Shown: positions 1 to 64,000 of the stretch, in pieces | Position numbering within the stretch: position 1 is the first letter of the stretch | Layout of the letters: each line of letters starts with the position of its first letter | Origin: a virus | Direction: 5' to 3' (one strand) | DNA length: 64,000 bases | Virus record (IMG/VR): IMGVR_UViG_3300029286_000013 | Made by a program: the position numbers and the translations under genes | The notes under the pieces: model-generated | Told to the model about the DNA's origin: nothing | Seen by the model: only the letters and a program-made list of their open reading frames with translations | The model's database searches: none

Positions 1-1
1 C

Positions 2-694
2 ATCTACTTCCCAACCAACAGTAGTAGAATAACATTAAGCCCGGGTATTGTAGTAGGTGGCACATATCTATCACCCTTTACAGTAGAAGGTTGGTTCTAT
101 TCTGGCGATGCACCGGGCACAGACTCGGGCCCTGTTATATTATCCACTACTACTGGATCTGGCACGGCTGCTTATCTCCGAGCCCTTACCATTAACGTCA
201 CTAACAGTGGTAACCAGATCACAGTGGACTCCAATGGTGCCACTGCCACAACCTTTAACTTGGCACAATCTTTACTAGCCAATAACTGGTATTATATTGC
301 AGTATCTAGAAGCACTGGTGGCTTTATGCAAGTGTGGGTGGGCAAGCAAGGTGATGCCACTGCCGCGGCCAGTGCCAGCGGGGCTTTTGATTGTTCTGGC
401 AGTGCGGCCGCGTGGGCACTCGACGGTATCAGTGATTGCATTGGCGCATTTGTGCCTGCTAGTAGATTTAGTGCAAACGATTATATCAGTGGTATTCGTG
501 TGACCAATACCAACGTATATGCTACTAATTTGTTAACTATTTCAATGCCTACAACGACATTTACAAACATTGCAGGCACTGTATTCTTGCAGTCCCCAAC
601 TGACTTAACCGATCTTACTAGCAATCAAACTCTAGCTAGTGTGGGGAGTGCGGCATATTCTGCAACAGGCCCTAACATTACAATATCCGCATAA
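2..694 (+). CDS. LamG/concanavalin A-like virion protein, C-terminal part (5' truncated by window)
   Basis: Frame open from position 2 (IYFPTNSS...FTVEGWFY...WYYIAVSR...ISGIRVT), the LamG_3 pattern seen in phage tail proteins. Confidence 0.7.
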   Translation: MYFPTNSSRITLSPGIVVGGTYLSPFTVEGWFYSGDAPGTDSGPVILSTTTGSGTAAYLRALTINVTNSGNQITVDSNGATATTFNLAQSLLANNWYYIAVSRSTGGFMQVWVGKQGDATAAASASGAFDCSGSAAAWALDGISDCIGAFVPASRFSANDYISGIRVTNTNVYATNLLTISMPTTTFTNIAGTVFLQSPTDLTDLTSNQTLASVGSAAYSATGPNITISA

Positions 695-756
695 TTATGG
701 CTATACAAAACTATAATAGTTGTAACACAAACAAAGCAAGATTTGAATTATAAAAT

Positions 757-1590
757 ATGAAACAAGATCCTCGCACAATCATAAACACTGACGAGGATCA
801 TACCTTCAACAAACCTGTACCTAAAGCTGTACCTAGGACACTTGACGACAAGTTTAGTTTTCAGTGGAAACCTGATAAACTTGATACACGTGACTACAAA
901 TATACTGTAACACCGAAAGCAAGTCCTAACATAGTTGACTTACGAGCATTTTGCAGTCCAATCGAAAATCAAGGTAGTCTAGGCAGTTGTACTGGACAAG
1001 CTATTGCGGGTGCGATTGAATTACTAAACAAACGCAATAGAAAGCCAACTGATGTAAGCAGATTGTTCATTTACTATTATGAACGATTATTATTAGGCAC
1101 AGTTAATTATGACAGTGGTGCATACATACGTGATGGCATTAAAGCAACAAATCATTATGGTGCAAGCTTAGAGAGTTACTGGCCATATGACATTAGAAAG
1201 TTTAGACAAGAACCAATTAGTGAGGCAAAGACTGATGCACTAAATCGTAAGGTAACTCGCTATGAAAGAGTAAATGATTTCAATGGATGTGTTGATGCGT
1301 TATCAAATGGCTACCCAGTTATAATGGGCTTCCGTGTGTATGATAGCTTTATGTCAAAGAATGTTGCTAGAACAGGTATTATGCCTTATCCAAATACAAA
1401 GCGTGAACAATTGTTAGGTGGTCACGCTGTATTATTAGTTGGATATGATAAACGTAAGAAAGTTTTTATTGCACGTAATAGTTGGGGCACAAATTGGGGT
1501 GATAAAGGTTACTTCTATATGCCATTTAAAATAATTAACCCTAATATGAGTAGCGACTACTGGATTATCAAATCGGTTAACAATCCATAA
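757..1590 (+). CDS. Papain-family (C1A) cysteine peptidase
   Basis: QGSLGSCTG (catalytic Cys), GGHAV (His), RNSWG (Asn). Confidence 0.93.
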   Translation: MKQDPRTIINTDEDHTFNKPVPKAVPRTLDDKFSFQWKPDKLDTRDYKYTVTPKASPNIVDLRAFCSPIENQGSLGSCTGQAIAGAIELLNKRNRKPTDVSRLFIYYYERLLLGTVNYDSGAYIRDGIKATNHYGASLESYWPYDIRKFRQEPISEAKTDALNRKVTRYERVNDFNGCVDALSNGYPVIMGFRVYDSFMSKNVARTGIMPYPNTKREQLLGGHAVLLVGYDKRKKVFIARNSWGTNWGDKGYFYMPFKIINPNMSSDYWIIKSVNNP

Positions 1591-1591
1591 T

Positions 1592-1611
1592 AAAGCCCCT
1601 TTCGGGGCTTT
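1592..1611. terminator. Bidirectional intrinsic terminator
   Basis: AAAGCCCC-TTTC-GGGGCTTT between convergent genes. Confidence 0.85.
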
Positions 1612-1613
1612 AT

Positions 1614-1820
1614 TTATTTCATCTTCTCTAGCATAAAGTTTGTGAATTTACTTTCACACATTGCTGGAATCTCAACAAAAGGATCTTCTAAAAAGAATGG
1701 ACACCCTGTTTTCCATTTACCATTCTTCTTAAAGAATTTAAATTCTAGCAAATCTTTTTTATCTGCAGGATTAAATTCTCTACGAGGATTAAAAGAACGA
1801 CGGAATGTAGATAGATTCAT
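1614..1820 (-). CDS. Hypothetical protein
   Basis: 68-aa ORF ending at the terminator. Confidence 0.7.
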   Translation of the reverse strand: MNLSTFRRSFNPRREFNPADKKDLLEFKFFKKNGKWKTGCPFFLEDPFVEIPAMCESKFTNFMLEKMK

Positions 1821-1833
1821 ATTAATAATAGAA

Positions 1834-1847
1834 GGGGCCGAAGCCCC
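1834..1847 (-). terminator. Intrinsic terminator / UUCG hairpin
   Basis: GGGGC-TTCG-GCCCC then T-rich tail on the minus strand. Confidence 0.65.
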
Positions 1848-1852
1848 GTTAA

Positions 1853-2233
1853 TTATTCAGCGATAGCAGATAATACTTGTTCTGCGGACACTTCTGATTT
1901 TTTCGCACGTGCTTTAATTGCATCAATGCTTGGCTTTGTTTTAGAAGCTTTTACTTTAACTTCACCTTTACTTGCCTCTTTAGATTTATCAGCAAGTGTA
2001 TCAGCAATAGTTGCCTGATCGCTTGCACTTGCGAACTCAGGAAGTGTAGCAAGATATTTCAATGCTTCTACCTTTGTCATTTCTGAAGGTAGCTCAACGA
2101 AATCTACACGTGAAGCACCACCTTTAGTGAACTGCTTGATGCGACGGACCATGTCGTCAGTGAAACGAACCTTAGCATCACCATTGTGAATAGTAATACC
2201 AGCGACTTTGAAAGTTTGATTAGAATTAGCCAT
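1853..2233 (-). CDS. Hypothetical protein, Lys/Ala-rich C-terminus
   Basis: 126-aa ORF, SD AAAGGAAA, own promoter. Confidence 0.8.
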   Translation of the reverse strand: MANSNQTFKVAGITIHNGDAKVRFTDDMVRRIKQFTKGGASRVDFVELPSEMTKVEALKYLATLPEFASASDQATIADTLADKSKEASKGEVKVKASKTKPSIDAIKARAKKSEVSAEQVLSAIAE

Positions 2234-2298
2234 TTTGAATTTCCTTTAAATAAAAGCTAAGTTAAAAAATGTGCCGCTAAATTCACAGCACTGTTATA

Positions 2299-2327
2299 AT
2301 GATAACACAAAAGAACATTATTGTCAA
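2299..2327 (-). promoter_or_regulatory. sigma70-type early promoter
   Basis: TTGACA-N17-TATCAT. Confidence 0.75.
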
Positions 2328-2350
2328 CCATTGTGTTACCCATTATTCGA

Positions 2351-2506
2351 TTAGGCCGGGTTAGCTGATTCGGAAATCAGCAATCTACCATACATTGACC
2401 TTGCCATTTGAATGGCCTGAAAAGGATTATCTGCATTAAGATAAGCACGACTGAATCCAGCGCCCGGCTCATCTTTCCATTTTACCATTACCCAATAACT
2501 GTTCAT
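2351..2506 (-). CDS. Hypothetical protein (MNSYWVMVKW...)
   Basis: Start reassigned to the ATG forming an ATGA overlap with the upstream small ORF. Confidence 0.65.
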   Translation of the reverse strand: MNSYWVMVKWKDEPGAGFSRAYLNADNPFQAIQMARSMYGRLLISESANPA

Positions 2507-2604
2507 TTGTTTCCCCAAAGAAGTGTTAATCCTACAACTACCAATAGTGCCCATCCGATTGTTTCCGCATATGCACCAATCCATTTAAAAAATTTATCTA
2601 ACAT
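2503..2604 (-). CDS. Small membrane protein, 33 aa (not in ORF track)
   Basis: MLDKFFKWIGAYAETIGWALLVVVGLTLLWGNK; one hydrophobic helix, tightly packed between neighbours. Confidence 0.6.
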   Translation of the reverse strand: MLDKFFKWIGAYAETIGWALLVVVGLTLLWGNK

Positions 2605-2607
2605 CTA

Positions 2608-3021
2608 TTACTCCAAAATGTAGGGTTTGTCCCATTTGCCAATGTTAATATCAACATAATAGGCGATGTTGAAATAGTCAATCATTGCGTTGGATTCGTC
2701 ATACCAATCGGCCGACTTCAATGCCTTGAATGCTTCGGTTAAGAATGCCTTAGCATCACCATCATAGTGATCCTGAAACCAGTAAGGATTAACCTGATCG
2801 TAACCACTAGTAGTAGGTTTGAAGCCACGTTGCACCTGATAAAAGTCATTACCGCAAACTCTGTTGCTATTGCCAATAAAGTCAATAGCACCGGATTTGA
2901 GGGTCAGTACAATGGTACTGTGATTCCTAACACTCAGTGAGCCTTTAACTTTGTACTTAGCCAAGATTGGCTTAAGCATTTTAGTAATCTTTGCTTTGCG
3001 TTCCTGATTCATATAAGCCAT
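2608..3021 (-). CDS. Phage hypothetical protein
   Basis: 137-aa ORF with SD and promoter; ends YYVDINIGKWDKPY. Confidence 0.8.
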   Translation of the reverse strand: MAYMNQERKAKITKMLKPILAKYKVKGSLSVRNHSTIVLTLKSGAIDFIGNSNRVCGNDFYQVQRGFKPTTSGYDQVNPYWFQDHYDGDAKAFLTEAFKALKSADWYDESNAMIDYFNIAYYVDINIGKWDKPYILE

Positions 3022-3053
3022 TTTGTTTCCTTTTCTTTACTGTCTAAGATTCT

Positions 3054-3082
3054 ATTATATACCCAAACTAATTTATTGTCAA
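3054..3082 (-). promoter_or_regulatory. sigma70-type early promoter (repeat copy 1)
   Basis: TTGACA ATAAATTAGTTTGGGTA TATAAT. Confidence 0.9.
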
Positions 3083-3087
3083 CCTTT

Positions 3088-3261
3088 TTAAGAATTTATT
3101 GTCCTGAAAGGACTAAATTCCTCAGTCTGGCCTTCAATAGATTCCACTACATCATAAATAAAAATCACCGGTACGTCAAGTACCGCGGAGATAGTTGCCG
3201 GATGTGTGCCTTTTTCAAGCATTTCCTCGATCTCCATATATAAGTCTGCCATTTTACTCAT
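3088..3261 (-). CDS. Small acidic hypothetical protein, 57 aa (not in ORF track)
   Basis: MSKMADLYMEIEEMLEKGTHPATISAVLDVP...; TAATG overlap with the upstream gene. Confidence 0.7.
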   Translation of the reverse strand: MSKMADLYMEIEEMLEKGTHPATISAVLDVPVIFIYDVVESIEGQTEEFSPFRTINS

Positions 3262-3536
3262 TACAAAACCTCCAACATGTTAGCGGGCACTTTCCAACTA
3301 CGGAACTGTCCTGGTTGATCTACGATAATAAATTTACGATTGATTTTCTTTACAACACCGGAGATTGTACCACGGGTCGAACTTGTAAATTTAACATTAG
3401 AACCGATTGTCAATGCTGATTTGTTTCGTACCACAAGTTGGGCACGGGCAAAACGCATTGCATCACCGATGCTATTCAATTCTTCGTTAGTGAAGTCACC
3501 CTGCATAATAGCAGTATTAATTTGCTTGATGTTCAT
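3261..3536 (-). CDS. Hypothetical protein (possible SH3-like C-terminus)
   Basis: 91-aa ORF, SD AAGGAG. Confidence 0.75.
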   Translation of the reverse strand: MNIKQINTAIMQGDFTNEELNSIGDAMRFARAQLVVRNKSALTIGSNVKFTSSTRGTISGVVKKINRKFIIVDQPGQFRSWKVPANMLEVL

Positions 3537-3565
3537 AAAAACTCCTTTTGACTGAATAAGACTCT

Positions 3566-3594
3566 ATTATAGACCCAAAACCATTTATTGTCAA
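3566..3594 (-). promoter_or_regulatory. sigma70-type early promoter (repeat copy 2)
   Basis: TTGACA ATAAATGGTTTTGGGTC TATAAT. Confidence 0.9.
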
Positions 3595-3597
3595 ATT

Positions 3598-3864
3598 TTA
3601 GACAATGTTAACCTGTACATCGTGATTGACACCTTGGAATGTGCTACGAGTTCCGTAGCCTACTGGAATCTCTTTTTTGCCGCAACTCTTGGCTAAATCA
3701 CGGGAGCATTGCAAATGTTGCAAGGCCGAAATAACTGCAACACGGTGTGAACTAGTAGAAAAGTTCTCAATATCAGAAACCTTACAATACATACCAAATC
3801 CGTCAATGATAAAACGAATCTTTTGGCTGTTATTCATACCAGAAACTACTTGTTGTGTACGCAT
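3598..3864 (-). CDS. Hypothetical protein
   Basis: 88-aa ORF, SD AAGGA. Confidence 0.7.
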   Translation of the reverse strand: MRTQQVVSGMNNSQKIRFIIDGFGMYCKVSDIENFSTSSHRVAVISALQHLQCSRDLAKSCGKKEIPVGYGTRSTFQGVNHDVQVNIV

Positions 3865-3896
3865 TTTATGTCCTTTATTTGACTGTTTAAGATTGT

Positions 3897-3925
3897 ATTA
3901 TACACCCAAATCCATTTATTGTCAA
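3897..3925 (-). promoter_or_regulatory. sigma70-type early promoter (repeat copy 3)
   Basis: TTGACA ATAAATGGATTTGGGTG TATAAT. Confidence 0.9.
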
Positions 3926-4200
3926 CCTTTTTTCAAGTACAAAAAGACCTTTTTTGTGCTTGAGGGAACCCATTTTTTAGCATCAGGGCCACAGGCTTCA
4001 TAGGTACTACGCATCAGTCCTGCCGTATGAAAATACCCTTCTTTGGTCTCTCCTACTACCGGATCAAATTCGGGTTTGTTCCAACTCTCGGGAAGGGTGC
4101 ATTTGAACCCATAAGTAAAATTAGTCAGCCTAGACATAAAGCTAGCCCGGACATTCTTACAATCCTTACAAAGAAGGTCTTTGTTAAATTCTTTAGCCAT
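3922..4200 (-). CDS. Hypothetical Cys-containing protein
   Basis: CKDCK...C...CGPDAKKW. Confidence 0.7.
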   Translation of the reverse strand: MAKEFNKDLLCKDCKNVRASFMSRLTNFTYGFKCTLPESWNKPEFDPVVGETKEGYFHTAGLMRSTYEACGPDAKKWVPSSTKKVFLYLKKG

Positions 4201-4225
4201 ATAATTCCTTTAGTTTCAATACAGT

Positions 4226-4254
4226 ATTGTATCAGAAACAGGAATTATTGTCAA
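4226..4254 (-). promoter_or_regulatory. sigma70-type early promoter
   Basis: TTGACA-N17-TACAAT. Confidence 0.8.
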
Positions 4255-4396
4255 ATTTTGGATGTTTGGATTTGCGTTGATAGCCTGTTTTAGACTTAAC
4301 AACCTTAGGTTTGAAGGGAGTATTCTCACAGAAAAGAACACGGTGAGCCCGGTGTTTGGGCTCTTTAACGGTGAATGATAGTAGTACCTTTTTCAT
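4232..4396 (-). CDS. Small basic protein, ArfA-like (54 aa, not in ORF track)
   Basis: MKKVLLSFTVKEPKHRAHRVLFCENTPFKPKVVKSKTGYQRKSKHPKFDNNSCF; resembles the ArfA core [23 protein letters not shown]. Confidence 0.55.
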   Translation of the reverse strand: MKKVLLSFTVKEPKHRAHRVLFCENTPFKPKVVKSKTGYQRKSKHPKFDNNSCF

Positions 4397-4405
4397 AATA
4401 CAAGT

Positions 4406-4434
4406 ATTATAGCAGAAATACTATTTATTGTCAA
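4406..4434 (-). promoter_or_regulatory. sigma70-type early promoter
   Basis: TTGACA ATAAATAGTATTTCTGC TATAAT, 9 nt before the ATG at 4396. Confidence 0.85.
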
Positions 4435-4714
4435 TATTTGTAATCAACCAGCGATAAATGGGCGTAGTGAAGGTTAGTGTGTTATCTACAATCAAATGGT
4501 GTACTGAAATGTTTTCTATACATATATTAGCTATAGCCATATTAAAGGTCAATGTGTGTGTTTGATTGTCATCAATTATTTCATATTGCCCATTATTATG
4601 CTCAAGTATATTACCATCTAGTTTGATTTCTAAGTCGGGTGACATAGTTACATCAACTACAAACTTTTTAACAAAGGGAATTTTTCCAGGCATACTATAC
4701 ATTGTCGACCTCAT
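4421..4714 (-). CDS. Hypothetical protein
   Basis: 97-aa ORF overlapping the upstream gene end. Confidence 0.55.
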   Translation of the reverse strand: MRSTMYSMPGKIPFVKKFVVDVTMSPDLEIKLDGNILEHNNGQYEIIDDNQTHTLTFNMAIANICIENISVHHLIVDNTLTFTTPIYRWLITNIDNK

Positions 4715-5852
4715 TAAATAGGTAATCTAAACTATCTCCATAGAGACTATCAAATTCTTTTTTACTGAAGAATGGTAGATTAGGAGTTTTAATTATAGTG
4801 CTATCAGATAATCTAGCAATCCATCTCATATCTCTCATAATTATTTTTTTAAGTGTATACCACGCAAATTGTATGCTGTTGGATTTGCTTTTGTATACAA
4901 AGTAATCTTCATTCTTATCAAACTCAAAGATATATTTCTTCATAAAGTTTTTATGTGTTCTGTAATCGTGTCTGTTTTCAATAATCAATTGTGGGTTAAA
5001 ATACATAAATGCTTCAAATTCATAGTTATCATAAAATCCAATAGTATCTTCTATCTTAGTATCTTTTTGGTTAGTAAGAAACACATTATCTGCTATTTGA
5101 AACACTTGTGATTTATTTGATGCATAAAACCACCATCGTGCATCAAGTAAAGTTTCAATGGGTTTACCTGCATTAGCAAAATAATTCTCGCTAAATTCAA
5201 TTAGATTGTCTTTATTCTGTTCACGGAAATAATCTTTCCAAGGTTTATACAACCCATCACCACCCACCTTCTCATAAAAACTATCATCTAAACTACTAAC
5301 AAACTCATCACCACCGTGACCGTTTAACATTAGTCCATCAAAATGATTATCCATATAGATTGTACCACTGATATCAAGTGTCTCTACTTGTGGATAATCT
5401 CTATGTAATAATTCTAAAAAGTCTCTATTTTCATAAACGGAAAACGGTGAATATAATACTCTTAATTGACTTAGATTGGGTGCGTGTTTTAAAAATCCAA
5501 CAAGCATTGTAGTAGAATCGATACCCCCACTCCAACATAAGTTTATTTTTCTATTAGAACATACGTGACGCATAACTTGGTTATACATTATATCTTCAAA
5601 TGATAAACTTGATGTTGGTATTTTCCAATCACGTAATAATTTATATTTTAATGGTGATTGTATTGTATTAGTTCTATCTACTACTTCACCAAACGGATAG
5701 CTTGAAAATACACTATTGATATCAATTAGTTTGTTATAGTTATTGAAACCATTTATTTTAAATAGATTCCCTGCGAATTCGTATTGTATACCTTTCCAGT
5801 TTAAAATTTTATAAAGGTATTCAGGATTTGTTGCTAATAATAGTGGTTTCAT
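4695..5852 (-). CDS. PP-loop ATPase, asparagine-synthase-like (paralog 1)
   Basis: WSGGIDST PP-loop and NGHGGDEF motif. Confidence 0.7.
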   Translation of the reverse strand: MKPLLLATNPEYLYKILNWKGIQYEFAGNLFKINGFNNYNKLIDINSVFSSYPFGEVVDRTNTIQSPLKYKLLRDWKIPTSSLSFEDIMYNQVMRHVCSNRKINLCWSGGIDSTTMLVGFLKHAPNLSQLRVLYSPFSVYENRDFLELLHRDYPQVETLDISGTIYMDNHFDGLMLNGHGGDEFVSSLDDSFYEKVGGDGLYKPWKDYFREQNKDNLIEFSENYFANAGKPIETLLDARWWFYASNKSQVFQIADNVFLTNQKDTKIEDTIGFYDNYEFEAFMYFNPQLIIENRHDYRTHKNFMKKYIFEFDKNEDYFVYKSKSNSIQFAWYTLKKIIMRDMRWIARLSDSTIIKTPNLPFFSKKEFDSLYGDSLDYLFNEVDNV

Positions 5853-6148
5853 TATGCGCCTCGATGTACTACTAATATAGTTTCAGGTGGGAATTTCGGT
5901 CTCCAACTTTTATGTATAGGCATATTTAAATAATCATTTGGGTCATCAGTTTCAAATGTTTCTATTTTTTTATAAATCTGAACCTGATATTCTGCTAGTT
6001 GTTCCAGCATTCTAATTCTACGTTTAACTATTGTTGGATCTGTTGCGTTGTCAATCATTTCATTAATTAATTGATTACGTTCAAAATCACATTTTTCATT
6101 AAATTCTTTAATGAATTTTATTTTATAAAATTTAATATTTGGCTTCAT
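5852..6148 (-). CDS. Hypothetical protein
   Basis: 98-aa ORF coupled to neighbours. Confidence 0.6.
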   Translation of the reverse strand: MKPNIKFYKIKFIKEFNEKCDFERNQLINEMIDNATDPTIVKRRIRMLEQLAEYQVQIYKKIETFETDDPNDYLNMPIHKSWRPKFPPETILVVHRGA

Positions 6149-7466
6149 TTAATAAATCATTTTTAATGTCTAATAATACATTATCCCAAGTACTATTTTG
6201 CTGGCGATATAATTTCATACAATTATAGAATGGACTATCATTACGATTCATAAACCATCGCCAATCACATCCATAATCAGTTAGCATCACCCAAGTGGTA
6301 ACTCCCATTGCACCGCTCAAGTGAGGGATAACTGTATCAATACTAATAACAAGGTCAAGTTGACTAATCAATCCTGCCGTGTTATAGAATCCGGATAAGT
6401 CTTCATGGAACGTTTTAACATTATATTTTGCCAATGTCTCTAATATTTGGTCATCCACTTCGTATGATAAGCTGACAAACTCATAGTCATCACTTGTGAT
6501 TGATAGTAGTTGCTCTAATTCAATTCTACGGAAGCGTGATATAAATGCAATCTTATTTGGACTAGACAATAAACCAATGCGTTTCTTTGTCTTAGGTCCT
6601 AGCTTTATTTTCCAAAATTGTTTCATACCTTCATCTACATCTAAATAAGGAGTAGGATAAGGTATCGTATCAATAGTTGTGCCAAAGCATTTTGGTAGAT
6701 CCATCAATGCAACGTGGTAATGATATGACGGTATCTGTGCGTCAGCATTTAATACAGTTAAGTCAGGAAAGTTATATTTGAATAGGTCATATAATTGTGG
6801 TTTAGTTATAATTGTTACTTCTGCACCCTTATCTTTTAATACTTTTGCAAAACGAATAAATTGTACACTATCACCAAATCCCTGTTCATAGTATACAAGA
6901 ACTTTTTTGCCTACGATATCCTGTGAGCCGTCATATTCTGGACCTGGCAGTTGAGGTTTAAGACTTATATCACTTTGATAGTACCAACGTGCATTATACT
7001 TTTTCCAACCCTCAATTAAGTCACCTTTCATTAAGTGACTGACTGACTCGTTTAATTCATAGTTGACATTTCCCGGTGTTAACTCTTGTGCTATTTGTAA
7101 AAAGGTAATAGCAAGTTCAGGTAATCCAAATTCACGTAATGTGTTGCCGTAGTTACTGTATGCAGTTGAATGTTTTGGATCAAGTGCAAAGGTATGTGCA
7201 AATGTGATTAGTGCTTCACGGTACTGTCCCAAACTGCGTAGTGCAGTTCCTCGACTTAACCAGCTTTCTACATAGTTATGACTACACGGTAATTCAAAAC
7301 ATTTTAATGCTTCTATATCTTGACCTAGTTGTGATAGTGTAATGCCAAGATTATGCCACACTACATAGTTGTTTGGTTCTTGTTGTAAAAATCTTCTATA
7401 ACATTCACTGGCTTCGTGATATTCCTTAGCCATATAGTGAATATTACCCTGCTCAAAATCATTCAT
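6132..7466 (-). CDS. TPR-repeat GT9-like glycosyltransferase
   Basis: N-terminal TPRs (WHNLG, AYSNYG); EQGFGDSVQFIRF; LDLVISIDTVIPHLSGAMG; DWRW. Confidence 0.88.
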   Translation of the reverse strand: MNDFEQGNIHYMAKEYHEASECYRRFLQQEPNNYVVWHNLGITLSQLGQDIEALKCFELPCSHNYVESWLSRGTALRSLGQYREALITFAHTFALDPKHSTAYSNYGNTLREFGLPELAITFLQIAQELTPGNVNYELNESVSHLMKGDLIEGWKKYNARWYYQSDISLKPQLPGPEYDGSQDIVGKKVLVYYEQGFGDSVQFIRFAKVLKDKGAEVTIITKPQLYDLFKYNFPDLTVLNADAQIPSYHYHVALMDLPKCFGTTIDTIPYPTPYLDVDEGMKQFWKIKLGPKTKKRIGLLSSPNKIAFISRFRRIELEQLLSITSDDYEFVSLSYEVDDQILETLAKYNVKTFHEDLSGFYNTAGLISQLDLVISIDTVIPHLSGAMGVTTWVMLTDYGCDWRWFMNRNDSPFYNCMKLYRQQNSTWDNVLLDIKNDLLNEAKY

Positions 7467-7753
7467 GGTATAGAGATATTAACTTGTTTTACTTTTTTAA
7501 TAGTGAAGCTACGCCACTCATTCTTTTCTAAATCAAACACTCTCATACTAGTAGTTGATTCTTTACGGGATTTTGCTCCCTCTTTGATTTCAACTTTGGG
7601 AAGTTTATCTTCTTCTAGTGTACATTTCATTACACGATCGGTTCCATCTGCTTTAGTAAATGTAACAGTAGCAGGACCAATACGTAGCATTTGATTTAAC
7701 CAAGTAGTAAACTTATCCCAATCTTTATCTGTGAATTCAGTACTGATGTTCAT
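7463..7753 (-). CDS. WYL_2 / Sm-like beta-barrel protein
   Basis: VTFTKADGTDRVMKCTL...VFDLEKNEWRSF. Confidence 0.8.
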   Translation of the reverse strand: MNISTEFTDKDWDKFTTWLNQMLRIGPATVTFTKADGTDRVMKCTLEEDKLPKVEIKEGAKSRKESTTSMRVFDLEKNEWRSFTIKKVKQVNISIP

Positions 7754-8123
7754 CTATTTTTTTCTCCGAGGGTAAACAACCAAACACAACGAATGGTATA
7801 AGATTTAGTGGTGTGGGTAATAGTATTGTTATCGCAAACCAAGAATTGATTCCGGCATCATTACAACGTCTAACAGCAGTAGCAATCCACATCCAAAATG
7901 ATAATATACTACCTACACAAATTATTGCAAGTGCAGAAATCCATCCAATAAAGCCTATCAATACTAACGTAAAGGGTGTGCTTATCAATGCAACCAATGC
8001 TCCTAATAATCCAACCAACATTAACAATAGTACTCCGATCAAATACACGCCCCAATATTCACTACGGGAAGCTTTGCCTTCAAAAGCAAAGTATTTTTTA
8101 TATTTTTCTATTTTGTCTATCAC
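7737..8123 (-). CDS. DUF805 (YhaH-like) membrane protein
   Basis: FEGKASRSEYW, VRRCNDAG, TM helices. Confidence 0.88.
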   Translation of the reverse strand: MIDKIEKYKKYFAFEGKASRSEYWGVYLIGVLLLMLVGLLGALVALISTPFTLVLIGFIGWISALAIICVGSILSFWMWIATAVRRCNDAGINSWFAITILLPTPLNLIPFVVFGCLPSEKKIDEHQY

Positions 8124-8407
8124 ATTAACATCCTTATTAATCCTATACTATCAATGGTGGTTAACAATATATAGTTAGCCAACATGCCAAAAGATTTCCT
8201 AGTAAAACTAGCCCAAGCATAAAGAGCACAACCAAGAATCCATATGGGATAAAGAGCAAGAAGCGGAGGGTTGGGTACGGTAAGTGCCATAGTAATACTG
8301 CAACCAATACTAATAGCCCAAGCAAGCAACTCAACAATAAAGCGAAATCGGTTGGACTTAAAATCATCTTTTATCCACGAAAAAATACCATAAAAAATAT
8401 CGTTCAT
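8120..8407 (-). CDS. Membrane protein
   Basis: Three hydrophobic segments. Confidence 0.75.
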   Translation of the reverse strand: MNDIFYGIFSWIKDDFKSNRFRFIVELLAWAISIGCSITMALTVPNPPLLALYPIWILGCALYAWASFTRKSFGMLANYILLTTIDSIGLIRMLM

Positions 8408-8450
8408 AATATATTATACACTATGAACGATAATACTACAACTAGTTTGG

Positions 8451-8762
8451 TCACTGATTACAGGTTCGTGTACGAGTGATTGTTCCATCTGAATTTTGTG
8501 TCTCTGTCCAAGGAGTGCAAACTTGACCTAATGGTGTGGGTGGATTTTGAATTACCACTTGAGTTTGAGTGTGACGATTGTGTGCTTCATTGATTGCCGC
8601 GCCGATAATGAATGCACCAACCGCAGGGGCAATCCAGTTATCACGGTAAATTACACGTGGCCCGTGATAATTATGATGACGAAAGCCGTGACCATGATAG
8701 TGTTGTGCCATTGCTGACCCAGTTAGTGCTAAAAGCGACAATGCTACTAGAATCTTTTTCAT
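8451..8762 (-). CDS. Secreted hypothetical protein
   Basis: Signal peptide MKKILVALSLLALTGSAMA, His-rich stretch. Confidence 0.75.
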   Translation of the reverse strand: MKKILVALSLLALTGSAMAQHYHGHGFRHHNYHGPRVIYRDNWIAPAVGAFIIGAAINEAHNRHTQTQVVIQNPPTPLGQVCTPWTETQNSDGTITRTRTCNQ

Positions 8763-8791
8763 ACAATCTCCTGCTATACTTATATAACGTT

Positions 8792-9316
8792 TTAGGCTAG
8801 TGTTCCGTTGACACGGTGATGTTCAATCATCTCTTGTAAGATAATCTCTATCATCTTATTTAATGTGATATCACGTTTGTGTGCTTCCATAGATAATTTT
8901 AATATCAAATCATCATCGATATCAATTGGTATTTGAACACGGCTGTCATATTCTTCTCCATTAAAAATAGCAGTAGCCTTCTCTAGGAAATCTTCTTCCA
9001 TTTCTAAATCAATCCACTTAACATCATCCCAAGCTATGTCAGGATCTACTTTACGTTTTTTTGATTCTTTGTAGAACGCATCTACATAATCAGGATTCAA
9101 CCAACGATATGGTTTCTTATCTTCATCCCAAGCCTCACGTTTAACAGAAACTTCGGCTTGGTATACAGTTTGATCCACGGTACTATACAATACAGATACG
9201 TGGGCAAAGTCACTTTCATAATCTAAGTATCTACCATCAGGATAACAATTCCATTGATACTCACTACCACCTGTAATTTTATGATTCAATACTTCGTTAA
9301 TTTCATTCAATCTCAT
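8792..9316 (-). CDS. Hypothetical protein with C-terminal RHH-like segment
   Basis: IPIDIDDDLILKLSMEAHKRDITLNKMIEIIL. Confidence 0.7.
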   Translation of the reverse strand: MRLNEINEVLNHKITGGSEYQWNCYPDGRYLDYESDFAHVSVLYSTVDQTVYQAEVSVKREAWDEDKKPYRWLNPDYVDAFYKESKKRKVDPDIAWDDVKWIDLEMEEDFLEKATAIFNGEEYDSRVQIPIDIDDDLILKLSMEAHKRDITLNKMIEIILQEMIEHHRVNGTLA

Positions 9317-9527
9317 CTTCTTCTTTCAAAAAGGTTTCACAACTGTCACTAACATTTTTTGGAAATTCGTGTAATTTTTTTACAATTAATTCACACCTAT
9401 ACTTAAGAGTAATGATTGGTTGAGGAGGCTCATCTTCAGGGACACTTAACCAATACAACCCAGTCACTATAGCTAGTATAGCAAATATTTTTTGTTTGTG
9501 CAAGGCTATGTTTTCCCAAAAGTCCAT
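9303..9527 (-). CDS. Small membrane protein
   Basis: One TM helix; TATAAATA 5 nt before ATG. Confidence 0.65.
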   Translation of the reverse strand: MDFWENIALHKQKIFAILAIVTGLYWLSVPEDEPPQPIITLKYRCELIVKKLHEFPKNVSDSCETFLKEEDEIE

Positions 9528-9561
9528 ACAGATATTTATATCAATAAATGTGACAGAAATA

Positions 9562-9675
9562 TTATACCTCTACAATATAATAACAGCTATGTGGATAGGT
9601 TTCGTGTAGCCATTCTAACATACCTTCTTCGTATGGAAGAATGACTGACTTGTACTTGTTAGTAATATACCTCAC
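9562..9675 (-). CDS. Small hypothetical protein, 37 aa (not in ORF track)
   Basis: GTG start overlapping the upstream TGA; MRYITNKYKSVILPYEEGMLEWLHETYPHSCYYIVEV. Confidence 0.55.
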   Translation of the reverse strand: MRYITNKYKSVILPYEEGMLEWLHETYPHSCYYIVEV

Positions 9676-9980
9676 GCTACTAACCAACCTATTTCATCTT
9701 TTGTTTCAACAGATTCGGCTCCATCATATTCATTTATTTTAAACTCAGTGCCTTCGGGTATCCAAGCAACTTCTAAGTCCATCATACCACCATCGTAGAT
9801 TTCAGGATACTTCAATGCCACATAAGTTTGTAGTTCGTCAAACTTTTCGTCCACTACAAATTGTGCTATGGCAGGTTCAAAAATAAGTTCAGGCATAGTA
9901 GGGTTCCAAGTGAACCATCCTGCACCAAAGCCTGGGCTATACAATATAGCCACTTTTCCATCTTTAATTAATTTGTTCAT
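9672..9980 (-). CDS. Phage hypothetical protein
   Basis: YSPGFGAGW...INEYDGAES. Confidence 0.75.
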   Translation of the reverse strand: MNKLIKDGKVAILYSPGFGAGWFTWNPTMPELIFEPAIAQFVVDEKFDELQTYVALKYPEIYDGGMMDLEVAWIPEGTEFKINEYDGAESVETKDEIGWLVA

Positions 9981-9981
9981 T

Positions 9982-10209
9982 TTATCTCCAAGCGTTAACT
10001 AATCCTATTACACAAGTAACAATAGCCACAATGTTGACTACCAATTGCGGGCGATTCTGCACACGAATTGTCCATGTCATAAATGCAATTGTGCCCAATG
10101 TAAATGCTACAATATTGTAGGGATGTGCGTCAGGTCCAATTGCATTACAGATATGGCCAATAATAATGAATACTGCACCAATCCATTGTAATATATCGTT
10201 TAATTTCAT
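9982..10209 (-). CDS. Small membrane protein
   Basis: Three TM helices. Confidence 0.7.
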   Translation of the reverse strand: MKLNDILQWIGAVFIIIGHICNAIGPDAHPYNIVAFTLGTIAFMTWTIRVQNRPQLVVNIVAIVTCVIGLVNAWR

Positions 10210-10544
10210 TTTACTCCAAATGTGTTTAATGCTGGTTGTAATGTGTTAATCAATTCTGTCTCACGTGCGTGAGCAGGACGCTTACCACGAATAACTTCCA
10301 ACTTTCCAAATATAAAACGTTCAGCACCTCGCTCACGCAAGGCACGACTCAAACCCCAATTTTTGTTTTCAGTCATAGCCCGTTGCATATGTTTTTGCAT
10401 ACGACGGCGTAGTGTCAAAAACACATTGCCTTTATATGACAATGCAGTTAAACCGATGTAGTACTCAAGTGTTACTGTATCTTGGATGTAGTAAATCACT
10501 TGATTTCTATCAGTTCTACGTTTACGGACGATTTTTGAGTTCAT
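10206..10544 (-). CDS. GIY-YIG-like nuclease
   Basis: VIYYI...YYIGLT, RMQKH, ETELI...PALN; start moved to MNSK, 6 nt after the -10 box. Confidence 0.7.
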   Translation of the reverse strand: MNSKIVRKRRTDRNQVIYYIQDTVTLEYYIGLTALSYKGNVFLTLRRRMQKHMQRAMTENKNWGLSRALRERGAERFIFGKLEVIRGKRPAHARETELINTLQPALNTFGVK

Positions 10545-10550
10545 AGATGA

Positions 10551-10579
10551 ATTATACACGGATATCCATTTATTGTCAA
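10551..10579 (-). promoter_or_regulatory. sigma70-type early promoter (leaderless)
   Basis: TTGACA ATAAATGGATATCCGTG TATAAT. Confidence 0.88.
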
Positions 10580-10698
10580 ATATTGGCAAAAATCGCTAGA
10601 AGTGTATCAGTATGAGTTCCTGAATATTCTAGCGATTTTGAAGCCCCTGAGGGGGCAAAATGAGTACTTTTGTTTGTAAAAAATGTAGTACTTAAGTA

Positions 10699-10989
10699 TT
10701 AGTGTACTACTTCCCCTACAGAGGTATTCATGTAAGTTTTGATTTCTTTATTTAAGTCTTTTTGAGTATATCCTAAATCGGCTAATTCTTGTATTAATGC
10801 TACAAATAATCCATGAGTAGCAACACCAGGAATATAATCAATATCGTCATTATCATTTTCAAATTCTTCTAATAATGGTAATAATGTATCATATATAAAA
10901 TCACATGCTAATAATGCACTTTTTTCTATTTGTTCTACTTCTTCACTAGTACTAACCATTTTAACTTCTTTTGCCATAATATTACTCAC
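10699..10989 (-). CDS. Acidic hypothetical protein
   Basis: 96-aa ORF. Confidence 0.65.
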   Translation of the reverse strand: MSNIMAKEVKMVSTSEEVEQIEKSALLACDFIYDTLLPLLEEFENDNDDIDYIPGVATHGLFVALIQELADLGYTQKDLNKEIKTYMNTSVGEVVH

Positions 10990-11431
10990 TTATTGTTTTA
11001 GTATATTCATAGTTAATGGATTCTATATTCTCACGGAATATAATAGCACCATTTTTTAAATGAAATCTTCTAGCCATTTCTGTTTTAGGACTTAATGTCA
11101 CAAATCTATTTACACTAGGATATTGCTCCTGAATACCTTTTACCGCTTGTATTAATAAATCACGACCTTTACCGGCTTTATAACTCCAAATAGTATAGAA
11201 TACTGCGGTAGTCGGAACTTCAGATACATTAGATAAATCATCTACCCCGGCTGGAACAAAATCATGGAAACTAACACATACCATTGCATCTGGATCATCG
11301 TCATTATTGGATAATGCCGCAACCATTCTACCATTACTAACTCTAAAGTCAGTTGGTATTTCTGGTCTTACTGGGTCGTCTTTAATAAAGTTTAATAGTT
11401 TGTGTGTTAGGTCTGTGATGAAGTGTAACAT
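10982..11431 (-). CDS. GNAT-like phage protein
   Basis: FYTIWSYKAGKGRDL...VTLSPKTEMARRFHLKNGA; SD AAGGA before MLHF. Confidence 0.6.
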   Translation of the reverse strand: MLHFITDLTHKLLNFIKDDPVRPEIPTDFRVSNGRMVAALSNNDDDPDAMVCVSFHDFVPAGVDDLSNVSEVPTTAVFYTIWSYKAGKGRDLLIQAVKGIQEQYPSVNRFVTLSPKTEMARRFHLKNGAIIFRENIESINYEYTKTISE

Positions 11432-11525
11432 GGTTATCCTTAGGGTAGTGTTATTCGTATTTAGCACAGATTTAATAATATGCTATTATTTATGATGTTT
11501 TTAATGACCGACTAAATATGTACAT

Positions 11526-12038
11526 ATGAGCCAAGACTTAATAAAAGTAATAGAGCCAATTGATATTGTACCTTTGATAAAATTCTATTATATGAATGAG
11601 AAAAATATCCGTTGGGGTACACACGGGAAAAAAGGTAGACAATCCGGTATTCAATATAAACAGGGTGAAGATCCTTTTGAAGGGTCAGTTGGATTCAGTA
11701 AAGGTGATGAATTGTTACATGATACACTAAATCCATTGTATAAAGATAGTATTTTGGAAACTATTATTACCAAATATAAATTGTACAGAAGTAGGTTTAT
11801 GTGGGTAAATCCCATGTCATGTTATAGTTTACATAAAGATTCTACTCCTAGAATTCACATTCCATTAATAACTAACCCATCCTGTTATTTTGTTTTTAAA
11901 GAAAATAATACACCTAACGGGATAATTCAGCATTTACCAATTGGATCAGTATATTGGACTAACACTATAGTTCCGCATACTTTTATGAATTGCTCAGATT
12001 CACCTAGACTGCATCTTGTGGGAGTTGTTGGTAAATGA
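11526..12038 (+). CDS. 2OG-Fe(II)/AspH-like oxygenase
   Basis: HKD...RIHIPL...H...RLHLV. Confidence 0.75.
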   Translation: MSQDLIKVIEPIDIVPLIKFYYMNEKNIRWGTHGKKGRQSGIQYKQGEDPFEGSVGFSKGDELLHDTLNPLYKDSILETIITKYKLYRSRFMWVNPMSCYSLHKDSTPRIHIPLITNPSCYFVFKENNTPNGIIQHLPIGSVYWTNTIVPHTFMNCSDSPRLHLVGVVGK

Positions 12039-13066
12039 GGTGTAGTTGGGCAGACCATGTCATGGTAGTAAATTTAGATGGATTTACAAGACCGTGTTGT
12101 CAAGCGTCATCATCTACTGCCATAATGGCTCCTATCTCGATTGGTATAAAAAATGCTTGGAATTCTCCTAAATTAAACGATTTAAGAAATGAGTTAGATA
12201 TTGGTTATACTACTAAAATTAAAAATATATGTTCAAGGTGTTCTGGTGCAGAGAAATTAGGTTTAGACAGTCTTAGGATGAACTCAGATTTTTTTCCCAA
12301 CGAGAACAACACCCTCCTTAAGGGAATACAATTTAAGTTAAGTAATAGATGCCAGTTAACTTGTGCCCATTGCGAACCATATCTATCAAGCTCTTGGGGT
12401 AAATTACAAGGTAAATCTGTATTCATACAAGATGCAATTAAACAGGATCAACAAGATAAACTTATCAATGAATTAATTGAAATATTGCCCTCGCTCGAAT
12501 GGATCAAGTTTACTGGCGGTGAGCCATGGATGGATCCATTACATTGGAAAATATTAGAACAATTAAGTAAGATTGATAGAAGTAATTGTAAATTATATTA
12601 TATTACTAATGGGCTAGCAACATTTGATTCTGAATTGTGGGATGGGTGGAAGGCAATTAATATTACACTAAGTGTAGATGGACATAAGGAATCATTCGAA
12701 TGGTTTCGGCGTGGTGCAAATTGGAATAAATTAGTAAATGTAACTAATATCTTAACAAATATAAAAAATGTCAACCTACAAATATCTTATTGTATCACTC
12801 CCTGGACAGTATCTGATTGGGCTGAGGCAAAAGAATTTTGGAAATTACCAATTATACCCCAACCTGTTGTTATACCGTGGCATTCTTCATTAACCAGTTT
12901 GAGTACTGATATGATTAGATTGCCATTAGATACACCTTTCATAGACTTAATAGGAAAACACCCAGTAGAAATTAAAAAATTGAGACAGTGGGCTATCGAA
13001 TGGGATACTATTTGGGATACTAAAGGCTGGTCTGAAAAAATACATCCATGGGTATTTAAATGTTAA
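12035..13066 (+). CDS. Radical SAM protein with N-terminal SPASM/twitch-like Cys cluster
   Basis: CQLTCAHC, TGGEP, N-terminal C..RPCC..CSRC. Confidence 0.88.
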   Translation: MRCSWADHVMVVNLDGFTRPCCQASSSTAIMAPISIGIKNAWNSPKLNDLRNELDIGYTTKIKNICSRCSGAEKLGLDSLRMNSDFFPNENNTLLKGIQFKLSNRCQLTCAHCEPYLSSSWGKLQGKSVFIQDAIKQDQQDKLINELIEILPSLEWIKFTGGEPWMDPLHWKILEQLSKIDRSNCKLYYITNGLATFDSELWDGWKAINITLSVDGHKESFEWFRRGANWNKLVNVTNILTNIKNVNLQISYCITPWTVSDWAEAKEFWKLPIIPQPVVIPWHSSLTSLSTDMIRLPLDTPFIDLIGKHPVEIKKLRQWAIEWDTIWDTKGWSEKIHPWVFKC

Positions 13067-13713
13067 TAGAATATCTCCCGACCTCAGATTATTTTTCTAA
13101 TTTTTTAGAATGGAATACTAATCAAACAATATTAGATTTTGGTAGTAATTATGGTAATTTGTTAAAAAGTAATAAAATTATAAATCCTAAACAATATACT
13201 GGTATTGATGTAGATAAACAAGCAATAAAAGTAGGAAAAATAATTCATCCAAATGCCAATTGGATGTGGTATAACAGGTTTAATCCGGCATATAATCATA
13301 CAGGAAACAATGAGTTACCTAGTTTTAATAAAACGTATGATATTATAATCAGCTATAGCGTGTTTTCTCATACGACGGCTGATGATATGATAGAAATGAT
13401 AGACCATTTGTTCAAATACTTAAATAACAATGGTAGTATATATTTTACCTATTGCAATATTAATAATAGAAAACTGGTTGAATGGTTTAGAAATAGAAGA
13501 ACAGATTGTGATGAGGTACCCACTGAGTGGGATTATGCGTATTTGACTGATAACAAACTAAGTGACGGATACCCTTCAAATAAGTGTGTTCATTTTGTAT
13601 CATTTTATAAAGAAGATTGGATTACTAATTTGTTAAATAAATTTAATCCAGTATCATATCCTGCACCGGGCGGCAGATGGCAACAAGATTGTATGATTTT
13701 AACTAAGAAATAA
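13060..13713 (+). CDS. Class I SAM-dependent methyltransferase
   Basis: ILDFGSNYG, YTGIDV, YDIIISYSVFSH. Confidence 0.85.
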   Translation: MLIEYLPTSDYFSNFLEWNTNQTILDFGSNYGNLLKSNKIINPKQYTGIDVDKQAIKVGKIIHPNANWMWYNRFNPAYNHTGNNELPSFNKTYDIIISYSVFSHTTADDMIEMIDHLFKYLNNNGSIYFTYCNINNRKLVEWFRNRRTDCDEVPTEWDYAYLTDNKLSDGYPSNKCVHFVSFYKEDWITNLLNKFNPVSYPAPGGRWQQDCMILTKK

Positions 13714-13716
13714 ATT

Positions 13717-14328
13717 ATGGAAGATATTTTTAATACATCGTTCGATTCTATTACCAACCCATACGAATCGTTTTCACATGGATTAGTGTCAAGCAAACTA
13801 TGGTTATGTGAGAAGTTAGAAAAAGTGATTGATAATGAAAATATCGTTAATCCTTCATTGCATATGTTAGCAAGTTGGGATAACTTATTAACTTTTATGT
13901 TATTAACAAGACGACCTAAATTTTACGGAGTAGTGAATGCCTATGATATGGATTCAAAATCAACTACTAATGCAAACAAGATATGTGATTATTGGAAATT
14001 TGAGTATCCAAAAGTATATAATCATACACAGGACATAAACACACTTTCCTTTAGTAATACCGGAACTGAATCTATTTTTATAAACACCAGTGTTGACCAA
14101 ATTGATAATACTACTTGGTATGATATTATACCCAAAGATAAGTTAGTTTGCTTACAGACTACCAATTTACCAACTACTACAACTGAATGGCATATTAAAC
14201 AAAGTTATAATATTATTACTGATTTTACCGAAACATATAAAGTAAGTAGGCTTATATATTGTGATTCAATTGATATTAATTATGGGCATTTAAAATTTAA
14301 ACGCCACATGATGATTGGTATTAAGTAG
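13717..14328 (+). CDS. Methyltransferase-like phage protein
   Basis: SKLWL...INTS...RHMMIG pattern; degenerate SAM motif. Confidence 0.5.
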   Translation: MEDIFNTSFDSITNPYESFSHGLVSSKLWLCEKLEKVIDNENIVNPSLHMLASWDNLLTFMLLTRRPKFYGVVNAYDMDSKSTTNANKICDYWKFEYPKVYNHTQDINTLSFSNTGTESIFINTSVDQIDNTTWYDIIPKDKLVCLQTTNLPTTTTEWHIKQSYNIITDFTETYKVSRLIYCDSIDINYGHLKFKRHMMIGIK

Positions 14329-15514
14329 CATCTTTCATATAGTATTTTTTACTATATACACCCAATGTTCCTTGATATGGATCTTCTTTATTAAATATTT
14401 TTGGAAATGATGTTTTTAAATAGTTCATTGCCTCAGTAAAATTCTGTGCAGATTGCCAATTGTTTTCTAAACCAGCAGTAATCAAACGCTGAAACATTGT
14501 TTCTCGGCCGTTATTTTTATACTTACTAGTACCATTTTGTATTCCCAAATTTATATTCCATGCGGCACCTCTTCCAGATGAAATACAAAAATCATCATAA
14601 TACTTACTATGTGAGTCCCCGCAATATTCTTTTAAAAATTCATTGGTTATCATACTAGGCCTTTTTAGTATTGATGTGGGAGTTATTGAGAAACTACTAT
14701 CACTAGGTGATCTAAACTTACTATTAAGTATAGGGTCAATCTGTTCTATTTGATATTCGGTGCCACCATATACTTTTTCAATATGATTTAATGTCATCCA
14801 ACTTTGTTTTAAATGAATCTTGGGCATATTAGGTGAATAATAAAATAATTCAATATTAGGAATATCTGTAATAAATGTTTCCATTGTTTTATCAATGATA
14901 GTTGAATAATATTTACCTTCTTCTAATATAATTCTAGGTTTATCTACTCCCAATATAATTCCATGATTGGGTTCGTCGGCATGCATTATTTGTTTTACAT
15001 AGAAGCTGAAGTTGGTTGGTTGAAAATAACCATGAACCAATGCTGTTGCAGGATTTTCTAGCCAATCATCTTTGAAATAGTTATCGAATTCTTCAGGACC
15101 TACATCTACTGTAGTTACTTTTGTATTTGGATATGTGCGTAAAAAATTATGTACATGCGGATAAATTAATCTAATTAATTCATCCTGCCGCATATGGTTG
15201 GTTTTTAAATTCAGTAAAACAATTTCATCTAATGGTATATTAAAGTAATAAAAACATTTTAATATATGATGACTATCACGTCCTGCACTATAAAACAAAC
15301 TGAGTTTTTTATATTGCTGGCGTAATGTGATGCATCGTTCATAACAAATTTCGTCCCATGATTCTTCTGGTTCTTTCGTCCAATCAAGTGAGTCATATTC
15401 TGTATTATAAAAATAAAATTCAGGCATGATACCTAATTTATTTGCGGCTCGCCATGCGTCAAATTGACTTGATGTACGTTGCCCTTCAACAATCCAGTGT
15501 GGTAAGTAATGCAT
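14321..15514 (-). CDS. PP-loop (adenine nucleotide alpha-hydrolase-like) protein (paralog 2)
   Basis: LFYSAGRDSH; GVDKP. Confidence 0.6.
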   Translation of the reverse strand: MHYLPHWIVEGQRTSSQFDAWRAANKLGIMPEFYFYNTEYDSLDWTKEPEESWDEICYERCITLRQQYKKLSLFYSAGRDSHHILKCFYYFNIPLDEIVLLNLKTNHMRQDELIRLIYPHVHNFLRTYPNTKVTTVDVGPEEFDNYFKDDWLENPATALVHGYFQPTNFSFYVKQIMHADEPNHGIILGVDKPRIILEEGKYYSTIIDKTMETFITDIPNIELFYYSPNMPKIHLKQSWMTLNHIEKVYGGTEYQIEQIDPILNSKFRSPSDSSFSITPTSILKRPSMITNEFLKEYCGDSHSKYYDDFCISSGRGAAWNINLGIQNGTSKYKNNGRETMFQRLITAGLENNWQSAQNFTEAMNYLKTSFPKIFNKEDPYQGTLGVYSKKYYMKDAT

Positions 15515-16401
15515 TATTTCCCCGAAAATTGTTTAACCATGCGTACAATGTCACTTGTTGATAAGAATACAGGATGCGAACTATTAGCTTCAAGTTTTTG
15601 CACAACATCTATATCTTTCCCGCATGTATGTATTGCTTTAATAATCATATTGCGTGTATCTTTATCTAATGCTGGTTGTACACTTAATATCAATCCCAAT
15701 CCAATTGGTGATTTAGCTAATTTGGAACTATAAGTTCCTACATTAGAATGATTGAATTTGGTAGCATAAGTTTTATCAAATGTGCTTGTCATAATTTGTA
15801 TTCTATTAGCTTCTACTAACGGTCTTGCTCCGATGAATGTATCTACAAACATATCTAGGTTACCATTGACAACATCAGTTAATCCTTGCACACTAGTTTT
15901 ATACGGTACTATTTGAAACTGTGCATTCATATCTTTAAAGATAGTTTCTGATAAGAATGTGCCGGACGCTGAGGGTGATCCTATATTAAGTATTCTACCT
16001 TTATTGTCAGCAACTAATTCGTCAAGTGATTTGTACTTACCTGCTTTCGCAACAAACACTAAAGGAGTAGAGTTCATGTATACTAATGGATTTATATCTT
16101 CAAGTAAATCCACTCCGGGAAACTTACTCAATGTATTCAATCCAAAGTTGCCCATAAGTAAGTGGGTAGTGTTATCAGTATCGTTAGCGGCTTGTAATGC
16201 TTTAAGAGCTACTAAACCTTCGGCGCCGGGTTTGTACTCTTTAAGAATATTGATATTTTGTTTCTTTAAACAAGGTGCATAAGTTTCAATACTTACATCC
16301 GATCCAGAGCCAGGACCAGATGATAATATAAACTTAAATGTGTGTGATTGGGCATTTGCTATTCCAAATGCTAAAAATAATAGTGCTAATAGTTTTTTCA
16401 T
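15514..16401 (-). CDS. Bug/TctC-family periplasmic substrate-binding protein (divergent)
   Basis: Signal peptide, GPGSGSD, KPGAEG, IVPYK, DVVNGNLD. Confidence 0.75.
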   Translation of the reverse strand: MKKLLALLFLAFGIANAQSHTFKFILSSGPGSGSDVSIETYAPCLKKQNINILKEYKPGAEGLVALKALQAANDTDNTTHLLMGNFGLNTLSKFPGVDLLEDINPLVYMNSTPLVFVAKAGKYKSLDELVADNKGRILNIGSPSASGTFLSETIFKDMNAQFQIVPYKTSVQGLTDVVNGNLDMFVDTFIGARPLVEANRIQIMTSTFDKTYATKFNHSNVGTYSSKLAKSPIGLGLILSVQPALDKDTRNMIIKAIHTCGKDIDVVQKLEANSSHPVFLSTSDIVRMVKQFSGK

Positions 16402-16424
16402 CTAACTATTTATATAGAGATAAA

Positions 16425-16512
16425 GCTCACTTTAGATTTCCTAGTAGCGAATTAGTACGTCAAGCCAGCAGCCGGCTACACCACGGTAACAAGTACCGGT
16501 CCTAAGGTGTGT
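16425..16512 (-). ncRNA. Candidate structured RNA (unknown family)
   Basis: GC-rich intergenic; helices ACACC/GGTGT, CGGTA/TACCG, AGCCGG/CTGGCT, TTCGCT/AGTGAG. Confidence 0.5.
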
Positions 16513-17316
16513 TCATTTTAAACCTAAGCTTTTGCGGATACTTGTAGCACTGATGCTGTGTATCGCTTCATTGAAGGTTTCTTGTTCTATTTTATACCCA
16601 ACATCACGTCCATATGTAATATTCACGATGTTTGGTACTACTTGAATTTCATATTGTCCTTGATATACCATATCCAAATCACGCTTAATGAATGATTTTA
16701 CTTTTTCAATTTCAAAAGGATTACTACCTTGCCAGCCTTGACAGTCACGAATTTGAATAACAACTTGCCCTGTTTTAGCAATAGCACGTTCGAATAAAGC
16801 ACGATGCCCTTCGTGCCAAGGTTGCCAACGTCCTAACATCTGCACAGTTTCTTTTTTCCAATCAAATACAGGACGTCTGCGATTGTCTAAAATATGTGCG
16901 GCAACAAACTCTCCCCATTTTTCTGACTTTTGTTCTGTGATTCTAAAATCATACACGTCCGGAGGAATAAATGCCTTGTTAGTATCTTCGTATCTGCCTT
17001 CACTGATAGTATCAACCCATACTGTCCAGTCTGCTTTAAAGTTATTACGCATCTCAACTAATGGTGCAACAAAGTCACAGATAACATAATCTACATCGGT
17101 CATTGCATCTGCAAGTTCACGCATACGTAAACTTTGACGAATTCGCCCTTCAGTACTAAAGTCCCAGTCATTGTACTTCTTACGCACATCATCGGCGTTT
17201 AACCAACCTACACGTTTTTTATCTGCTTGCAAATGGTCAACAATGTGCTGAGCCAAATAAGTCTTACCTGCGCCCGGCAGGCCCATTACTAATATTCGTT
17301 TAGAACCATGAATCAT
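16513..17316 (-). CDS. Adenylylsulfate-kinase-like domain fused to a HIGH-type nucleotidyltransferase
   Basis: GLPGAGKT, LNADDVR, DFSTEGR; GRWQPWHEGH and ISATSIR. Confidence 0.85.
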   Translation of the reverse strand: MIHGSKRILVMGLPGAGKTYLAQHIVDHLQADKKRVGWLNADDVRKKYNDWDFSTEGRIRQSLRMRELADAMTDVDYVICDFVAPLVEMRNNFKADWTVWVDTISEGRYEDTNKAFIPPDVYDFRITEQKSEKWGEFVAAHILDNRRRPVFDWKKETVQMLGRWQPWHEGHRALFERAIAKTGQVVIQIRDCQGWQGSNPFEIEKVKSFIKRDLDMVYQGQYEIQVVPNIVNITYGRDVGYKIEQETFNEAIHSISATSIRKSLGLK

Positions 17317-17986
17317 TTTTTAACTCCAATTGATGACTATCAAATCTCTTTAACCTATTTAAGAAATCGTTTGTTTTTTCAGTGATGACACCGGTTAGTT
17401 GAAACGTAACTCTTGGATTGTGTCCTGCATTAGCAGTACTGTGAGGAAGATTCTGCCAATCAAATGTTGTTACATCTCCTGCACGCCATTGCTGATGATT
17501 GTAGTTACCATAAGACCAGAAATGACCTTGCTCCCAATCAGTCAATGCAACCTGAACACGCATAATCATCCATGGTGTCTCTGGTGCCCACTTCTCTAAT
17601 TTATCTAAATGCAGATTCCAAACTTCACCGGGCATCTGAACGTGAATACGTTCCATACAATCACCCAATGCAAACAACTCAGTAATTTTTTTTAAGTTAG
17701 GAGTTATCTCCCAATTCAAATGAGTGATTTGATAATCTACGCCATAACCAAAACGTTCCAAATCATAATCTTCACTTGCTAATTCTACCTCAGGTCTAGA
17801 CTTAGCAACAGCACCTCTGGTACGCCATGTTGCAGGTTTGGCTGTTGCTACTGCATGTTTAACATCTTCACTATAGTCAGCAGTGATTTTACCAAGTCTA
17901 ATTACTTTATCAACCTGTGAATCATTTTTGAAATTATCAAAATGATACTTACTTTTTTGTTTACTTTGTTCCCAATTGCTTATCAT
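17300..17986 (-). CDS. 2OG-Fe(II)/cupin-like oxygenase
   Basis: LHLD...PHSTAN...PRVTFQ. Confidence 0.65.
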   Translation of the reverse strand: MISNWEQSKQKSKYHFDNFKNDSQVDKVIRLGKITADYSEDVKHAVATAKPATWRTRGAVAKSRPEVELASEDYDLERFGYGVDYQITHLNWEITPNLKKITELFALGDCMERIHVQMPGEVWNLHLDKLEKWAPETPWMIMRVQVALTDWEQGHFWSYGNYNHQQWRAGDVTTFDWQNLPHSTANAGHNPRVTFQLTGVITEKTNDFLNRLKRFDSHQLELKNDSWF

Positions 17987-18602
17987 ATCACTGTTACCCT
18001 TACATCTGTTGCACCGTAGTCTTGATAATATTCACTCGGTGGTAGTTCTATATTTAGCATCTTGCAAGCATGTGATTAGTTAATGGGACTTTGCTTGGAT
18101 ACTTGTACGTTGCTTTGATGATGCCCTGATTCTGTTCTTTAATCTTAGTAGACATTACTTTTAAGTTCTGATAGTATTCACTATAGTCAGGATATGTGAT
18201 ATCAAAATGCCCGCATTTGACCCACCAACCTAAACAAGCGTCATCAGGACGATGTACTAATATGATAGGACAATCAGGCCAAGTTTGTTTAATGTAATCA
18301 ATGTGATTGCTAAAGACATGGCTCTTAATGATACGAACTCCTTCACCAGTGAATGCTTCATCAAAGTCACGCTCTAACGTTTCTCTGTCATACATAGGAA
18401 GCCTATGAAACAACTTACCAAACTCCATACCAGGATCATAATATGCACCTAGATGCATTAGTTCATTTTTACCAGACGCATCATGGTAATATGTTCTACT
18501 ATCACTATAATCAGATTGGTCTATGTTTGGGCTATAGTAAATGTTCTTTACTACGCTACTCCACTTACTGCCAGGAGCTCCTGCTACAAATATATACTTC
18601 AT
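17983..18602 (-). CDS. Sulfotransferase-like protein, probably frameshifted near 18062
   Basis: GAPGSKWS, IIKSH, VHR; track ORF stops at 18054, but another frame continues to an ATGA overlap at 17983. Confidence 0.55.
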
Positions 18603-19555
18603 TCGGGTTTAATCTTCTTTGCTATTTGAATCCAATCTCTACGCAATAGTGCCATACTAGCATGGACACCTTCTGGAGAATGTTCTCTTGTAGTTATGAA
18701 CATTAAGTTCTCATCAAATTTTTCTTTTGCTTCTTTGCTACGAATTGCAGGTACAAAGTTTTCCTGATACCATTTCTGTATCTCAGGACTTGTTCCCTTG
18801 GGTAGAACTAAGTTCCAGCAACCATATAAGTTTAATCCAGGTGCATACTTACTCATTAATGGAGCAGATTCAAGCCCTTTAAGGGGTACTTCGCTTGCTA
18901 ATCCAATAAGTTTTAATTTGCCTGCTTTAACGTGTGGGTATCCTACACCAACCGGAGTAACTGCAAACTCAGCGTGGCCTCCCATAACATCTAATAATGC
19001 TTGTGCAGGACCTTTATACATAGCTGTCTCAACTCTATCGCCACCGGGCACATTAAGTTTTGTAGTTAAGTATTCAACGGCTAACTTATGTCCACCGCCA
19101 CCAATTGCAAAGTTGATAGGGCGTTTCTTTTCACGTATCTCTCTAATTAAGTCTTCCGGTGTATTGACTTTACTATTAGGATTAGCCCAGAATGCTAACG
19201 GGCTACGTGCTATATTGGCAACTGGTTCAAAGTCATATATGTTATATTTTAACATTTGTGGGAACCAGACTTCAGCAGTAATCCATTGACTATTACAGGC
19301 AGGAACTGCAACAGTATGACCGTCATTTGGAACAGTATTGAAATGATTCATTGCTATGTTACCGTCTGCTCCTGCACGATGCTCTCTTTTAAAAGTTACT
19401 CCTGTCTTGTTACTCACTATATCTGCTACAAGGAAAAATGATATCTCATTCCCTGCACCCGGGCCGTTCGGGAATATAACTGTAATCGGTTTAGTTGGTT
19501 GCCATGCAAATGCAACTAATGGTATAAATGCTAATAATGCTAAAAGTTTTTTCAT
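18599..19555 (-). CDS. Bug/TctC-family periplasmic substrate-binding protein
   Basis: PTKPITVIFPNGPGAG, DGHT, YKGPAQALLDVMGGH, LPKGTS; SD GGAGG. Confidence 0.9.
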   Translation of the reverse strand: MKKLLALLAFIPLVAFAWQPTKPITVIFPNGPGAGNEISFFLVADIVSNKTGVTFKREHRAGADGNIAMNHFNTVPNDGHTVAVPACNSQWITAEVWFPQMLKYNIYDFEPVANIARSPLAFWANPNSKVNTPEDLIREIREKKRPINFAIGGGGHKLAVEYLTTKLNVPGGDRVETAMYKGPAQALLDVMGGHAEFAVTPVGVGYPHVKAGKLKLIGLASEVPLKGLESAPLMSKYAPGLNLYGCWNLVLPKGTSPEIQKWYQENFVPAIRSKEAKEKFDENLMFITTREHSPEGVHASMALLRRDWIQIAKKIKPE

Positions 19556-19614
19556 CAGTCCTCCGAGAATAAATATGATGAACATATATTTATGCCATTT
19601 AACAAAAAATTACT

Positions 19615-20343
19615 ATGAACACTAAAATTTTTAATCTTTTACAAGAAAATTTGCAACTTGCATTTAATTTACCTAAGTATGCAAAAATTTCTATTACTGA
19701 GGATACCCTCGTACAAGACTTACCCTGGACACCCGCACGTTATAGTAAATTCAAAGATGCTGTAGAAGCCGAATTGCATTTACCATGTGACTATGTAGGG
19801 ACATTAAAAGATATCGTCAATGACTTGAGTGAACGATATATCTTACGTTTCTTCAGTGAGATATGGAAGCCCAGAACAGGTGACTATGAACATACTGGTT
19901 GGGAACTTGCTGATGAAATCAATAAACTAAACCCAGAGAAGGTGCTTGATGTTGGTTGTGGATATCACCCTTTTAAGGGTCGTATTCAAAATATTATTGG
20001 TATCGATCCATATAACAATCAAGCTGACTATGAAGTTGATATCTTAGAGTACAAAGTAAAACCAGAATCACATGATGTTATCATAGCTTTAGGAAGTATT
20101 AATTTTAACTCACGTGATGAGATTGAAGCACGGTTTGAACATTGTGTTAATCTATTAAAGAAGGATGGTAAGTTTTACTTAAGAGCCAATCCAGGTATTA
20201 CTCATAAGACAGGACCATATGTTGAAATATTCCCATGGACGTTTGAAGTGGTTAATCAGTTTGCTGAAAAATATAACCTTAAACTAGATACGTTTAAGAA
20301 AGATAATAACGATAGATTATATTTTGTTTATACAAAATTATAA
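19615..20343 (+). CDS. Class I SAM-dependent methyltransferase
   Basis: VLDVGCG, GIDP, LGSINF. Confidence 0.85.
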   Translation: MNTKIFNLLQENLQLAFNLPKYAKISITEDTLVQDLPWTPARYSKFKDAVEAELHLPCDYVGTLKDIVNDLSERYILRFFSEIWKPRTGDYEHTGWELADEINKLNPEKVLDVGCGYHPFKGRIQNIIGIDPYNNQADYEVDILEYKVKPESHDVIIALGSINFNSRDEIEARFEHCVNLLKKDGKFYLRANPGITHKTGPYVEIFPWTFEVVNQFAEKYNLKLDTFKKDNNDRLYFVYTKL

Positions 20344-20345
20344 CC

Positions 20346-20373
20346 AAAAAATAGACCCCGAAGGGTCTATTTT
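20346..20373. terminator. Bidirectional intrinsic terminator
   Basis: AAAATAGACCC-CGAA-GGGTCTATTTT between convergent genes; ends the tRNA-array strand. Confidence 0.88.
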
Positions 20374-20956
20374 ACATTGTGGGGCCGTTCCCGTTTTTAA
20401 AACCTACACTACCACCTTCTGCTTCGATTCTTTTAATAACATCCTCGAATAAGATAGGTGTGTAATCTGTTTGCTCAACACATACACAATGATAGCGTGT
20501 ATCAATCACAGGAATGCCATACTTACCTACTGGTTCTATCATTACACGATTAGCATGTAAGTGACCGTGAATGTTAGTGCCAAAACGACCTAAAGACTCA
20601 GGATGTAATGGTATGTGACTTAATATCATACCATTCATCACGTGATAAGCACGTAGTTCACGGAAATGTTCTCTATAGTCATCATCACGGAAGATATCGT
20701 GGTTACCACGAATCAATACTTTGTCCCCGTTTAAACGATGCATAATTTTTAATGCTTTACGGTTAATGACAACATCGCCTAAATGGTATACTTTATCATT
20801 GGGTCTAACTGTTTCATTCCAACGCTTAACCATTTCTTCATCCATCTCATCTGGATCAGTCCATGGGCGTAATTTTGTAACACCATCGTTACGTGTGAAT
20901 CTACATACTCCGGTATGCCCGAAGTGTGTGTCACTTGTTAAAAATACTGCAGGCAT
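20372..20956 (-). CDS. Calcineurin-like metallophosphoesterase
   Basis: SDTHFGH, HLGD, GNHD, SH, HGHLH; start at MPAVF (upstream extension is tRNA-Trp). Confidence 0.9.
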   Translation of the reverse strand: MPAVFLTSDTHFGHTGVCRFTRNDGVTKLRPWTDPDEMDEEMVKRWNETVRPNDKVYHLGDVVINRKALKIMHRLNGDKVLIRGNHDIFRDDDYREHFRELRAYHVMNGMILSHIPLHPESLGRFGTNIHGHLHANRVMIEPVGKYGIPVIDTRYHCVCVEQTDYTPILFEDVIKRIEAEGGSVGFKNGNGPTM

Positions 20957-20971
20957 TTTATTTCCTTTATT

Positions 20972-21045
20972 TGGCATCCCCCCAAGGATTCGAACCTTGA
21001 CTAACGGTTTTGGAGACCGGTATGCTGCCATTACATTAGGGAGAC
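20972..21045 (-). tRNA. tRNA-Trp(CCA)
   Basis: Cloverleaf, loop CTCCAAA, 3' CCA. Confidence 0.92.
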
Positions 21046-21049
21046 ATTT

Positions 21050-21642
21050 TTACTTACTGATGAAGGGAGTTTTAGGTAGAATAGTTGATAGCCAATAATT
21101 ATATATTTCAGTATTTAAAGGTGTGTCTATAAATTCCTGTAATTTAGTTATTAGCCTACCTTCTAGTATATCCTTTAAAGGTATAACTTTAGAGTTATTA
21201 TACGTTTTTGCCAAGTTGATTCTTTTATTTCTGCGAATAAGTTCTTCTTCATTTAGTGGTGGATGATATTTTGGAAGAATTGTATAACATCTATTCATTC
21301 CCCATTTATTATATTCATCATCAGTATCATCTATAACAATTGTTTGTAGGTTTAACATGTTAGCGTGATAGCGTAAAAATGATATGTCATGGCTTGTTGA
21401 AATAGATAGATATTTTTGTTCTAATTCTTCTAGAAATAAGGTTTTAGTATTACCATCAAAAAATAAATCTCTACTATCATTACAATTTTTATTATGTTTT
21501 ATTAAACTAAGTCTTAATCGTTCTCTTAAAGAACCTAGGGTAGGATGAACATCTATTTCTGACGTTTCATAATCAGTAGAATCTATAACAGCACTAACCA
21601 TATCGCCACCGGCGCCTGAATTGTATAAAATAAAAAAAACAT
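21050..21642 (-). pseudogene. Sulfotransferase-like protein with N-terminal frameshift in a T8 tract
   Basis: ATG at 21642 then T8; the YNSGAGGD motif is in frame only with 6 or 9 T. Confidence 0.55.
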
Positions 21643-21667
21643 AAATTATTTATACAAACAAAAACTA

Positions 21668-21886
21668 TTAAGATTTTCTAATGTGTTTCAGATAATCTCG
21701 TCCAACCAATCCTGCTTCAATTTCTTGTAGCGCAGTTACAATTGGACCTGCTTTTGTGTTAAGTGTGGAACGATGTCCACGCTTTAATTCTCTTACACGT
21801 TGTGAAGCGATTAGAACTAAATCAAATCTATTACCAACCATATTAACGGCATCTTCACTTGTGTATCTTGCTCTGCTTTCAGTCAT
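21668..21886 (-). CDS. rpoZ: RNA polymerase omega subunit
   Basis: ARYTSEDAVNMVGNRFDLVLIASQRVREL...ALQEI. Confidence 0.88.
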   Translation of the reverse strand: MTESRARYTSEDAVNMVGNRFDLVLIASQRVRELKRGHRSTLNTKAGPIVTALQEIEAGLVGRDYLKHIRKS

Positions 21887-21911
21887 ATTTTCTTTCGTTG
21901 TTGTAAAACTT

Positions 21912-21987
21912 TGGAGCGGCTAATCGGGTTCGAACCGATGACATTCACGTTGGCAACGTGATGCTCTACCAACTGAGCTACAGCCGC
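21912..21987 (-). tRNA. tRNA-Gly(GCC)
   Basis: Cloverleaf, loop TTGCCAA, CCA. Confidence 0.95.
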
Positions 21988-21996
21988 AATACTCTT

Positions 21997-22389
21997 TCAA
22001 TAAAGAGGCAAACCTTGCGCGGCTCTGCCTCTACCTTTATTTGCGCCTCTCAGAAACTCTGTTTGGCTATGACAATTAGGACAAATTAGTCGTAAATTAT
22101 CAGGGTGATCGTTTGAAGGATCGCCGTTTATATGGTCCACATGAAGCACTAGTTTTTTTTTATTCCAATCACTAATCCCACATATTTCGCAGTTATAACC
22201 TCTTGCCTCAGCAAGATAATTCCTTACGGTAGGTCTATCAATTCTTTTTTCTAATAAACCGGAAAAGAATTTTCTCTTATGTTCTTTGGATCTCTGTTTG
22301 GTTGAACATGACACACTACAATATTTGTTAGTGCCTTGGTGAGAAATTTTGCACTCTTTTTCACAGTATCCGCATTTGTAAGTTTTCAT
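21997..22389 (-). CDS. HNH endonuclease (free-standing)
   Basis: CEIC...LHVDHINGD...NLRLICPNCH. Confidence 0.9.
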   Translation of the reverse strand: MKTYKCGYCEKECKISHQGTNKYCSVSCSTKQRSKEHKRKFFSGLLEKRIDRPTVRNYLAEARGYNCEICGISDWNKKKLVLHVDHINGDPSNDHPDNLRLICPNCHSQTEFLRGANKGRGRAAQGLPLY

Positions 22390-22430
22390 GGTAAAGTACT
22401 CCTATGCAGTATTTATGCCTTACCTAAGTT

Positions 22431-22453
22431 TTTGACCATTAAGCTAATCCCGC
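22431..22453 (-). pseudogene. 5' fragment of a tRNA (Gly-like)
   Basis: GCGGGAT-TA-GCTTAATGGTCAAA: acceptor 5' strand and D-arm only, then HNH promoter. Confidence 0.5.
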
Positions 22454-22457
22454 AATT

Positions 22458-22533
22458 TGGTGGGTCGTGACAGGCTCGAACTGCCGACATTCTGCGTGTA
22501 AGGCAGACGCTCTACCAACTGAGCTAACGACCC
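22458..22533 (-). tRNA. tRNA-Val(TAC)
   Basis: Loop CTTACAC, CCA. Confidence 0.95.
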
Positions 22534-22541
22534 GAATATTT

Positions 22542-22727
22542 TTAACCACCTTGGTTACTATCTTTAACTTCTGTATCAAACTCAATATTAGATGATTCAA
22601 TACGACTAGTTCCTGGTGGAGGTTGTCTATCATCATCTACTTGAGGTTTTCTAAAAATATTATCCCAATTATTGTCAAACGTTTTTAAATTAACGCTATA
22701 CGGTCTTGGAGTACTACCTTTGCTCAC
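22542..22727 (-). CDS. Small hypothetical protein
   Basis: MSKGSTPRP...WDNIF; SD AGGAG. Confidence 0.65.
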   Translation of the reverse strand: MSKGSTPRPYSVNLKTFDNNWDNIFRKPQVDDDRQPPPGTSRIESSNIEFDTEVKDSNQGG

Positions 22728-22891
22728 TTCTTGTCTCCTCGACTCCCGGATGAACGTGAGTTGCTTTTTTCAATCTCAACAAAACTGCGAATAAAATCAC
22801 CACGTTTATGTGCATCACGTATAAGTGTTGCCGCACGTTTAACTGCTTGGGGGAGTTTAACTGCCCTTGAATCATAACCTCTACATGTCAT
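22724..22891 (-). CDS. Small basic hypothetical protein
   Basis: MTCRGYDSRAVKL...; SD GAGG; longer track ORF overlaps tRNA-Pro. Confidence 0.6.
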   Translation of the reverse strand: MTCRGYDSRAVKLPQAVKRAATLIRDAHKRGDFIRSFVEIEKSNSRSSGSRGDKK

Positions 22892-22914
22892 ACTGTTTCC
22901 TCTTTTAAAAACTT

Positions 22915-22991
22915 TGGTCGGAGTACAAGGATTCGAACCTTGGACCCCCTGGTCCCAAACCAGGTGCGCTACCAGACTGCGCCACACTCCG
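22915..22991 (-). tRNA. tRNA-Pro(TGG)
   Basis: Loop TTTGGGA, CCA. Confidence 0.95.
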
Positions 22992-22995
22992 TAAC

Positions 22996-23074
22996 TGGTT
23001 GCGGGGGAAGGATTCGCACCTCCGATCTCCAGCTTATGAGACTGGCGGGGACGACTAGACTCCCCTACCCCGCG
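22996..23074 (-). tRNA. tRNA-fMet(CAT), atypical
   Basis: C1:A72 mismatch, CGCGGGG start, loop CTCATAA, T-loop TGCGAAT. Confidence 0.85.
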
Positions 23075-23102
23075 ATATCTTGGTGCCCGCGATATCTTGG
23101 TG
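23069..23102. repeat. 17-bp perfect tandem duplication
   Basis: cccgcgatatcttggtg x2. Confidence 0.9.
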
Positions 23103-23173
23103 GAGGAGACAGGGATCGAACCTGCGACCTATTGCTTGCAAAGCAACCGCTCTCCCAACTGAGCTACACCCCC
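23098..23173 (-). tRNA. tRNA-Ala(TGC)
   Basis: G3:U70, loop TTTGCAA, CCA. Confidence 0.95.
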
Positions 23174-23253
23174 ATATTGAAACATACTAACTACCTTGGT
23201 ATGTACTAAAGTTCAATGAACCGCTACTACCCTATCTTTAATATGCTTCAATA
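23174..23253 (-). ncRNA. Stem-closed spacer RNA A
   Basis: 17-bp stem ATATTGAAGCATATTAA/TTAGTATGTTTCAATAT filling the Leu-Ala spacer. Confidence 0.5.
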
Positions 23254-23338
23254 TGGTGCCCCAGGCGAGACTCGAACTCGCACACCTTTCGGCACTGGCT
23301 TCTAAGACCAGCGTGTCTACCAATTTCACCACCAGGGC
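23254..23338 (-). tRNA. tRNA-Leu(TAG)
   Basis: Loop CTTAGAA, long variable arm, CCA. Confidence 0.95.
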
Positions 23339-23346
23339 ATTTAACT

Positions 23347-23375
23347 ATTATAACAGAGAACTATTTATCTGTCTA
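23347..23375 (-). promoter_or_regulatory. Internal sigma70 promoter
   Basis: TAGACA-N17-TATAAT. Confidence 0.75.
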
Positions 23376-23390
23376 TTATTTTGGTTAACT

Positions 23391-23464
23391 TGGAGCGGGG
23401 TAACAGAATCGAACTGTCAGCATTAGCTTGGAAGGCTAAGGTATTACCACTATACGAACCCCGC
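23391..23464 (-). tRNA. tRNA-Gly(TCC)
   Basis: Loop CTTCCAA, CCA. Confidence 0.95.
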
Positions 23465-23472
23465 ATAAATTC

Positions 23473-23549
23473 TGGAGTAGGTGACAGGGATCGAACCTGC
23501 ATAAAACGGATTTGCAATCCGCGGCCTGACCATTCAGCGACACACCTAC
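23473..23549 (-). tRNA. tRNA-Cys(GCA)
   Basis: Loop TTGCAAA, U73, CCA; slightly long connector. Confidence 0.88.
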
Positions 23550-23551
23550 AT

Positions 23552-23750
23552 ATTGCTCTGCATCCCCCGGCGGTAATTATAGTACAGAAAGATATGACGC
23601 TATCATACCCCTCACTCGTACCTTCCACCCGCTTCCCGACAGGGACCGTTCTCGCATTGCTAGCGGCCTTTGGGTTTAAAGACTACCACCCGTACATGTC
23701 ACTGTACTTCTCATCGTGCGGGTCACACTATCCGAAGACACTCGGAACGT
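23552..23750 (-). ncRNA. Candidate ~200-nt structured RNA between tRNA-Ser and tRNA-Cys
   Basis: GC-rich, multiple helices, no credible ORF. Confidence 0.6.
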
Positions 23751-23752
23751 TC

Positions 23753-23840
23753 TGGTGGAGAGTGTGGGATTCGAACCCACGCACCCATTACTGGATGACA
23801 GATTAGCAATCTGTTGGTTTAACCACTCACCCAACTCTCC
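23753..23840 (-). tRNA. tRNA-Ser(GCT)
   Basis: Loop TTGCTAA, long variable arm, CCA. Confidence 0.95.
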
Positions 23841-23846
23841 TATGCT

Positions 23847-23923
23847 TGGTGCCTCCACCTGGACTCGAACCAGGAACCAATGGATTATGAGTCCACTGCG
23901 CTAACCAATTGCGCTATAGAGGC
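23847..23923 (-). tRNA. tRNA-Ile2(CAT) (lysidine type; elongator Met less likely)
   Basis: GACTCATAATC anticodon arm with TTGGT variable loop like bacterial Ile2. Confidence 0.8.
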
Positions 23924-23932
23924 ATCATTCTT

Positions 23933-24017
23933 TGGTGCGAGTGCCCGGAATCGAACCGGGATGCTGTTAAGCGAGAGATTTTAAGTCTCTTGTGTCTACC
24001 TATTTCACCACACTCGC
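23933..24017 (-). tRNA. tRNA-Leu(TAA)
   Basis: Loop CTTAAAA, CCA. Confidence 0.95.
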
Positions 24018-24030
24018 AAATCTTGTTATC

Positions 24031-24059
24031 ATTATATATTAATCAATGATTGTAGTCAA
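24031..24059 (-). promoter_or_regulatory. Internal sigma70 promoter
   Basis: TTGACT-N17-TATAAT. Confidence 0.75.
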
Positions 24060-24065
24060 ATAATA

Positions 24066-24142
24066 TGGCGCACCGTAGGGGACTCGAACCCCTGACCCCC
24101 GCCGTGACAGGGCGGTGCGCTAACCAACTGCGCTAACGGTGC
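24066..24142 (-). tRNA. tRNA-Asp(GTC)
   Basis: Loop CTGTCAC, CCA. Confidence 0.95.
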
Positions 24143-24206
24143 TTGAATATGTGCTGGGTAGGTGCTCCGGCGCCGATCGTCTTGATATTATCTCACGGCC
24201 CTTGTT

Positions 24207-24291
24207 TGGTGGAGATTACTGGGATCGAACCAGTCGTGCTATAAAGCGGCGGATTTACAGTCCACTGCATCACCATTGATGCTTCATCTCC
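24207..24291 (-). tRNA. tRNA-Tyr(GTA)
   Basis: Loop CTGTAAA, long variable arm, CCA. Confidence 0.95.
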
Positions 24292-24295
24292 TGAT

Positions 24296-24371
24296 TGGAG
24301 CTCGGTACGGGATTCGAACCCGTGTGAATGCCGTGAAAGGGCACTATCCTAGGCCACTAGATGAACCGAGC
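24296..24371 (-). tRNA. tRNA-Glu(TTC)
   Basis: Loop CTTTCAC, CCA. Confidence 0.93.
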
Positions 24372-24375
24372 ATTA

Positions 24376-24503
24376 TGTTATTAGTTTTGCTGACGCACTA
24401 TTTGCTATGTCTCAACGGAATCGGTGGCCACACTACCGTTTATCGGCATAGTTACGTAGGGTTGACGTTTACCCAAGGGCTTACATCAGCAAAACTAATA
24501 ACA
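24376..24503 (-). ncRNA. Stem-closed structured RNA D
   Basis: Perfect 18-bp terminal stem TGTTATTAGTTTTGCTGA/TCAGCAAAACTAATAACA plus internal helices. Confidence 0.55.
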
Positions 24504-24504
24504 C

Positions 24505-24713
24505 ACTATATGAAAACACATTATGGGAACTACACTTCTAATATAAGACCGTCTCTTATATTTTCAGTTTTGTCATTACTTCCTAACTTCCCGTCACGTT
24601 CAGAACTTTCGTTCTCATACGCTTCATATACTTAGATTGAGCGTGGGCGGCCCCACTGTCCTCGTCTTAAGTACCTAACGGATCAGGTAACCCTTAATAT
24701 GTTTACATATAGT
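24505..24713 (-). ncRNA. Stem-closed structured RNA C
   Basis: 19-nt arms ACTATATGTAAACATATTA/TAATGTGTTTTCATATAGT; internal hairpins such as AATATAAGA-GACGG-TCTTATATT and AGAAC-GAAA-GTTCT. Confidence 0.55.
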
Positions 24714-24750
24714 TCCTGTAACTTAAACAGGGCTATATGATAACTTAACT

Positions 24751-24762
24751 TTTTTAAAGAAC
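24751..24762 (-). promoter_or_regulatory. boxA-like antitermination element
   Basis: GTTCTTTAAAAA about 40 nt after tandem promoters; rrn boxA is GCTCTTTAACA. Confidence 0.6.
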
Positions 24763-24802
24763 TTTGTTGATTAGTACGATGACTTTCTCAACTCATGCTA
24801 TG

Positions 24803-24911
24803 ATTGTATCATAACTACCATTTATTGTCAAATTCTGTTGTTTCGCTGTTTCCAAGAACTTCTTCAATCAATCTATACATAGAGTATAGCACTATTTGGA
24901 TTTATTGTCAA
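24803..24911 (-). promoter_or_regulatory. Tandem sigma70 promoters
   Basis: TTGACA-N17-TATACT (24883-24911) and TTGACA-N17-TACAAT (24803-24831). Confidence 0.85.
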
Positions 24912-24940
24912 ACTATTAGTTGTTGTAAATAAACAACATT

Positions 24941-25015
24941 TGGTCCGGCGTAGAGGAATCGAACCTCTATTGATTGCTTAGAAGGCAATTGTATTATCCA
25001 TTATACTAACGCCAG
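24941..25015 (-). tRNA. tRNA-Arg(TCT)
   Basis: Loop CTTCTAA, CCA. Confidence 0.93.
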
Positions 25016-25036
25016 ATAAATTTTCAACTTGCCTCT

Positions 25037-25065
25037 ATTGTAGTAGAACTTTGATTTATTGTCAA
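25037..25065 (-). promoter_or_regulatory. Internal sigma70 promoter
   Basis: TTGACA ATAAATCAAAGTTCTAC TACAAT. Confidence 0.75.
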
Positions 25066-25676
25066 GTTTTGTTGATAACATCTTGCCATCGTAAAACAGA
25101 ATCTTTATCATAATTTTGATAACGACCTTTCCTTCTATTTACAATAGCAGGAAGGTATTGTAAATTGTCTTGATGATGCGGACCACCTTCACTAATTGCT
25201 ATAATATGGTCTACTTCATACCCTGTGGGACAATTTTCGTAAATGGTTTGTATTAGTTTACGATTAACATCTATAGGAGTGGAGCTATATTTTCGTTGTC
25301 TATATGCTTGAACAGAAGACACCCTTTTTGCTCTACTTTCTGCTTCAGTGTATATTTTTTTAATTTTCTGTATCTTTTGTGGCTTTTCTTTTTTCTTTCG
25401 TTTTACATATACTTTATTATTATATGTGGCAGAACATGATTGGCTACAAAAAGTTTTTCTTTCACTAGTAGGATGAAATATTTTATTACATTGTTTGCAT
25501 CCAATTAATGTTTTTTGATATTGTTCTAAATTTTGATAAGGCATTACTTTACGAGTTATCAAACAGGAACACACTATTTTTTTAGATTTACCAGTCGACT
25601 GGCCATGCATTCGTTTATGTCCGGTTAAGGCCATAATACTAGCAAACGACTTACTACATTCTATACATTTATACAT
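25062..25676 (-). CDS. HNH endonuclease with N-terminal C2H2 zinc finger
   Basis: CIECSKSF...HKRMH; EVDHIIAISEGGPHHQDNLQ. Confidence 0.88.
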   Translation of the reverse strand: MYKCIECSKSFASIMALTGHKRMHGQSTGKSKKIVCSCLITRKVMPYQNLEQYQKTLIGCKQCNKIFHPTSERKTFCSQSCSATYNNKVYVKRKKKEKPQKIQKIKKIYTEAESRAKRVSSVQAYRQRKYSSTPIDVNRKLIQTIYENCPTGYEVDHIIAISEGGPHHQDNLQYLPAIVNRRKGRYQNYDKDSVLRWQDVINKT

Positions 25677-25691
25677 ATAGTTATTTATGAT

Positions 25692-25772
25692 TGGCTCCAC
25701 GGCTAGGACTCGAACCTAGCTTGCTTTCGCACAGATTAACAGTCTGCTGCCACACCCGGCGGCTCCCGTGGA
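25692..25772 (-). tRNA. tRNA-Asn(GTT), atypical
   Basis: Loop CTGTTAA, G73, CCA; G8; 11-nt variable region with GC-GAAA-GC hairpin. Confidence 0.85.
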
Positions 25773-25779
25773 ATAGTTT

Positions 25780-25855
<76 letters not shown>

Positions 25856-25880
25856 GTTGTTTATTTAATAGTATTATACA

Positions 25881-26441
25881 CTAACTCAATAATATTCTAC
25901 TATGTTTTGGAACACCTGCAAGCAAGTATTCCATTTGGTCTGCAAGAATTGTTCTATGTTGTAATATCATATTCTCGTAGTGGTTAGGGACGTAAGGTGC
26001 ATATAGTAATTCCATCTTTGACTCTTTTAGTGTCTTATGGCCTTTACGACTATTACAATCTTTGCAAGCTGTAACAACGTTCATCCAAATGTTTTCGCCA
26101 CCTTTACTCTTTGGATGAATATGGTCACGACTTAACATATGATAGTTAGGAAAGTGTTCTCCACAGTAAGCACATACATACCTATCACGACCAAACAATG
26201 TTTTATTAGTTAGTGCGACACATGAGTGTTTGTATGGATTGAATCCGTGACCTTTGATAGCGATAATGCTATTAGTTTCTAAGTAACTTAATGTGCCGTC
26301 TTTTTGTATGCCACCACGATATTTAGCCACAATTTCACCCATACTCCATGCGATGGCATCTTTTGCTTTATAGGTAATTGCGTCATCATTTGAAATCCAC
26401 TGCCGGGGAACACCTGAGATATCTAGTGCTAGAACAGCCAT
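25881..26441 (-). CDS. HNH endonuclease (McrA/HNH_5-like)
   Basis: RDRYVCAYCG...DHIHPKSKGG...WMNVVTACKDCNSRKG; SD AAGGAG. Confidence 0.9.
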   Translation of the reverse strand: MAVLALDISGVPRQWISNDDAITYKAKDAIAWSMGEIVAKYRGGIQKDGTLSYLETNSIIAIKGHGFNPYKHSCVALTNKTLFGRDRYVCAYCGEHFPNYHMLSRDHIHPKSKGGENIWMNVVTACKDCNSRKGHKTLKESKMELLYAPYVPNHYENMILQHRTILADQMEYLLAGVPKHSRILLS

Positions 26442-26489
26442 GTCGTACTCCTTTTCTGCTATTGTCACTAATTGTATTTAATACTGTGT

Positions 26490-26564
26490 TGGCGGGTCCT
26501 GCAGGAATCGAACCCACATCTCCAAGTTCGAAGCATGGCATTCTATCCATTGAACTAAGGACCC
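26490..26564 (-). tRNA. tRNA-Arg(TCG)
   Basis: Loop CTTCGAA, one U-U mismatch in anticodon stem, CCA. Confidence 0.88.
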
Positions 26565-26571
26565 TTAATTG

Positions 26572-26600
26572 ATTATACACTAATTGTGTATTTTTGTCAA
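26572..26600 (-). promoter_or_regulatory. Internal sigma70 promoter
   Basis: TTGACA-N17-TATAAT. Confidence 0.85.
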
Positions 26601-26604
26601 GACA

Positions 26605-26631
26605 AAAGAAAACGGTGAACCAGTCACCGTT
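26605..26631 (-). terminator. Intrinsic terminator
   Basis: AACGGTGA-CTGGT-TCACCGTT then TTCTTTT. Confidence 0.7.
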
Positions 26632-26655
26632 TAGTATTGTAGATGTATAATACAT

Positions 26656-26925
26656 TTATACATTATCACTTATGAGATAATCAGTAATTATTACGTTATA
26701 CAACTCTGCTTCCCCTGCTACAAATTGTACCCATTCGTCAGCCGCATCTTGATCCAACCAAACTCGCTTAACGTGATTTTCGTCAACAAATGCAACAAAA
26801 CCATCTGTTTTCCCAGCTATTTCCATTTGTCCTGCTTTGGTGTTTAGCGCATTTGAAAACTCTGCTGGAACTGTATCTACAGTAGATTGATAAGTAAATA
26901 TTGTTTGTTTTGTGTAAGTAGTCAT
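26656..26925 (-). CDS. Small acidic protein (possible distant Dabb-like family member)
   Basis: SD AGGAG; RVWLDQDAADEW. Confidence 0.7.
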   Translation of the reverse strand: MTTYTKQTIFTYQSTVDTVPAEFSNALNTKAGQMEIAGKTDGFVAFVDENHVKRVWLDQDAADEWVQFVAGEAELYNVIITDYLISDNV

Positions 26926-26963
26926 AAAGTTTCTCCTACATGTATTTATCATTAAATACAAAT

Positions 26964-27431
26964 ATGACTAATTTTGAATATATTGTTGATTTTTTACCAA
27001 TTCTGCCTAAAGAAATAGTTACTGAAATTATTTTATCTACAAAAAAACCAAATTTATGGGGCGGACATCGTGCAGATGTTTACCAATTATTTGAATGTAC
27101 ACAAAAACTGTATGATTTTATTGATTTACATTTAAGTGAAAAATATGTAGTCAAGGTACAATTAATAAAGAACACACTACCCATACACGTAGATATAGGA
27201 AGGTCATTTGTTTTCAATTATATAATTGAAACCGGTGGGGATAATGTACATACTATCCTCTATTCAAAAAACAATGATGATTATACTGTAATTGAATCAC
27301 ACTGCATAGAACCATTTAAATGGCATAGATTAAACGTTTCTACTCCACATAGTGTCAGCACAATATTACCACATAATCAACGAGTAAGCTTAAGCATTTT
27401 TTTATGTGAAGCTGATAACCCTTTTAAGTAG
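26964..27431 (+). CDS. 2OG-Fe(II)/cupin-like oxygenase
   Basis: PIHVD...FNYIIETGG...WHRLNVSTPHSV...RVSLS. Confidence 0.7.
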   Translation: MTNFEYIVDFLPILPKEIVTEIILSTKKPNLWGGHRADVYQLFECTQKLYDFIDLHLSEKYVVKVQLIKNTLPIHVDIGRSFVFNYIIETGGDNVHTILYSKNNDDYTVIESHCIEPFKWHRLNVSTPHSVSTILPHNQRVSLSIFLCEADNPFK

Positions 27432-27434
27432 GCA

Positions 27435-27510
27435 TGGTGCCAACGAATGGAATCGAACCATTGACGCACAGATTTTCAGTCTGTCGCTCTACCAACTGAG
27501 CTACATCGGC
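27435..27510 (-). tRNA. tRNA-Phe(GAA)
   Basis: Loop CTGAAAA, CCA. Confidence 0.95.
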
Positions 27511-27519
27511 TTATAAAGG

Positions 27520-27667
27520 TGGGAGCCTAACTATCTTAGTGTTAATAAGCCTCGTTAGATTGTCTCGTATAGGCAAGTTTATACACCCATTAATCATACT
27601 ATAGTGTCATCACAGTTAACCCCACTGTGACTAGATTGACAGGGACTCGAACCTATCGTCTATCCCA
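27520..27667 (-). ncRNA. Candidate tRNA-mimic RNA with an isolated T-arm
   Basis: TGGGA/TCCCA ends; GATAGG-TTCGAGT-CCCTGTC; TCACAGT/ACTGTGA hairpin. Confidence 0.5.
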
Positions 27668-27671
27668 TAAC

Positions 27672-27749
27672 TGGCACCCCCTCAAGGATTCGAACCTCAG
27701 AATGTCGGAATCAAAATCCGATGCCTTAGACCAACTTGGCGAAGGGGGT
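27672..27749 (-). tRNA. tRNA-Gln(TTG)
   Basis: Loop TTTTGAT, CCA. Confidence 0.93.
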
Positions 27750-27758
27750 ATTTTATCT

Positions 27759-27848
27759 TTAATAAAGAGACTCCTTGTACACATTACATAAATGTGTCCA
27801 AGCTTCAATTTCTTGTTTATGTTTTTCTACTGATTGATTCCAACTCAT
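27759..27848 (-). CDS. Micropeptide, 29 aa (not in ORF track)
   Basis: SD TAAGGAG; MSWNQSVEKHKQEIEAWTHLCNVYKESLY. Confidence 0.5.
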   Translation of the reverse strand: MSWNQSVEKHKQEIEAWTHLCNVYKESLY

Positions 27849-27866
27849 TGCTGTCTCCTTAAAATT

Positions 27867-27943
27867 TGGTAGCCTCACTGTGACTCGAACACAGGACCCC
27901 CGCCTTATCAAGACGGTGCTCTAACCAACTGAGCTATGAGGCT
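27867..27943 (-). tRNA. tRNA-Ile(GAT)
   Basis: Loop TTGATAA, CCA. Confidence 0.95.
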
Positions 27944-27950
27944 GAATGTT

Positions 27951-28025
27951 TGGTGGATGTAAGTAGATTTGAACTACTGACCTATTCCGTATGAAGGAAT
28001 TGCACTACCGCTGTGCTATACATCC
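27951..28025 (-). tRNA. tRNA-Met(CAT), elongator
   Basis: Loop TTCATAC, G1:C72, CCA. Confidence 0.88.
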
Positions 28026-28026
28026 A

Positions 28027-28103
28027 TGGGGTGCTTGATGGGATTCGAACCCACGAATATCGGAATCACAATCCGAGGTCTTAACCGCTTGACGACAAGC
28101 ACC
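28027..28103 (-). tRNA. tRNA-His(GTG)
   Basis: G-1:C73, loop TTGTGAT, CCA. Confidence 0.95.
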
Positions 28104-28575
28104 GTGTGATAGAAACAGTCATTGCAAATCTTACAAATTCTATGTTTGAAACGCCATGCGGCACTGTTACATCTAGCATATGCCAGACATTTGGTCGAAT
28201 GTGTACTGATTCTATAGGTTTATAATCTTTATTATAAACTTCTAATCGTCCGTCACTAATCCTAATAAAATCATTTATATCATAAAATGAGGTAAGAACA
28301 TTTGGTCCGCCTGTGTCAAATATATAATTATAAGCACGGGTTCTATTAAAATCAGTATGAATAGGAACGGTATCACTAAATGAGTGAACCTCTACTTTAT
28401 CAAAATACAAAAACGATTCAATAAAATTTTTCAGTTTCTCCGTTGCATTAAACAACTGATAAGGATGATTTGGTAACTTAAAAATATTTGGATAATTATC
28501 TCTGCTATAACAGGCTTCTTTAAGAAAAGTTTCATCCAATTTTGGTAAGTCTTCTAAATAGGTAATATAACTCAT
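28081..28575 (-). CDS. 2OG-Fe(II)/cupin-like oxygenase; stop codon lies inside tRNA-His
   Basis: PIHTD...YNYIFDTGG...WHMLDVTVPHGV...RFAMT. Confidence 0.7.
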   Translation of the reverse strand: MSYITYLEDLPKLDETFLKEACYSRDNYPNIFKLPNHPYQLFNATEKLKNFIESFLYFDKVEVHSFSDTVPIHTDFNRTRAYNYIFDTGGPNVLTSFYDINDFIRISDGRLEVYNKDYKPIESVHIRPNVWHMLDVTVPHGVSNIEFVRFAMTVSITRCLSSSG

Positions 28576-28610
28576 GACTTATTTATTCAATGGACTAACT
28601 TAAAAAATGT

Positions 28611-28700
28611 TGGTAGAAACGGTGAGATTCGAACTCACGGAGGACGTTAGCCCTCGACGGTTTTCAAGACCGTTGCCTTAAACCACTCGGCCACGTTTCC
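28611..28700 (-). tRNA. tRNA-Ser(TGA)
   Basis: Loop CTTGAAA, long variable arm, CCA. Confidence 0.95.
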
Positions 28701-28702
28701 TC

Positions 28703-29350
28703 TTAAAAATTCCAATTTGGGTCTAATGATAAAATTTTATCATCCCATTCACTTTTGTAAAAATCAAGAACTTTAGTTTGTAGTTCATTTTTACACCATT
28801 CTAAATTGGTAATGTAATGGTATTTTAAGTGAGATTGCTGATCCATATGATTTTTTAATTCTGTTTTAACATCAAAATGACTATTAGGTAATGTTTCATA
28901 AGTGATTATTTTTCCATAATATGGAAAATATTTTAAGTGTAGTAATACATTCATTTTTGAACGATGTATATCATTATCTGTTGCTGTAAAGTCGTTTTTC
29001 TGTTTGTTCTCATAGAGAGAAGTATAACCATGTTGTTTTGCTAAAACATCAGATAGTAACATGTTTAATCGATCTTTACGTTCTATTACAAATATTTCGT
29101 GACTACGTAAATTTAGTACTTCATTATACCATTTGTTTCCTGGTTTATAAAACTCCATATTAGATCCGTGTATCTTTGTACAAGTATCAATTGAATTCAT
29201 TTTTTCTACTAATAAGTCCCATGAGCTATTATCAAATTCGTTAGATAATTTTCTCATAAAAGGTTCATTCAATTTTTCATAAGTGTTGCAACGATAAAGA
29301 CCAGCAGTGCCTCGTGATCTGGGCATAGTGTAAAGTAATATAGGTTTCAT
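28703..29350 (-). CDS. Sulfotransferase-like protein
   Basis: MPRSRGT (5'-PSB-like), NEPF, KIH, ERKD...S, ITYE. Confidence 0.6.
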   Translation of the reverse strand: MKPILLYTMPRSRGTAGLYRCNTYEKLNEPFMRKLSNEFDNSSWDLLVEKMNSIDTCTKIHGSNMEFYKPGNKWYNEVLNLRSHEIFVIERKDRLNMLLSDVLAKQHGYTSLYENKQKNDFTATDNDIHRSKMNVLLHLKYFPYYGKIITYETLPNSHFDVKTELKNHMDQQSHLKYHYITNLEWCKNELQTKVLDFYKSEWDDKILSLDPNWNF

Positions 29351-29418
29351 AACAATATATTTATACTGGTGGAAATCAACCTAATCATAATAGGTATTCT
29401 ATACTGTTCAAATATGAA

Positions 29419-29604
29419 TTATGCTTTTTTATCTATCTGATGGTTATGATGCGTTGATTCTAAATCACCATCTTTGTTATAAAGATACTGCACAACTTCA
29501 ATAAGTTGTTTATTAGTTGCCGGATCTTTTACGATAGTGTAAACCGTAGTGCGATATTGATGATTAATCATATCATTTATGGGTGTTGCACTTTGAACTA
29601 TCAT
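29419..29604 (-). CDS. Small hypothetical protein
   Basis: 61 aa; TATAAATA 4 nt before ATG. Confidence 0.6.
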   Translation of the reverse strand: MIVQSATPINDMINHQYRTTVYTIVKDPATNKQLIEVVQYLYNKDGDLESTHHNHQIDKKA

Positions 29605-29617
29605 ATAGTATTTATAT

Positions 29618-29693
29618 TGGTGGGACCAGGGCGGTTCGAACGCCCGACCAATGGATTAAAAGTCCACTGCTCTACCGACTGAGCTATGGTCCC
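29618..29693 (-). tRNA. tRNA-Lys(TTT)
   Basis: Loop CTTTTAA, CCA. Confidence 0.95.
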
Positions 29694-29699
29694 GTATTC

Positions 29700-29776
29700 T
29701 GGTGCGACCGGAGAGATTCGAACTCCCGACTCCCAAGTTCGTAGCCTGGTACTCTATCCAACTGAGTTACGGTCGC
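29700..29776 (-). tRNA. tRNA-Arg(ACG)
   Basis: Loop CTACGAA, CCA. Confidence 0.95.
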
Positions 29777-29861
29777 ATTCTAAAACACACCTAGTACTCC
29801 CGAGTCGTGTGGGTCTAGCGTTTTCAGCTAATATTGTTTTCCACTATGTATGTTTTAGAAT
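29777..29861 (-). ncRNA. Stem-closed spacer RNA B
   Basis: Arms ATTCTAAAACATACATAGT/ACTAGGTGTGTTTTAGAAT. Confidence 0.5.
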
Positions 29862-29862
29862 G

Positions 29863-30000
29863 CCGTGTATTGCTACACGACACGATAGGGTTAATACCCT
29901 ACCCAGTGATTTTAATTTCTATGTTATCGCCATAGATTTCATCCTACTGTCCGCCCATTTGATACATTTTGCGCTGTATTACGGCTCTCGTTGCCTGTTC
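29863..30000 (-). ncRNA. Candidate multi-hairpin RNA in the tRNA-array leader
   Basis: GGC/GCC, ATACA/TGTAT, CAGT/ACTG enclosing CTATG/CATAG, TAGGG/CCCTA, CGTGT/ACACG. Confidence 0.45.
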
Positions 30001-30010
30001 ACGTTGCTTA

Positions 30011-30157
30011 TCATTTTACCTTGTACAGTATATGATAAACCTTCGCACGTTGTAACTTGTTAGCTATCAACTGTGCTAGTTGCTCCTTTGTCAGAACATG
30101 ATTGCTAAACCAATCTTGCTTTGCTTCAGAAGTTTTGTATTCTATCTCTTTATCCAT
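30011..30157 (-). CDS. Possible 48-aa ORF directly after the attenuator
   Basis: MDKEIEYKTSEAKQDWFSNHVLTKEQLAQLIANKLQRAKVYHILYKVK; ATG lies within a promoter spacer. Confidence 0.35.
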   Translation of the reverse strand: MDKEIEYKTSEAKQDWFSNHVLTKEQLAQLIANKLQRAKVYHILYKVK

Positions 30158-30167
30158 TTATTGTCAA
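30139..30167 (-). promoter_or_regulatory. sigma70 promoter downstream of the attenuator
   Basis: TTGACA ATAAATGGATAAAGAGA TAGAAT. Confidence 0.75.
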
Positions 30168-30195
30168 ATTTCCTTTTGTTGTATTTTTACAACAC

Positions 30196-30234
30196 AAACA
30201 AAAACCCCTAAGACTTTTTAGTTTCCCAGGGGTT
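30196..30234 (-). terminator. Intrinsic terminator (attenuator)
   Basis: AACCCCTGGGA-N10-TCTTAGGGGTT then TTTGTTTG. Confidence 0.8.
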
Positions 30235-30278
30235 AGATAAATTTAGTTATGATGTTAACTTGTTACCTAGTCCCCGGG
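30225..30278 (-). promoter_or_regulatory. Antiterminator hairpin overlapping the leader stop codon and the terminator 5' arm
   Basis: CCC-GGGG-ac-TAGGTAA..AGTTA / TAACT..TTATCTA-a-CCCC-t-GGG, about 19 bp. Confidence 0.65.
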
Positions 30279-30400
30279 TCTCTCTCTTGGTTATCATTTG
30301 AGCCGCGAATACTTGTTGGATATGCTGGTGTAAAGGATACACTGGCTAATGACTGCCATTGTCCCATATGCTTCAGCGTTTTACAAGTTTTATTCATCAT
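30263..30400 (-). CDS. Putative leader peptide, 45 aa (not in ORF track)
   Basis: MMNKTCKTLKHMGQWQSLASVSFTPAYPTSIRGSNDNQERDPGTR; all 20 amino acids; CTAAATA 6 nt before ATG. Confidence 0.65.
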   Translation of the reverse strand: MMNKTCKTLKHMGQWQSLASVSFTPAYPTSIRGSNDNQERDPGTR

Positions 30401-30474
30401 AGTCTTTATTTAGTCCTGGTTGTAAATTAGTGCAAATACAGTACGTTTTTACACCTTTTCTCAATTCATGCTGA

Positions 30475-30503
30475 AGTATAGCACGGGTGTTGATTAATGT
30501 CAA
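30475..30503 (-). promoter_or_regulatory. sigma70 promoter heading the tRNA region
   Basis: TTGACA TTAATCAACACCCGTGC TATACT. Confidence 0.85.
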
Positions 30504-30574
30504 CCTTTAATGTGCCCAAATCATTTACGAATGAAATTCTAGGCTATAAATATAGTATGGTTAATAAATATAGT

Positions 30575-30874
30575 ATGATTGGCAATTCCACTATTCTCAG
30601 AGTCACTACAACTAAAACAGATTCTTCTATAGAATTCTATAAAGATGTTGCTGTTATGAACCATGTATTGAATGAATATATATTTCCTAATAAGCTTGTC
30701 GCAGTTACACGCACAGAAGATGATGGACTTACTGTTATAACTACATTAAATTTTGCATCAAATGAGTATGCAAATGAATTCCTTTCTGACCCAATAATTA
30801 AAGATTTTGGTAAAGCAAAACAAGAATACAATCAACAACATAACATATCAAAAAAAACTGAGGCAATTAATTAA
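30575..30874 (+). CDS. Small Dabb/ABM-like protein (alternative start 30557)
   Basis: Paralogous to 31938-32249 (IEFY, DGLTVITT, DPI, EYN). Confidence 0.6.
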   Translation: MIGNSTILRVTTTKTDSSIEFYKDVAVMNHVLNEYIFPNKLVAVTRTEDDGLTVITTLNFASNEYANEFLSDPIIKDFGKAKQEYNQQHNISKKTEAIN

Positions 30875-31407
30875 TGAATAGAATAGTAAACGATTTTATA
30901 TTAGAATTACCTGAAATAATAGTAGATGTAGGATCTATATCAGATGATTGGATTAACGCTCATAAATCAGATAAAAGATATTCTGTTTTGGATGAGATTC
31001 CTAGCGACCCTGTACTCAACAAGTTTGTAAAATCATTTGATGAATCATTGTTTAATGAACGAATTAAATTTATGATGCTTAGGTTTGGACCATATGACGA
31101 ACACCCTGTTCACGTAGATGCTAGTAGATTTGCTGGAATAAATTTAGTCATACGTGGTAATACTGAACATAGTCCTATTAAATACTACTTAGATGAGGAC
31201 TTAACAAATCCCGTATTTGAGTATCAATACAAAAATTACCCTATACTAATCTCAAGTCAACGATATCATAGTATTACAAATAACCACGACTCTGAAAGAG
31301 TATTGTTCACTATACCTTTAAAGACAGATTACACTTTCCAAAGAATGAGAGATGAATGGTCTTCGGGTAATAAAGACTTGTTTTTTTCTAAAACAGGCTC
31401 TAAATAA
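30874..31407 (+). CDS. 2OG-Fe(II)/cupin-like oxygenase
   Basis: PVHVD...YHSITN...ERVLF. Confidence 0.65.
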   Translation: MNRIVNDFILELPEIIVDVGSISDDWINAHKSDKRYSVLDEIPSDPVLNKFVKSFDESLFNERIKFMMLRFGPYDEHPVHVDASRFAGINLVIRGNTEHSPIKYYLDEDLTNPVFEYQYKNYPILISSQRYHSITNNHDSERVLFTIPLKTDYTFQRMRDEWSSGNKDLFFSKTGSK

Positions 31408-31429
31408 ATTTAATCTACAAGAGAATTAT

Positions 31430-31909
31430 ATGAAAACATCACATGACATAATAAAAGCGTTTATTGAGAGCGGATATAAACACATGGAAAATATTCCTAA
31501 CAATAGAGTATTTTACACAGAAAATTCATGTAGCACACTTGCATGGGTAGAAGATAATGTTGTTATCGAACACTATTTGTTACTTCCTAACTTAGATACA
31601 CCAATACATAGCCATCCATTTGACAACCAAATGATTTTCATTGAGGGTGATTTAACTGCGTGGAGGCAAGAAGCCGGTAAACCCGATACTAGGATAACTG
31701 TAATATTTAATGAAAGATTAAGAAATCATGTCAGTACAATAATGACAACTGGAGGAGAACATGGGTTTACTACAGGTGAACGAGGGGCCGTAGTTTATAA
31801 TATACAGATTTGGCCTGAACCTACTAAAACCCCACTGAGTGCTACTATAGAATATTCTGGTACTTCAATGGGACCGAGGCATGACAAACTTGTAGAACAA
31901 TTTAAATAA
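31430..31909 (+). CDS. Cupin-like protein
   Basis: PIHSHPFDNQMIFIEG...EHGF. Confidence 0.6.
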   Translation: MKTSHDIIKAFIESGYKHMENIPNNRVFYTENSCSTLAWVEDNVVIEHYLLLPNLDTPIHSHPFDNQMIFIEGDLTAWRQEAGKPDTRITVIFNERLRNHVSTIMTTGGEHGFTTGERGAVVYNIQIWPEPTKTPLSATIEYSGTSMGPRHDKLVEQFK

Positions 31910-31937
31910 CTTCTTCGCTAACAAACGTAATACTATA

Positions 31938-32249
31938 TTATATTGTCTCTGTTGTTCTGTCGGTCAATACGATTCCATTAGCCGTGTTATATTCTCTTCG
32001 GAGATTCCATTTATCACTAACTATGGGGTCAGCAAGAGCTTCATTATATACTTCCTCACTCTCCCACAACATGGTAGTAATGAGTGTTAGTCCATCACTT
32101 GATTGTTGACGATCTAAGAATAGTAATTTAGATGTTTGTTTATATGTAGCGTCCCAGTGACTTCTAAATGCATCAGAATCTTCCCCCATGACAGAATAAA
32201 ATTCTACGTCAACTGAAGGTCTTGTATGTTTTGCTGTTATTTGGTACAT
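31938..32249 (-). CDS. Small Dabb/ABM-like protein
   Basis: KHTRPSVDVEFY...TTMLWESEE...DP...EYNTANGI. Confidence 0.65.
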   Translation of the reverse strand: MYQITAKHTRPSVDVEFYSVMGEDSDAFRSHWDATYKQTSKLLFLDRQQSSDGLTLITTMLWESEEVYNEALADPIVSDKWNLRREYNTANGIVLTDRTTETI

Positions 32250-32258
32250 TCTTTTTTC

Positions 32259-33185
32259 CTATAATACAGTATTTATCATAGTTACAGTATTGCCGGTAAC
32301 ATCTTTTGTAACATCGGCATAGCCTTCTTTTATAAAGGCTTCGGGATAGTAACTTTTAATCAAATCTGCTTGATGTTGGCCTTGAATTTGACCTTTCCAT
32401 TGTACTGCCGCACTAGTCATTTCTTCTGGATTTTCCCAACGTTGGAATGCTAAAATAACAAACCCATTACCAGTACCTGCATCTTCATCACCGCCGTGAT
32501 ACCCACCGTTAACTAACTTAGTACTAAGTCCTCCCCATGTTCTACTTGTATTAGTTATTGATCCTTCGTCAGGCTTCCAAGTTCCTCCGCCCCCCATTGT
32601 CATAGTAATCACTTCCATTCTAGGATGTGAGTGTTTCCAGATGTACATGTTTGGATACTCAATATAAAATTCAACTTGATAGTTACCTTTTCTGAATAAA
32701 CAAATAGCCACAGCATCGTCACTACGTATGACATTTGCATTCCAAGGAATCATCATGGGCATTCTTTGTTCACAATACCAATCTACAAAATCTTCGAGGC
32801 TAGACCAATCATCTGGAATTTTAACATCTTTAAAATAATCCTTAGCATCAACTTGTTTCCATGTGGGTCTAATGAATCCAGCATCTGATGTTGAACTTGA
32901 TACTATACCATTTATTTGCTCATACTCAGTACTGATTTTTGTAAAGTTTTCTACACAAAACGGATCACTAAAATATTCAGCAAAAGCCTCCTGTGATTCC
33001 CATACTGTCGTAGTAGATATAGTCAACTGATCCTCTGACATTGTTCTATCAAATCTCACTAGTTTACCAGTATCTATATAATTTGCTTTTAGATACGATC
33101 CGTATTCAGGTCTGACAAGCTTAGTCTGATAAAAGAATGGAATATCAACGCTAGGTCTCGTATGCTTCTTTGTAATAGTTATCAT
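32259..33185 (-). CDS. Fusion of Dabb-like domain and cupin domain
   Basis: N-terminal KHTRPSVDIPFF...WESQE; C-terminal KHSHPRME. Confidence 0.65.
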   Translation of the reverse strand: MITITKKHTRPSVDIPFFYQTKLVRPEYGSYLKANYIDTGKLVRFDRTMSEDQLTISTTTVWESQEAFAEYFSDPFCVENFTKISTEYEQINGIVSSSTSDAGFIRPTWKQVDAKDYFKDVKIPDDWSSLEDFVDWYCEQRMPMMIPWNANVIRSDDAVAICLFRKGNYQVEFYIEYPNMYIWKHSHPRMEVITMTMGGGGTWKPDEGSITNTSRTWGGLSTKLVNGGYHGGDEDAGTGNGFVILAFQRWENPEEMTSAAVQWKGQIQGQHQADLIKSYYPEAFIKEGYADVTKDVTGNTVTMINTVL

Positions 33186-33195
33186 TTTAATTTCC

Positions 33196-34134
33196 TCATA
33201 TGTGTGTAAAATGTTTATTTCCCAATATTTCTAATTTCAATTGGTCGGGCGTTCTGTCTACAGTTTGCCTGTACGGCAATCCGTTATACTTTTTCTGCAA
33301 AAAAGATTCAAATTCATTAACTAGTGAATCAGTTTTTTCAAATCCTGTTTGTTTCTTGCGCTCAATAAGATCGGGATACGCTTCCCTATATCCAATAAGT
33401 TTAGTTGAGTTGGAACCCAACTTACCATAGTATTTATCGTTGACTAGTTTGTTAAACCATGTTGTTTTCATATAAGACAATACTAATCCAGGTGTCCACT
33501 TAAACCATTCAGCGATTCCGGGTTTATTAATCTGTCTTAAGAACTTTGACCAACCAATGTCATGTTCCCAACAACGCATCATCCACGTTCCTTTAATAGA
33601 ATAATCGTCATTGGTGCGCCAAGGTGATAAGTCACTTGCTCCCATTATCGGGAAGCCGTCTACTAGTTCTAATAGTTTACAATACGGCAATGCTCTAGGT
33701 CTATCAATCTGTGACAGTTCAGACATTCTTTCTGCGTCATTCTCGTAAAATTTTTGTAGATTGAAATCTAATATTTTATAGGGCACATTTAATATAGAAC
33801 ACACGGTTACTGCATAACTCACATCATAAATGTTATAGTCATTTTCATATCTTGCTATTAGAATCTCAGGATTAGCACCTATTTCTAAGAACGCACGTAA
33901 CATTATCTCACTATCGATACCACCACTGAATAATATTACAGGTGTTGAATCACAATGGTCAATAGTGCTACGTGCGGCATTAAATAATTCATCTTTGAAA
34001 TTACTTACCCTTCCGTTATATTGTCCAAAATTAGTATTAAACTTGTCATTGGATGTTTGTCTGCCAAATAGTCTATCATCATAACTCCAACTATACCAAT
34101 TATTCTCACTTGTGTACATGCTTATATGTCCCAA
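33196..34134 (-). CDS. PP-loop ATPase-like protein (paralog 3)
   Basis: LFSGGIDSE; C-terminal RKKQTGFE. Confidence 0.65.
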   Translation of the reverse strand: MGHISMYTSENNWYSWSYDDRLFGRQTSNDKFNTNFGQYNGRVSNFKDELFNAARSTIDHCDSTPVILFSGGIDSEIMLRAFLEIGANPEILIARYENDYNIYDVSYAVTVCSILNVPYKILDFNLQKFYENDAERMSELSQIDRPRALPYCKLLELVDGFPIMGASDLSPWRTNDDYSIKGTWMMRCWEHDIGWSKFLRQINKPGIAEWFKWTPGLVLSYMKTTWFNKLVNDKYYGKLGSNSTKLIGYREAYPDLIERKKQTGFEKTDSLVNEFESFLQKKYNGLPYRQTVDRTPDQLKLEILGNKHFTHI

Positions 34135-34537
34135 ATATCATATCCCATAACGGGGTAAATAGTCCGTAATTTATTTCACCAGAGTGGTGCATCAAATGCC
34201 ATTTGCCACTAGTAAGAACAGGTAGATTAAATTGTCTATCATGTTCAATTGTTTCTTGTATGAATGCCGCCCATACATAATATAATACGCTAATCCACCA
34301 TTGATTGGTTATCAATGAAAAAAGCAAAGTAGGAATGACTTCAGTTATCCACAAGTCTATTGTACTAGTCCAATCATCATTAAATAGTAATAGGTTAGAC
34401 CAATGCCACTTAGTAGAATGATTAAGTATAAACTGGTGATGATGCAGATGAATTTTACGAATCACCGGCACTATATGACCAACTCTATGAATCCAATACA
34501 GTATTAGAGTCCATAGAAAGAAATATAAAACAATCAT
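34106..34537 (-). CDS. Sterol desaturase/fatty acid hydroxylase family
   Basis: YWIHRVGH, HLHHH, HLMHH, NYG..WDMIFGT. Confidence 0.85.
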   Translation of the reverse strand: MIVLYFFLWTLILYWIHRVGHIVPVIRKIHLHHHQFILNHSTKWHWSNLLLFNDDWTSTIDLWITEVIPTLLFSLITNQWWISVLYYVWAAFIQETIEHDRQFNLPVLTSGKWHLMHHSGEINYGLFTPLWDMIFGTYKHVHK

Positions 34538-35310
34538 TACGTTTTTATCAATTTAATAATCAATCCAGATATATCCAATTCCCACCATTGTTTTCTAAAA
34601 GTATAATCTTTGGGAAATCTATGATGATTGTTATGCCATGCCTCACCCCAACTAGGGATTGCAAACAACCAACTGTTAGTACTATCATCATTTAAATTGT
34701 ATGTTCTGTACCCGCTTATCCAATTGGGTTTGTGTCCGGCTATGTTAACAACATTACTCATTATACCTGTTAATACTGCCGGCGCCCAATGACCAAATAT
34801 CATCAACCAAACACCACCTATTGCAAATAATAACAAGCTCCAGGCTGCAATGATTACAAAGTAGTATCTATGTACAAATTGCTGAAATTTATCACTAATC
34901 AGTCGGCGCATTCTCCACTTAGTATCTTGATTAATATTTGCTTCATACTCAAGCAAGAAGATACTCCATCCTTTATATTTAGGAGAGTGTGGATCATTAA
35001 TAGTGTCACTTTTTAAATGATGATTAATGTGTATTGCTACCCACGCAATCGCACTACCTGTGCCTCCCAAAGCACCAAATATAGTAAACAATTTGGTCAA
35101 CCACTCGTTTGATTTATAACTATTGTGAGTTAATTTTCTATGGAACGTTACAACAATACCTAAACACCCGTATACAAAATATCCTGCCAACACAGCCCAA
35201 AACATACTGATAGTTAACGGATAGTATAGTAGTCCCATTAATGTCCCTAGTAATCCTAGTAGTACGAATAATTGAACTCCTTTAGTGCTTGATGATAGAT
35301 AGTGTGTCAT
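34537..35310 (-). CDS. Acyl-lipid/acyl-CoA delta-9 desaturase (OLE1/DesC-like)
   Basis: HRKLTH, HINHH..SD..DPHSP, GEAWHNNHH. Confidence 0.92.
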   Translation of the reverse strand: MTHYLSSSTKGVQLFVLLGLLGTLMGLLYYPLTISMFWAVLAGYFVYGCLGIVVTFHRKLTHNSYKSNEWLTKLFTIFGALGGTGSAIAWVAIHINHHLKSDTINDPHSPKYKGWSIFLLEYEANINQDTKWRMRRLISDKFQQFVHRYYFVIIAAWSLLLFAIGGVWLMIFGHWAPAVLTGIMSNVVNIAGHKPNWISGYRTYNLNDDSTNSWLFAIPSWGEAWHNNHHRFPKDYTFRKQWWELDISGLIIKLIKT

Positions 35311-35318
35311 ATATGTAT

Positions 35319-35828
35319 TTATAGATTATTATCAATGATATATTGTTTAACTTCATCATATGATGCAGGTAACGGTACTCCTATACTTAGTAAATATCTG
35401 TATTCACTGAAGTTAAAAATTGTATGAAATTTATGCACGTTTAACAAAGTATACTTATCTTGCTCGTATACTAATTTAGTTACATCAACCATTCGCCCAT
35501 TAGCGGCCGGATTACCAAACATTGTTAAACTATCGTAACCGTCTATTAACATATTTATGCAACAATTTCTTCCTTGATGGTCAATATGCCATTTGTAACA
35601 AGTATTTGGTTTAAATCTATAGATTGCCAATTTTTGTTGGCAATCAAATTTCTCAATAAATCTAACTAAATTAGGTTCTGTCTTAAAATCATCTATTGTT
35701 AACAATAAACAATTCATCTCAATAATGTCTTTCCAATCACTTTCCGTTGATTTGGATATTATGTCACGCAAATACTGTGTCAACGTTGATGTGTTTTGCA
35801 ATCTATAAAATAATTTTACACTATCCAT
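35319..35828 (-). CDS. 2OG-Fe(II)/cupin-like oxygenase
   Basis: WHID...FHTIFN...RYLLS. Confidence 0.65.
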   Translation of the reverse strand: MDSVKLFYRLQNTSTLTQYLRDIISKSTESDWKDIIEMNCLLLTIDDFKTEPNLVRFIEKFDCQQKLAIYRFKPNTCYKWHIDHQGRNCCINMLIDGYDSLTMFGNPAANGRMVDVTKLVYEQDKYTLLNVHKFHTIFNFSEYRYLLSIGVPLPASYDEVKQYIIDNNL

Positions 35829-36409
35829 GCATAATCCTTATACTTAGATGCGCTTTCTTTAATTAAAGAAGAATGATTTTTCTTTAATGGCCCGTATACT
35901 AATAACAATCCTTTAGTCTTTGTATTATCATAAATTGCAGAATGCTGTAGAGGGTAGTCTTTATAATAAAATGAATTTGTATCTGTTGGCAATGTCAATT
36001 TTCTTTGTTGATTATTGTACGTGAACTCCCATATGGGGTCTGTGTAAGTGTTCCACAATACTGCTCTAAATTCGTCACGCGGAGATGCATAATCAGAATG
36101 CGATGGTACTGGTTCGGTATTTTCCATAACTCTAATTAATCTAGGCTCTAGTGGTACGTGTTTAAAAATCTGTTCTAGTAAGTTATCAATAACTGCACAC
36201 TTAGGTGCTATTACAGCATCATACAATGAATACAATCTTGTGTTTCCTGTATTGAATATGTCAACCCCCCTAAGCATATCCTTGACAGTATTATTATGAT
36301 TACTTGTCACTTTGTTTATAAACTGAGAATGAGTATTCCAAACATCCCACCATTCATCCCAATTGTTTGGTTCTATTTTTGGTATGTCTAACGGTGTGTA
36401 TATTATCAT
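35816..36409 (-). CDS. Cupin/2OG-Fe(II)-like protein
   Basis: SHSD...QHSA...K. Confidence 0.5.
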   Translation of the reverse strand: MIIYTPLDIPKIEPNNWDEWWDVWNTHSQFINKVTSNHNNTVKDMLRGVDIFNTGNTRLYSLYDAVIAPKCAVIDNLLEQIFKHVPLEPRLIRVMENTEPVPSHSDYASPRDEFRAVLWNTYTDPIWEFTYNNQQRKLTLPTDTNSFYYKDYPLQHSAIYDNTKTKGLLLVYGPLKKNHSSLIKESASKYKDYAWIV

Positions 36410-37167
36410 TTTTTTATTATTGATATAATTGTCATCACTGGATCATACTCTTTATCTTTTATTTGAGTTGAACACTCTTTGGGATTAGCATGATGATTGT
36501 TATGCCACGCTTCACCTAATATAAAGGGGAATAACCATATGTTATTTCTACTATCATCTTTGGTTACAAAATTTCTATACCCACTAGTATGACCAAAGTA
36601 ATTAAAATTGTTTTGACTTAAGTGAACCAAAAATACAGGAAGTATCCAAATGAAATACAACAACTCTAAATTGATTACCGCTAGTACAAATACAAATGAC
36701 AAGATTATAGCCATATACCATTTGTGTATGAACAATTGTTCTTTGGTCATCAAGTCTTTTACTAAAAAGATTTGCATAGGTTCTTCTTCTTGTTTCTTAT
36801 AATGACCAAAACCAAAAATCTTGTATCCTAAAAATTTGGGGCTGTGTGGATCTTTTTCTGTATCAGAATATGCATGGTGTTTTCTATGTAGATATGACCA
36901 TCCTAGCGGGCTACCCCGACCAGATAGCACAGCCAACAAAGTAAAAAACCATTTTAGCATATCATTTTTAAATTCAAATGATTTGTGTGAGAAGTAGCGA
37001 TGCAATGTCATCCAATTACCCAAAATATTAAGTATATAAAAACTAAATAAGGTGATTGTTAAATTGGGTATAGTAAACATGGATAGATTAACTATCCCCG
37101 CAAATACACTGAGTGTGATTCCCAAAGTTAGTAGATTGATGTTGCGAGATGTTGATCCTAGTTGCAT
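36406..37167 (-). CDS. Second delta-9 desaturase
   Basis: HRYFSH, HRKHH..SD..DPHSP, GEAWHNNHH. Confidence 0.92.
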   Translation of the reverse strand: MQLGSTSRNINLLTLGITLSVFAGIVNLSMFTIPNLTITLFSFYILNILGNWMTLHRYFSHKSFEFKNDMLKWFFTLLAVLSGRGSPLGWSYLHRKHHAYSDTEKDPHSPKFLGYKIFGFGHYKKQEEEPMQIFLVKDLMTKEQLFIHKWYMAIILSFVFVLAVINLELLYFIWILPVFLVHLSQNNFNYFGHTSGYRNFVTKDDSRNNIWLFPFILGEAWHNNHHANPKECSTQIKDKEYDPVMTIISIIKK

Positions 37168-37204
37168 ATTATTCCCTCCTTGTATTTATTAATAAATAAT
37201 CACT

Positions 37205-38698
37205 ATGCAAGTTATTCTATTCACAGACGTTGCCGATACTTTAGGCTATGGTAAATACGCAGGTACATACAAAGTTGCCACTGAGGTGAGGAACGCAGGT
37301 TATACTTGCCAAGTTGTTGATTTGTTCAGTAAATACACATACCAAGAACTTGAAAATATTTTAAACAAGTTTGTAACATCAGAGACAGTTCTTATTGGGT
37401 TCAGTTGTACACTTATGGAAAGACGGGTCGGGTTATACGGTAGTAAGAATTATACTGTCTACAATTTTGGTAGACCTGATAGTGAAGTAGAAAGTTTACT
37501 TGACTATGCCAAAACAAAAAATTCAAAGATTAAAACAGTCGTGGGCGGTGCTCGTATTAATATGAATGTCGGCTGGAAGTTCATTGATTATGCTGTAGTT
37601 AATAAAGGTGACATTGCTATTGTCAAACTAGTTGAACATTTACTATATGGTAACAATTTACCATTAGTTAGAACATCACCGTGTAAAGTTATTGATGGAA
37701 GTAGTAGTGATTATTTTTATAGCCAAGACCAGTTTGCTACAAGTAAAATTATATATCAACCTCAAGATATCATATTATCGGGCGAGTGTTTGCCAATTGA
37801 AGTGGCGCGTGGGTGCATCTTTAGTTGTGCATACTGTCACTTTGACTTGATTGGCAAAAAGATTGGTGATTGGCAAAAGGCAGAAGATTCTTTACGTGAT
37901 GAACTTATGCGTAATTATGAGTTGTATGGAACAACTCATTATATGGTATCAGATGAGTTAATTAATGAGAGTCTACCTAAGATGGAATTAGTACATAAGG
38001 TATTTACTTCATTGCCATTCAAAATAACATACACAAGTTATGCACGACTAGACTTGATATCAGCGTTCCCTCAAATGCGTGATATGATACAAGAAAGTGG
38101 TGCTGTTAGTATTGCGTTTGGCATTGAAACAATGAATGATGTTGCAGGTAAGAAGATTGGTAAAGGCTTAGGTAAAGTCAGAACTAAAGCGGCATTGGCA
38201 CACTGTGCTGAAACTTGGAAAGGTAAGATTGTAACAAGCAGTCAATTTATTGTCGGCTTACCTGGAGAGAATGAAGCAAGTATGCGTGAAACTGTTGATT
38301 GGTTAGTTAGCGATGAATGTGATTTGGATATATTTGGATTCTTACCGTTATTCATTCGACCAGAAGAAGATGGTCGATCTACTAGTAAGATTGATAGAGA
38401 CCCTGCAAAGTTTGGTTATGTGTTACATGAAGACAAACCTTGGCAAGGTGAGCATATGAACTTTCAACAAGCATGTCGCTTAGTCTCTAGGTTGTATAGT
38501 GATCCTAGAGTACAGAAAAAAATCAAGTTTTCTGCGGCTACATGGATGGGTAGATTGTTGAACTTAGGTTATAATATTGAAGATATCTTTAGCATGATTA
38601 ATAACAGAAATCTTGCAAAGAATGAGGTTGTTAGTATTATTAATGAAAAATCAGAAATTAAAAAACAACTTTATTATGAAGAATTAATGAAGATTTAA
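37205..38698 (+). CDS. B12-binding radical SAM protein
   Basis: IGFS, VVGG, EVARGCIFSCAYC, GIET, FIVGLPGE. Confidence 0.88.
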   Translation: MQVILFTDVADTLGYGKYAGTYKVATEVRNAGYTCQVVDLFSKYTYQELENILNKFVTSETVLIGFSCTLMERRVGLYGSKNYTVYNFGRPDSEVESLLDYAKTKNSKIKTVVGGARINMNVGWKFIDYAVVNKGDIAIVKLVEHLLYGNNLPLVRTSPCKVIDGSSSDYFYSQDQFATSKIIYQPQDIILSGECLPIEVARGCIFSCAYCHFDLIGKKIGDWQKAEDSLRDELMRNYELYGTTHYMVSDELINESLPKMELVHKVFTSLPFKITYTSYARLDLISAFPQMRDMIQESGAVSIAFGIETMNDVAGKKIGKGLGKVRTKAALAHCAETWKGKIVTSSQFIVGLPGENEASMRETVDWLVSDECDLDIFGFLPLFIRPEEDGRSTSKIDRDPAKFGYVLHEDKPWQGEHMNFQQACRLVSRLYSDPRVQKKIKFSAATWMGRLLNLGYNIEDIFSMINNRNLAKNEVVSIINEKSEIKKQLYYEELMKI

Positions 38699-39240
38699 TC
38701 CTTAAGCAAAAATATAGGATCTTTGTCAAATCCCAAAGATAATGTTATTCTAGGTGAGAGTTCTGACATAAGAACCGCATGCGGTTCGTTAACTAATACT
38801 ACTGTCGGTGCATCTATTTCTACACTATCTGCTGTTCTTATTCCGGCAATTCCTGATAGTATCCAGGCACCTATAGATGTTTTACTATTGAATGTTCGTT
38901 TGTTAAATTCGCCACCTGAATAGAATACAGTTTTGGAACCTTTACAATTTAATAGTGGTAAATTTATTCTTGCAGACTGGGGGTACCCATCGACATGTAT
39001 CGGACTGTGACTATTTTGTGTCATAACGTATGCCACAGCCCAATTGCAAGTCAATCCATATTTAGCAAACCCGGCATCTAATTTAGGACAGTATTTTTTA
39101 AACGCAGTAACATCTAATGGATGATACGTTGTATTAGTTAACCTATAATAGATTTCAGGCTTATGTATTTTTAGATAGTCAACTGCATCACTGACGATAT
39201 CATCATAAAAATCTATTTCTATCTTTTTGTAATATTGCAT
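38695..39240 (-). CDS. 2OG-Fe(II)/cupin-like oxygenase
   Basis: PIHVD...RINLP...PHAV...PRITLS. Confidence 0.7.
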   Translation of the reverse strand: MQYYKKIEIDFYDDIVSDAVDYLKIHKPEIYYRLTNTTYHPLDVTAFKKYCPKLDAGFAKYGLTCNWAVAYVMTQNSHSPIHVDGYPQSARINLPLLNCKGSKTVFYSGGEFNKRTFNSKTSIGAWILSGIAGIRTADSVEIDAPTVVLVNEPHAVLMSELSPRITLSLGFDKDPIFLLKD

Positions 39241-39242
39241 AA

Positions 39243-39258
39243 CGTATTTATAAATACG
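39243..39258. promoter_or_regulatory. Palindromic bidirectional T4-like late promoter
   Basis: CGTATTTATAAATACG; TATAAATA on both strands, each 4 nt from an ATG. Confidence 0.8.
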
Positions 39259-39260
39259 GG

Positions 39261-39860
39261 ATGTCCTATACTATTTTAGCTTATTCCGATATGACACTGC
39301 CTCAACGTGGTATCTTCTTTGATTTTTTAAAAGAGGCTCGAAAAGAAACAACACAGCCTGCACATGAAAACATGTGGGATAATGACTGGAAAAATAAAAA
39401 CAATACTCTACCGTACTTATTAGAGTGTACTAACAGATTCACCTCAGGTGGAAAATATAATGTAGCATTTGACGGAGATCAAATAGTAGGATGTAGCGGG
39501 GTATACACTAGTGCATTTTGCTCTGAGTTAGCAATCGCAGGAACCAGAACTTGGATTCATAAAGATTATAGAAACAAGTCTATAGCTAGAGAATATTTAT
39601 TGCCAGCCGAGAAGGCTTGGGTTATTGAAAACAACTTTAAAGCTATCGCTATCTGTTTCAATGATTATAATAAGAACTTGACTAAAATTTGGAAACGCCT
39701 ACGTTTAGGAGAAAAAAGAACTCCTAGACAATCACACCATATGTTTTTTAACGGAGTAAATGCGCTGGAGTTCCCCGTTACTATTCAATATACAAAGCAA
39801 TGGATCATGTATGAAAAACTAGACCCATCATTTGATTTTGATTGGGATAGTATGAAATAA
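39261..39860 (+). CDS. GNAT-family acetyltransferase
   Basis: IVGCSG...RTWIHKDYRNKSIA. Confidence 0.7.
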   Translation: MSYTILAYSDMTLPQRGIFFDFLKEARKETTQPAHENMWDNDWKNKNNTLPYLLECTNRFTSGGKYNVAFDGDQIVGCSGVYTSAFCSELAIAGTRTWIHKDYRNKSIAREYLLPAEKAWVIENNFKAIAICFNDYNKNLTKIWKRLRLGEKRTPRQSHHMFFNGVNALEFPVTIQYTKQWIMYEKLDPSFDFDWDSMK

Positions 39861-39862
39861 CT

Positions 39863-41347
39863 TTACTCTTTCTTACAAAGAAACGTAACAAAACCTAAAT
39901 CAGCATGTATCACTTCTACTGTTTTAAATCCCACCATATGTAATTTATTAGTATACCAGCCTAAGGTAACACTATGCATTATACCAATTAAATCTTTTTC
40001 TTTCTGCTGAATATATTCTTCAGACACTCCGTTTTTTCTTTTAAAATCATAATACTCACGCTTAACAATTTCTGACTGTTGTAATTTATCAGTAAGTATA
40101 AGATAACCATAATTTGATAATGAGTTATAGATATCAGTCAGATAGGAATACTTGTCCTGAATAAAATGCACAGTCCAATTAGCTAAAATAAAATCATAAT
40201 TGTTCTTAGGGAAAGAGTCACTTTCAATAACTAAATCAGGAAAAATACTATTATCAATCATTGCACGACTGTTATCTACTCCGGTAACATTAGTATAACC
40301 TTCATCAATAAATTGTTTCATTGTATATCCCAATGCACTACCAACATCAATTATTCTAGCGTCTTTTTTTAAATTTTTATTGGCAAATTCAACGCACATA
40401 TCAATAACAGTATGATAAGACGGTATATGTGCTTCTGCTTCAAGCTGAAATCGTTTAGCTACTGAATCATCAAATACCCAAGATGTTTTATTAATATTAA
40501 CACTATCACCTTTAATTATAGTATCTTTTAATGTTTCAGTTACATTATTGCCTCGAAAATATCTAGCAATATACCTCAAAGGTCCTTGTTTATCATTTTC
40601 AAACTTATGATATTGCTCACGGAAAGGATCATAACTATTTTCAAATTTTTCAGGAAGTAATGTTTCCTCTGTCCTATTAAAAGAATTAGTAGACATTATT
40701 ATATCTAGTGCATTTATTGAAATCCTACTAGCAATACCTTCATAATAAATATTTTTCGTTGTATCATCTACACTCCTAACCATTGGCTGACTTGAAGTAA
40801 CTAATATTTCACCGTATTTTTTAACAGAATCATTAGGATCAATATTTTTAGCACCAATTGAACCGTATCCAGGAGTAGAGTCTGGATAGTTAATTGTTTC
40901 TATTACTATAGCTTCTTTAGTTATTTTACATAGTTTATCAAGTATCGATACCATATTCAAGAAACAGTAAATAACTCCGGCTGCTAAAACATAATCATAT
41001 TTTATATTTTGTGCTATTTTTTCATCTAAAAAATCTTCAATCTCTTGGTGTACAATTAAAAATTTATTAGAGTCCCAATATTTTGATAAAAGTATATTAC
41101 TATGGTCAATATAGTAGTTCTGTAACTCTACACCTGTGTAGTGTTTTGCCCCGTTAGTTAATGCATAATGGCCTGCGGCGCCAAGCGCACTACCTAAATC
41201 TAAAATATTTTTATCTTCTATTAGATTTTTAGGTAGTTGAACTTGACATTTTTTATATACAGTTTCTATAGTAGTAGGATGGTATACTCGGGTCTGTCTA
41301 CAATCTAATTCAATAAATTCTGTTGCAATTTCAAATATATTAGTCAT
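39863..41347 (-). CDS. Tandem methyltransferase; C-terminal domain CmoA-like
   Basis: ILDLGSALG; WVFDDSVA..IPSY, DVGSALG, GVDNSRAM, DFKRKNG. Confidence 0.75.
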   Translation of the reverse strand: MTNIFEIATEFIELDCRQTRVYHPTTIETVYKKCQVQLPKNLIEDKNILDLGSALGAAGHYALTNGAKHYTGVELQNYYIDHSNILLSKYWDSNKFLIVHQEIEDFLDEKIAQNIKYDYVLAAGVIYCFLNMVSILDKLCKITKEAIVIETINYPDSTPGYGSIGAKNIDPNDSVKKYGEILVTSSQPMVRSVDDTTKNIYYEGIASRISINALDIIMSTNSFNRTEETLLPEKFENSYDPFREQYHKFENDKQGPLRYIARYFRGNNVTETLKDTIIKGDSVNINKTSWVFDDSVAKRFQLEAEAHIPSYHTVIDMCVEFANKNLKKDARIIDVGSALGYTMKQFIDEGYTNVTGVDNSRAMIDNSIFPDLVIESDSFPKNNYDFILANWTVHFIQDKYSYLTDIYNSLSNYGYLILTDKLQQSEIVKREYYDFKRKNGVSEEYIQQKEKDLIGIMHSVTLGWYTNKLHMVGFKTVEVIHADLGFVTFLCKKE

Positions 41348-41354
41348 ATATTAT

Positions 41355-41870
41355 TTATAATGCAATTTTACCTACTGCATTTATAACTGCGGCAATCTTA
41401 CCGACTGCTTGTAGTTGCTGTACAGTCATTCCTTCATTCTTAAGAATGTCGTAATGTGACTTAACACAATGATTACATTTACCAACAATACTAGCACATA
41501 GTGCATACATCTCAAACTTTAGTTTTGAAACTCCACCGTGTGTGGCATATGCTTGCATACGTAATCCTGGGGGTAATCCTTTAAGGTTAGCATCACCTGT
41601 CATATCAACGAATGGATAATAAACGTTGTTCATACCCATCAATGCGGCCGCGGTCTTTGCGGCTTCACGTTCAGGGGTGCCCATAAGAGGGCCGTTCATC
41701 CCAATCTCAAGTGCTAATTCACCATTACCTGCACTAATCGCAGCCGCTAATGCACAGGCGTGTGCATCAACTTCATCTAGACCACTGCGATTAATGACCG
41801 CATCTAAGTTTAACTTAATATCCTTAGCGTGGTCTGGAATAGATTCCTTAACCTGGTCTACCCAACTCAT
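41355..41870 (-). CDS. ahpD: Alkylhydroperoxidase AhpD
   Basis: IPDHAKDIKLNL, MGMNNVYY, CNHCVKSH. Confidence 0.92.
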   Translation of the reverse strand: MSWVDQVKESIPDHAKDIKLNLDAVINRSGLDEVDAHACALAAAISAGNGELALEIGMNGPLMGTPEREAAKTAAALMGMNNVYYPFVDMTGDANLKGLPPGLRMQAYATHGGVSKLKFEMYALCASIVGKCNHCVKSHYDILKNEGMTVQQLQAVGKIAAVINAVGKIAL

Positions 41871-42427
41871 AGTGTTGCACCACCAATAGCACGATTACAT
41901 GGGCATAGTTCGCCAGTTTGCAATGCGTCAAGAACACGCAATGTTTCTTCTGGGTTACGACCAACATCTAAGTTGTTAACAGTAATGTGTTGAATAACGT
42001 TTTGTGGGTCAACAATGAATGTTGCACGTAATGCCGCACCTGCTGGGGCATAGAATACTCCCAACTGTTCAATTAGACTTACGCTACCACGTTCTTCACC
42101 TGACTGATGACGAGCGGTATCAGCAAACTGATGATGTGTAATCTTACGCAAATCATCGTGACTTTTTTGCCAAGCTACTTTGCAGAACTCATTGTCTGTT
42201 GAACCTGTTAGTAATACTGCATCACGATCAGCAAAGTCTTGTGTCAACTTATCATATGCTACAATCTCGGTTGGACATACAAATGTAAAGTCCTTAGGGT
42301 AGTAAACAATAATTTTCCACTTACCTTCAAATGATTTTTCTGTGATTGTATAGAATGCATCTTCTGGTTGTCCTGGGCGAACACCTGTTATTACGAATGC
42401 TGTTAATTTATCTCCGACTGTTTTCAT
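41867..42427 (-). CDS. ahpC: Peroxiredoxin AhpC
   Basis: YPKDFTFVCPTE, GRNPEETLRVLDALQTGELCP. Confidence 0.95.
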   Translation of the reverse strand: MKTVGDKLTAFVITGVRPGQPEDAFYTITEKSFEGKWKIIVYYPKDFTFVCPTEIVAYDKLTQDFADRDAVLLTGSTDNEFCKVAWQKSHDDLRKITHHQFADTARHQSGEERGSVSLIEQLGVFYAPAGAALRATFIVDPQNVIQHITVNNLDVGRNPEETLRVLDALQTGELCPCNRAIGGATL

Positions 42428-42500
42428 AATTTTTCCTTGTGTGTAATAGTCTCTGTGAGTATATCATACTCTATGTTATTTATTCAACGAAACGGGTAGC

Positions 42501-42803
42501 TTAATCTTCAAATGAGCTTAAACCATTACTGTGTTTATCAGATACCTTTTCAGTATCCTGGTACAATCGTTTCTCTTGTGCAGTTAATGTATCTTTATGA
42601 GTTCTACGAGGATTACCGCATAAAGGACATTGTGGATTGCCACAATCCATAGCATGATGTTTTGCTAATCTATGCGGTTCTTTAATTGCTTTGTCTTTAT
42701 TTGTTAAACCATGTTGTTTAGCAATACGAACTTGTCTTGCAATTGCTACATCATTTTTATGACGGCGATGGCTATTTATGTATTTTGCGATTTCATTGCT
42801 CAT
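42501..42803 (-). CDS. Basic hypothetical protein with CxxxxCxxC
   Basis: DCGNPQCPLCGNPR. Confidence 0.7.
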   Translation of the reverse strand: MSNEIAKYINSHRRHKNDVAIARQVRIAKQHGLTNKDKAIKEPHRLAKHHAMDCGNPQCPLCGNPRRTHKDTLTAQEKRLYQDTEKVSDKHSNGLSSFED

Positions 42804-42812
42804 GATAATATT

Positions 42813-43451
42813 CTATCGTATATCTTTAAATTTGTCAATACAATACTGAGTTTTATTTCTCCATTGTATCAATATTTCTTTCGAAAACTGTTCCATATTT
42901 ATATGTGTAAACATACTTATTTTGGTTATCAATTCTTCAATATTTCCCTTAAATAATTCTTTCCAAGAAATATCTAGTAGAGATTCTGTGCTTTGAATCG
43001 CACTAAAATATATATGATGATTACGTATGTTAGTAGCGTATGATTCTTTGGTATATTCTAACGATGTTGTTGCACAATCAATTATCCATTTTCCATAATA
43101 TACATTGGCTATTTCTTCTGCATCGTCTAGGTCATATACTATTCTTATAGATTTTTTAAAAGTATTATTAATTAAATTAATATCTTTCATATGGCAGGTT
43201 ACATAGCCTGGTTTTTCTATATAGGGGTTAGGTAATTGAGATAACAAATGGTCAATCTTATCCTGATCAGGCCAATCAAATCCTTTAGCGTAGGGTTCTA
43301 AATCCTTCATACCTTTATGTGAGTTCCCGTGTTCACTAAGATTTAATACATTTTTTATATTTCTCTTGGCACTTACTATAAAATGGCATAAAAAATGTCC
43401 GCCGGTTCCTCCCATATAAGTTATAGGTATTATATCCTCAGTGGGCAACAT
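42813..43451 (-). CDS. Sulfotransferase-like/P-loop-like protein
   Basis: YMGGTGGHFL N-terminal motif. Confidence 0.5.
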   Translation of the reverse strand: MLPTEDIIPITYMGGTGGHFLCHFIVSAKRNIKNVLNLSEHGNSHKGMKDLEPYAKGFDWPDQDKIDHLLSQLPNPYIEKPGYVTCHMKDINLINNTFKKSIRIVYDLDDAEEIANVYYGKWIIDCATTSLEYTKESYATNIRNHHIYFSAIQSTESLLDISWKELFKGNIEELITKISMFTHINMEQFSKEILIQWRNKTQYCIDKFKDIR

Positions 43452-43827
43452 GTCTCTGTTTATAATCGTTTACTGCGGCTTTGATGGCGTCTTCCGCAAG
43501 GATTGAGCAATGGATTTTGACTGGGGGGAGTGCAAGTTCCTCTGCGATTTGAGAGTTTCTGAGTTCGGCAGCTTGGTCAAGTGTTTTCCCTTTGACCCAT
43601 TCAGTGACAAGACTTGAGCTAGCAATAGCCGACCCGCACCCATACGTTTTAAATTTGGCATCTGTGATTAATCCTGTTAGTTTATCTACTTTAATTTGTA
43701 ATTTCATTACGTCCCCGCAAGCCGGGGCTCCTACCATACCCGTACCTACATCGTCATCATCTTTTGCAAAACTACCGACGTTTCTTGGGTTTTCATAGTG
43801 GTCTACTACTTTTGCGCTATAAGCCAT
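43438..43827 (-). CDS. iscU: Fe-S cluster scaffold IscU
   Basis: DHYENPRNVG, APACGDVM, FKTYGCGSAIASSS, LPPVKIHC. Confidence 0.97.
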   Translation of the reverse strand: MAYSAKVVDHYENPRNVGSFAKDDDDVGTGMVGAPACGDVMKLQIKVDKLTGLITDAKFKTYGCGSAIASSSLVTEWVKGKTLDQAAELRNSQIAEELALPPVKIHCSILAEDAIKAAVNDYKQRHVAH

Positions 43828-43849
43828 GTGTTAGTCTCCTGTATTGTAT

Positions 43850-44413
43850 TTAGCGTTCTTCGTTGTCATCAATTACTATCCAACCTAATTTCAATAAATC
43901 TTCTCGTATTTCATCAGTTGCACAGCTTTCTGGAACAAACTTTTTACCTTGTATATATGACTCTTGTTGTTCTTTAGTTAGTGCTCGGAACTCATCATCA
44001 TCTAGTACCTTACTATCTCTTATACCACTACAGTACCAATCAATGTAGTCTCCTTTTTCTTGCATGTCAGCAACGATGCCACCTGCATGTCTCCAACTAC
44101 AACTCCATCGCTTTTCAGTTAGTATAGGCCATACATCATTTTTAGTAAAATCATTGTTACACATTGCGGCATATAGATTCTGTGCATAAACCTCACTTGA
44201 TTTTACTTTATCGATAATCCATTGAGTACTACGTAAATCATACTCCATGTTATCTTTTTGCCATAATGGATCTACAACATTAGCTTCATCCTGTTCACGC
44301 CAAGTTTTAAACATGTCTAAATATTCAGGGGCAGGTAACTTGCCAGCCTCTTCTTGACGTTTGACATAGTTTTCTAATTGAAATGTATTTCTATCTGGGC
44401 TACTACTTATCAT
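43850..44413 (-). CDS. Phage hypothetical protein
   Basis: YAQNLYAAMCNN, WSCSWR, YIDWYCSG. Confidence 0.75.
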   Translation of the reverse strand: MISSSPDRNTFQLENYVKRQEEAGKLPAPEYLDMFKTWREQDEANVVDPLWQKDNMEYDLRSTQWIIDKVKSSEVYAQNLYAAMCNNDFTKNDVWPILTEKRWSCSWRHAGGIVADMQEKGDYIDWYCSGIRDSKVLDDDEFRALTKEQQESYIQGKKFVPESCATDEIREDLLKLGWIVIDDNEER

Positions 44414-44879
44414 CTTCTACCTCTATCCAAGTGTGATCGCCTAACCATTTAACTTTGCAAATGTATTCATATTCTTCTGGAGCACTACTAGACCAATCGT
44501 TAGGTCCATTAATACTCAACCTAGTAAATTGTTTGCGTGTATCAAACAATAACCAATATATGTTGCCATTCGATAATTGAAAATCATATTTAGCGGCGTG
44601 TACCATATCAGTTAAGTCAAGTCTATGCTTAATCTGTTCTGCTTGCTTCTGTAATACAGTTACTAGTTCCATTATTCTATCATATTCTTGCTTGGCATGC
44701 AATCTTGCAACGTTCAGCATAATATCTTTATGCTTCTCTACTGGAACTAAATCAAATTTAGGTCCACTACTTTCTGTAGCATATGGTGTTACATTACGAT
44801 TAAAGAAATGAATCAATGAACCGGAACTAGTAGAATCATAACTACTAACACCGTTTGCTGAATTTGGTTTATCACTCAT
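44403..44879 (-). CDS. DUF2452-like protein
   Basis: PYAT..GPKF, coiled coil, GNIYWL, P..W, DHTW. Confidence 0.6.
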   Translation of the reverse strand: MSDKPNSANGVSSYDSTSSGSLIHFFNRNVTPYATESSGPKFDLVPVEKHKDIMLNVARLHAKQEYDRIMELVTVLQKQAEQIKHRLDLTDMVHAAKYDFQLSNGNIYWLLFDTRKQFTRLSINGPNDWSSSAPEEYEYICKVKWLGDHTWIEVEDDK

Positions 44880-44885
44880 TAGACA

Positions 44886-45485
44886 TTATATATCATTTTC
44901 TGATTTAGTAACAGTGTTTTGGGTATTTTTTGGTTTCTTATGTTTACTATAAAAGATATGATTACCAATCTTTGCCACTTGTTTGTAAGGCCATAATGGG
45001 TCAACAGTTAAATTATGAAAGAATAACGCTGAATTAGGTAGAACATCGTTGTAAGCATCATTAGCCATAACTTCATACGCTACTTGTTGTGCTTGTTTGT
45101 ATCGTTGACTATTTGTGTTTGGTTCACCTTTACCTTCACAAACCCAACTAAACTGACATAGTTTAACTTTTGTAAGTTCATCGTCTATTATTTTTTCTAC
45201 TATATGTGATTGATATACAACTGCACAGGGAGTTTTAGCAAAACCATGATTAACACGATTTATTACTACTCTGGCCACGGCAGCTTGACCTAATATAGAT
45301 TCACTGCCTGCTTCATAGAATATATTTTTTGCCATACAAGCAAGTTGTTTAGGATCTACCACTTTAGCAACAACAACTTCTTCCGGTTCTTCTTGTGCAG
45401 TAAACAGGTCTATAGTATCAGCAGTAATATATACACCTATAATTACAATGAAGGCAATAATAGATTTAAGAAAATTTAATTTCAT
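44886..45485 (-). CDS. SleB/Hydrolase_2 cell wall hydrolase
   Basis: CMAKNIFYEA, AVARVVINR, CQFSW, IGNHIFY. Confidence 0.9.
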   Translation of the reverse strand: MKLNFLKSIIAFIVIIGVYITADTIDLFTAQEEPEEVVVAKVVDPKQLACMAKNIFYEAGSESILGQAAVARVVINRVNHGFAKTPCAVVYQSHIVEKIIDDELTKVKLCQFSWVCEGKGEPNTNSQRYKQAQQVAYEVMANDAYNDVLPNSALFFHNLTVDPLWPYKQVAKIGNHIFYSKHKKPKNTQNTVTKSENDI

Positions 45486-45496
45486 AATTTATCCTG

Positions 45497-46930
45497 TTAA
45501 ATTAAATCCCAGCAGTCACAATTACAACGAATTACATCGTCAATTGCTTCTGCTATGGTGTATGTTGATGGTAATAAATTATTTGATGTATATAATACAT
45601 TCAAGTTAGATGGAATAAGGTTAGTATACAATGAGCCAGCAAATGAGCCAGCTACTTCAGAATTTCCTGTATCTACCACTGGTGCTAATGTAGATCCACT
45701 AAAGTTTGGATTAGTAACGTAATAGTTATTATCATTTGGATCATAAAATCCATACGGTGATGGATTAATCTCGTCACCGGTATCACAATTAACTTGACCC
45801 AATTTTGCAGGGGCTGAGTTAGCTACTGACCCGTTAGCTACTAACTCTTTATTTTGCACCGGAGTAATAGTATCATTGATATTATTATCTAACGGTACAC
45901 CTATTGTATTTAATCTAGCTTGATTCCGTGCTTCACGCATCATACCTACAATGCTTTGCCCGCCGGGTGTACATATATTAGCGATTGCTTCGATAGTTTG
46001 AGCTTGCATATGCGGATCAGTGTTCAATGCAAACTGTGGTATGGAATCAGTAAATGATATTTGCGTTGTGGGGAACTGTGCAAGATCGGGAACAATATCT
46101 TCCGTAGCAGGTGGAACAGGTACGGGTAAGCCTGTATCTAATGCACGTTGCTCAATCGTTAATTGAGTGCCGGTATAATTCCAATTAGTATTCAGTTGTT
46201 CTGCTAACAATGGTTTGGTAGTTTGTATAGACAATATTTCTGCATTGGCATCATCTATATACCCTTGAATGATACTGTTAGAGAATAACCCTGTACCCGG
46301 CGGCGGGGCAATGACTACGGTGTCAGCAGGACCTGTATAGCTTATTGATATTATTCTACCAAAAGTAGTTATGTTAGTGGTGTCAGTGCCTATTATAGCA
46401 ATTGCTGGATTACCACCTACGGTGACAGCAGGAGCTGATGCACCTTCACGACCATAGCCGCCGCCCCGATCAGTGTATGTAAATGAAGTTCCATTCCAAG
46501 TTGCAGTAGCCTGTTCCCAAGTGACTGCCAAATATAATTGTTTGTAGATATTATACAGAGTAGGTGTTTCTAATGCCTGAATCAATCCTTGAATATCAAT
46601 ACCAATGTAGGGTAGTCCAGTCATACAACCAAAGAAGTCACTCATCGTGTATGTACCATATGGCCCGCTTCCCAATGCGATTAATGGTAATGATCCACTT
46701 ACTAGTGTAGTATCTACTGGAACATTAGTTCCATTTACCGGTAATCCCGCAATCGTTTCAATATTAGTTACAACTTGTGCAAACTTTTCTACTGGCACAG
46801 TAGTAATGTTTTTAATTTGACCGACTGATACACCAAACGCGCCAGCCGCAGTTGCTACGTCAGGTGGTAGTATACCAGCTAAATATGATCCGAACCCTAC
46901 AGGAAATTGTTGTATTATTGTATCTGCCAT
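45497..46930 (-). CDS. Putative structural (baseplate/tail) protein
   Basis: 477 aa, acidic, T/G-rich, co-oriented with PAAR. Confidence 0.55.
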   Translation of the reverse strand: MADTIIQQFPVGFGSYLAGILPPDVATAAGAFGVSVGQIKNITTVPVEKFAQVVTNIETIAGLPVNGTNVPVDTTLVSGSLPLIALGSGPYGTYTMSDFFGCMTGLPYIGIDIQGLIQALETPTLYNIYKQLYLAVTWEQATATWNGTSFTYTDRGGGYGREGASAPAVTVGGNPAIAIIGTDTTNITTFGRIISISYTGPADTVVIAPPPGTGLFSNSIIQGYIDDANAEILSIQTTKPLLAEQLNTNWNYTGTQLTIEQRALDTGLPVPVPPATEDIVPDLAQFPTTQISFTDSIPQFALNTDPHMQAQTIEAIANICTPGGQSIVGMMREARNQARLNTIGVPLDNNINDTITPVQNKELVANGSVANSAPAKLGQVNCDTGDEINPSPYGFYDPNDNNYYVTNPNFSGSTLAPVVDTGNSEVAGSFAGSLYTNLIPSNLNVLYTSNNLLPSTYTIAEAIDDVIRCNCDCWDLI

Positions 46931-46931
46931 A

Positions 46932-48164
46932 TTACCTCACTGCATTGTCAAATGTATCATATACTTTGCCACTGTTACCAGTACTGGTTGTAGTCGTAAG
47001 GGTTGGTTCATTAGTAACAGTAGTAGTTTGATTTAAGTTTTCTGAAATTTGAGGAGCACCAGTTGGTGTTTGTGTTCCAATCTGATTTGCTACTTGAGGG
47101 CTATTTAAATTACCATTCACACCGCCACCACTGTATATAGGATAGTATGTTTTACTATTAGTTGGCGTTTGTGTAGTATTATACACTGGAACCGTCAATG
47201 ATTGATAGCTATTAGGGAATAACTTTTTAGGATTCAATAAATCAGCCAGTGAATCTAATCCTGCCGTTTTACAGTTTAATGGAATCAATACTTCAGCAAG
47301 ACCATCACCTACAATAAGATTAAAGGCTCCGTATATGTTTCGTTCTTGTTCTGTTGTTGCAGTAATAGTATTGTCTAGTATTTGACTTAATTCACTTTGT
47401 TGCATACCTGATGCTAATAATGCTAAACTTACATTTTGAGTGAGGGCATTATTTTGTACCAATGTTAATAGTAAATTAGAAGGTAATCCAAATGTAGATA
47501 TAGTTGATAAATTAATTGCGTTGCCACTGGTAATTAAATCACGACCAAATGTGGTCGTTGCTAAACTTACGCCGGAAATATCAGCACTAATCAAATCATT
47601 CATATTGCTATATGTGCCATCTAAGAATTCTTGTGAATTCGTCATAGACATAATAGCTTTATTAGTATAATCTACAAAACTACTTGCCGCTTGAAAAGCT
47701 GACAAGTAATCTTTATATTCAGGTAGACCGTCATTGTAATTGAATTCGTTATAACCTTGTAACGCAAACAATCTTACATAGCCCCAACGTGTTACTTCAT
47801 TTGTATGAGTATAGTTACTAGCCCAATTAGGATAACCAGTCCAATTAAATGTCGGAGCTTTACTATTACCTAATGCAGGTATACTAGCAGAACCAATTGA
47901 TATTAAGTTATCATACGTAGAGTCAGAAACCGTTTTAGTAGGTCCCGATACGGCTACACCCCTCACGTAAGCATCATTGATAGCATATGTAAGTAATCGT
48001 AAGCAAGTATCATTTACTATACTACCTAGATTAGTAGCAGATGATTCACTGATACTAACACCAGTGAAGTCAACCATAATAGGATTAATATTAAACCCAA
48101 TGTTTTGCAACAATGAACTTAATGTGTTAACTCCTAATGGACTTTGTTTTCCTGTATCGCTCAT
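46932..48164 (-). CDS. Putative structural protein
   Basis: 410 aa, coupled to the PAAR gene. Confidence 0.55.
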   Translation of the reverse strand: MSDTGKQSPLGVNTLSSLLQNIGFNINPIMVDFTGVSISESSATNLGSIVNDTCLRLLTYAINDAYVRGVAVSGPTKTVSDSTYDNLISIGSASIPALGNSKAPTFNWTGYPNWASNYTHTNEVTRWGYVRLFALQGYNEFNYNDGLPEYKDYLSAFQAASSFVDYTNKAIMSMTNSQEFLDGTYSNMNDLISADISGVSLATTTFGRDLITSGNAINLSTISTFGLPSNLLLTLVQNNALTQNVSLALLASGMQQSELSQILDNTITATTEQERNIYGAFNLIVGDGLAEVLIPLNCKTAGLDSLADLLNPKKLFPNSYQSLTVPVYNTTQTPTNSKTYYPIYSGGGVNGNLNSPQVANQIGTQTPTGAPQISENLNQTTTVTNEPTLTTTTSTGNSGKVYDTFDNAVR

Positions 48165-48445
48165 GGAACAAACACATCAGGACTACCATCAACGATACTA
48201 TGACCGCAACTGTTTCCTGACCCTACTCTAAGTACCGCACTACCTTCAGCAAACACTGTTGGACTAGCACTTGTTGTGGTTGCGGCTTTGTGAGGTGGAT
48301 GACCTTTTTTACTCCACGGTGCGTGTGGAGTAATCGTACTAACGTGTAGACCAACTTGGATTCCGTTGGCAAAGACAGTACCGGCACCTCTTACGATAGC
48401 ACCGCCCTCTTGATTCTTGTCACCTACACGACTTAGTTTTGCCAT
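48161..48445 (-). CDS. PAAR-like spike-tip protein
   Basis: SRVGD, GAGTVFANG, SCGH, GSPDVFV. Confidence 0.88.
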   Translation of the reverse strand: MAKLSRVGDKNQEGGAIVRGAGTVFANGIQVGLHVSTITPHAPWSKKGHPPHKAATTTSASPTVFAEGSAVLRVGSGNSCGHSIVDGSPDVFVP

Positions 48446-48446
48446 T

Positions 48447-48752
48447 TTATCCTAATACAATTTTCTTATCTGGTATTTTGATACCAGTTGTTGCTTCTAT
48501 ATATTTCATTTTGATACTGTCATCAGTTTCAGCATAAAGAGCAATGCTATTAGTATTTAGCTTAAATTCACCCTTCGGATTTGCAGTAAATACGCTAGGA
48601 ATCATTTGCATACCCTGTTGTGTGGGGGCAATTGATACTGGTTCTTCAATTGTAATAAACTCTCCACCTGTTTGAGTTACTTTTGCAATAAGTTCTTCTC
48701 CTGAGTTAAGTTTCAATGTATATACTGTATTTGGTGTTATTGATATTTGCAT
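48447..48752 (-). CDS. T4-like conserved Sm-like protein
   Basis: LKLNSGEELIA...Y..ATTGI. Confidence 0.7.
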   Translation of the reverse strand: MQISITPNTVYTLKLNSGEELIAKVTQTGGEFITIEEPVSIAPTQQGMQMIPSVFTANPKGEFKLNTNSIALYAETDDSIKMKYIEATTGIKIPDKKIVLG

Positions 48753-48982
48753 TACGCAGCCTTTGTTAAAAATTGTTTAAGTTCATTAAATCCACCAATC
48801 AATTCACCGTCAATGATAATTTGTGGTACTGTTCGTGCTGATGGAATTTCTTCTAGTAGTTCTTCTTTTGTATAACCGTCTCCGATTTTCTTTTCTTCAA
48901 ACGGTATATCTCGTTGCCCCAATAATGCCTTTGCTTGGTCACAATAGGGACAATGATACTTACTCCATACGATTGCTGTCAT
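48752..48982 (-). CDS. Glutaredoxin
   Basis: CPYC, TVPQI, IGGF. Confidence 0.93.
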   Translation of the reverse strand: MTAIVWSKYHCPYCDQAKALLGQRDIPFEEKKIGDGYTKEELLEEIPSARTVPQIIIDGELIGGFNELKQFLTKAA

Positions 48983-48995
48983 TTTATTTTCCTTT

Positions 48996-49715
48996 TTAAT
49001 GTCTTGTCCAATATTTGGCTTTTGGTGCAGTATGTCCTACTGTACTATCGTAATCTATTATCGTGTCTTTTGTAATGTTATACTTATCTGCACATTGCTG
49101 AAGTTTTTCAGGAATCCAATAATCTATTCCTAAAAAATACCAGTAATCATTGCTATGATTTGTAAACTCATGTAGGTCTTCTGCGTGAAAGGCAAACATC
49201 ATTCCCGGATTCAATGATATCTCATTGTTGTTTATTACAACTGATATATCAGGGGAACTTTGTTTAGATGCTGTAAATATATATCTAGTTACATTTGTCT
49301 GGTAAGGTAAATTATCTACGTGTGCTGAAATTTTACTTCCAGGTGGACAGTTCCATACAATCATTCTTCCAAACGGGCCAGTTTCTTTATTAAACTCTCT
49401 AGCCATTTCAAATAGTTCTAGTGACTTTGTAAACAATGGATTATATTCATAGCCATTCAATGCTAAATGTATTGTACTTTCTTCATATAAAATGTTAAAA
49501 TTTCTATTAACAAAATGTAATTTAACATCGTCAAATACACCCTTTGTTGTATTAGATGGATCTGTTGTTCTAACGCCATTTTCGTCTACACGCCAATTAT
49601 TAGCATAATGCCAATCTGGATCTAATTGTTTAGCCGTTTCAATTTCTTTAGAAATTGTTTCTGCCCATTCAGGAAATTGGTATACATTAAATATTGGGAA
49701 GTTCATCATATTCAA
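48996..49715 (-). CDS. AspH-like 2OG-Fe(II) oxygenase
   Basis: PPGSKISAHVD...LHEFTN. Confidence 0.65.
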   Translation of the reverse strand: MNMMNFPIFNVYQFPEWAETISKEIETAKQLDPDWHYANNWRVDENGVRTTDPSNTTKGVFDDVKLHFVNRNFNILYEESTIHLALNGYEYNPLFTKSLELFEMAREFNKETGPFGRMIVWNCPPGSKISAHVDNLPYQTNVTRYIFTASKQSSPDISVVINNNEISLNPGMMFAFHAEDLHEFTNHSNDYWYFLGIDYWIPEKLQQCADKYNITKDTIIDYDSTVGHTAPKAKYWTRH

Positions 49716-50787
49716 TACTATCAGTCATTACACCAATTACATAATTAGTTGATTCATTTTCTTGTAATGCAGTTTGTTTCTTACTTGTATCAACGTGTTT
49801 GTTGAACCAAGGAATAGGAGTTGTTTTAGGTGCAGGACTATTATATCTAATACCAATTTCTTTTAATGCGGATACAGCCGTGTAATCAACAAAGTCTTTC
49901 AACACAGTTGCATTCAATCCAATAACTGGACCCATCTTAAACAAGTAGTCAGCCCATTCTTTTTCTTCACGTATCACATCCAAGTAAAGTTGATAGACCT
50001 CAGCTTCACATTCTTGTTTAATTGCGGCGAAGCGGCTGTCTTCTTTTACTACTTGATTAATAAGGTAGGCAGTCCAGCCTTTATGGAGAAGTTCATCTTG
50101 GAGAATTAAACTGATAATATTGCCATTACCAATAAAGATTTTGTTCTCAACCATTGCTAAACTTGTAGCGAATGATACCATAAAGCGGAATGCTTCCAAT
50201 GCGTAACTGGCGTGTAATGCCATATAAATTGCTTTAATGTGTTCTTTTTCGTTCACATCTTGACCTAACTCTTTGCGGCAATTAACTTTGTGTAGTTCGT
50301 CATAGTATCTACCGACACTACTTGCCATGTCTACAATTTCTTTTGTATCGTGTATAGTATTGAATACATCTTTAGGTACATTATAGATATTACGAATGAT
50401 GTGACTATAGCTACGACTATGAATATTAGTCTCAAAGAAACTCCAGTTGTATATCAATGCTTCTAGTTCTGGTAATGATACAACAGGTGTGAACACTTGG
50501 CTTGGAGCACGACCTTGTAAACTATCTAATGCAGTTTGACGTAATAGGTTACTAGTAAAGATATGCCTAACTGCATCACTTGCTTCTTTAAAGTCATTAG
50601 CATCTTTTGTTAATGATACTTCTTCTGGAACCCAGAAGAAACCACGGGCCGTTGTTTCAAAGTCTGCAATCTTTTTATATTTAACCTCTTCAAATCTTTG
50701 GATGGTTACGGGACCTTCCGGGTCCAAAAACATTTTTCTATTCAAATAATCTGTCTTTGTATTTAGGTTATATTGTGCGTGTGACAT
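49687..50787 (-). CDS. nrdB: Class Ia ribonucleotide reductase beta subunit
   Basis: FFWVPEEV, ETNIHSRSY, LEAFRF, DELLH, QENE..NY. Confidence 0.95.
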   Translation of the reverse strand: MSHAQYNLNTKTDYLNRKMFLDPEGPVTIQRFEEVKYKKIADFETTARGFFWVPEEVSLTKDANDFKEASDAVRHIFTSNLLRQTALDSLQGRAPSQVFTPVVSLPELEALIYNWSFFETNIHSRSYSHIIRNIYNVPKDVFNTIHDTKEIVDMASSVGRYYDELHKVNCRKELGQDVNEKEHIKAIYMALHASYALEAFRFMVSFATSLAMVENKIFIGNGNIISLILQDELLHKGWTAYLINQVVKEDSRFAAIKQECEAEVYQLYLDVIREEKEWADYLFKMGPVIGLNATVLKDFVDYTAVSALKEIGIRYNSPAPKTTPIPWFNKHVDTSKKQTALQENESTNYVIGVMTDSIEYDELPNI

Positions 50788-51464
50788 TATGCTAATTCCT
50801 TCTGCTTTCGTTTATTTTCTTCTCTATTTCTTGCCGCTATTTTCATTTTTTCTTTTGTTTCCTCTGACATTTTTTTGCCCTTACGTGCGATTGACATTTT
50901 AGATTTTATTTCATCTGACATTTTTTTACCAGTCCATGGACTATTTGGCACACGTTTTTTTAGTTTTTCTCTTGTTTCTTCGCTAATCGGAGGTCTATTT
51001 TTTGCGACTTCAGCCATTTTCAATTTAGTTTCATCTGTAAAGGTTCTTCCCTTTTGAGACATAGACATTTTTGCTTTTGTTTCTTTTGTACGGGTTTGAC
51101 CAATCCTTTTAAGTGCTGCCAATTTTTGTAACTCTGGATTTTTTCTATTTGGATTGTTATCTCCGGACATAGATTCTGCATATTGTCTACGTAACCATCC
51201 ATAGGCTTTATTAGTTCTTTTACCATTATTAATCATTGAGCCAGTGGTCATATTCATTGTGGCATATAATAACTTTTGATTTTTTGGATATATTTTACAT
51301 AATAACAAGTGGGCAAGATAATGCTCCTCAGGATATAATTCAACTATGTTTTCTTTGTCATCTGTTCCACCCAAACAACGAGGGAGGATGTGATGTTTTT
51401 CAACATACCCAATTTTTTTGGTTTTGTTACTTATTAACCTAATATATATTGCTTGATAGTTCAT
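50787..51464 (-). CDS. HNH homing endonuclease with NUMOD3 repeats
   Basis: EKHHILPRCLGG..N...EHYLAHLLL; repeated ET(K/R)xKMS. Confidence 0.9.
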   Translation of the reverse strand: MNYQAIYIRLISNKTKKIGYVEKHHILPRCLGGTDDKENIVELYPEEHYLAHLLLCKIYPKNQKLLYATMNMTTGSMINNGKRTNKAYGWLRRQYAESMSGDNNPNRKNPELQKLAALKRIGQTRTKETKAKMSMSQKGRTFTDETKLKMAEVAKNRPPISEETREKLKKRVPNSPWTGKKMSDEIKSKMSIARKGKKMSEETKEKMKIAARNREENKRKQKELA

Positions 51465-53782
51465 TATAATTTACACGATTCACAATCGGATTCATCATCA
51501 AAATCTATTGGATCTAACATTGTAGGAGGTTCTTCTGCATCCGCTTTGCTGCCTGCCTTATTTATAAGGCTATAATAGAATGTCTTGATACCATAATAGT
51601 GTGCTTGCATTAAATTTTTTGCTATTAATGTAGTTGGGATTTTTCTATCAGGAAAATGTTTTGGGTTATAAAAAGTATTTACGGATATAGCCTGATCCAC
51701 ATAGGCCGCAATCACTGCCGCTGTTTTTAGATAACCATCACAATCTTTTTGTTCCCACATCATTTGATATTTATTTTTCAATTTGTGATATTCTGGAACA
51801 ACTTGAACAAATGATCCTGCTTTACTTTCTTTAACACTAATTAGACTCATTGGCATTTCAATACCATTTGTAGAGTTAATTACCACGCTACTAGATTCTA
51901 CAGGAGCTACAGCCATTTGTGTAGCGTTACGGACACCATACTCTTTCATATTTGTTCGTAGTGTTTCCCAATCAAGTTCAGGGGTGAAGTCGGCCAACTC
52001 ATTAACACCCTTTGCTCGTAATTCCCAAGGGAATACACCTTGTCCGTATCTTGTTTTATCACTGCCTTCACAACGACCACGTTCTTTGGCAAGCTCAACA
52101 CTGGCTTCTGTTAAGTAAAATGACAAATGTTCCATCCAAGACTTAAGTTCAGTTAACGCATCCTTCTCACCGTATTTAAAGTTTCTTTTGGCGTGCCAGT
52201 AGGCTAAGTTAGTTACACCGATACCTAATGGACGAATCTCATCATTGCTCAACTTAGATTGAATACTCAAAAAGTCTTGATAGTCCAATATATTATTGAG
52301 GCTACGATGTAGAATACGGCAAGCACGGCGCATGTCTTCGGGATTTCTAAACGCACCCCAATTTATACTCCCGAGGGTACAGAGGGCTATCCTGCCGGTA
52401 TCGTCATCTAATCGCTTAAAACTTTTTGTCGGAAGTAGGATCTCACAACAGAGGTTGCTTTGATAGATGGTATGATACTCAGGATCGAATGGTCCTTGTT
52501 TCATCACATTGTCAACGAATACAAGATAGATGCGTCCTGTATCAGTGCGTTCTTTCAATATGCCTGATTTAAAAACTTCTTCAGCATTCATAGTTTTCTT
52601 ACGCAAACCTGATTGCTTTTCGTATTTCACATATAGTTCTTCAAATAGTTCTGTATTACTATAGAATGCTTGATATAAATCAGGAACTTCGTTTGGATCA
52701 AAGAAAGTTATGTTTTCTTTGTTTTTGAATCTTCTCCAGAAGAAAGCACTAAGCACAACCCCATAATCCATATGACGGACTCGGGTTTCTTCTGTTCCTT
52801 GGTTGTTCTTAAGTACAATAAGGTCATCAAACTGATGATGCCAAATAGGATAAAAAACAGTAGCACTTGCATTACGAATACCTCCCTGACTGCAACTTCT
52901 TAAATCACCGAACCATTTCTTTAAGAATGGTATCATGCCGGTGTGCATAATCTCTCCGCCACGTATAGGACTGCCTAGTGGTCGTAGTCTACCAATCTCT
53001 AATCCAATGCCAGCACGTTTGCTAGCATATTTAGCCATCATTTCTCCACTGGCGAAAATACTGTCCAAATCATCATCCGAGCGAATAAGTACACAACTAC
53101 TAAATTGTTTAGTAGGAGTGCCAAGCCCCGCCAACACTGGTGTAGCCAATGTGAAAAGACCGTCACTGGCTGCTGTGTAATATTCTTTGATATATCGCAT
53201 TCTTGCATTGTTGGGTTCTTCACTGTGAAAAACTGTCGCAGCCGCGACCATATACCTAATTTGTGGAGTTTCATAAGTTTCTTTCGTACTTCTATTTTTT
53301 ACTAAATATTTTTCAATCAATTGCTCAATGGCGGCATAAGAGTATTGCTCATCCTTAGAATGATCCAACATATCATTCATCTTATTCCAATCTTCTTCAC
53401 TATACCATTTTAATAGTTCATTAGTGTATAAACCAGTTGCTACATTCTTTTTAACTATTTCATATAGGTGTGGCACTGTATAACTTCCATATACATCTTT
53501 ACGTAGCATACTCAATCGTTGCTTACCTGCAACATATTGATAATTGGTATGACCAACATCTGGATTTTGTTCTACGTCAATTAAATCTACGATAGCACGT
53601 AATGTTATTTCATCAATTTGATGTGTAGTAATACCATCATAAAAGTGTAGTTGAGATTTAATTTCTATCATTGAAGGACTAACGTCTGCTATTCCTTTAC
53701 ATACTTTTGCTACTTGTGCTTGCCATTTTTCTAATGTGAGAGGCTCTTTACTACCAGAGCGTTTGATAACGTTTATCTTCAT
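51464..53782 (-). CDS. nrdA: Class Ia ribonucleotide reductase alpha subunit with ATP cone
   Basis: VIKRSG, FSSC, SNLCCEI, TFYY, C-terminal CESC. Confidence 0.96.
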   Translation of the reverse strand: MKINVIKRSGSKEPLTLEKWQAQVAKVCKGIADVSPSMIEIKSQLHFYDGITTHQIDEITLRAIVDLIDVEQNPDVGHTNYQYVAGKQRLSMLRKDVYGSYTVPHLYEIVKKNVATGLYTNELLKWYSEEDWNKMNDMLDHSKDEQYSYAAIEQLIEKYLVKNRSTKETYETPQIRYMVAAATVFHSEEPNNARMRYIKEYYTAASDGLFTLATPVLAGLGTPTKQFSSCVLIRSDDDLDSIFASGEMMAKYASKRAGIGLEIGRLRPLGSPIRGGEIMHTGMIPFLKKWFGDLRSCSQGGIRNASATVFYPIWHHQFDDLIVLKNNQGTEETRVRHMDYGVVLSAFFWRRFKNKENITFFDPNEVPDLYQAFYSNTELFEELYVKYEKQSGLRKKTMNAEEVFKSGILKERTDTGRIYLVFVDNVMKQGPFDPEYHTIYQSNLCCEILLPTKSFKRLDDDTGRIALCTLGSINWGAFRNPEDMRRACRILHRSLNNILDYQDFLSIQSKLSNDEIRPLGIGVTNLAYWHAKRNFKYGEKDALTELKSWMEHLSFYLTEASVELAKERGRCEGSDKTRYGQGVFPWELRAKGVNELADFTPELDWETLRTNMKEYGVRNATQMAVAPVESSSVVINSTNGIEMPMSLISVKESKAGSFVQVVPEYHKLKNKYQMMWEQKDCDGYLKTAAVIAAYVDQAISVNTFYNPKHFPDRKIPTTLIAKNLMQAHYYGIKTFYYSLINKAGSKADAEEPPTMLDPIDFDDESDCESCKL

Positions 53783-53785
53783 GTT

Positions 53786-54223
53786 CTACCTATTTTTTTT
53801 AATTATTGTTTGTAAATCTAATTTTTGTACTATTTTAAAATCTTTTAGTTTATTACTTATGACCGTATCGGGCCAGTAATTCAGTATATATTTTGCGTTA
53901 TCAACTAGGACTAATACAACATCTTCTCCTGTATTATTTCTAGCCAGTACCAATTCTATATCATTTATTCCTATCAGACATAGAGTATAACACATTCCTA
54001 ATGCTCTTGCAACCTCACAATAGGTATTTTCGGACAAAAGTTCCCAAGGATCGGGCCAGTTATCTATGTCATGCGGGTGAAGGTGATGGGTAACCAATGG
54101 CGCATGTTGCCACCATTCGTCTATGGTTATACATTGTTGTTCTATGGGTAAACTAGATACGGATTGCCGTAATTGAAACCAAGCTTGAAGTCTTGCTTCA
54201 TAAGTTGATTGGAAGATATTCAT
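53786..54223 (-). CDS. Phage hypothetical protein
   Basis: WPDPWEL...ALGMCYTL...YILNY. Confidence 0.7.
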   Translation of the reverse strand: MNIFQSTYEARLQAWFQLRQSVSSLPIEQQCITIDEWWQHAPLVTHHLHPHDIDNWPDPWELLSENTYCEVARALGMCYTLCLIGINDIELVLARNNTGEDVVLVLVDNAKYILNYWPDTVISNKLKDFKIVQKLDLQTIIKKNR

Positions 54224-54268
54224 ACATCACTACTTATCATTTGTAAGTAGTGAGTATGAATTTGATAT

Positions 54269-57172
54269 TTAAGCGTAAGTTGCTTGGAATCTTGAACCAG
54301 CACTCAATGCAAAGTTACCAGTTACTGTAGCAGTTGTAGTATTTGCACCAGTAGTAAATGTGTTACCTAGATGTGTTGCACCTGTACCACCAACTGTACC
54401 AGTAGAAACTAAATTACCACCAGTAACATTACCTGATGCACTTAATGTAGTATATACACCTGTAGCCGCACCAATGTTACCAACGTTAGCATTACCAGAA
54501 ACACTTAATGAAGCTAATGTGCCAACCGCTGTAATGTTTGTCTGTGATGCAGTAGTTAATGTACCAACTAAGTTAGTAGCACCAATATTACCAACGTTAG
54601 CATTACCACTAACGCTTAATGAACTTAGTGTTCCCAAGCTAGTAATATTAGATTGAGCCCCTGTATAAACAGTACCTGCTACTAATGCGTTACCTACTTG
54701 TCCGGTAACATTTCCACCAGTGATAGCACTTAAACTAGATCCATTACCCGAAACACTTGTAAATACACCTGCGGCCGCGCCAACGTTACCAATGTTCGCA
54801 TTACCACTGATACTCAATGATGCTAATGTACCAACTGCTGTAACGTTAGGTTGAGACGCAGTAGTTATTGTACCAGTTATCAATGTACCAGCAATATTGC
54901 CACCAGTAATATTACCCGTTGCAGTAATTAAACCACCTGTACCAATGTTACCAATATTTGCATTACCACTGATACTCAATGTTGTCAATGTACCAACACT
55001 TGTTAAACTAGAAGTAACAATTGTTGAGTTTAGTGTTGTACCAGTTAAGTTTGCGGCGTTAGCTGTAATTGCTACGTTAGCGGCAGCACTTAGTTGACCT
55101 TGACCGTTAACAGTAAATGTAGCGTTATAATCTCCATTACCGTATGCACCGGCTGTTACAGCAGTATTAGCAATACTGAATACACTACCGTTTAACGCTA
55201 ATCCTGTACCTGCTGTGTATGTACCTGCACCACTAAACTGTGTCCAAATAACTGGACTTGTACCAACTGTAGTAACAGGGTCAGTCATTACCCAACCAGT
55301 ATTATCATATACTGTACCTGCAGTAACGAATGTGAAGTCACCGCCTGCCATTTCAGTAGGAGTGTTGAAGTCATCTGCACGTGTTAACACTGTTGCACTC
55401 GTTCTTACATAGATACCGTTATTTGCAGTAGTTACTTCATCCTTAACAAGAATACGCATACCATCTGACAATGTGACACCGTCAATAGTTGTGTATGTTC
55501 CTGTTGTTGTCAATGTTGCGCCAACTCCACTTGTACCGTTATTATATGTAACCGTACCGCCTGAAATACTTGCTAATGTAGTTTGAGTGGCTGCATTACA
55601 ACTATCGTGTGTATGTAGACCTTGAGCAACGTCATCAACGTATTGTTTAGTTGCCGCATCATTGCTTGCTACTGGAGACGCAACGTTAGAAATTATAAAG
55701 TTACCAACGTTAACTGTACCAGTTCCTGTAGGAGTTAAGTTGATGTTTTGGTTAGAGCCAGTTGCTGTAATTGAGACACTTTGTGTTCTACCAACAATCA
55801 AATCTGTTACTACGTTTGCATTAGATACGATATTACCGATTGCTGTAATTAGTCCGCCGGTTATTAAGTTGCCACCTGATACGTTACCAGTAGCAACAAT
55901 TAAACCACCTGTACCCAAGTTACCAACGTTAGCATTACCGGTTGCAGTTAATAAACCACCAGTAACAATATTTGCACCCGTGATGTTACCAGTAGCATTT
56001 AATAAACCACCAGTAACAATATTTGCACCAATAACATTTCCTGATGCAGAAATTGCATTTGCAACTAAAAGACTTGTAATGTTTGCTATATTAGATTTTA
56101 TTTCACCTGTTGTTGCCAACACATTCCCGGTAGCATTTATATTGACAACAGAAATATTACCGGTTGTACCAATGTTAGCGGCAGAAACATTACCGGTTGC
56201 ATTAATGTTACCGGTTGCATCTATACTTCCACCTGTGAATAAGTTAGCACCAGTGATATTACCCGTCGCAGTAATTATTGCAGTACCAATGTTACCTATA
56301 TTAGCATTACCTGAAACACTTAGACTTGCTAATGTACCAGTGCTTGTGACATTTGGTTGTGCTGCCGTAGTTAATGTTCCGGTAATCGTTGTGAATACTC
56401 CATTGGTTGCACCTATATTACCAACGTTAGCATTACCTGTAACACTTAGACTTGCTAATGTACCAGTGCTTGTGACATTTGGTTGTGCTGCCGTAGTTAA
56501 TGTTCCGGTAATCGTTGTGAATACTCCATTGGTTGCACCAATGTTACCAACGTTAGCATTACCTGTAACACTTAATGCACCGCTAGTAACTAAATTTCCA
56601 CCAGTGATATTACCTGTAGCAGTAATTAAACCACCGGTGCCTACATTACCAATGTTAGCATTAGCTGTAACTGATAATGATGCTAGTGTTCCTGTACTTG
56701 TAATATTTGGTTGAGCCGCTGTAGTTACAGTACCTGCAGTAGTTGCGGCACCACTCAATGCACCAGTGAATGTTGTGGCAGCTACGTTACCAGCAGAGAT
56801 ATTACCAGTTATAGATAACACTCCGGTTGTTTTGTCAAAAGTAAAACCAGTGTTACCACCTAATGAGCCAGCGTCATTAAATTGAATTTGTGTATTAGAG
56901 CCACCTGGGGTCGCACTATCAGTATCCCAATATACGTGTCCGTTACCTCCGTATGATTTAAGTACTTGACCATTAGAACCGTTGGCAATAAAAATATTGC
57001 CTACTGGTCCTAAGTCAACGTTACCGATAGCAACGAAAGAACCGTTAAATGAACCGTATCCTCCGTTACTATTCAGAACGTTAAAGTTTCCGTTTGTATC
57101 AACGAATAGTGTTGACTTACCGGCTGGCGGGTTGGGGACATTTGCACTTGCTCTTTGTAGTAAAATCAGCAT
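54269..57172 (-). CDS. Tail fibre-like protein
   Basis: G/N/T-rich repeats (AAQPNITS, GNANVGN); DAATKQYVD...WTQFSG module. Confidence 0.85.
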   Translation of the reverse strand: MLILLQRASANVPNPPAGKSTLFVDTNGNFNVLNSNGGYGSFNGSFVAIGNVDLGPVGNIFIANGSNGQVLKSYGGNGHVYWDTDSATPGGSNTQIQFNDAGSLGGNTGFTFDKTTGVLSITGNISAGNVAATTFTGALSGAATTAGTVTTAAQPNITSTGTLASLSVTANANIGNVGTGGLITATGNITGGNLVTSGALSVTGNANVGNIGATNGVFTTITGTLTTAAQPNVTSTGTLASLSVTGNANVGNIGATNGVFTTITGTLTTAAQPNVTSTGTLASLSVSGNANIGNIGTAIITATGNITGANLFTGGSIDATGNINATGNVSAANIGTTGNISVVNINATGNVLATTGEIKSNIANITSLLVANAISASGNVIGANIVTGGLLNATGNITGANIVTGGLLTATGNANVGNLGTGGLIVATGNVSGGNLITGGLITAIGNIVSNANVVTDLIVGRTQSVSITATGSNQNINLTPTGTGTVNVGNFIISNVASPVASNDAATKQYVDDVAQGLHTHDSCNAATQTTLASISGGTVTYNNGTSGVGATLTTTGTYTTIDGVTLSDGMRILVKDEVTTANNGIYVRTSATVLTRADDFNTPTEMAGGDFTFVTAGTVYDNTGWVMTDPVTTVGTSPVIWTQFSGAGTYTAGTGLALNGSVFSIANTAVTAGAYGNGDYNATFTVNGQGQLSAAANVAITANAANLTGTTLNSTIVTSSLTSVGTLTTLSISGNANIGNIGTGGLITATGNITGGNIAGTLITGTITTASQPNVTAVGTLASLSISGNANIGNVGAAAGVFTSVSGNGSSLSAITGGNVTGQVGNALVAGTVYTGAQSNITSLGTLSSLSVSGNANVGNIGATNLVGTLTTASQTNITAVGTLASLSVSGNANVGNIGAATGVYTTLSASGNVTGGNLVSTGTVGGTGATHLGNTFTTGANTTTATVTGNFALSAGSRFQATYA
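56301..56570 (-). repeat. Near-exact 126-bp (42-aa) intragenic tandem repeat
   Basis: tagacttgctaatgtaccagtgcttgtgac at 56321 and 56447. Confidence 0.85.
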
Positions 57173-57232
57173 AATTTTTTCCTATTATATTATATTTATC
57201 TCTTTATCATTTAATACTGTATTTTTACAATA

Positions 57233-57931
57233 TTATGGGCTATAATTCAATATTGGGTATGCACTTAATATCCAACCACGTGGAGTATTATAGTATACCA
57301 ATGTTACCGCAGAATCATTGACTCCCAGTACATACGCATTAGCATCACCCAATATATTAGATCCGTTTCCACTAATTGATATTGGGCTTAGATAGGCATT
57401 ACCTGTACCGTCAATGATTGTTACTTGATCTCCAAAACCAACATTAGCGGCTGATGGTAACAATACTGTTCTGGATACTGTTGTATCTACAATATATGAT
57501 TTACCAACTTCCATTTGAACATTATTAGATGTGACTGATTCGAACAAGGCTGCAGGATCTGCTGTACCTACTTCAATCAATTCACCATCAATTGTAAAAT
57601 CACCGTTGATTGTAATTGTATTTGCAAATAGACCTTGAAAGTTATCATTAACTATGTATGATTCACCGTTAGGAATAAGATAGGGCATTGGGCCTGCACT
57701 ATTACTGACTGATTCGGGTACTGCAAATGTCAATACTCCATTACCGTCAGTTTGTAAGAATTGACCGTTTGCACCACCTGTAATAACGATGTTTGCTACG
57801 TTACCTAGATTTGCATCGAGACTTACTGTTATGGCATCAGTGGTAATATTGCCAGCAGAATCAATGATAACAATGTTAGCATTTGATCCTACTGCGAATC
57901 CACCTAGCGAACTTAAGGGTTTTTGTGCCAT
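57233..57931 (-). CDS. Tail-associated protein
   Basis: GGANGQFLQTDGNGVLTF; VDTT..LP..GDQVTIID...LVY..RGW. Confidence 0.75.
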   Translation of the reverse strand: MAQKPLSSLGGFAVGSNANIVIIDSAGNITTDAITVSLDANLGNVANIVITGGANGQFLQTDGNGVLTFAVPESVSNSAGPMPYLIPNGESYIVNDNFQGLFANTITINGDFTIDGELIEVGTADPAALFESVTSNNVQMEVGKSYIVDTTVSRTVLLPSAANVGFGDQVTIIDGTGNAYLSPISISGNGSNILGDANAYVLGVNDSAVTLVYYNTPRGWILSAYPILNYSP

Positions 57932-57950
57932 TTTTATTCTTTACTAGTTA

Positions 57951-60900
57951 TTAAATTGTTCTGAACTGTGTTGTCCAAACAGTACTGTTAGTACTTGCCG
58001 GGGTTACTTGCAATTCAATGTTACTACCATTCAATGCAACACTTAGTGTTCCAGTTGATAATCCACCAACTAAAACTGTTCCATATGTTGCGTAATCTGC
58101 AACAGTTGTTCCGTCCGTAACTGCTTGAACAGTTGTTACAGAGTATTTACCACCGGTTGCATCTACACCTTTAACTAAGAACTCTACACCAGTTATACCA
58201 GAAACTGCAACACTTGCAATTACTTGACCTGCAGTAATTGCAGTTGTTGTTGCTGTTCCCCACTGAATGTTAGTGTTACCTAGTGTTACAAAAGTAGAGA
58301 TGTTTGCAGTATTAGACTGAACTACACCAGCAGTTATTAAATTAGCGCCGGTTGTATTACCTGATACTGATAAGTATCCATTGACATTTGCACCAGTACC
58401 TGTGAATATAACAACATTTGCATTACCGGCTACTGAGAATTCAATATTGCCATTAGCATTTGGAATACTTACATTACTATTACCATTACTGATACTTGAT
58501 ACACTGATTGTAGCGAATGATAATCCACCAGAACCATTTGTAGTTATAAATTGACCATTAGAACCACCAGTAATTGTAACATTACTAATTGGGCCTAAGT
58601 TACTTGTGCCAACCATTGACAATGTGCCAATGTTTGCAGTACCAGTTGTTGTTATATTGCCAGTAGTTAAGTTACCTGTAACATTTGCAAATGCACCAAT
58701 ATTTGCATTACCAACAGTTAACAAATCTACAACTACATCATACGTGAATGTTGATGCGTCAACTAATTGTCCACCTGTATTAGAGAATGTAACACGACCA
58801 TTTGACAAGTTGTTAGAAGTTAAGTTTGCCGCTATTAAGTTAGCAGTAAAGTTACCCTGACCAGTTGTTATTCTGTCCCAGAATGAATCATACAATAGAT
58901 TTGCATTGTCAACCAACAAACCATTTGTATCAGCAAACGTTATACGTCCGGAAGTCAATGATGTTACTGTAACGTTTGGAGAGTTAACTAATGTTCCAGC
59001 ATTTATGTTTGCTCCAACGTTAGCGTTACCAACAGTTAATAAATCACCTATTGCGGCATATGTAAATTGTGAATCACCTGCTAATAAGCCACCTGTACCA
59101 GCAAATGTAACGTGTGTTGCTGTTAATGCATTTGATGTTAGGTTACCTGCAATAACATTACCAGTTAAATTAGCATTAACAGTTGATAGTGTATCAGTTA
59201 TGAATGTTAGATTAGTACTGTCTGTTAATATACCAGCAGTACCAGCGAATGTAACACGTGTTGATGTTAAACCATTTGATGTTACATTGCCTGCAACCAA
59301 ACTAGTTGTAATATTTGCAGTATTTGAACTTAATGCATTATTAGCAGTAATATTATTAGCAGTAAAGTTTCCAGTGAATCCAGAATTTCCATTAACTGTT
59401 AAGTTACCAACTGATAAGTTACCTGTAATATTACCTGTATTAGCACCAAAGTCATTAGTGATACTTAAGTTGTTAGTAGTACTATTACCTGTTACAGATA
59501 ATGATCCTACATTTGCTGAGGTTGTAATAGTTAATGTATTAGAAGAAACTAATCCATTAGAAGCAATGTTATTGACTAATACATTGCCTGTTAAATCAAT
59601 ACTTGTACCAATTGCCGCACCAATGTTTGGTGTTGTAAACTGTGCATTAGCTTTAACAACAATGTTACCACTGCTTATTTCAGTTGTAATGCCATCAACG
59701 TTTGCCGTGAATAATGTGCCATTTAATGCAATACCGTTAGCCGCTTGATATTGACCACCACCAGAAAACTGTGTCCATACTACAGGAGTTGTTCCAACTA
59801 CTGTAATAGGTGCTGTTTGTACCCAACCTGTATCAGCCAATGTTGCACCAGTACTAATGAAAGTAAATGATCCATCAAATTCTGCCGCTACGTTCATATC
59901 TAATGAACGAGTTAATACGAATGCTGTGCTTCCGTTACCTGCAGTTGTTAATGTGTATATACCATTATAAGGTGCATTGCCGGCTGTTTCATTCTTAACA
60001 AGAACACGTGTTCCTAAAGTTGATATTGTTTCACCGTCAACAACTAATGCACCGTTTGCACTTGCAGTAATAGTTGCTCCGACACCTGCTGTACCGTTAT
60101 TATAAGTATATGCTGGTAATGCTGCCGCAGTACCTACATATACTGAAGCTTTGATGTTTAATCCTTGTGCTACAGCATCAACGTATTCTTTTGTTGCCGC
60201 ATCAAAATCACTTGTTGGTGTTGCAAGACTTGTGATTCTTACATTACCTACATCAACTGTACCAGTACCAAAAGCGTGTAAGTTAATGCTTGTATTACCG
60301 GCTTGTTCAGAATAAATGTCTAATGCACCTGTTTTAGATGTTAGTGTTGTAGAATACAATGCACCTGCATTGACGTTACCATTAGCATCAATGTAACCTG
60401 TTACGTTTGCACCAAGTTCAGATACAACGATGATGTTAGCAAAACCATTTGCGCTGAAAGCGATGTTAGCATTTGAGAATATTTGTATATTTGATGTACC
60501 GTTCGCTAATATACCATACAAGTAATTAGCATTAACAATATTTGCACTTACGTTACCAGACGCAGTAAAGTGATTAGCTTCGGCTAAATTACCTAAGTTA
60601 GCATTTAGTGCTGTTAAGTTACTACTGAAGTTACCATAACCTGTAATGTTAGCACCAGTTGGTGTCAATACTAATGTTGTGTTACCACCTGATACTAAAT
60701 TAATATTACCATTGTTTGTGATGGCTATGTTTGAATTTCCGTTTGCTAATGTACCTGTGAAGTAATTAGCTGTAACCAAGTTACCCAAATTAGCATTACC
60801 AGCTGAAATATTACCTGATACACTGAATGAATTAGCATTTAGTGTAAAGATGTTTGCAATATTTGCAATCAAAGTGTCTGTTACATTGGCATTTGCAGTT

Positions 60901-62702
60901 GTCAACAACGTTGTTATGTTAGCAGTGTTTGCTGTTAATAATGTAGCAATGTTTGCAGTATTTGCTGTTAAAACATTAGTGATGTTAGCATTAGCAACTA
61001 TTAGGTTACCAGAAATATTAGCAAAGTTGGCTGTTATTAAGTTGCCTAAATTAGCATTACCAGATGTGATAGTACCGTTAATATTTGCTACGTTTGCAAG
61101 AATTGTTCCTAAAACGTTAGCATTGTTAGATTGTAAGTTACTAGTAACTTGTAAGAAATTAACAATTGCATAGTTACCTAAGTTAGCATTACCTGTAATC
61201 AAGTTTGCACTAACGTTAGCGTATTGTGTTTCTAAGAACTGGGTGATGTTTGCATTACCTGCATACAAGTTACCAGTTATGTTTGCTGAGTTTGCATTAA
61301 TATTACCAGAAATATTTGCAGTGTTTGCGGTTAATATTCCAAAGTTTGCATAGTTTGCTGTTACTAAGTTACCTAAATTAGCATTTAGTGTAATAATATT
61401 ACCAGAAAAGTTTGCTGTATTACCAGAAATTTCTAAGTTAACAGCTAGATTATTTGTTGTAGTATTACTTGACACACTAACAAAGTTAGCAGTAGCTAAA
61501 TTACCTAAATTAGCATTTAATGCAGAAACGTTACCACTGAAATTACCAACGTTGCCGTTTAAGTTTTGAGTGATATTGGCAGTGCCAGTAACATTTAATG
61601 TATTCGTAGCATAATCAAACGTGAAGTTTGCGCTTGCGCCAAAATTGTTACTACCATCATTGTATTGGATCTGTGTATTTGCGCCGGCTGCTTCTTGTAG
61701 ATCCCAAGGATTACCGTTAGCATATAATAAATTGTTTGTACGAACATTGCCGGCTTGCATTGTATCAGTAACATTAACATTACTTGATACGTTAACAAAG
61801 TTAGCTGTTGCTAAATTACCTAAGTTAGCATTTGTTGATATGATGTTACCATTAACGTCTAAATAACCAACTACGTTTGCGCCATTAGTTGTAATTACTA
61901 GAGTTGTGTTTCCACCAGCAGTAACATTAACGTTACCGTTTGCTACGGGGATACTTAAATTACTAGTACCATTACTTACACCTGATGTGTCGATACCAGA
62001 TAATTGACTACCATTACCATAAAGATAACTAGCAGTGATATTACCACCAATAACTACTTGACCAGATCCATTAGGATTAATATTTAAATTTGCATTTGCA
62101 GTAGTACCAGCAATATTAGAACCTGTAATTTCAATATTGCCAATGTCAGTACCGCTTGGTAAATTTGTTACACCAGTTAAACCAATGTATCTGTAACCAA
62201 CGATATAAAGAACTTTACCAGCAGTCAATGCCGCAGGGATAGTTTCACCGATGAAGTTTAATACACCAGATTCATAATTGTAATAGTATTGACCAGTACC
62301 ACCTGAACCATCAGCAAAGATTTGTGTACCTGTGCTTGTTGGGTTTGCGGCACCTGTATCGTCAACCCAGACTTGAACTACATAAGTTGCACCAAATTCT
62401 TGTGGAATCCAGTTAGTTAATTGTGTTTTCCAAGTTGGGTAAATGCCGCCAACTGGTACTGTTGTGTTATCTGCAATACATTCTACAGCGTTTGCACCAA
62501 CATATGCCTGAACAATATTAGCTACTGCGGCTGCTGGATTGGGAATTGCATTCGCTTGTGTCCAAGCGGTGTCACCGCGATTTAATGCGGGACTAGGGAT
62601 TGATTCGTTACTAGGACTTTTATTTTGTGCAGTGTCAGTTTTAGTGACACCGAAGGCTTGTTTATATAATAGGTCAACGATTTGTGCTTGTGATACGGCC
62701 AT
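57951..62702 (-). CDS. Long Asn-rich tail fibre/virion protein
   Basis: 1583 aa; NANLGNL repeats; DAATKEYVD...WTQFSG module. Confidence 0.85.
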   Translation of the reverse strand: MAVSQAQIVDLLYKQAFGVTKTDTAQNKSPSNESIPSPALNRGDTAWTQANAIPNPAAAVANIVQAYVGANAVECIADNTTVPVGGIYPTWKTQLTNWIPQEFGATYVVQVWVDDTGAANPTSTGTQIFADGSGGTGQYYYNYESGVLNFIGETIPAALTAGKVLYIVGYRYIGLTGVTNLPSGTDIGNIEITGSNIAGTTANANLNINPNGSGQVVIGGNITASYLYGNGSQLSGIDTSGVSNGTSNLSIPVANGNVNVTAGGNTTLVITTNGANVVGYLDVNGNIISTNANLGNLATANFVNVSSNVNVTDTMQAGNVRTNNLLYANGNPWDLQEAAGANTQIQYNDGSNNFGASANFTFDYATNTLNVTGTANITQNLNGNVGNFSGNVSALNANLGNLATANFVSVSSNTTTNNLAVNLEISGNTANFSGNIITLNANLGNLVTANYANFGILTANTANISGNINANSANITGNLYAGNANITQFLETQYANVSANLITGNANLGNYAIVNFLQVTSNLQSNNANVLGTILANVANINGTITSGNANLGNLITANFANISGNLIVANANITNVLTANTANIATLLTANTANITTLLTTANANVTDTLIANIANIFTLNANSFSVSGNISAGNANLGNLVTANYFTGTLANGNSNIAITNNGNINLVSGGNTTLVLTPTGANITGYGNFSSNLTALNANLGNLAEANHFTASGNVSANIVNANYLYGILANGTSNIQIFSNANIAFSANGFANIIVVSELGANVTGYIDANGNVNAGALYSTTLTSKTGALDIYSEQAGNTSINLHAFGTGTVDVGNVRITSLATPTSDFDAATKEYVDAVAQGLNIKASVYVGTAAALPAYTYNNGTAGVGATITASANGALVVDGETISTLGTRVLVKNETAGNAPYNGIYTLTTAGNGSTAFVLTRSLDMNVAAEFDGSFTFISTGATLADTGWVQTAPITVVGTTPVVWTQFSGGGQYQAANGIALNGTLFTANVDGITTEISSGNIVVKANAQFTTPNIGAAIGTSIDLTGNVLVNNIASNGLVSSNTLTITTSANVGSLSVTGNSTTNNLSITNDFGANTGNITGNLSVGNLTVNGNSGFTGNFTANNITANNALSSNTANITTSLVAGNVTSNGLTSTRVTFAGTAGILTDSTNLTFITDTLSTVNANLTGNVIAGNLTSNALTATHVTFAGTGGLLAGDSQFTYAAIGDLLTVGNANVGANINAGTLVNSPNVTVTSLTSGRITFADTNGLLVDNANLLYDSFWDRITTGQGNFTANLIAANLTSNNLSNGRVTFSNTGGQLVDASTFTYDVVVDLLTVGNANIGAFANVTGNLTTGNITTTGTANIGTLSMVGTSNLGPISNVTITGGSNGQFITTNGSGGLSFATISVSSISNGNSNVSIPNANGNIEFSVAGNANVVIFTGTGANVNGYLSVSGNTTGANLITAGVVQSNTANISTFVTLGNTNIQWGTATTTAITAGQVIASVAVSGITGVEFLVKGVDATGGKYSVTTVQAVTDGTTVADYATYGTVLVGGLSTGTLSVALNGSNIELQVTPASTNSTVWTTQFRTI

Positions 62703-62704
62703 GA

Positions 62705-64000
62705 TTAGTTACTCGCAGTTTGTAATGATAATGCAGTCACCGATTGACCGCTTGTTAGTGCTATCCTAACATAAATTTCGTTTGTTGCAGTACTAGAACT
62801 ACTTACAGTACCAAAAGTAGCAGTTACCGACTTATTTGTTTGTGCAGAATTTAATGGGGCAACACCTCCTAATGCACATCCATCAGATCCGTTACCACCT
62901 GAGCCAATGTTTTGACCAGGAGCGCCTGAACCTGCATATGCAACACTCATATCTATCCAGCCGTTAGCGCCAGATGTTGAGTCAATGATACTTCCCGGTA
63001 ATGCTACCCACATACCAGCAACTGTGCCAGTCCATTTAACATCAAATTTAGAAACTGATGTTCGAACAATCTTAAATGTAAAGTATTGTGTGCCAGCACG
63101 ACCTGAACTTAAGTTAGGTCCAACTGGTAAATAACCAGTTGAGTAATTAGTCTGATCGTGTTTTAGTATATTTGCAACTACTGTTGCATCGTATACTTCT
63201 AATGTACTTGATTGGCTGTTGAAGTTTGCTTCACTACCAGTGAATGTAGGTGTATTACCTGAACCCGGGTTATCAATTCTAACTGCTAAACCAGATCCAC
63301 TACCAACCGTTGATCCAACGAATACGTTTGCTTCTTCAATTCTAGTAGCACTACTTACAGTACCTGTTTTGTATAACACGTTTGCTCCAGGACTAAATGA
63401 TTGTGTTCCAGTAGCATAACTGTTTAGTGCGCTTAATGAAGGTGCACCAGAACTTGCGCCAAATCCAGAAATAATTGTTGAGTTTGTATTTGCTGTTAAG
63501 CTACCAGAGGCAACATATAAGTTTTGTGCTAAAGGTGTACCAACACCTGCTGTTGTGTATGTAACGCTTGTAGGAGTACCAAAAGCACCACCTGCAGTTC
63601 CAGTAACAAATGTATCACTTACTGGGTACATATTACCTGATAAACGATTTACGTTAAATGCCAAGTTAAATGCATTTGTGTTATCATAGTGAGGAACTGT
63701 ACTTGAATAAGCATAGCTTGGTGATACCGGTGCATTAATACTTGTTGAACTAAACTGTGGTGTACCTGGGGCACTTGAGTCATAGAACCAGAAAGGAATA
63801 TTTGTGTTTGTTGCGGCACTGTCAGCAATGTACACTTCGTTCCAACCCTGAGTTACTGTTCCGCTGGCTCTAGCAGAGAATACACTCCAGAAGCCAGCAG
63901 GAATATTTGCATTAGCAACATTGTAATCATAGTTATTAAATATAACCAAATTACTATAAGTTCCGTTACCGTCAAGATTTGCAGTTAGTGTTCTAGAACC
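62705..64000 (-). CDS. Virion structural protein (5' truncated by window)
   Basis: Frame open to position 64000; S/T/G-rich. Confidence 0.75.
   Translation of the reverse strand, partial: GSRTLTANLDGNGTYSNLVIFNNYDYNVANANIPAGFWSVFSARASGTVTQGWNEVYIADSAATNTNIPFWFYDSSAPGTPQFSSTSINAPVSPSYAYSSTVPHYDNTNAFNLAFNVNRLSGNMYPVSDTFVTGTAGGAFGTPTSVTYTTAGVGTPLAQNLYVASGSLTANTNSTIISGFGASSGAPSLSALNSYATGTQSFSPGANVLYKTGTVSSATRIEEANVFVGSTVGSGSGLAVRIDNPGSGNTPTFTGSEANFNSQSSTLEVYDATVVANILKHDQTNYSTGYLPVGPNLSSGRAGTQYFTFKIVRTSVSKFDVKWTGTVAGMWVALPGSIIDSTSGANGWIDMSVAYAGSGAPGQNIGSGGNGSDGCALGGVAPLNSAQTNKSVTATFGTVSSSSTATNEIYVRIALTSGQSVTALSLQTASN

Follow-up and report, generated by a model that had tools for sequence, protein, structure and literature searches.

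The tRNA cluster of phage T4 carries two small non-tRNA RNAs, species 1 and 2 (rnaC and rnaD), which lie directly beside tRNAs, are co-transcribed with them and are freed by RNA processing, species 1 being cut by RNase III in vitro; we know of no function for either. tRNA-processing boundaries also free non-tRNA RNA from E. coli 3'ETS-leuZ and from the tRNA-pre-miRNA units of murine gammaherpesvirus 68, the latter depending on eukaryotic enzymes. To our knowledge, neither of the latter two has a shared adaptor stem or belongs to a family with interchangeable interiors. The bacterial and phage Y RNAs (YrlA), which Ro60/Rsr binds, have their ends paired as a conserved helix and present a variable, sometimes tRNA-like module at the tip. 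In T7 R1.1 and its derivative uR1.1, as in the stalks of rRNA operons, a helix within a polycistronic stable or early RNA directs a staggered cut. The minimal E. coli RNase III substrate, uR1.1, has an 11-bp helix with A-U pairs at positions 2-4 of the proximal box, U:G and C:G pairs in the middle box and a distal box in which U-G precedes the U-A that borders the loop (Pertzev and Nicholson 2006, PMC1540722). Substrates of the E. coli type measure at least 11 bp from cut to tip and about 20 bp in all; their proximal box has G-C at position 1, A-U or U-A at position 2, A-U at position 3 and A-U or U-A, not G-C, at position 4, every distal-box substitution costs at least about 5-fold, and in T7 R1.1 the pair adjoining the cut is U-C (PMC1540722).

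Here, we describe three hairpin cassettes, A, B and D, located in the tRNA operon of an uncultured giant lake phage and analysed within a 64-kb window (the whole stretch of DNA under study, 64,000 nt). They belong to a phage-only family of RNA modules that form part of tRNA operons. Keyword searches of the literature found no published description of this family.

Results

Cassettes A, B and D

An earlier note on this DNA had described three elements closed by stems with shared arms, plus a fourth with a perfect 18-bp stem of different sequence, and all these inverted repeats are present (Table 1). The closing helices of A, B and D (19-23 bp) have the common core 5' AARYAYAY paired to 3' GURUGUUU. 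Folding z-scores of the four inverted repeats range from -4.4 to -5.6, the minus strand, that of the tRNAs, folding better. The strict shared motif, fully paired, occurs three times in the window, always on the minus strand and within the tRNA array; for an unpaired couple of these motifs spaced 30-60 nt apart, 0.09 occurrences per window are expected by chance. A tolerant scan allowing one mismatch per arm and requiring 7/8 pairs was uninformative (13 matches per strand vs 16 in shuffles), and the family counts given below rest on the strict motif and on a covariance model, R1. This model matched only A and D in the window, with 75 bits for A in sense orientation against 36.9 in antisense, and 58.7 bits for D. 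B shows the same stem frame position by position and is left without an R1 score because of its 170-nt insert.

Table 1. Coordinates of the cassettes, their arms and predicted cleavage sites, and the neighbouring features in the window.
Feature	Coordinates	Strand	Description
Cassette A	23174-23253	(-)	80-nt family member, tRNA-Leu(tag) on one side, tRNA-Ala on the other
Arms of A	23172-23190/23238-23256		19 nt, 89% complementary, spacing 47 nt
Predicted RNase III cuts in A	23250/23249 and 23177/23176	(-)	Putative sites
Cassette B	24505-24713	(-)	Family-type closing stem with a conserved multi-hairpin RNA of ~170 nt inside
Arms of B	24505-24527/24691-24713		23 nt, 87% complementary, spacing 163 nt
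Predicted RNase III cuts in B	24706/24705 and 24511/24510	(-)	Putative sites
Cassette D	29777-29861	(-)	85-nt family member; conserved leader RNA before, tRNA-Arg(acg) after
Arms of D	29775-29795/29843-29863		21 nt, 90% complementary, spacing 47 nt
Predicted RNase III cuts in D	29857/29856 and 29780/29779	(-)	Putative sites
C'	24376-24503	(-)	Separate 128-nt RNA with its own invariant 22-bp closing stem and three inner hairpins
Arms of C'	24376-24393/24486-24503		18 nt, perfectly complementary
tRNA-Ala(tgc)	23098-23173	(-)	First two G residues take part in the base of the A helix by pairing
tRNA-Leu(tag)	23254-23338	(-)	3' CCA forms the first three pairs of the A helix
Promoter	23347-23375	(-)	Near-consensus, sigma-70 type, 11/12 matches; before tRNA-Leu(tag) and A
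Tandem promoters	24803-24911	(-)	Two, near-consensus; before B
tRNA-Arg(acg)	29700-29776	(-)	First tRNA after D; bases 1-2 (GC) are paired within the base of the D helix
Structured leader RNA	29862-30010	(-)	Directly 5' of D; 0.86 identity, covarying hairpins
Promoter	30139-30167	(-)	Near-consensus; before leader RNA and D

A and B had been reported to abut tRNA ends exactly. This is correct on both sides for A, which adjoins the 3' end of tRNA-Leu(tag) (23254) and the 5' end of tRNA-Ala (23173); B touches no tRNA, its 3' end lying one base from the fourth element, C', and the other exact junction is that of D with the 5' end of tRNA-Arg(acg) (29776). The helices extend into these neighbours: that of A reaches 23172-23256, the CCA of tRNA-Leu pairing with a U and the first two G of tRNA-Ala, and that of D reaches 29775-29863.

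The inserts had also been called unrelated, which holds for the interiors of A and D; short-word BLAST found no interior match among A, B and D. The insert of A is nevertheless kept in relatives, where 30 nt are identical and its orthologues in 8 loci share 87-92% identity. For D (12 relatives aligned, 11 scored), identity is 0.83-0.84 in the arms and 0.37 in the interior. B, the first RNA downstream of the tandem promoters, has three GACGG loops in its interior and shows 11 covarying pairs (13 relatives); at the corresponding site of one relative (L019), this stem encloses only a small insert, for a total of 70 nt. No Rfam 15 family matched A, B, C' or D, either at the gathering threshold or with E-values up to 5, and no intrinsic terminator was recognised in any of the four elements, the stems of which are A+U-rich with no U run after them. 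As for the phage itself, a near-identity search of GenBank phages returned tRNA-sized matches only, one of its large proteins had no match in GenBank phages, and an ORF within the array (28703-29350) had no relative in IMG/VR. Homing endonuclease genes are also present in the tRNA array.

A stem family confined to phage tRNA arrays

As suggested in the earlier note, a covariance model of the stem was run across phage tRNA arrays. In relatives, R1 found members in tRNA arrays only; some 90 unrelated viral loci gave no member, and all matches in two whole records (348.7 and 524.6 kb) fell within the coordinate spans of tRNA-array loci. A 14-base arm scan of viral contigs gave mostly chance matches among those listed and was screened with R1; 17 loci of the first scan lacking tRNAs (L003, L006 and others) were chance matches in unrelated contigs, mostly within sequence that looks protein-coding, and were used as negatives. 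One exact arm pair is shared by at least 120 viral contigs; in 185,579 cellular genomes it was seen a single time, on a contig of 1.5 kb carrying nine tRNAs. In the T4 region, R1 reached at most 11.7 bits and matched neither rnaC nor rnaD, which lack the family closing stem, rnaC ending in a T-arm-like hairpin; the two show no kinship with the cassettes in sequence or structure.

Conservation and covariation of the stem were looked for in relatives and found. Pairing occupies 95.9% of cells in a set of 18 distinct copies, and 12/19 pairs change on both sides; none of 500 shuffles reached this pairing and covariation, and sliding the partner reduced pairing to 32-55%. A set of 36 distinct copies from relatives revealed a near-constant 9-bp core (positions 10-18), positions 2-8 and 19 onward covarying. 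On the tRNA strand this set contains 40 G.U pairs and 10 A.C mismatches, an excess that points to an RNA on that strand, in agreement with the earlier note, which placed the elements in the tRNA transcript. Stems measure 17-22 bp overall, with stabilities of -20 to -43 kcal/mol, and the family core begins 5 nt past the upstream CCA, ending 6 nt ahead of position 1 in the tRNA that follows. The members are recognised by a 19-bp closing helix, on the tRNA strand, inside a tRNA array and in register with RNA ends.

The interiors are interchangeable. Among the matches listed, the exact arm pair is present in 135 copies, 99 of them distinct, which enclose about 62 unrelated interiors (grouped by shared 9-mers, as gapped global identity lumped all of them together), and the idea put forward from this one locus, that the elements form a genuine family in which the stem is common and the interiors vary, is upheld by this diversity and by the covariation in 36 copies. 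Still among the matches listed, 106 of the 135 copies (79%) start on a tRNA CCA, with 10 tRNA species represented, and 82 have no tRNA directly downstream, many following the last tRNA of a run. The Leu-Ala spacer is occupied by three different family members across phages; A, found between Leu and Ala in this phage, sits after a 200-nt RNA in 8 relatives, and one interior is 95% identical at two array positions (L005, L009). Some interiors keep hairpins through compensatory changes, one (L069:980-1073) contains a canonical T-arm sequence, and a T-arm-like hairpin is common to two other cassettes. Short-word BLAST against the window and the collected loci found no antisense target for any interior. 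Finally, 21 contigs carry stem-only copies, in which a 3-5 nt loop directly follows position 18-19; this indicates that the stem has a function of its own, cargo being optional.

Comparison with RNase III determinants

The stem had been likened to an RNase III substrate, and at the level of sequence this resemblance was borne out. The conserved block of the family corresponds to the proximal and distal boxes of the minimal substrate in span and partly in sequence. Family pairing ends after 11 bp, as in uR1.1, giving the same helix length from the predicted cut to the tip; A-U pairs occupy proximal-box positions 2 and 3 in both, and mismatches are concentrated at position 9, adjacent to the predicted cut, where the pair is likewise weak or mismatched in uR1.1. 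The full uR1.1 sequence used for this comparison agrees with every position that PMC1540722 states. In the commonest family type, a block with CAUU on the 5' strand and AGUG on the 3' strand, including the U-G/U-A distal box, is identical to uR1.1, and the differences lie at position 1 of the proximal box and at two pairs above. The family also departs from uR1.1 by its tip, usually a folded insert of 25-170 nt, and by a helix that starts on a tRNA CCA.

Positions 15-18 were left unconstrained by the search pattern. Among the 99 distinct copies in the matches listed, position 15 is C-G in 75, position 16 A-U in 97, position 17 U.G in 65 and position 18 U-A in 95, and position 19 is paired in 86%, the following ones falling to 53%, 48% and 31%. 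In the 36-copy set, U.G (16 copies) and C-G (15) are nearly balanced at position 17, with U-A at position 18 in 28; many copies, D included, thus have C-G instead of the distal-box U-G. Within the window, A has the distal box, D has C-G followed by an A.G mismatch (positions 17 and 18), and B has two U-A pairs. As for the proximal box of the 36 copies, A-U is found in 36/36 at position 2 and in 35/36 at position 3, and position 4 is A-U in 19, mismatched in 12 and G-C in 5, including A.

Some features count against an RNase III substrate. Position 1 of the proximal box is A-U in 32/36 copies, not the preferred G-C, A has at position 9 a G-C pair, a catalytic antideterminant in E. coli, and the window copies fit the rules less well than the commonest family type. 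Moreover, tRNA-Leu(tag) and tRNA-Ala lie 4-10 nt apart without a hairpin in several relatives, so that hairpins are not needed to separate adjacent tRNAs. The box rules are those of E. coli and may not be those of the phage's host, and another protein could equally well bind the conserved sequence in the helix.

Discussion

On balance, we lean towards reading the stem as a processing adaptor for the RNase III of the host, usually carrying an optional, swappable small RNA. Each module is a hairpin with a constant adaptor in its lower 19 bp and, at its tip, a short loop or, more often, an inserted folded RNA. The nine conserved pairs would act as the proximal, middle and distal boxes of the host enzyme. 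The staggered cut would fall about 4 nt past the CCA of the preceding tRNA and about 3 nt short of the following one, parting the neighbours so that RNase P and exonucleases can complete their trimming, and would free the tip as a stem-capped RNA of ~73 nt for A, ~77 nt for D and ~195 nt for B, much as tRNA-processing boundaries do in 3'ETS-leuZ and the herpesvirus units. Cleavage, the enzyme, the stability of the product and any function of the interior are what we infer from these sequences.

The helix might instead dock another protein, forming a small RNP like that of Y RNAs with Ro60, in which the interior would be the working or adaptor part and release would involve only RNase P and tRNA 3'-end enzymes, acting at the ends of the flanking tRNAs. 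Paired ends, a sequence-conserved helix and a variable module make up a Y-RNA-like architecture, some interiors have T-arm-like hairpins, and the 3' strand varies less than the pairs do, the G at 17' being kept opposite U or C. We regard this as unlikely: the helix differs in sequence from that of YrlA, the Rfam YrlA and Y RNA models match nothing on the elements, the stem-only copies would have no module to present, and no candidate partner protein was found. Five phage records, two of them rated complete, yielded no TROVE/Ro60, RtcB or RNase III gene, although an RNP partner could be host-encoded. Passive punctuation, where the hairpins would block 3' exonucleases, insulate tRNA folding or protect ends, with no cut and an idle interior, would suit such long and stable stems, their frequent position after the last tRNA of a run, with no tRNA directly downstream of so many of the listed copies, and interiors as hypervariable as that of D. 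It leaves the fixed register with tRNA ends unexplained, and it is hard to reconcile with a 9-bp block that stays constant, wobbles included, across about 62 interior types (among the matches listed) and many phages while the rest covaries, or with interiors that are conserved, such as the 30 nt of A, or keep their hairpins by compensatory changes; we consider it quite improbable.

We give very little credence to a role of the inverted repeats as DNA, i.e. as mobile-element termini or recombination sites that shuffle cassettes within arrays, RNA structure being incidental. The different array positions of cassettes in different phages (A, the L005/L009 interior, the Leu-Ala spacer) and the homing endonuclease genes of the array would be in keeping with it. 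However, copies within a genome share only their arms and not their interior, unlike transposon-derived repeats, all copies are oriented like the tRNAs, and the boundaries are RNA ends (CCA, tRNA position 1) rather than target-site duplications. The ratio of wobbles to A.C mismatches also argues against it, wobbles being mismatches on the other strand. A miniature inverted-repeat transposable element was rejected, given about 62 unrelated interiors in 99 distinct copies (among the matches listed).

Coming back to the processing adaptor, we tentatively propose, as a possibility that may well not hold, that the stem serves as a universal plug-in adaptor: whatever small RNA it bears at the tip would be driven by strong tRNA promoters, excised by a host enzyme and protected by the remaining stem, and lake phages would use it to carry and swap small RNAs from a large, fast-turning repertoire, such as decoys or regulators directed against host defences or RNA metabolism. 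Such an adaptor would be an RNA-level counterpart of integron cassettes. If portable, it would explain how so many non-tRNA RNAs fit into the tRNA operons of large phages and would offer a compact, naturally occurring part with which to express defined small RNAs in bacteria. A single 19-bp helix starting on a CCA end provides a handle to find such RNA families in metagenomes: under one arm version, about 62 interiors (among the matches listed) were collected, with no Rfam family match in the cases checked. Candidates for new RNA functions between phage and host include the conserved interiors, such as that of A and the 170-nt core of B with its three GACGG loops.

The fourth element

The earlier note had counted C' with the three cassettes. 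We reject this assignment, since its stem differs in sequence and R1 gives no match; inspection by eye recognised no E. coli-type RNase III box set in it either. C' ends 4 nt before tRNA-Glu and is highly conserved (15 relatives), and its apical hairpin covaries.

A stem-closed RNA family on the tRNA strand

The four inverted repeats described in the earlier note (A, B, D and a fourth element) were all found as described. Folded on the tRNA strand, they reach z-scores of -4.4 to -5.6 against shuffled sequence, with -25.6 kcal/mol for A (-12.5 on the opposite strand) and -23.5 kcal/mol for D (-19.3 on the opposite strand). A and B had been said to adjoin tRNA ends exactly; this holds for A, which adjoins tRNA-Leu(tag) and tRNA-Ala, but not for B, which adjoins the fourth element, itself ending 4 nt short of tRNA-Glu. 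D adjoins tRNA-Arg(acg) exactly. No Rfam match was obtained for any of the four, even at E up to 5. The fourth element, for which a stem of different sequence had been noticed, is indeed an RNA apart from the stem family: its 22-bp stem is invariant across 15 relatives, apart from changes that create or remove a G.U pair, and covariation is seen in its apical hairpin.

Features of the tRNA array in the window
Feature	Coordinates	Strand	Remarks
A	23174-23253	minus	family cassette
~200-nt non-tRNA RNA	23550-23752	minus	adjoins Ser/Cys tRNAs exactly
tRNA	24210-24291	minus	Rfam model, 36 bits; missed by ARAGORN
Fourth element	24376-24503	minus	RNA outside the family
B	24505-24713	minus	family cassette
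HNH / endonuclease VII-like ORF	25062-25700	minus	homing-endonuclease-like; between tRNA genes
HNH / endonuclease VII-like ORF	25881-26468	minus	homing-endonuclease-like; between tRNA genes
~160-nt non-tRNA RNA	27511-27671	minus	adjoins Gln/Phe tRNAs exactly
29-codon ORF	27750-27866 (117-nt tRNA-Ile/tRNA-Gln spacer)	minus	behind AAGGAG ribosome-binding site
D	29777-29861	minus	family cassette
Leader RNA, ~150 nt	29862-30010	minus	between near-consensus promoter (30139-30167) and D

Relatives were located in IMG/VR first via a neighbouring protein and then via an exact arm of the fourth element. In an alignment of 18 distinct short copies, drawn from the window and its relatives (A1), 95.9% of the cells of the 19-pair helix are paired and both sides change in 12 pairs, values reached by 0/500 shuffles; when the 3' partner is shifted along by 1-3 columns, pairing falls to 32-55%. 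A larger set of 36 distinct copies, including B-type copies, revealed that positions 10-18 are nearly constant (5' strand AARYAYAYU, 3' strand AGURUGUUU), that covariation lies at positions 2-8 and from 19 on, and that mismatches cluster at position 9; B follows the same stem frame position by position. The shared closing stem proposed earlier thus defines a real family. Read on the tRNA strand, these copies hold 40 G.U pairs vs 10 A.C mismatches, indicating that the selected structure is the RNA of that strand.

A constant stem around exchangeable interiors

In 12 relatives, the arms of D are kept at the orthologous site, flanked by the leader RNA and tRNA-Arg(acg). Scored over 11 of them, L010 with its truncated tRNA-Arg being excluded, the arms average 0.83-0.84 identity, the leader 0.86 and the tRNA 0.84, whereas the interior averages 0.37 and comes in at least eight types, compensatory changes keeping the hairpins within a type. 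The unrelated inserts first noticed under shared arms in the window are thus also seen across relatives. At L010:878-960, the tRNA-Arg(acg) after D breaks off past the anticodon arm, and about 1 kb of other sequence comes next; the stem of D is intact.

Between tRNA-Leu(tag) and tRNA-Ala lies A in the window; other phages have two different members of the family there, and several relatives have 4-10 nt and no hairpin. In eight relatives A is placed after the 200-nt RNA; there the hairpin is conserved in full, and 30 bases of the interior are identical. Enclosed by the B stem is a conserved RNA of 170 nt, in which 11 pairs covary and three loops read GACGG; in L019, another related contig, this stem is found at that site with a small insert (70 nt in total). 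In the alignment of the B interior (A3; 24505-24713 and relatives), GACGG lies two of three times in apical loops on covarying stems; the triple motif fits either repeated protein binding or a tertiary contact.

Stem-only copies, with a loop of 3-5 nt right after position 18-19, were found in 21 contigs, one of them capped by a GNRA-type loop. Judged from sequence, their existence shows that the stem would work by itself, cargo being optional. T-arm-like hairpins occur in some interiors, with a canonical T-arm sequence in L069:980-1073 and a shared variant in L005:8941-9021 and L037:6851-6920, which hints at an origin of some interiors from tRNA genes.

Distribution of the family

A covariance model of the family stem (R1), run with filters off on the 64-kb window, matched A and D only, scoring 75 vs 36.9 bits (sense vs antisense) and 58.7 vs 32.8 bits, respectively; B went unscored because of its long insert. 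The search of phage tRNA arrays with such a model, proposed in the earlier note, recovered members in the relatives, in tRNA arrays only; in the two whole records of 348.7 and 524.6 kb all matches fell within the coordinates spanned by tRNA-array loci, and about 90 unrelated viral loci yielded no member.

A search of viral contigs for the commonest arm version, set as two exact 13-base arms with 30-60 nt between them, gave at least 120 contigs. The matches listed comprise 135 copies, 99 of them distinct and enclosing about 62 unrelated interiors; among these matches, 106/135 copies start on a tRNA CCA, involving ten tRNA species, and 53/135 have a tRNA within 3 nt downstream. The same pattern occurs once in 185,579 prokaryotes (one genome per species), in a 1.5-kb contig with nine tRNAs; this contig resembles phage DNA and belongs to a Candidatus Planktophila genome bin.

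Comparison with RNase III substrates and other readings

The minimal E. coli RNase III substrate has an 11-bp helix from scissile bond to tetraloop, with a proximal box (G-C at 1, A-U or U-A at 2, A-U at 3, A-U or U-A at 4, with G-C there preventing catalysis), middle-box pairs U12:G27 and C13:G26, and a distal box of U-G then U-A next to the loop (PMC1540722). Proximal box position 4 was placed on family position 9, and the boxes were read at positions outside the constraint of the search pattern in the 99 distinct copies among the matches listed. In these, position 15 is C-G in 75/99, 16 is A-U in 97/99, 17 is U.G in 65/99 and 18 is U-A in 95/99, while position 19 is paired in 86% and the following ones in 53%, 48% and 31%. 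The conserved block thus matches the box set in span and the helix matches in length, 11 bp. In the commonest family type, the four pairs containing the distal box are identical to those of uR1.1, whose full sequence, as used here, is consistent with all positions given in the paper. A-U pairs occupy positions 10 and 11, as the proximal box requires; position 9 is often mismatched, and T7 R1.1 has a U-C pair at the matching site (PMC1540722).

Unlike the E. coli substrate, the family has A-U instead of G-C at proximal box position 1 and, in many copies, C-G at position 17; in the window, position 9 is G-C in A, and in D a C-G pair at position 17 comes just before an A.G mismatch. A and D are thus less canonical than the commonest family type, by E. 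coli rules that may not hold for the phage's host. No RNase III gene was found in the phage records searched, which implies that the predicted processing enzyme would be that of the host. The predicted cuts, placed 4 nt past the CCA upstream and 3 nt short of the tRNA that follows, would leave stubs removable by RNase P and 3' exonucleases.

A purely structural stem would leave unexplained the sequence-constant block in an otherwise covarying helix. A mobile element acting at the DNA level is at odds with the strand bias, with an orientation that is uniform and with interiors that are unrelated, although whole cassettes clearly move or swap between sites and phages. A Y-RNA-like particle is not supported either, as the elements match no model and no Ro60 or RtcB gene was found in the phage records searched, although a partner protein might come from the host. 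T4 rnaC and rnaD share the context of the family cassettes but not the stem, and keyword searches of the literature returned no description of the stem family.

Other RNAs and genes of the array

The window belongs to an A+T-rich phage, for which no close relative was found among GenBank phages. The 27 tRNA genes of the window all lie on the minus strand, from 20972 to 29776, with several near-consensus sigma-70-type promoters in the same direction. About 25 IMG/VR contigs carry a syntenic array, two of these records being rated complete (348.7 kb and 524.6 kb). The larger, G001 (IMGVR_UViG_3300027749_002876), holds two differing versions of the array, one near 118-126 kb and the other near 417-425 kb, which may represent two related genomes joined or a true duplication.

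The leader RNA is 0.86 identical over 11 relatives, its hairpins being kept through compensatory changes. The ~200-nt and ~160-nt non-tRNA RNAs, neither with an Rfam match, are found in many relatives at 71-98% and 83-96% identity, respectively. Which ORFs interrupt the array differs between relatives, and where the window has the tRNA missed by ARAGORN, relatives have a tRNA-Tyr(gta) between Glu and Asp. The copy of the 29-codon ORF in a related contig (L001) differs from that of the window by two synonymous changes alone, which suggests that it is a real micro-protein gene within the tRNA operon.

Follow-up and report, generated by a model that had tools for sequence, protein, structure and literature searches.

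A leader ORF encoding all 20 amino acids at the head of a phage tRNA array: a probable ribosome-mediated transcription attenuator

Introduction

To our knowledge, hardly anything has been established about how phages control their own tRNA genes, and in a search of the literature outside subscription journals, no description of phage tRNA genes controlled through a leader peptide came to light. Why phages carry tRNAs at all is still debated; the proposed reasons include codon compensation, decay of host tRNAs and tRNA-cleaving defences (PMC10264068, PMC11555353, PMC11464382). The locus described here raises the question of what a compact element of about 300 bp is doing at the head of such an array. 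It lies in a 64,000-nucleotide stretch of DNA from a lake phage (IMG/VR record IMGVR_UViG_3300029286_000013; hereafter the window). A first-pass annotation, made from the letters of the window, had proposed that a short ORF containing every amino acid couples translation to the choice between two RNA folds, that individual tRNAs are thereby sensed, and that the whole tRNA array is controlled in response. We examined the parts of this proposal in the window and in related phages.

Organization of the Locus

All parts of the putative switch lie on the minus strand of the window, and its promoters are of the consensus sigma-70 type. Promoter P1 (30475–30503; TTGACA, 17 nt, TATACT, with a TG-extended −10 element), which the first-pass annotation had already placed there, is present with 11 of 12 consensus matches. 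About 70 nt separate it from the box CAGGACTAAATAAAGACT (30401–30418), which directly precedes the ATGATG start of a leader ORF of 45 codons and a TAA stop (30263–30400); a transcript of roughly 270 nt is predicted. The CTAAATA motif noted before does exist within this box (30413–30407), 6 nt before the leader ATG. Many genes of the window phage have no Shine-Dalgarno site but carry TATAAATA 4–7 nt before the ATG, a pattern that the spacing between CTAAATA and ATG resembles; CTAAATA itself is not a general motif of this phage, an ATG following only 3 of its 20 copies. The leader CTAAATA box may serve as a weak promoter of the late type, as a signal for starting translation, or as both.

The leader is followed by an intrinsic terminator (30196–30234) and, directly behind it, by promoter P2 (30139–30167; TTGACA, 17 nt, TAGAAT; 11 of 12 matches), which is not attenuated. 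The ATG of a small ORF of 48 residues (ORF48; 30011–30157) lies between the −35 and −10 boxes of promoter P2, and the first tRNA genes found by a tRNA gene search, Arg-ACG (29776–29700) and Lys-UUU (29693–29618), come next. At least seven further near-consensus promoters stand inside the window tRNA array, together with a second terminator at 26632–26610 that has a perfect promoter after it.

Composition of the Leader ORF

The leader peptide, MMNKTCKTLKHMGQWQSLASVSFTPAYPTSIRGSNDNQERDPGTR, includes every one of the 20 amino acids; 19 have appeared by codon 36, and the sole Glu follows at codon 39. The peptide is encoded by 35 distinct codons, and G/C-ending codons make up 40% of the ORF compared with 24% in the phage's genes; on recomputation, all of these features of the 45-codon ORF agreed with the first-pass description. 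A readable codon is present for 24 of the 25 distinct phage anticodons, Arg-TCG being the exception, in a count that cannot distinguish the Ile2-type CAT anticodon from that of Met; this matches the earlier figure of 25 out of 27 tRNAs. When 45-residue segments of the window phage's own proteins were scored in the same terms, all 20 amino acids occurred in 1.7%, at least 35 distinct codons in 0.15%, and coverage of 24 anticodons in none of 11,743. Taken alone, such rarity in a single sequence is suggestive rather than decisive.

Relatives and Three Classes of Leader

In the cultured-phage collection, tRNA matches aside, the region had no relative. A peptide-based search of IMG/VR yielded 52 loci with a homologous small ORF, at identities down to 51%, and a large protein database contained 26 clusters of the leader ORF, all unnamed, for which gene callers predict a hypothetical protein. 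Because the peptide search had been seeded with the leader's own N-terminal motifs, a second search was carried out with the neighbouring ORF48 family only, independently of the leader sequence. The 55 loci that it returned carried, upstream of ORF48, either the known leaders (class A) or leaders of two much more distant classes, class B (55–58 codons, e.g., MKNICIQSLKHTGQW...) and class C (46–51 codons, e.g., MQSFNRHQKFNTMPKLAG...SYDRTPEI...). In total, 63 distinct leaders from uncultured phages fall into these three sequence classes, and their peptides are barely alignable between classes. All 20 amino acids are nevertheless present in 61 of the 63, within 43–58 codons, and the same picking procedure applied at random anchors in the window gave a 20-amino-acid ORF in 1.2% of trials. 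The short ORF is conserved upstream of arrays in related phages, with the excess of amino-acid diversity to which the first-pass reading had pointed.

Other parts of the element are shared as well. Upstream of the leader, 42 of 42 distinct class A loci and 19 of 19 class B/C loci tested carry a promoter that has a 17-nt spacer and matches the consensus at 10 or more of 12 positions, and the CAGGACTAAATAAAGACT box is invariant in classes A and B. Promoter P2 reaches at least 10 of 12 matches in 35 of the 42 class A loci and is also found in class B; at the equivalent place in class C loci it is absent. A few relatives are outliers, with a short U-tract (L050 and L053) or a gene inserted after the hairpin (L014/15).

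Outside viruses, the sole match among 185,579 bacterial and archaeal species genomes was attributed to chance, as it fell inside a 611-residue protein with no tRNAs nearby. Cultured phages offer nothing close: the ribonucleotide reductase of the window phage is only 59% identical to that of Xanthomonas phages.

Coding Potential of the Leader Frame

None of the 63 distinct homologues interrupts the sense frame, indels are in frame, start codons are fixed and the stop codon always falls inside the hairpin described below. Translation signals differ by class: class C leaders have a Shine-Dalgarno-like GGA/GAG 6–9 nt before the ATG in place of the CAGGACTAAATAAAGACT box, whereas classes A and B, in which no normally spaced Shine-Dalgarno site was found before the leader, keep the invariant CAGGACTAAATAA box instead. 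In the window, an antisense ORF (30249–30413) also encodes 20 amino acids; it was rejected as a gene because it is broken in 33 of the 63 relatives and open in 30.

RNA-library contigs from three metatranscriptome studies (runs X19, X20, and X23) cover the leader region of relatives, one of them bridging the terminator and another ending near it; contigs of this kind can show neither RNA ends nor strand, nor can they exclude DNA, and their uncovered parts carry no meaning, and we take them as a weak hint of transcription in this region. They also fit another reading, either a small non-coding RNA or a tRNA precursor beginning with a processing signal, in which the ORF would be incidental and which would account for the promoter, the transcript of roughly 270 nt and the terminator. 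Such an RNA is a very improbable explanation of the element. It leaves aside the open frame and its in-frame indels, fixed starts and enclosed stop; RNAalifold found no conserved helix in the ORF body; and a search of Rfam gave no family for the leader, with only tRNA reaching the gathering score and matches at chance level among those with E up to 10. The complete amino-acid set would, moreover, be meaningless in an RNA that is not translated.

Selection for a Complete Amino-Acid Set

Whether completeness is maintained by selection can be judged from the way in which the peptides have changed. Substitutions were placed on a tree by parsimony, and the tips keeping all 20 amino acids were counted under three nulls: derived residues permuted among the same branches and sites (null 1; 184 inferred substitutions in class A), derived residues drawn from the composition of the proteome (null 2), and independent columns, each with its own rate and residue frequencies (null 3). 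In class A, 39 of 40 tips are complete, compared with means of 11.9 (maximum 32), 13.0 (maximum 35), and 9.9 (maximum 33) under nulls 1, 2, and 3, respectively, in 3,000–5,000 simulation runs. Class C behaves alike, with 15 of 16 tips complete against a null mean of 3.1 and a maximum of 10. Single-copy Glu, Asp, Val, Phe, Gln, Cys, and His shift position between clades and are not lost; the set stays complete because a residue lost at one site has another copy elsewhere in the alignment. We take these counts to show that the complete amino-acid set of the leader is under selection. Since such selection would make no sense in an untranslated frame, we infer that the leader ORF is translated.

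The same data bear on a more ordinary explanation, namely a small protein gene with its own promoter and terminator, a functional peptide as its product and a hairpin at the stop codon that stabilises the 3′ end of the mRNA. The ORF is indeed conserved, the motifs MMNKTC and PAYPTSIRG are fixed in class A, and gene callers do predict a hypothetical protein in the 26 clusters. The retention of a 20-amino-acid set by moving residues, across classes that can barely be aligned, is unlike what a folded or binding peptide would display, however, and an element of this kind would not be expected always to head a tRNA array. We regard the small protein gene as improbable, and the arrangement of the RNA folds (below) adds to this.

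The selection seen for amino acids does not extend readily to codons. All 40 of the 40 class A leaders draw on both codon families for Ser, Arg and Gly, and distinct codons are more numerous in class A leaders than under synonymous resampling. Given the peptide, however, the anticodon coverage of the window leader has P = 0.06 under synonymous resampling. As key codons also occupy conserved or structured positions, codon diversity was not taken as tRNA-specific design, and the claim that individual tRNAs or codons are sensed was set aside.

Two Competing RNA Folds

A three-part antiterminator hairpin (30225–30278) takes its 5′ half from the last leader codons and the stop (CCCGGGGACUAGGUAA); in this hairpin, the pairing of about 19 bp described earlier resolves into helices of 7 + 7 + 5 = 19 bp. 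Helix P1 pairs 30278–30272 with 30231–30225 (7 bp); helix P2, which holds the leader stop codon, pairs 30269–30263 with 30240–30234 (7 bp); and helix P3 pairs 30260–30256 with 30249–30245 (5 bp). The predicted energy of this hairpin in the window is −20.8 kcal/mol once the 3′ arm of the terminator is left out. The terminator (−14.9 kcal/mol) consists of an 11-bp stem (30234–30224 with 30213–30203), a 10-nt loop and then UUUUUGUUU to 30196; a simple scan missed it because the loop limit of that scan is 8. The two folds are mutually exclusive, as the first-pass annotation had stated, since the stretch 30234–30224 is common to both. The 3′ arm of the antiterminator shares 8 nt with the 5′ arm of the terminator, and CCCUGGG (30231–30225) is at once the outer 3′ arm of the antiterminator and the core of the 5′ arm of the terminator.

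An overlap of 6–13 nt between the arms of the two folds recurs in 63 of 63 leaders. When 42 distinct class A tails were aligned with plain MAFFT, 99.6% of terminator cells proved to be paired, C-G giving way to A-U in 13 sequences, and 91% of antiterminator cells were paired, three of the pairs having changed on both sides; as a control, a shift of the partners by one column lowers pairing to 52–72%. A G-to-A change in the shared segment of L047/48 has its counterpart in a C-to-U change in the antiterminator 5′ arm, and the same A also meets a U in the 3′ arm of the terminator, so that both folds accommodate one change. Class C has the same design in another sequence, with antiterminator arms GGGGUCC/GGACCCC and terminator arms CCCCAGG/CCUGGGG. 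Its antiterminator equivalent undergoes A-U/G-C and C-G/U-A swaps, and where its shared nucleotide is U or C, an A or G in the antiterminator arm compensates, while a G serves as partner either way in the terminator.

The terminator is the RNAalifold consensus fold, and without the terminator 3′ arm the antiterminator forms in 63 of 63 leaders, with a mean z of −3.0 for its fold energy relative to shuffles. The mean energies of the two folds in class A are nearly equal (−18.6 vs. −17.6 kcal/mol). By the measure of these alignments and predictions, both folds are conserved, with compensatory changes in classes A and C, where covariation had been proposed as a check of the earlier reading. For a small protein gene, the overlap between hairpin and terminator arms, kept by compensation in two classes with different arm sequences, would be hard to explain; like the non-coding RNA, a plain small-protein gene fits the data poorly.

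RNAalifold found no anti-antiterminator (1:2-type) hairpin and no pause element. The antiterminator could therefore refold after release of the ribosome, and timing is a problem for the model set out below.

Geometry of the Stop Codon and the Arms

The leader stop codon lies inside the antiterminator in all classes, and the 5′ arm of the antiterminator begins 12–17 nt before the stop in class A, 30–39 nt in class B and 21–28 nt in class C. In no class do the codons within this arm supply a unique amino acid. The unwinding of mRNA by a ribosome extends to about +11, counted from the P site, and this rule was used to derive the last stall codon that would leave the antiterminator arm free. By that codon, give or take one, the amino-acid set has been completed: the zone in which a stalled ribosome would leave the arm free takes in 20 of 20 amino acids in 30 leaders and 19 of 20 in 32. 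Under a stricter footprint rule, one or two amino acids fall outside the zone in most leaders. The borderline residue of the window is Glu-39, the sole Glu codon, at the very edge of the zone; the proximity of Glu to the antiterminator, raised as a caveat in the first-pass annotation, is real. The geometry, as predicted from the sequences, fits ribosome-mediated attenuation.

A Model for the Switch

We consider it likely, on these grounds, that the element is a ribosome-mediated transcription attenuator whose leader peptide serves as a complete test string with one of each amino acid, and that the switch probably lets transcription run on when any amino acid is decoded too slowly. Transcription from promoter P1 would yield a short mRNA, the 45 codons of which a ribosome would translate. 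If decoding is fast, the ribosome would reach the stop codon and, as this codon lies in the 5′ half of the antiterminator, would there cover the arms of helices P1 and P2; CCCUGGG would then be left to pair with the downstream arm as the terminator, bringing RNA polymerase to a halt at 30196. With a ribosome stalled at any earlier codon, or with none loaded, the antiterminator would form first and sequester the 5′ arm of the terminator, and the polymerase would continue into ORF48 (30157–30011) and the first tRNA genes. Scarce charged tRNA, cleaved tRNA or a general slowing of translation could each cause the stall. The loop would be closed by accumulating phage tRNAs, which read nearly every leader codon and would thus restore fast decoding. 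From this arrangement we infer that read-through would rise on stalling, and likewise the physiological trigger and a link to anticodon nucleases.

Genes Behind the Switch

In all relatives, as in the window, the genes behind the switch begin with ORF48. It has no significant match in Pfam, PHROGs, PDB sequences or the ESM Atlas, and its predicted structure, two helices with a pLDDT of 80, is too simple for a structure search. In classes A and B, the ORF48 ATG lies upstream of the start site of promoter P2, so that only read-through transcripts would encode ORF48, and in class C no near-consensus promoter was found between the terminator and ORF48. To judge from these promoter positions, production of ORF48 seems to require an open switch.

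The window array comprises 27 tRNAs that cover all 20 amino acids; the 27th, Tyr-GTA (24291–24210), was missed by ARAGORN and found by Rfam. Wherever a locus extends far enough, in each of the three classes, the switch is followed by same-strand tRNA arrays, with differing tRNA orders, and no tRNA array was found upstream of the switch in the loci examined. In the window, the reach of the switch is restricted: promoter P2, the internal promoters and the terminator at 26632–26610 together mean that read-through would only add to approximately the first eight tRNAs. The first-pass annotation had itself raised the promoter at 30139–30167 and a terminator near 26605–26631 as caveats, and both are real. 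Control of the whole window array by the switch may thus be only partial, and its effect on tRNA output small.

These features lend some weight to the main rival of the model, in which the same attenuator hardware is a gauge of overall translation, not of each amino acid or tRNA, and its real target is ORF48, not the tRNAs. Such a gauge would read ribosome supply, the coupling of transcription and translation, translation inhibitors or host shut-off. ORF48 is the one gene always behind the attenuator, with no promoter between them in class C, the tRNAs of the window have promoters of their own, and general translation-stress attenuators exist, e.g., that of whiB7 (PMC10274678). Yet a gauge of overall translation needs no complete amino-acid set, so that the strong selection for completeness is left unexplained, and for 9 of the 15 class C loci the stretch between the switch and the first tRNA showed no near-consensus promoter, which leaves these first tRNAs with no other recognisable promoter. 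We hold this rival to be unlikely, if less so than the small protein gene.

The attenuator reading that prompted the analysis is upheld in its core idea, which now has strong comparative support, but not in its extension to the whole array or to sensing at the level of tRNAs.

Discussion

An amino-acid-sensing attenuator ahead of tRNA genes suggests a broader role, to which we give about an even chance: a decoding homeostat in widespread uncultured freshwater phages, in which a stall at any codon would turn on ORF48, as a small effector protein, and the full set of phage tRNAs. If this is true, the phage would detect starvation, host tRNA decay or defences that cleave tRNAs, and its response would be to renew the tRNA pool.

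The closest structural parallels are the trpL, hisL, leuL, thrL, pheL, and ilv leaders of Enterobacteria. These, like the phage element, have a promoter-proximal short ORF, an upstream antiterminator that makes use of the 5′ arm of the terminator, and a stop codon placed so that an arriving ribosome would block the antiterminator; in the enterobacterial leaders a ribosome that stalls upstream causes read-through, as it would in the model for the phage. The differences concern the message, the RNA and the target. The enterobacterial leaders have runs or an enrichment of one or a few amino acids, whereas the phage leader shows no such runs or enrichment and has at least one of each of the 20, many of them once. 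The 1:2-type protector hairpin of Enterobacteria was not found in the ORF body of the phage leader by RNAalifold, and absent translation should therefore give read-through in the phage, not super-attenuation. Finally, the enterobacterial attenuators control biosynthetic enzymes, whereas the phage switch precedes a small ORF and tRNA genes.

T-box riboswitches and the leaders of aminoacyl-tRNA synthetase genes (such as the pheST attenuator) likewise tie tRNA charging to the choice between terminator and antiterminator, and they stand before genes of the translation apparatus. T-boxes, however, bind one specific uncharged tRNA directly, without a ribosome, and the phage leader has no T-box or Rfam match.

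In function, by analogy, the nearest known case is the uORF attenuator of whiB7 in mycobacteria. Stalls at many different codons of this uORF trigger read-through; which starvations it senses depends on its amino-acid content, and without its start codon the basal read-through is higher (PMC10274678). The uORF of M. smegmatis encodes 19 of the 20 amino acids; the uORF varies between species, and the M. tuberculosis version is without several amino acids and enriched in alanine (PMC10274678). The likeness, which on the phage side is one on paper, lies in the coupling of a uORF of mixed composition to the choice between antiterminator and terminator. In whiB7, in contrast, completeness is not conserved and a transcription factor is controlled; the two systems have no sequence relation, and host and genome type differ.

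Read in this company, the phage element, which is strongly conserved, is a variant form of leader-peptide attenuation, as far as its sequence and that of its relatives can define it, and its unusual, statistically well-supported constraint is the complete amino-acid alphabet. If the model is true, it would be the first attenuator known to us that reports on the whole decoding system and not on one pathway, and it would provide direct sequence-level evidence of a phage monitoring tRNA supply. Selection for a complete alphabet independent of order is an unusual constraint on a coding sequence. The positions of PAYPTSIRG in class A are conserved beyond what a pure rule of presence of each amino acid would need, and this segment contains SIRG, which may resemble the SecM arrest motif, a likeness on which no part of the model rests.

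A Conserved Small ORF Behind the Leader and Variant Leader Loci

In the window and in its relatives, the proposed attenuator switch (the 45-codon leader ORF with its antiterminator and terminator) is followed in every case by ORF48 (30157–30011, minus strand, in the window), a conserved ORF of 48–55 amino acids. The ATG of ORF48 in the window lies inside the second promoter, P2, with the −35 box on one side and the −10 box on the other. No relatives of ORF48 were found in Pfam, PHROG, or PDB; its structure model predicts two helices. Two differing leader-ORF48 modules (leader loci L055 and L068) are located ~290 kb apart on the same contig (IMGVR_UViG_3300027749_002876; 524,565 bases), which represents either a phage with two arrays or a contig that joins two related phages.

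In two relatives (L014 and L015, equivalent to L080 and L082), other sequence takes the place of the U-tract 3′ of the terminator hairpin, and an additional ORF lies between the leader and ORF48 (~1336–1494 of L080); this ORF ends ...CANCHRRIH..., which is HNH-like by eye, and looks like an inserted homing-type gene. In one relative (L044:3001–3141), the G-run in the arm of the antiterminator, the hairpin that encloses the leader stop codon, is longer by one G; because the extra G shifts the frame, the leader ends at a TAG 9 nt downstream. Either a sequencing error or natural variation may account for the extra G.

The frame opposite the leader is also open in the window (30249–30413, plus strand; 54 amino acids) and likewise includes all 20 amino acids; it is interrupted in 33 of the 63 relatives, thus it is most likely a by-product.

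The tRNA Array and Surrounding Genes

ARAGORN and Rfam together identify 27 tRNAs in the array, which serve all 20 amino acids. These include, both on the minus strand, a tRNA-Tyr(GTA) with a long variable arm (24210–24291; matched by Rfam, missed by ARAGORN) and a tRNA-Asn called by ARAGORN (25692–25772; below the Rfam gathering score). Within the array, a terminator-like hairpin (26632–26610, minus strand) and, immediately after it, a perfect consensus promoter (26600–26572, minus strand) divide the tRNA genes into separate transcription units.

Many genes in the window have TATAAATA boxes merely 4–7 nt 5′ of their start codons (e.g., upstream of 29350, 29604, 35310, 39240, and 41347), and most genes have no Shine-Dalgarno site. 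With the spacing of T4-like late promoters, transcription from these boxes would produce nearly leaderless mRNAs. Three neighboring ORFs (30497–30874, plus strand; 31938–32249 and 32259–33185, minus strand), none with a PHROG match, have in common an N-terminal module recognized by eye (e.g., ...TKKHTRPSVD.. and ..TT..WES.E....DP..) and look like a small paralogous family.
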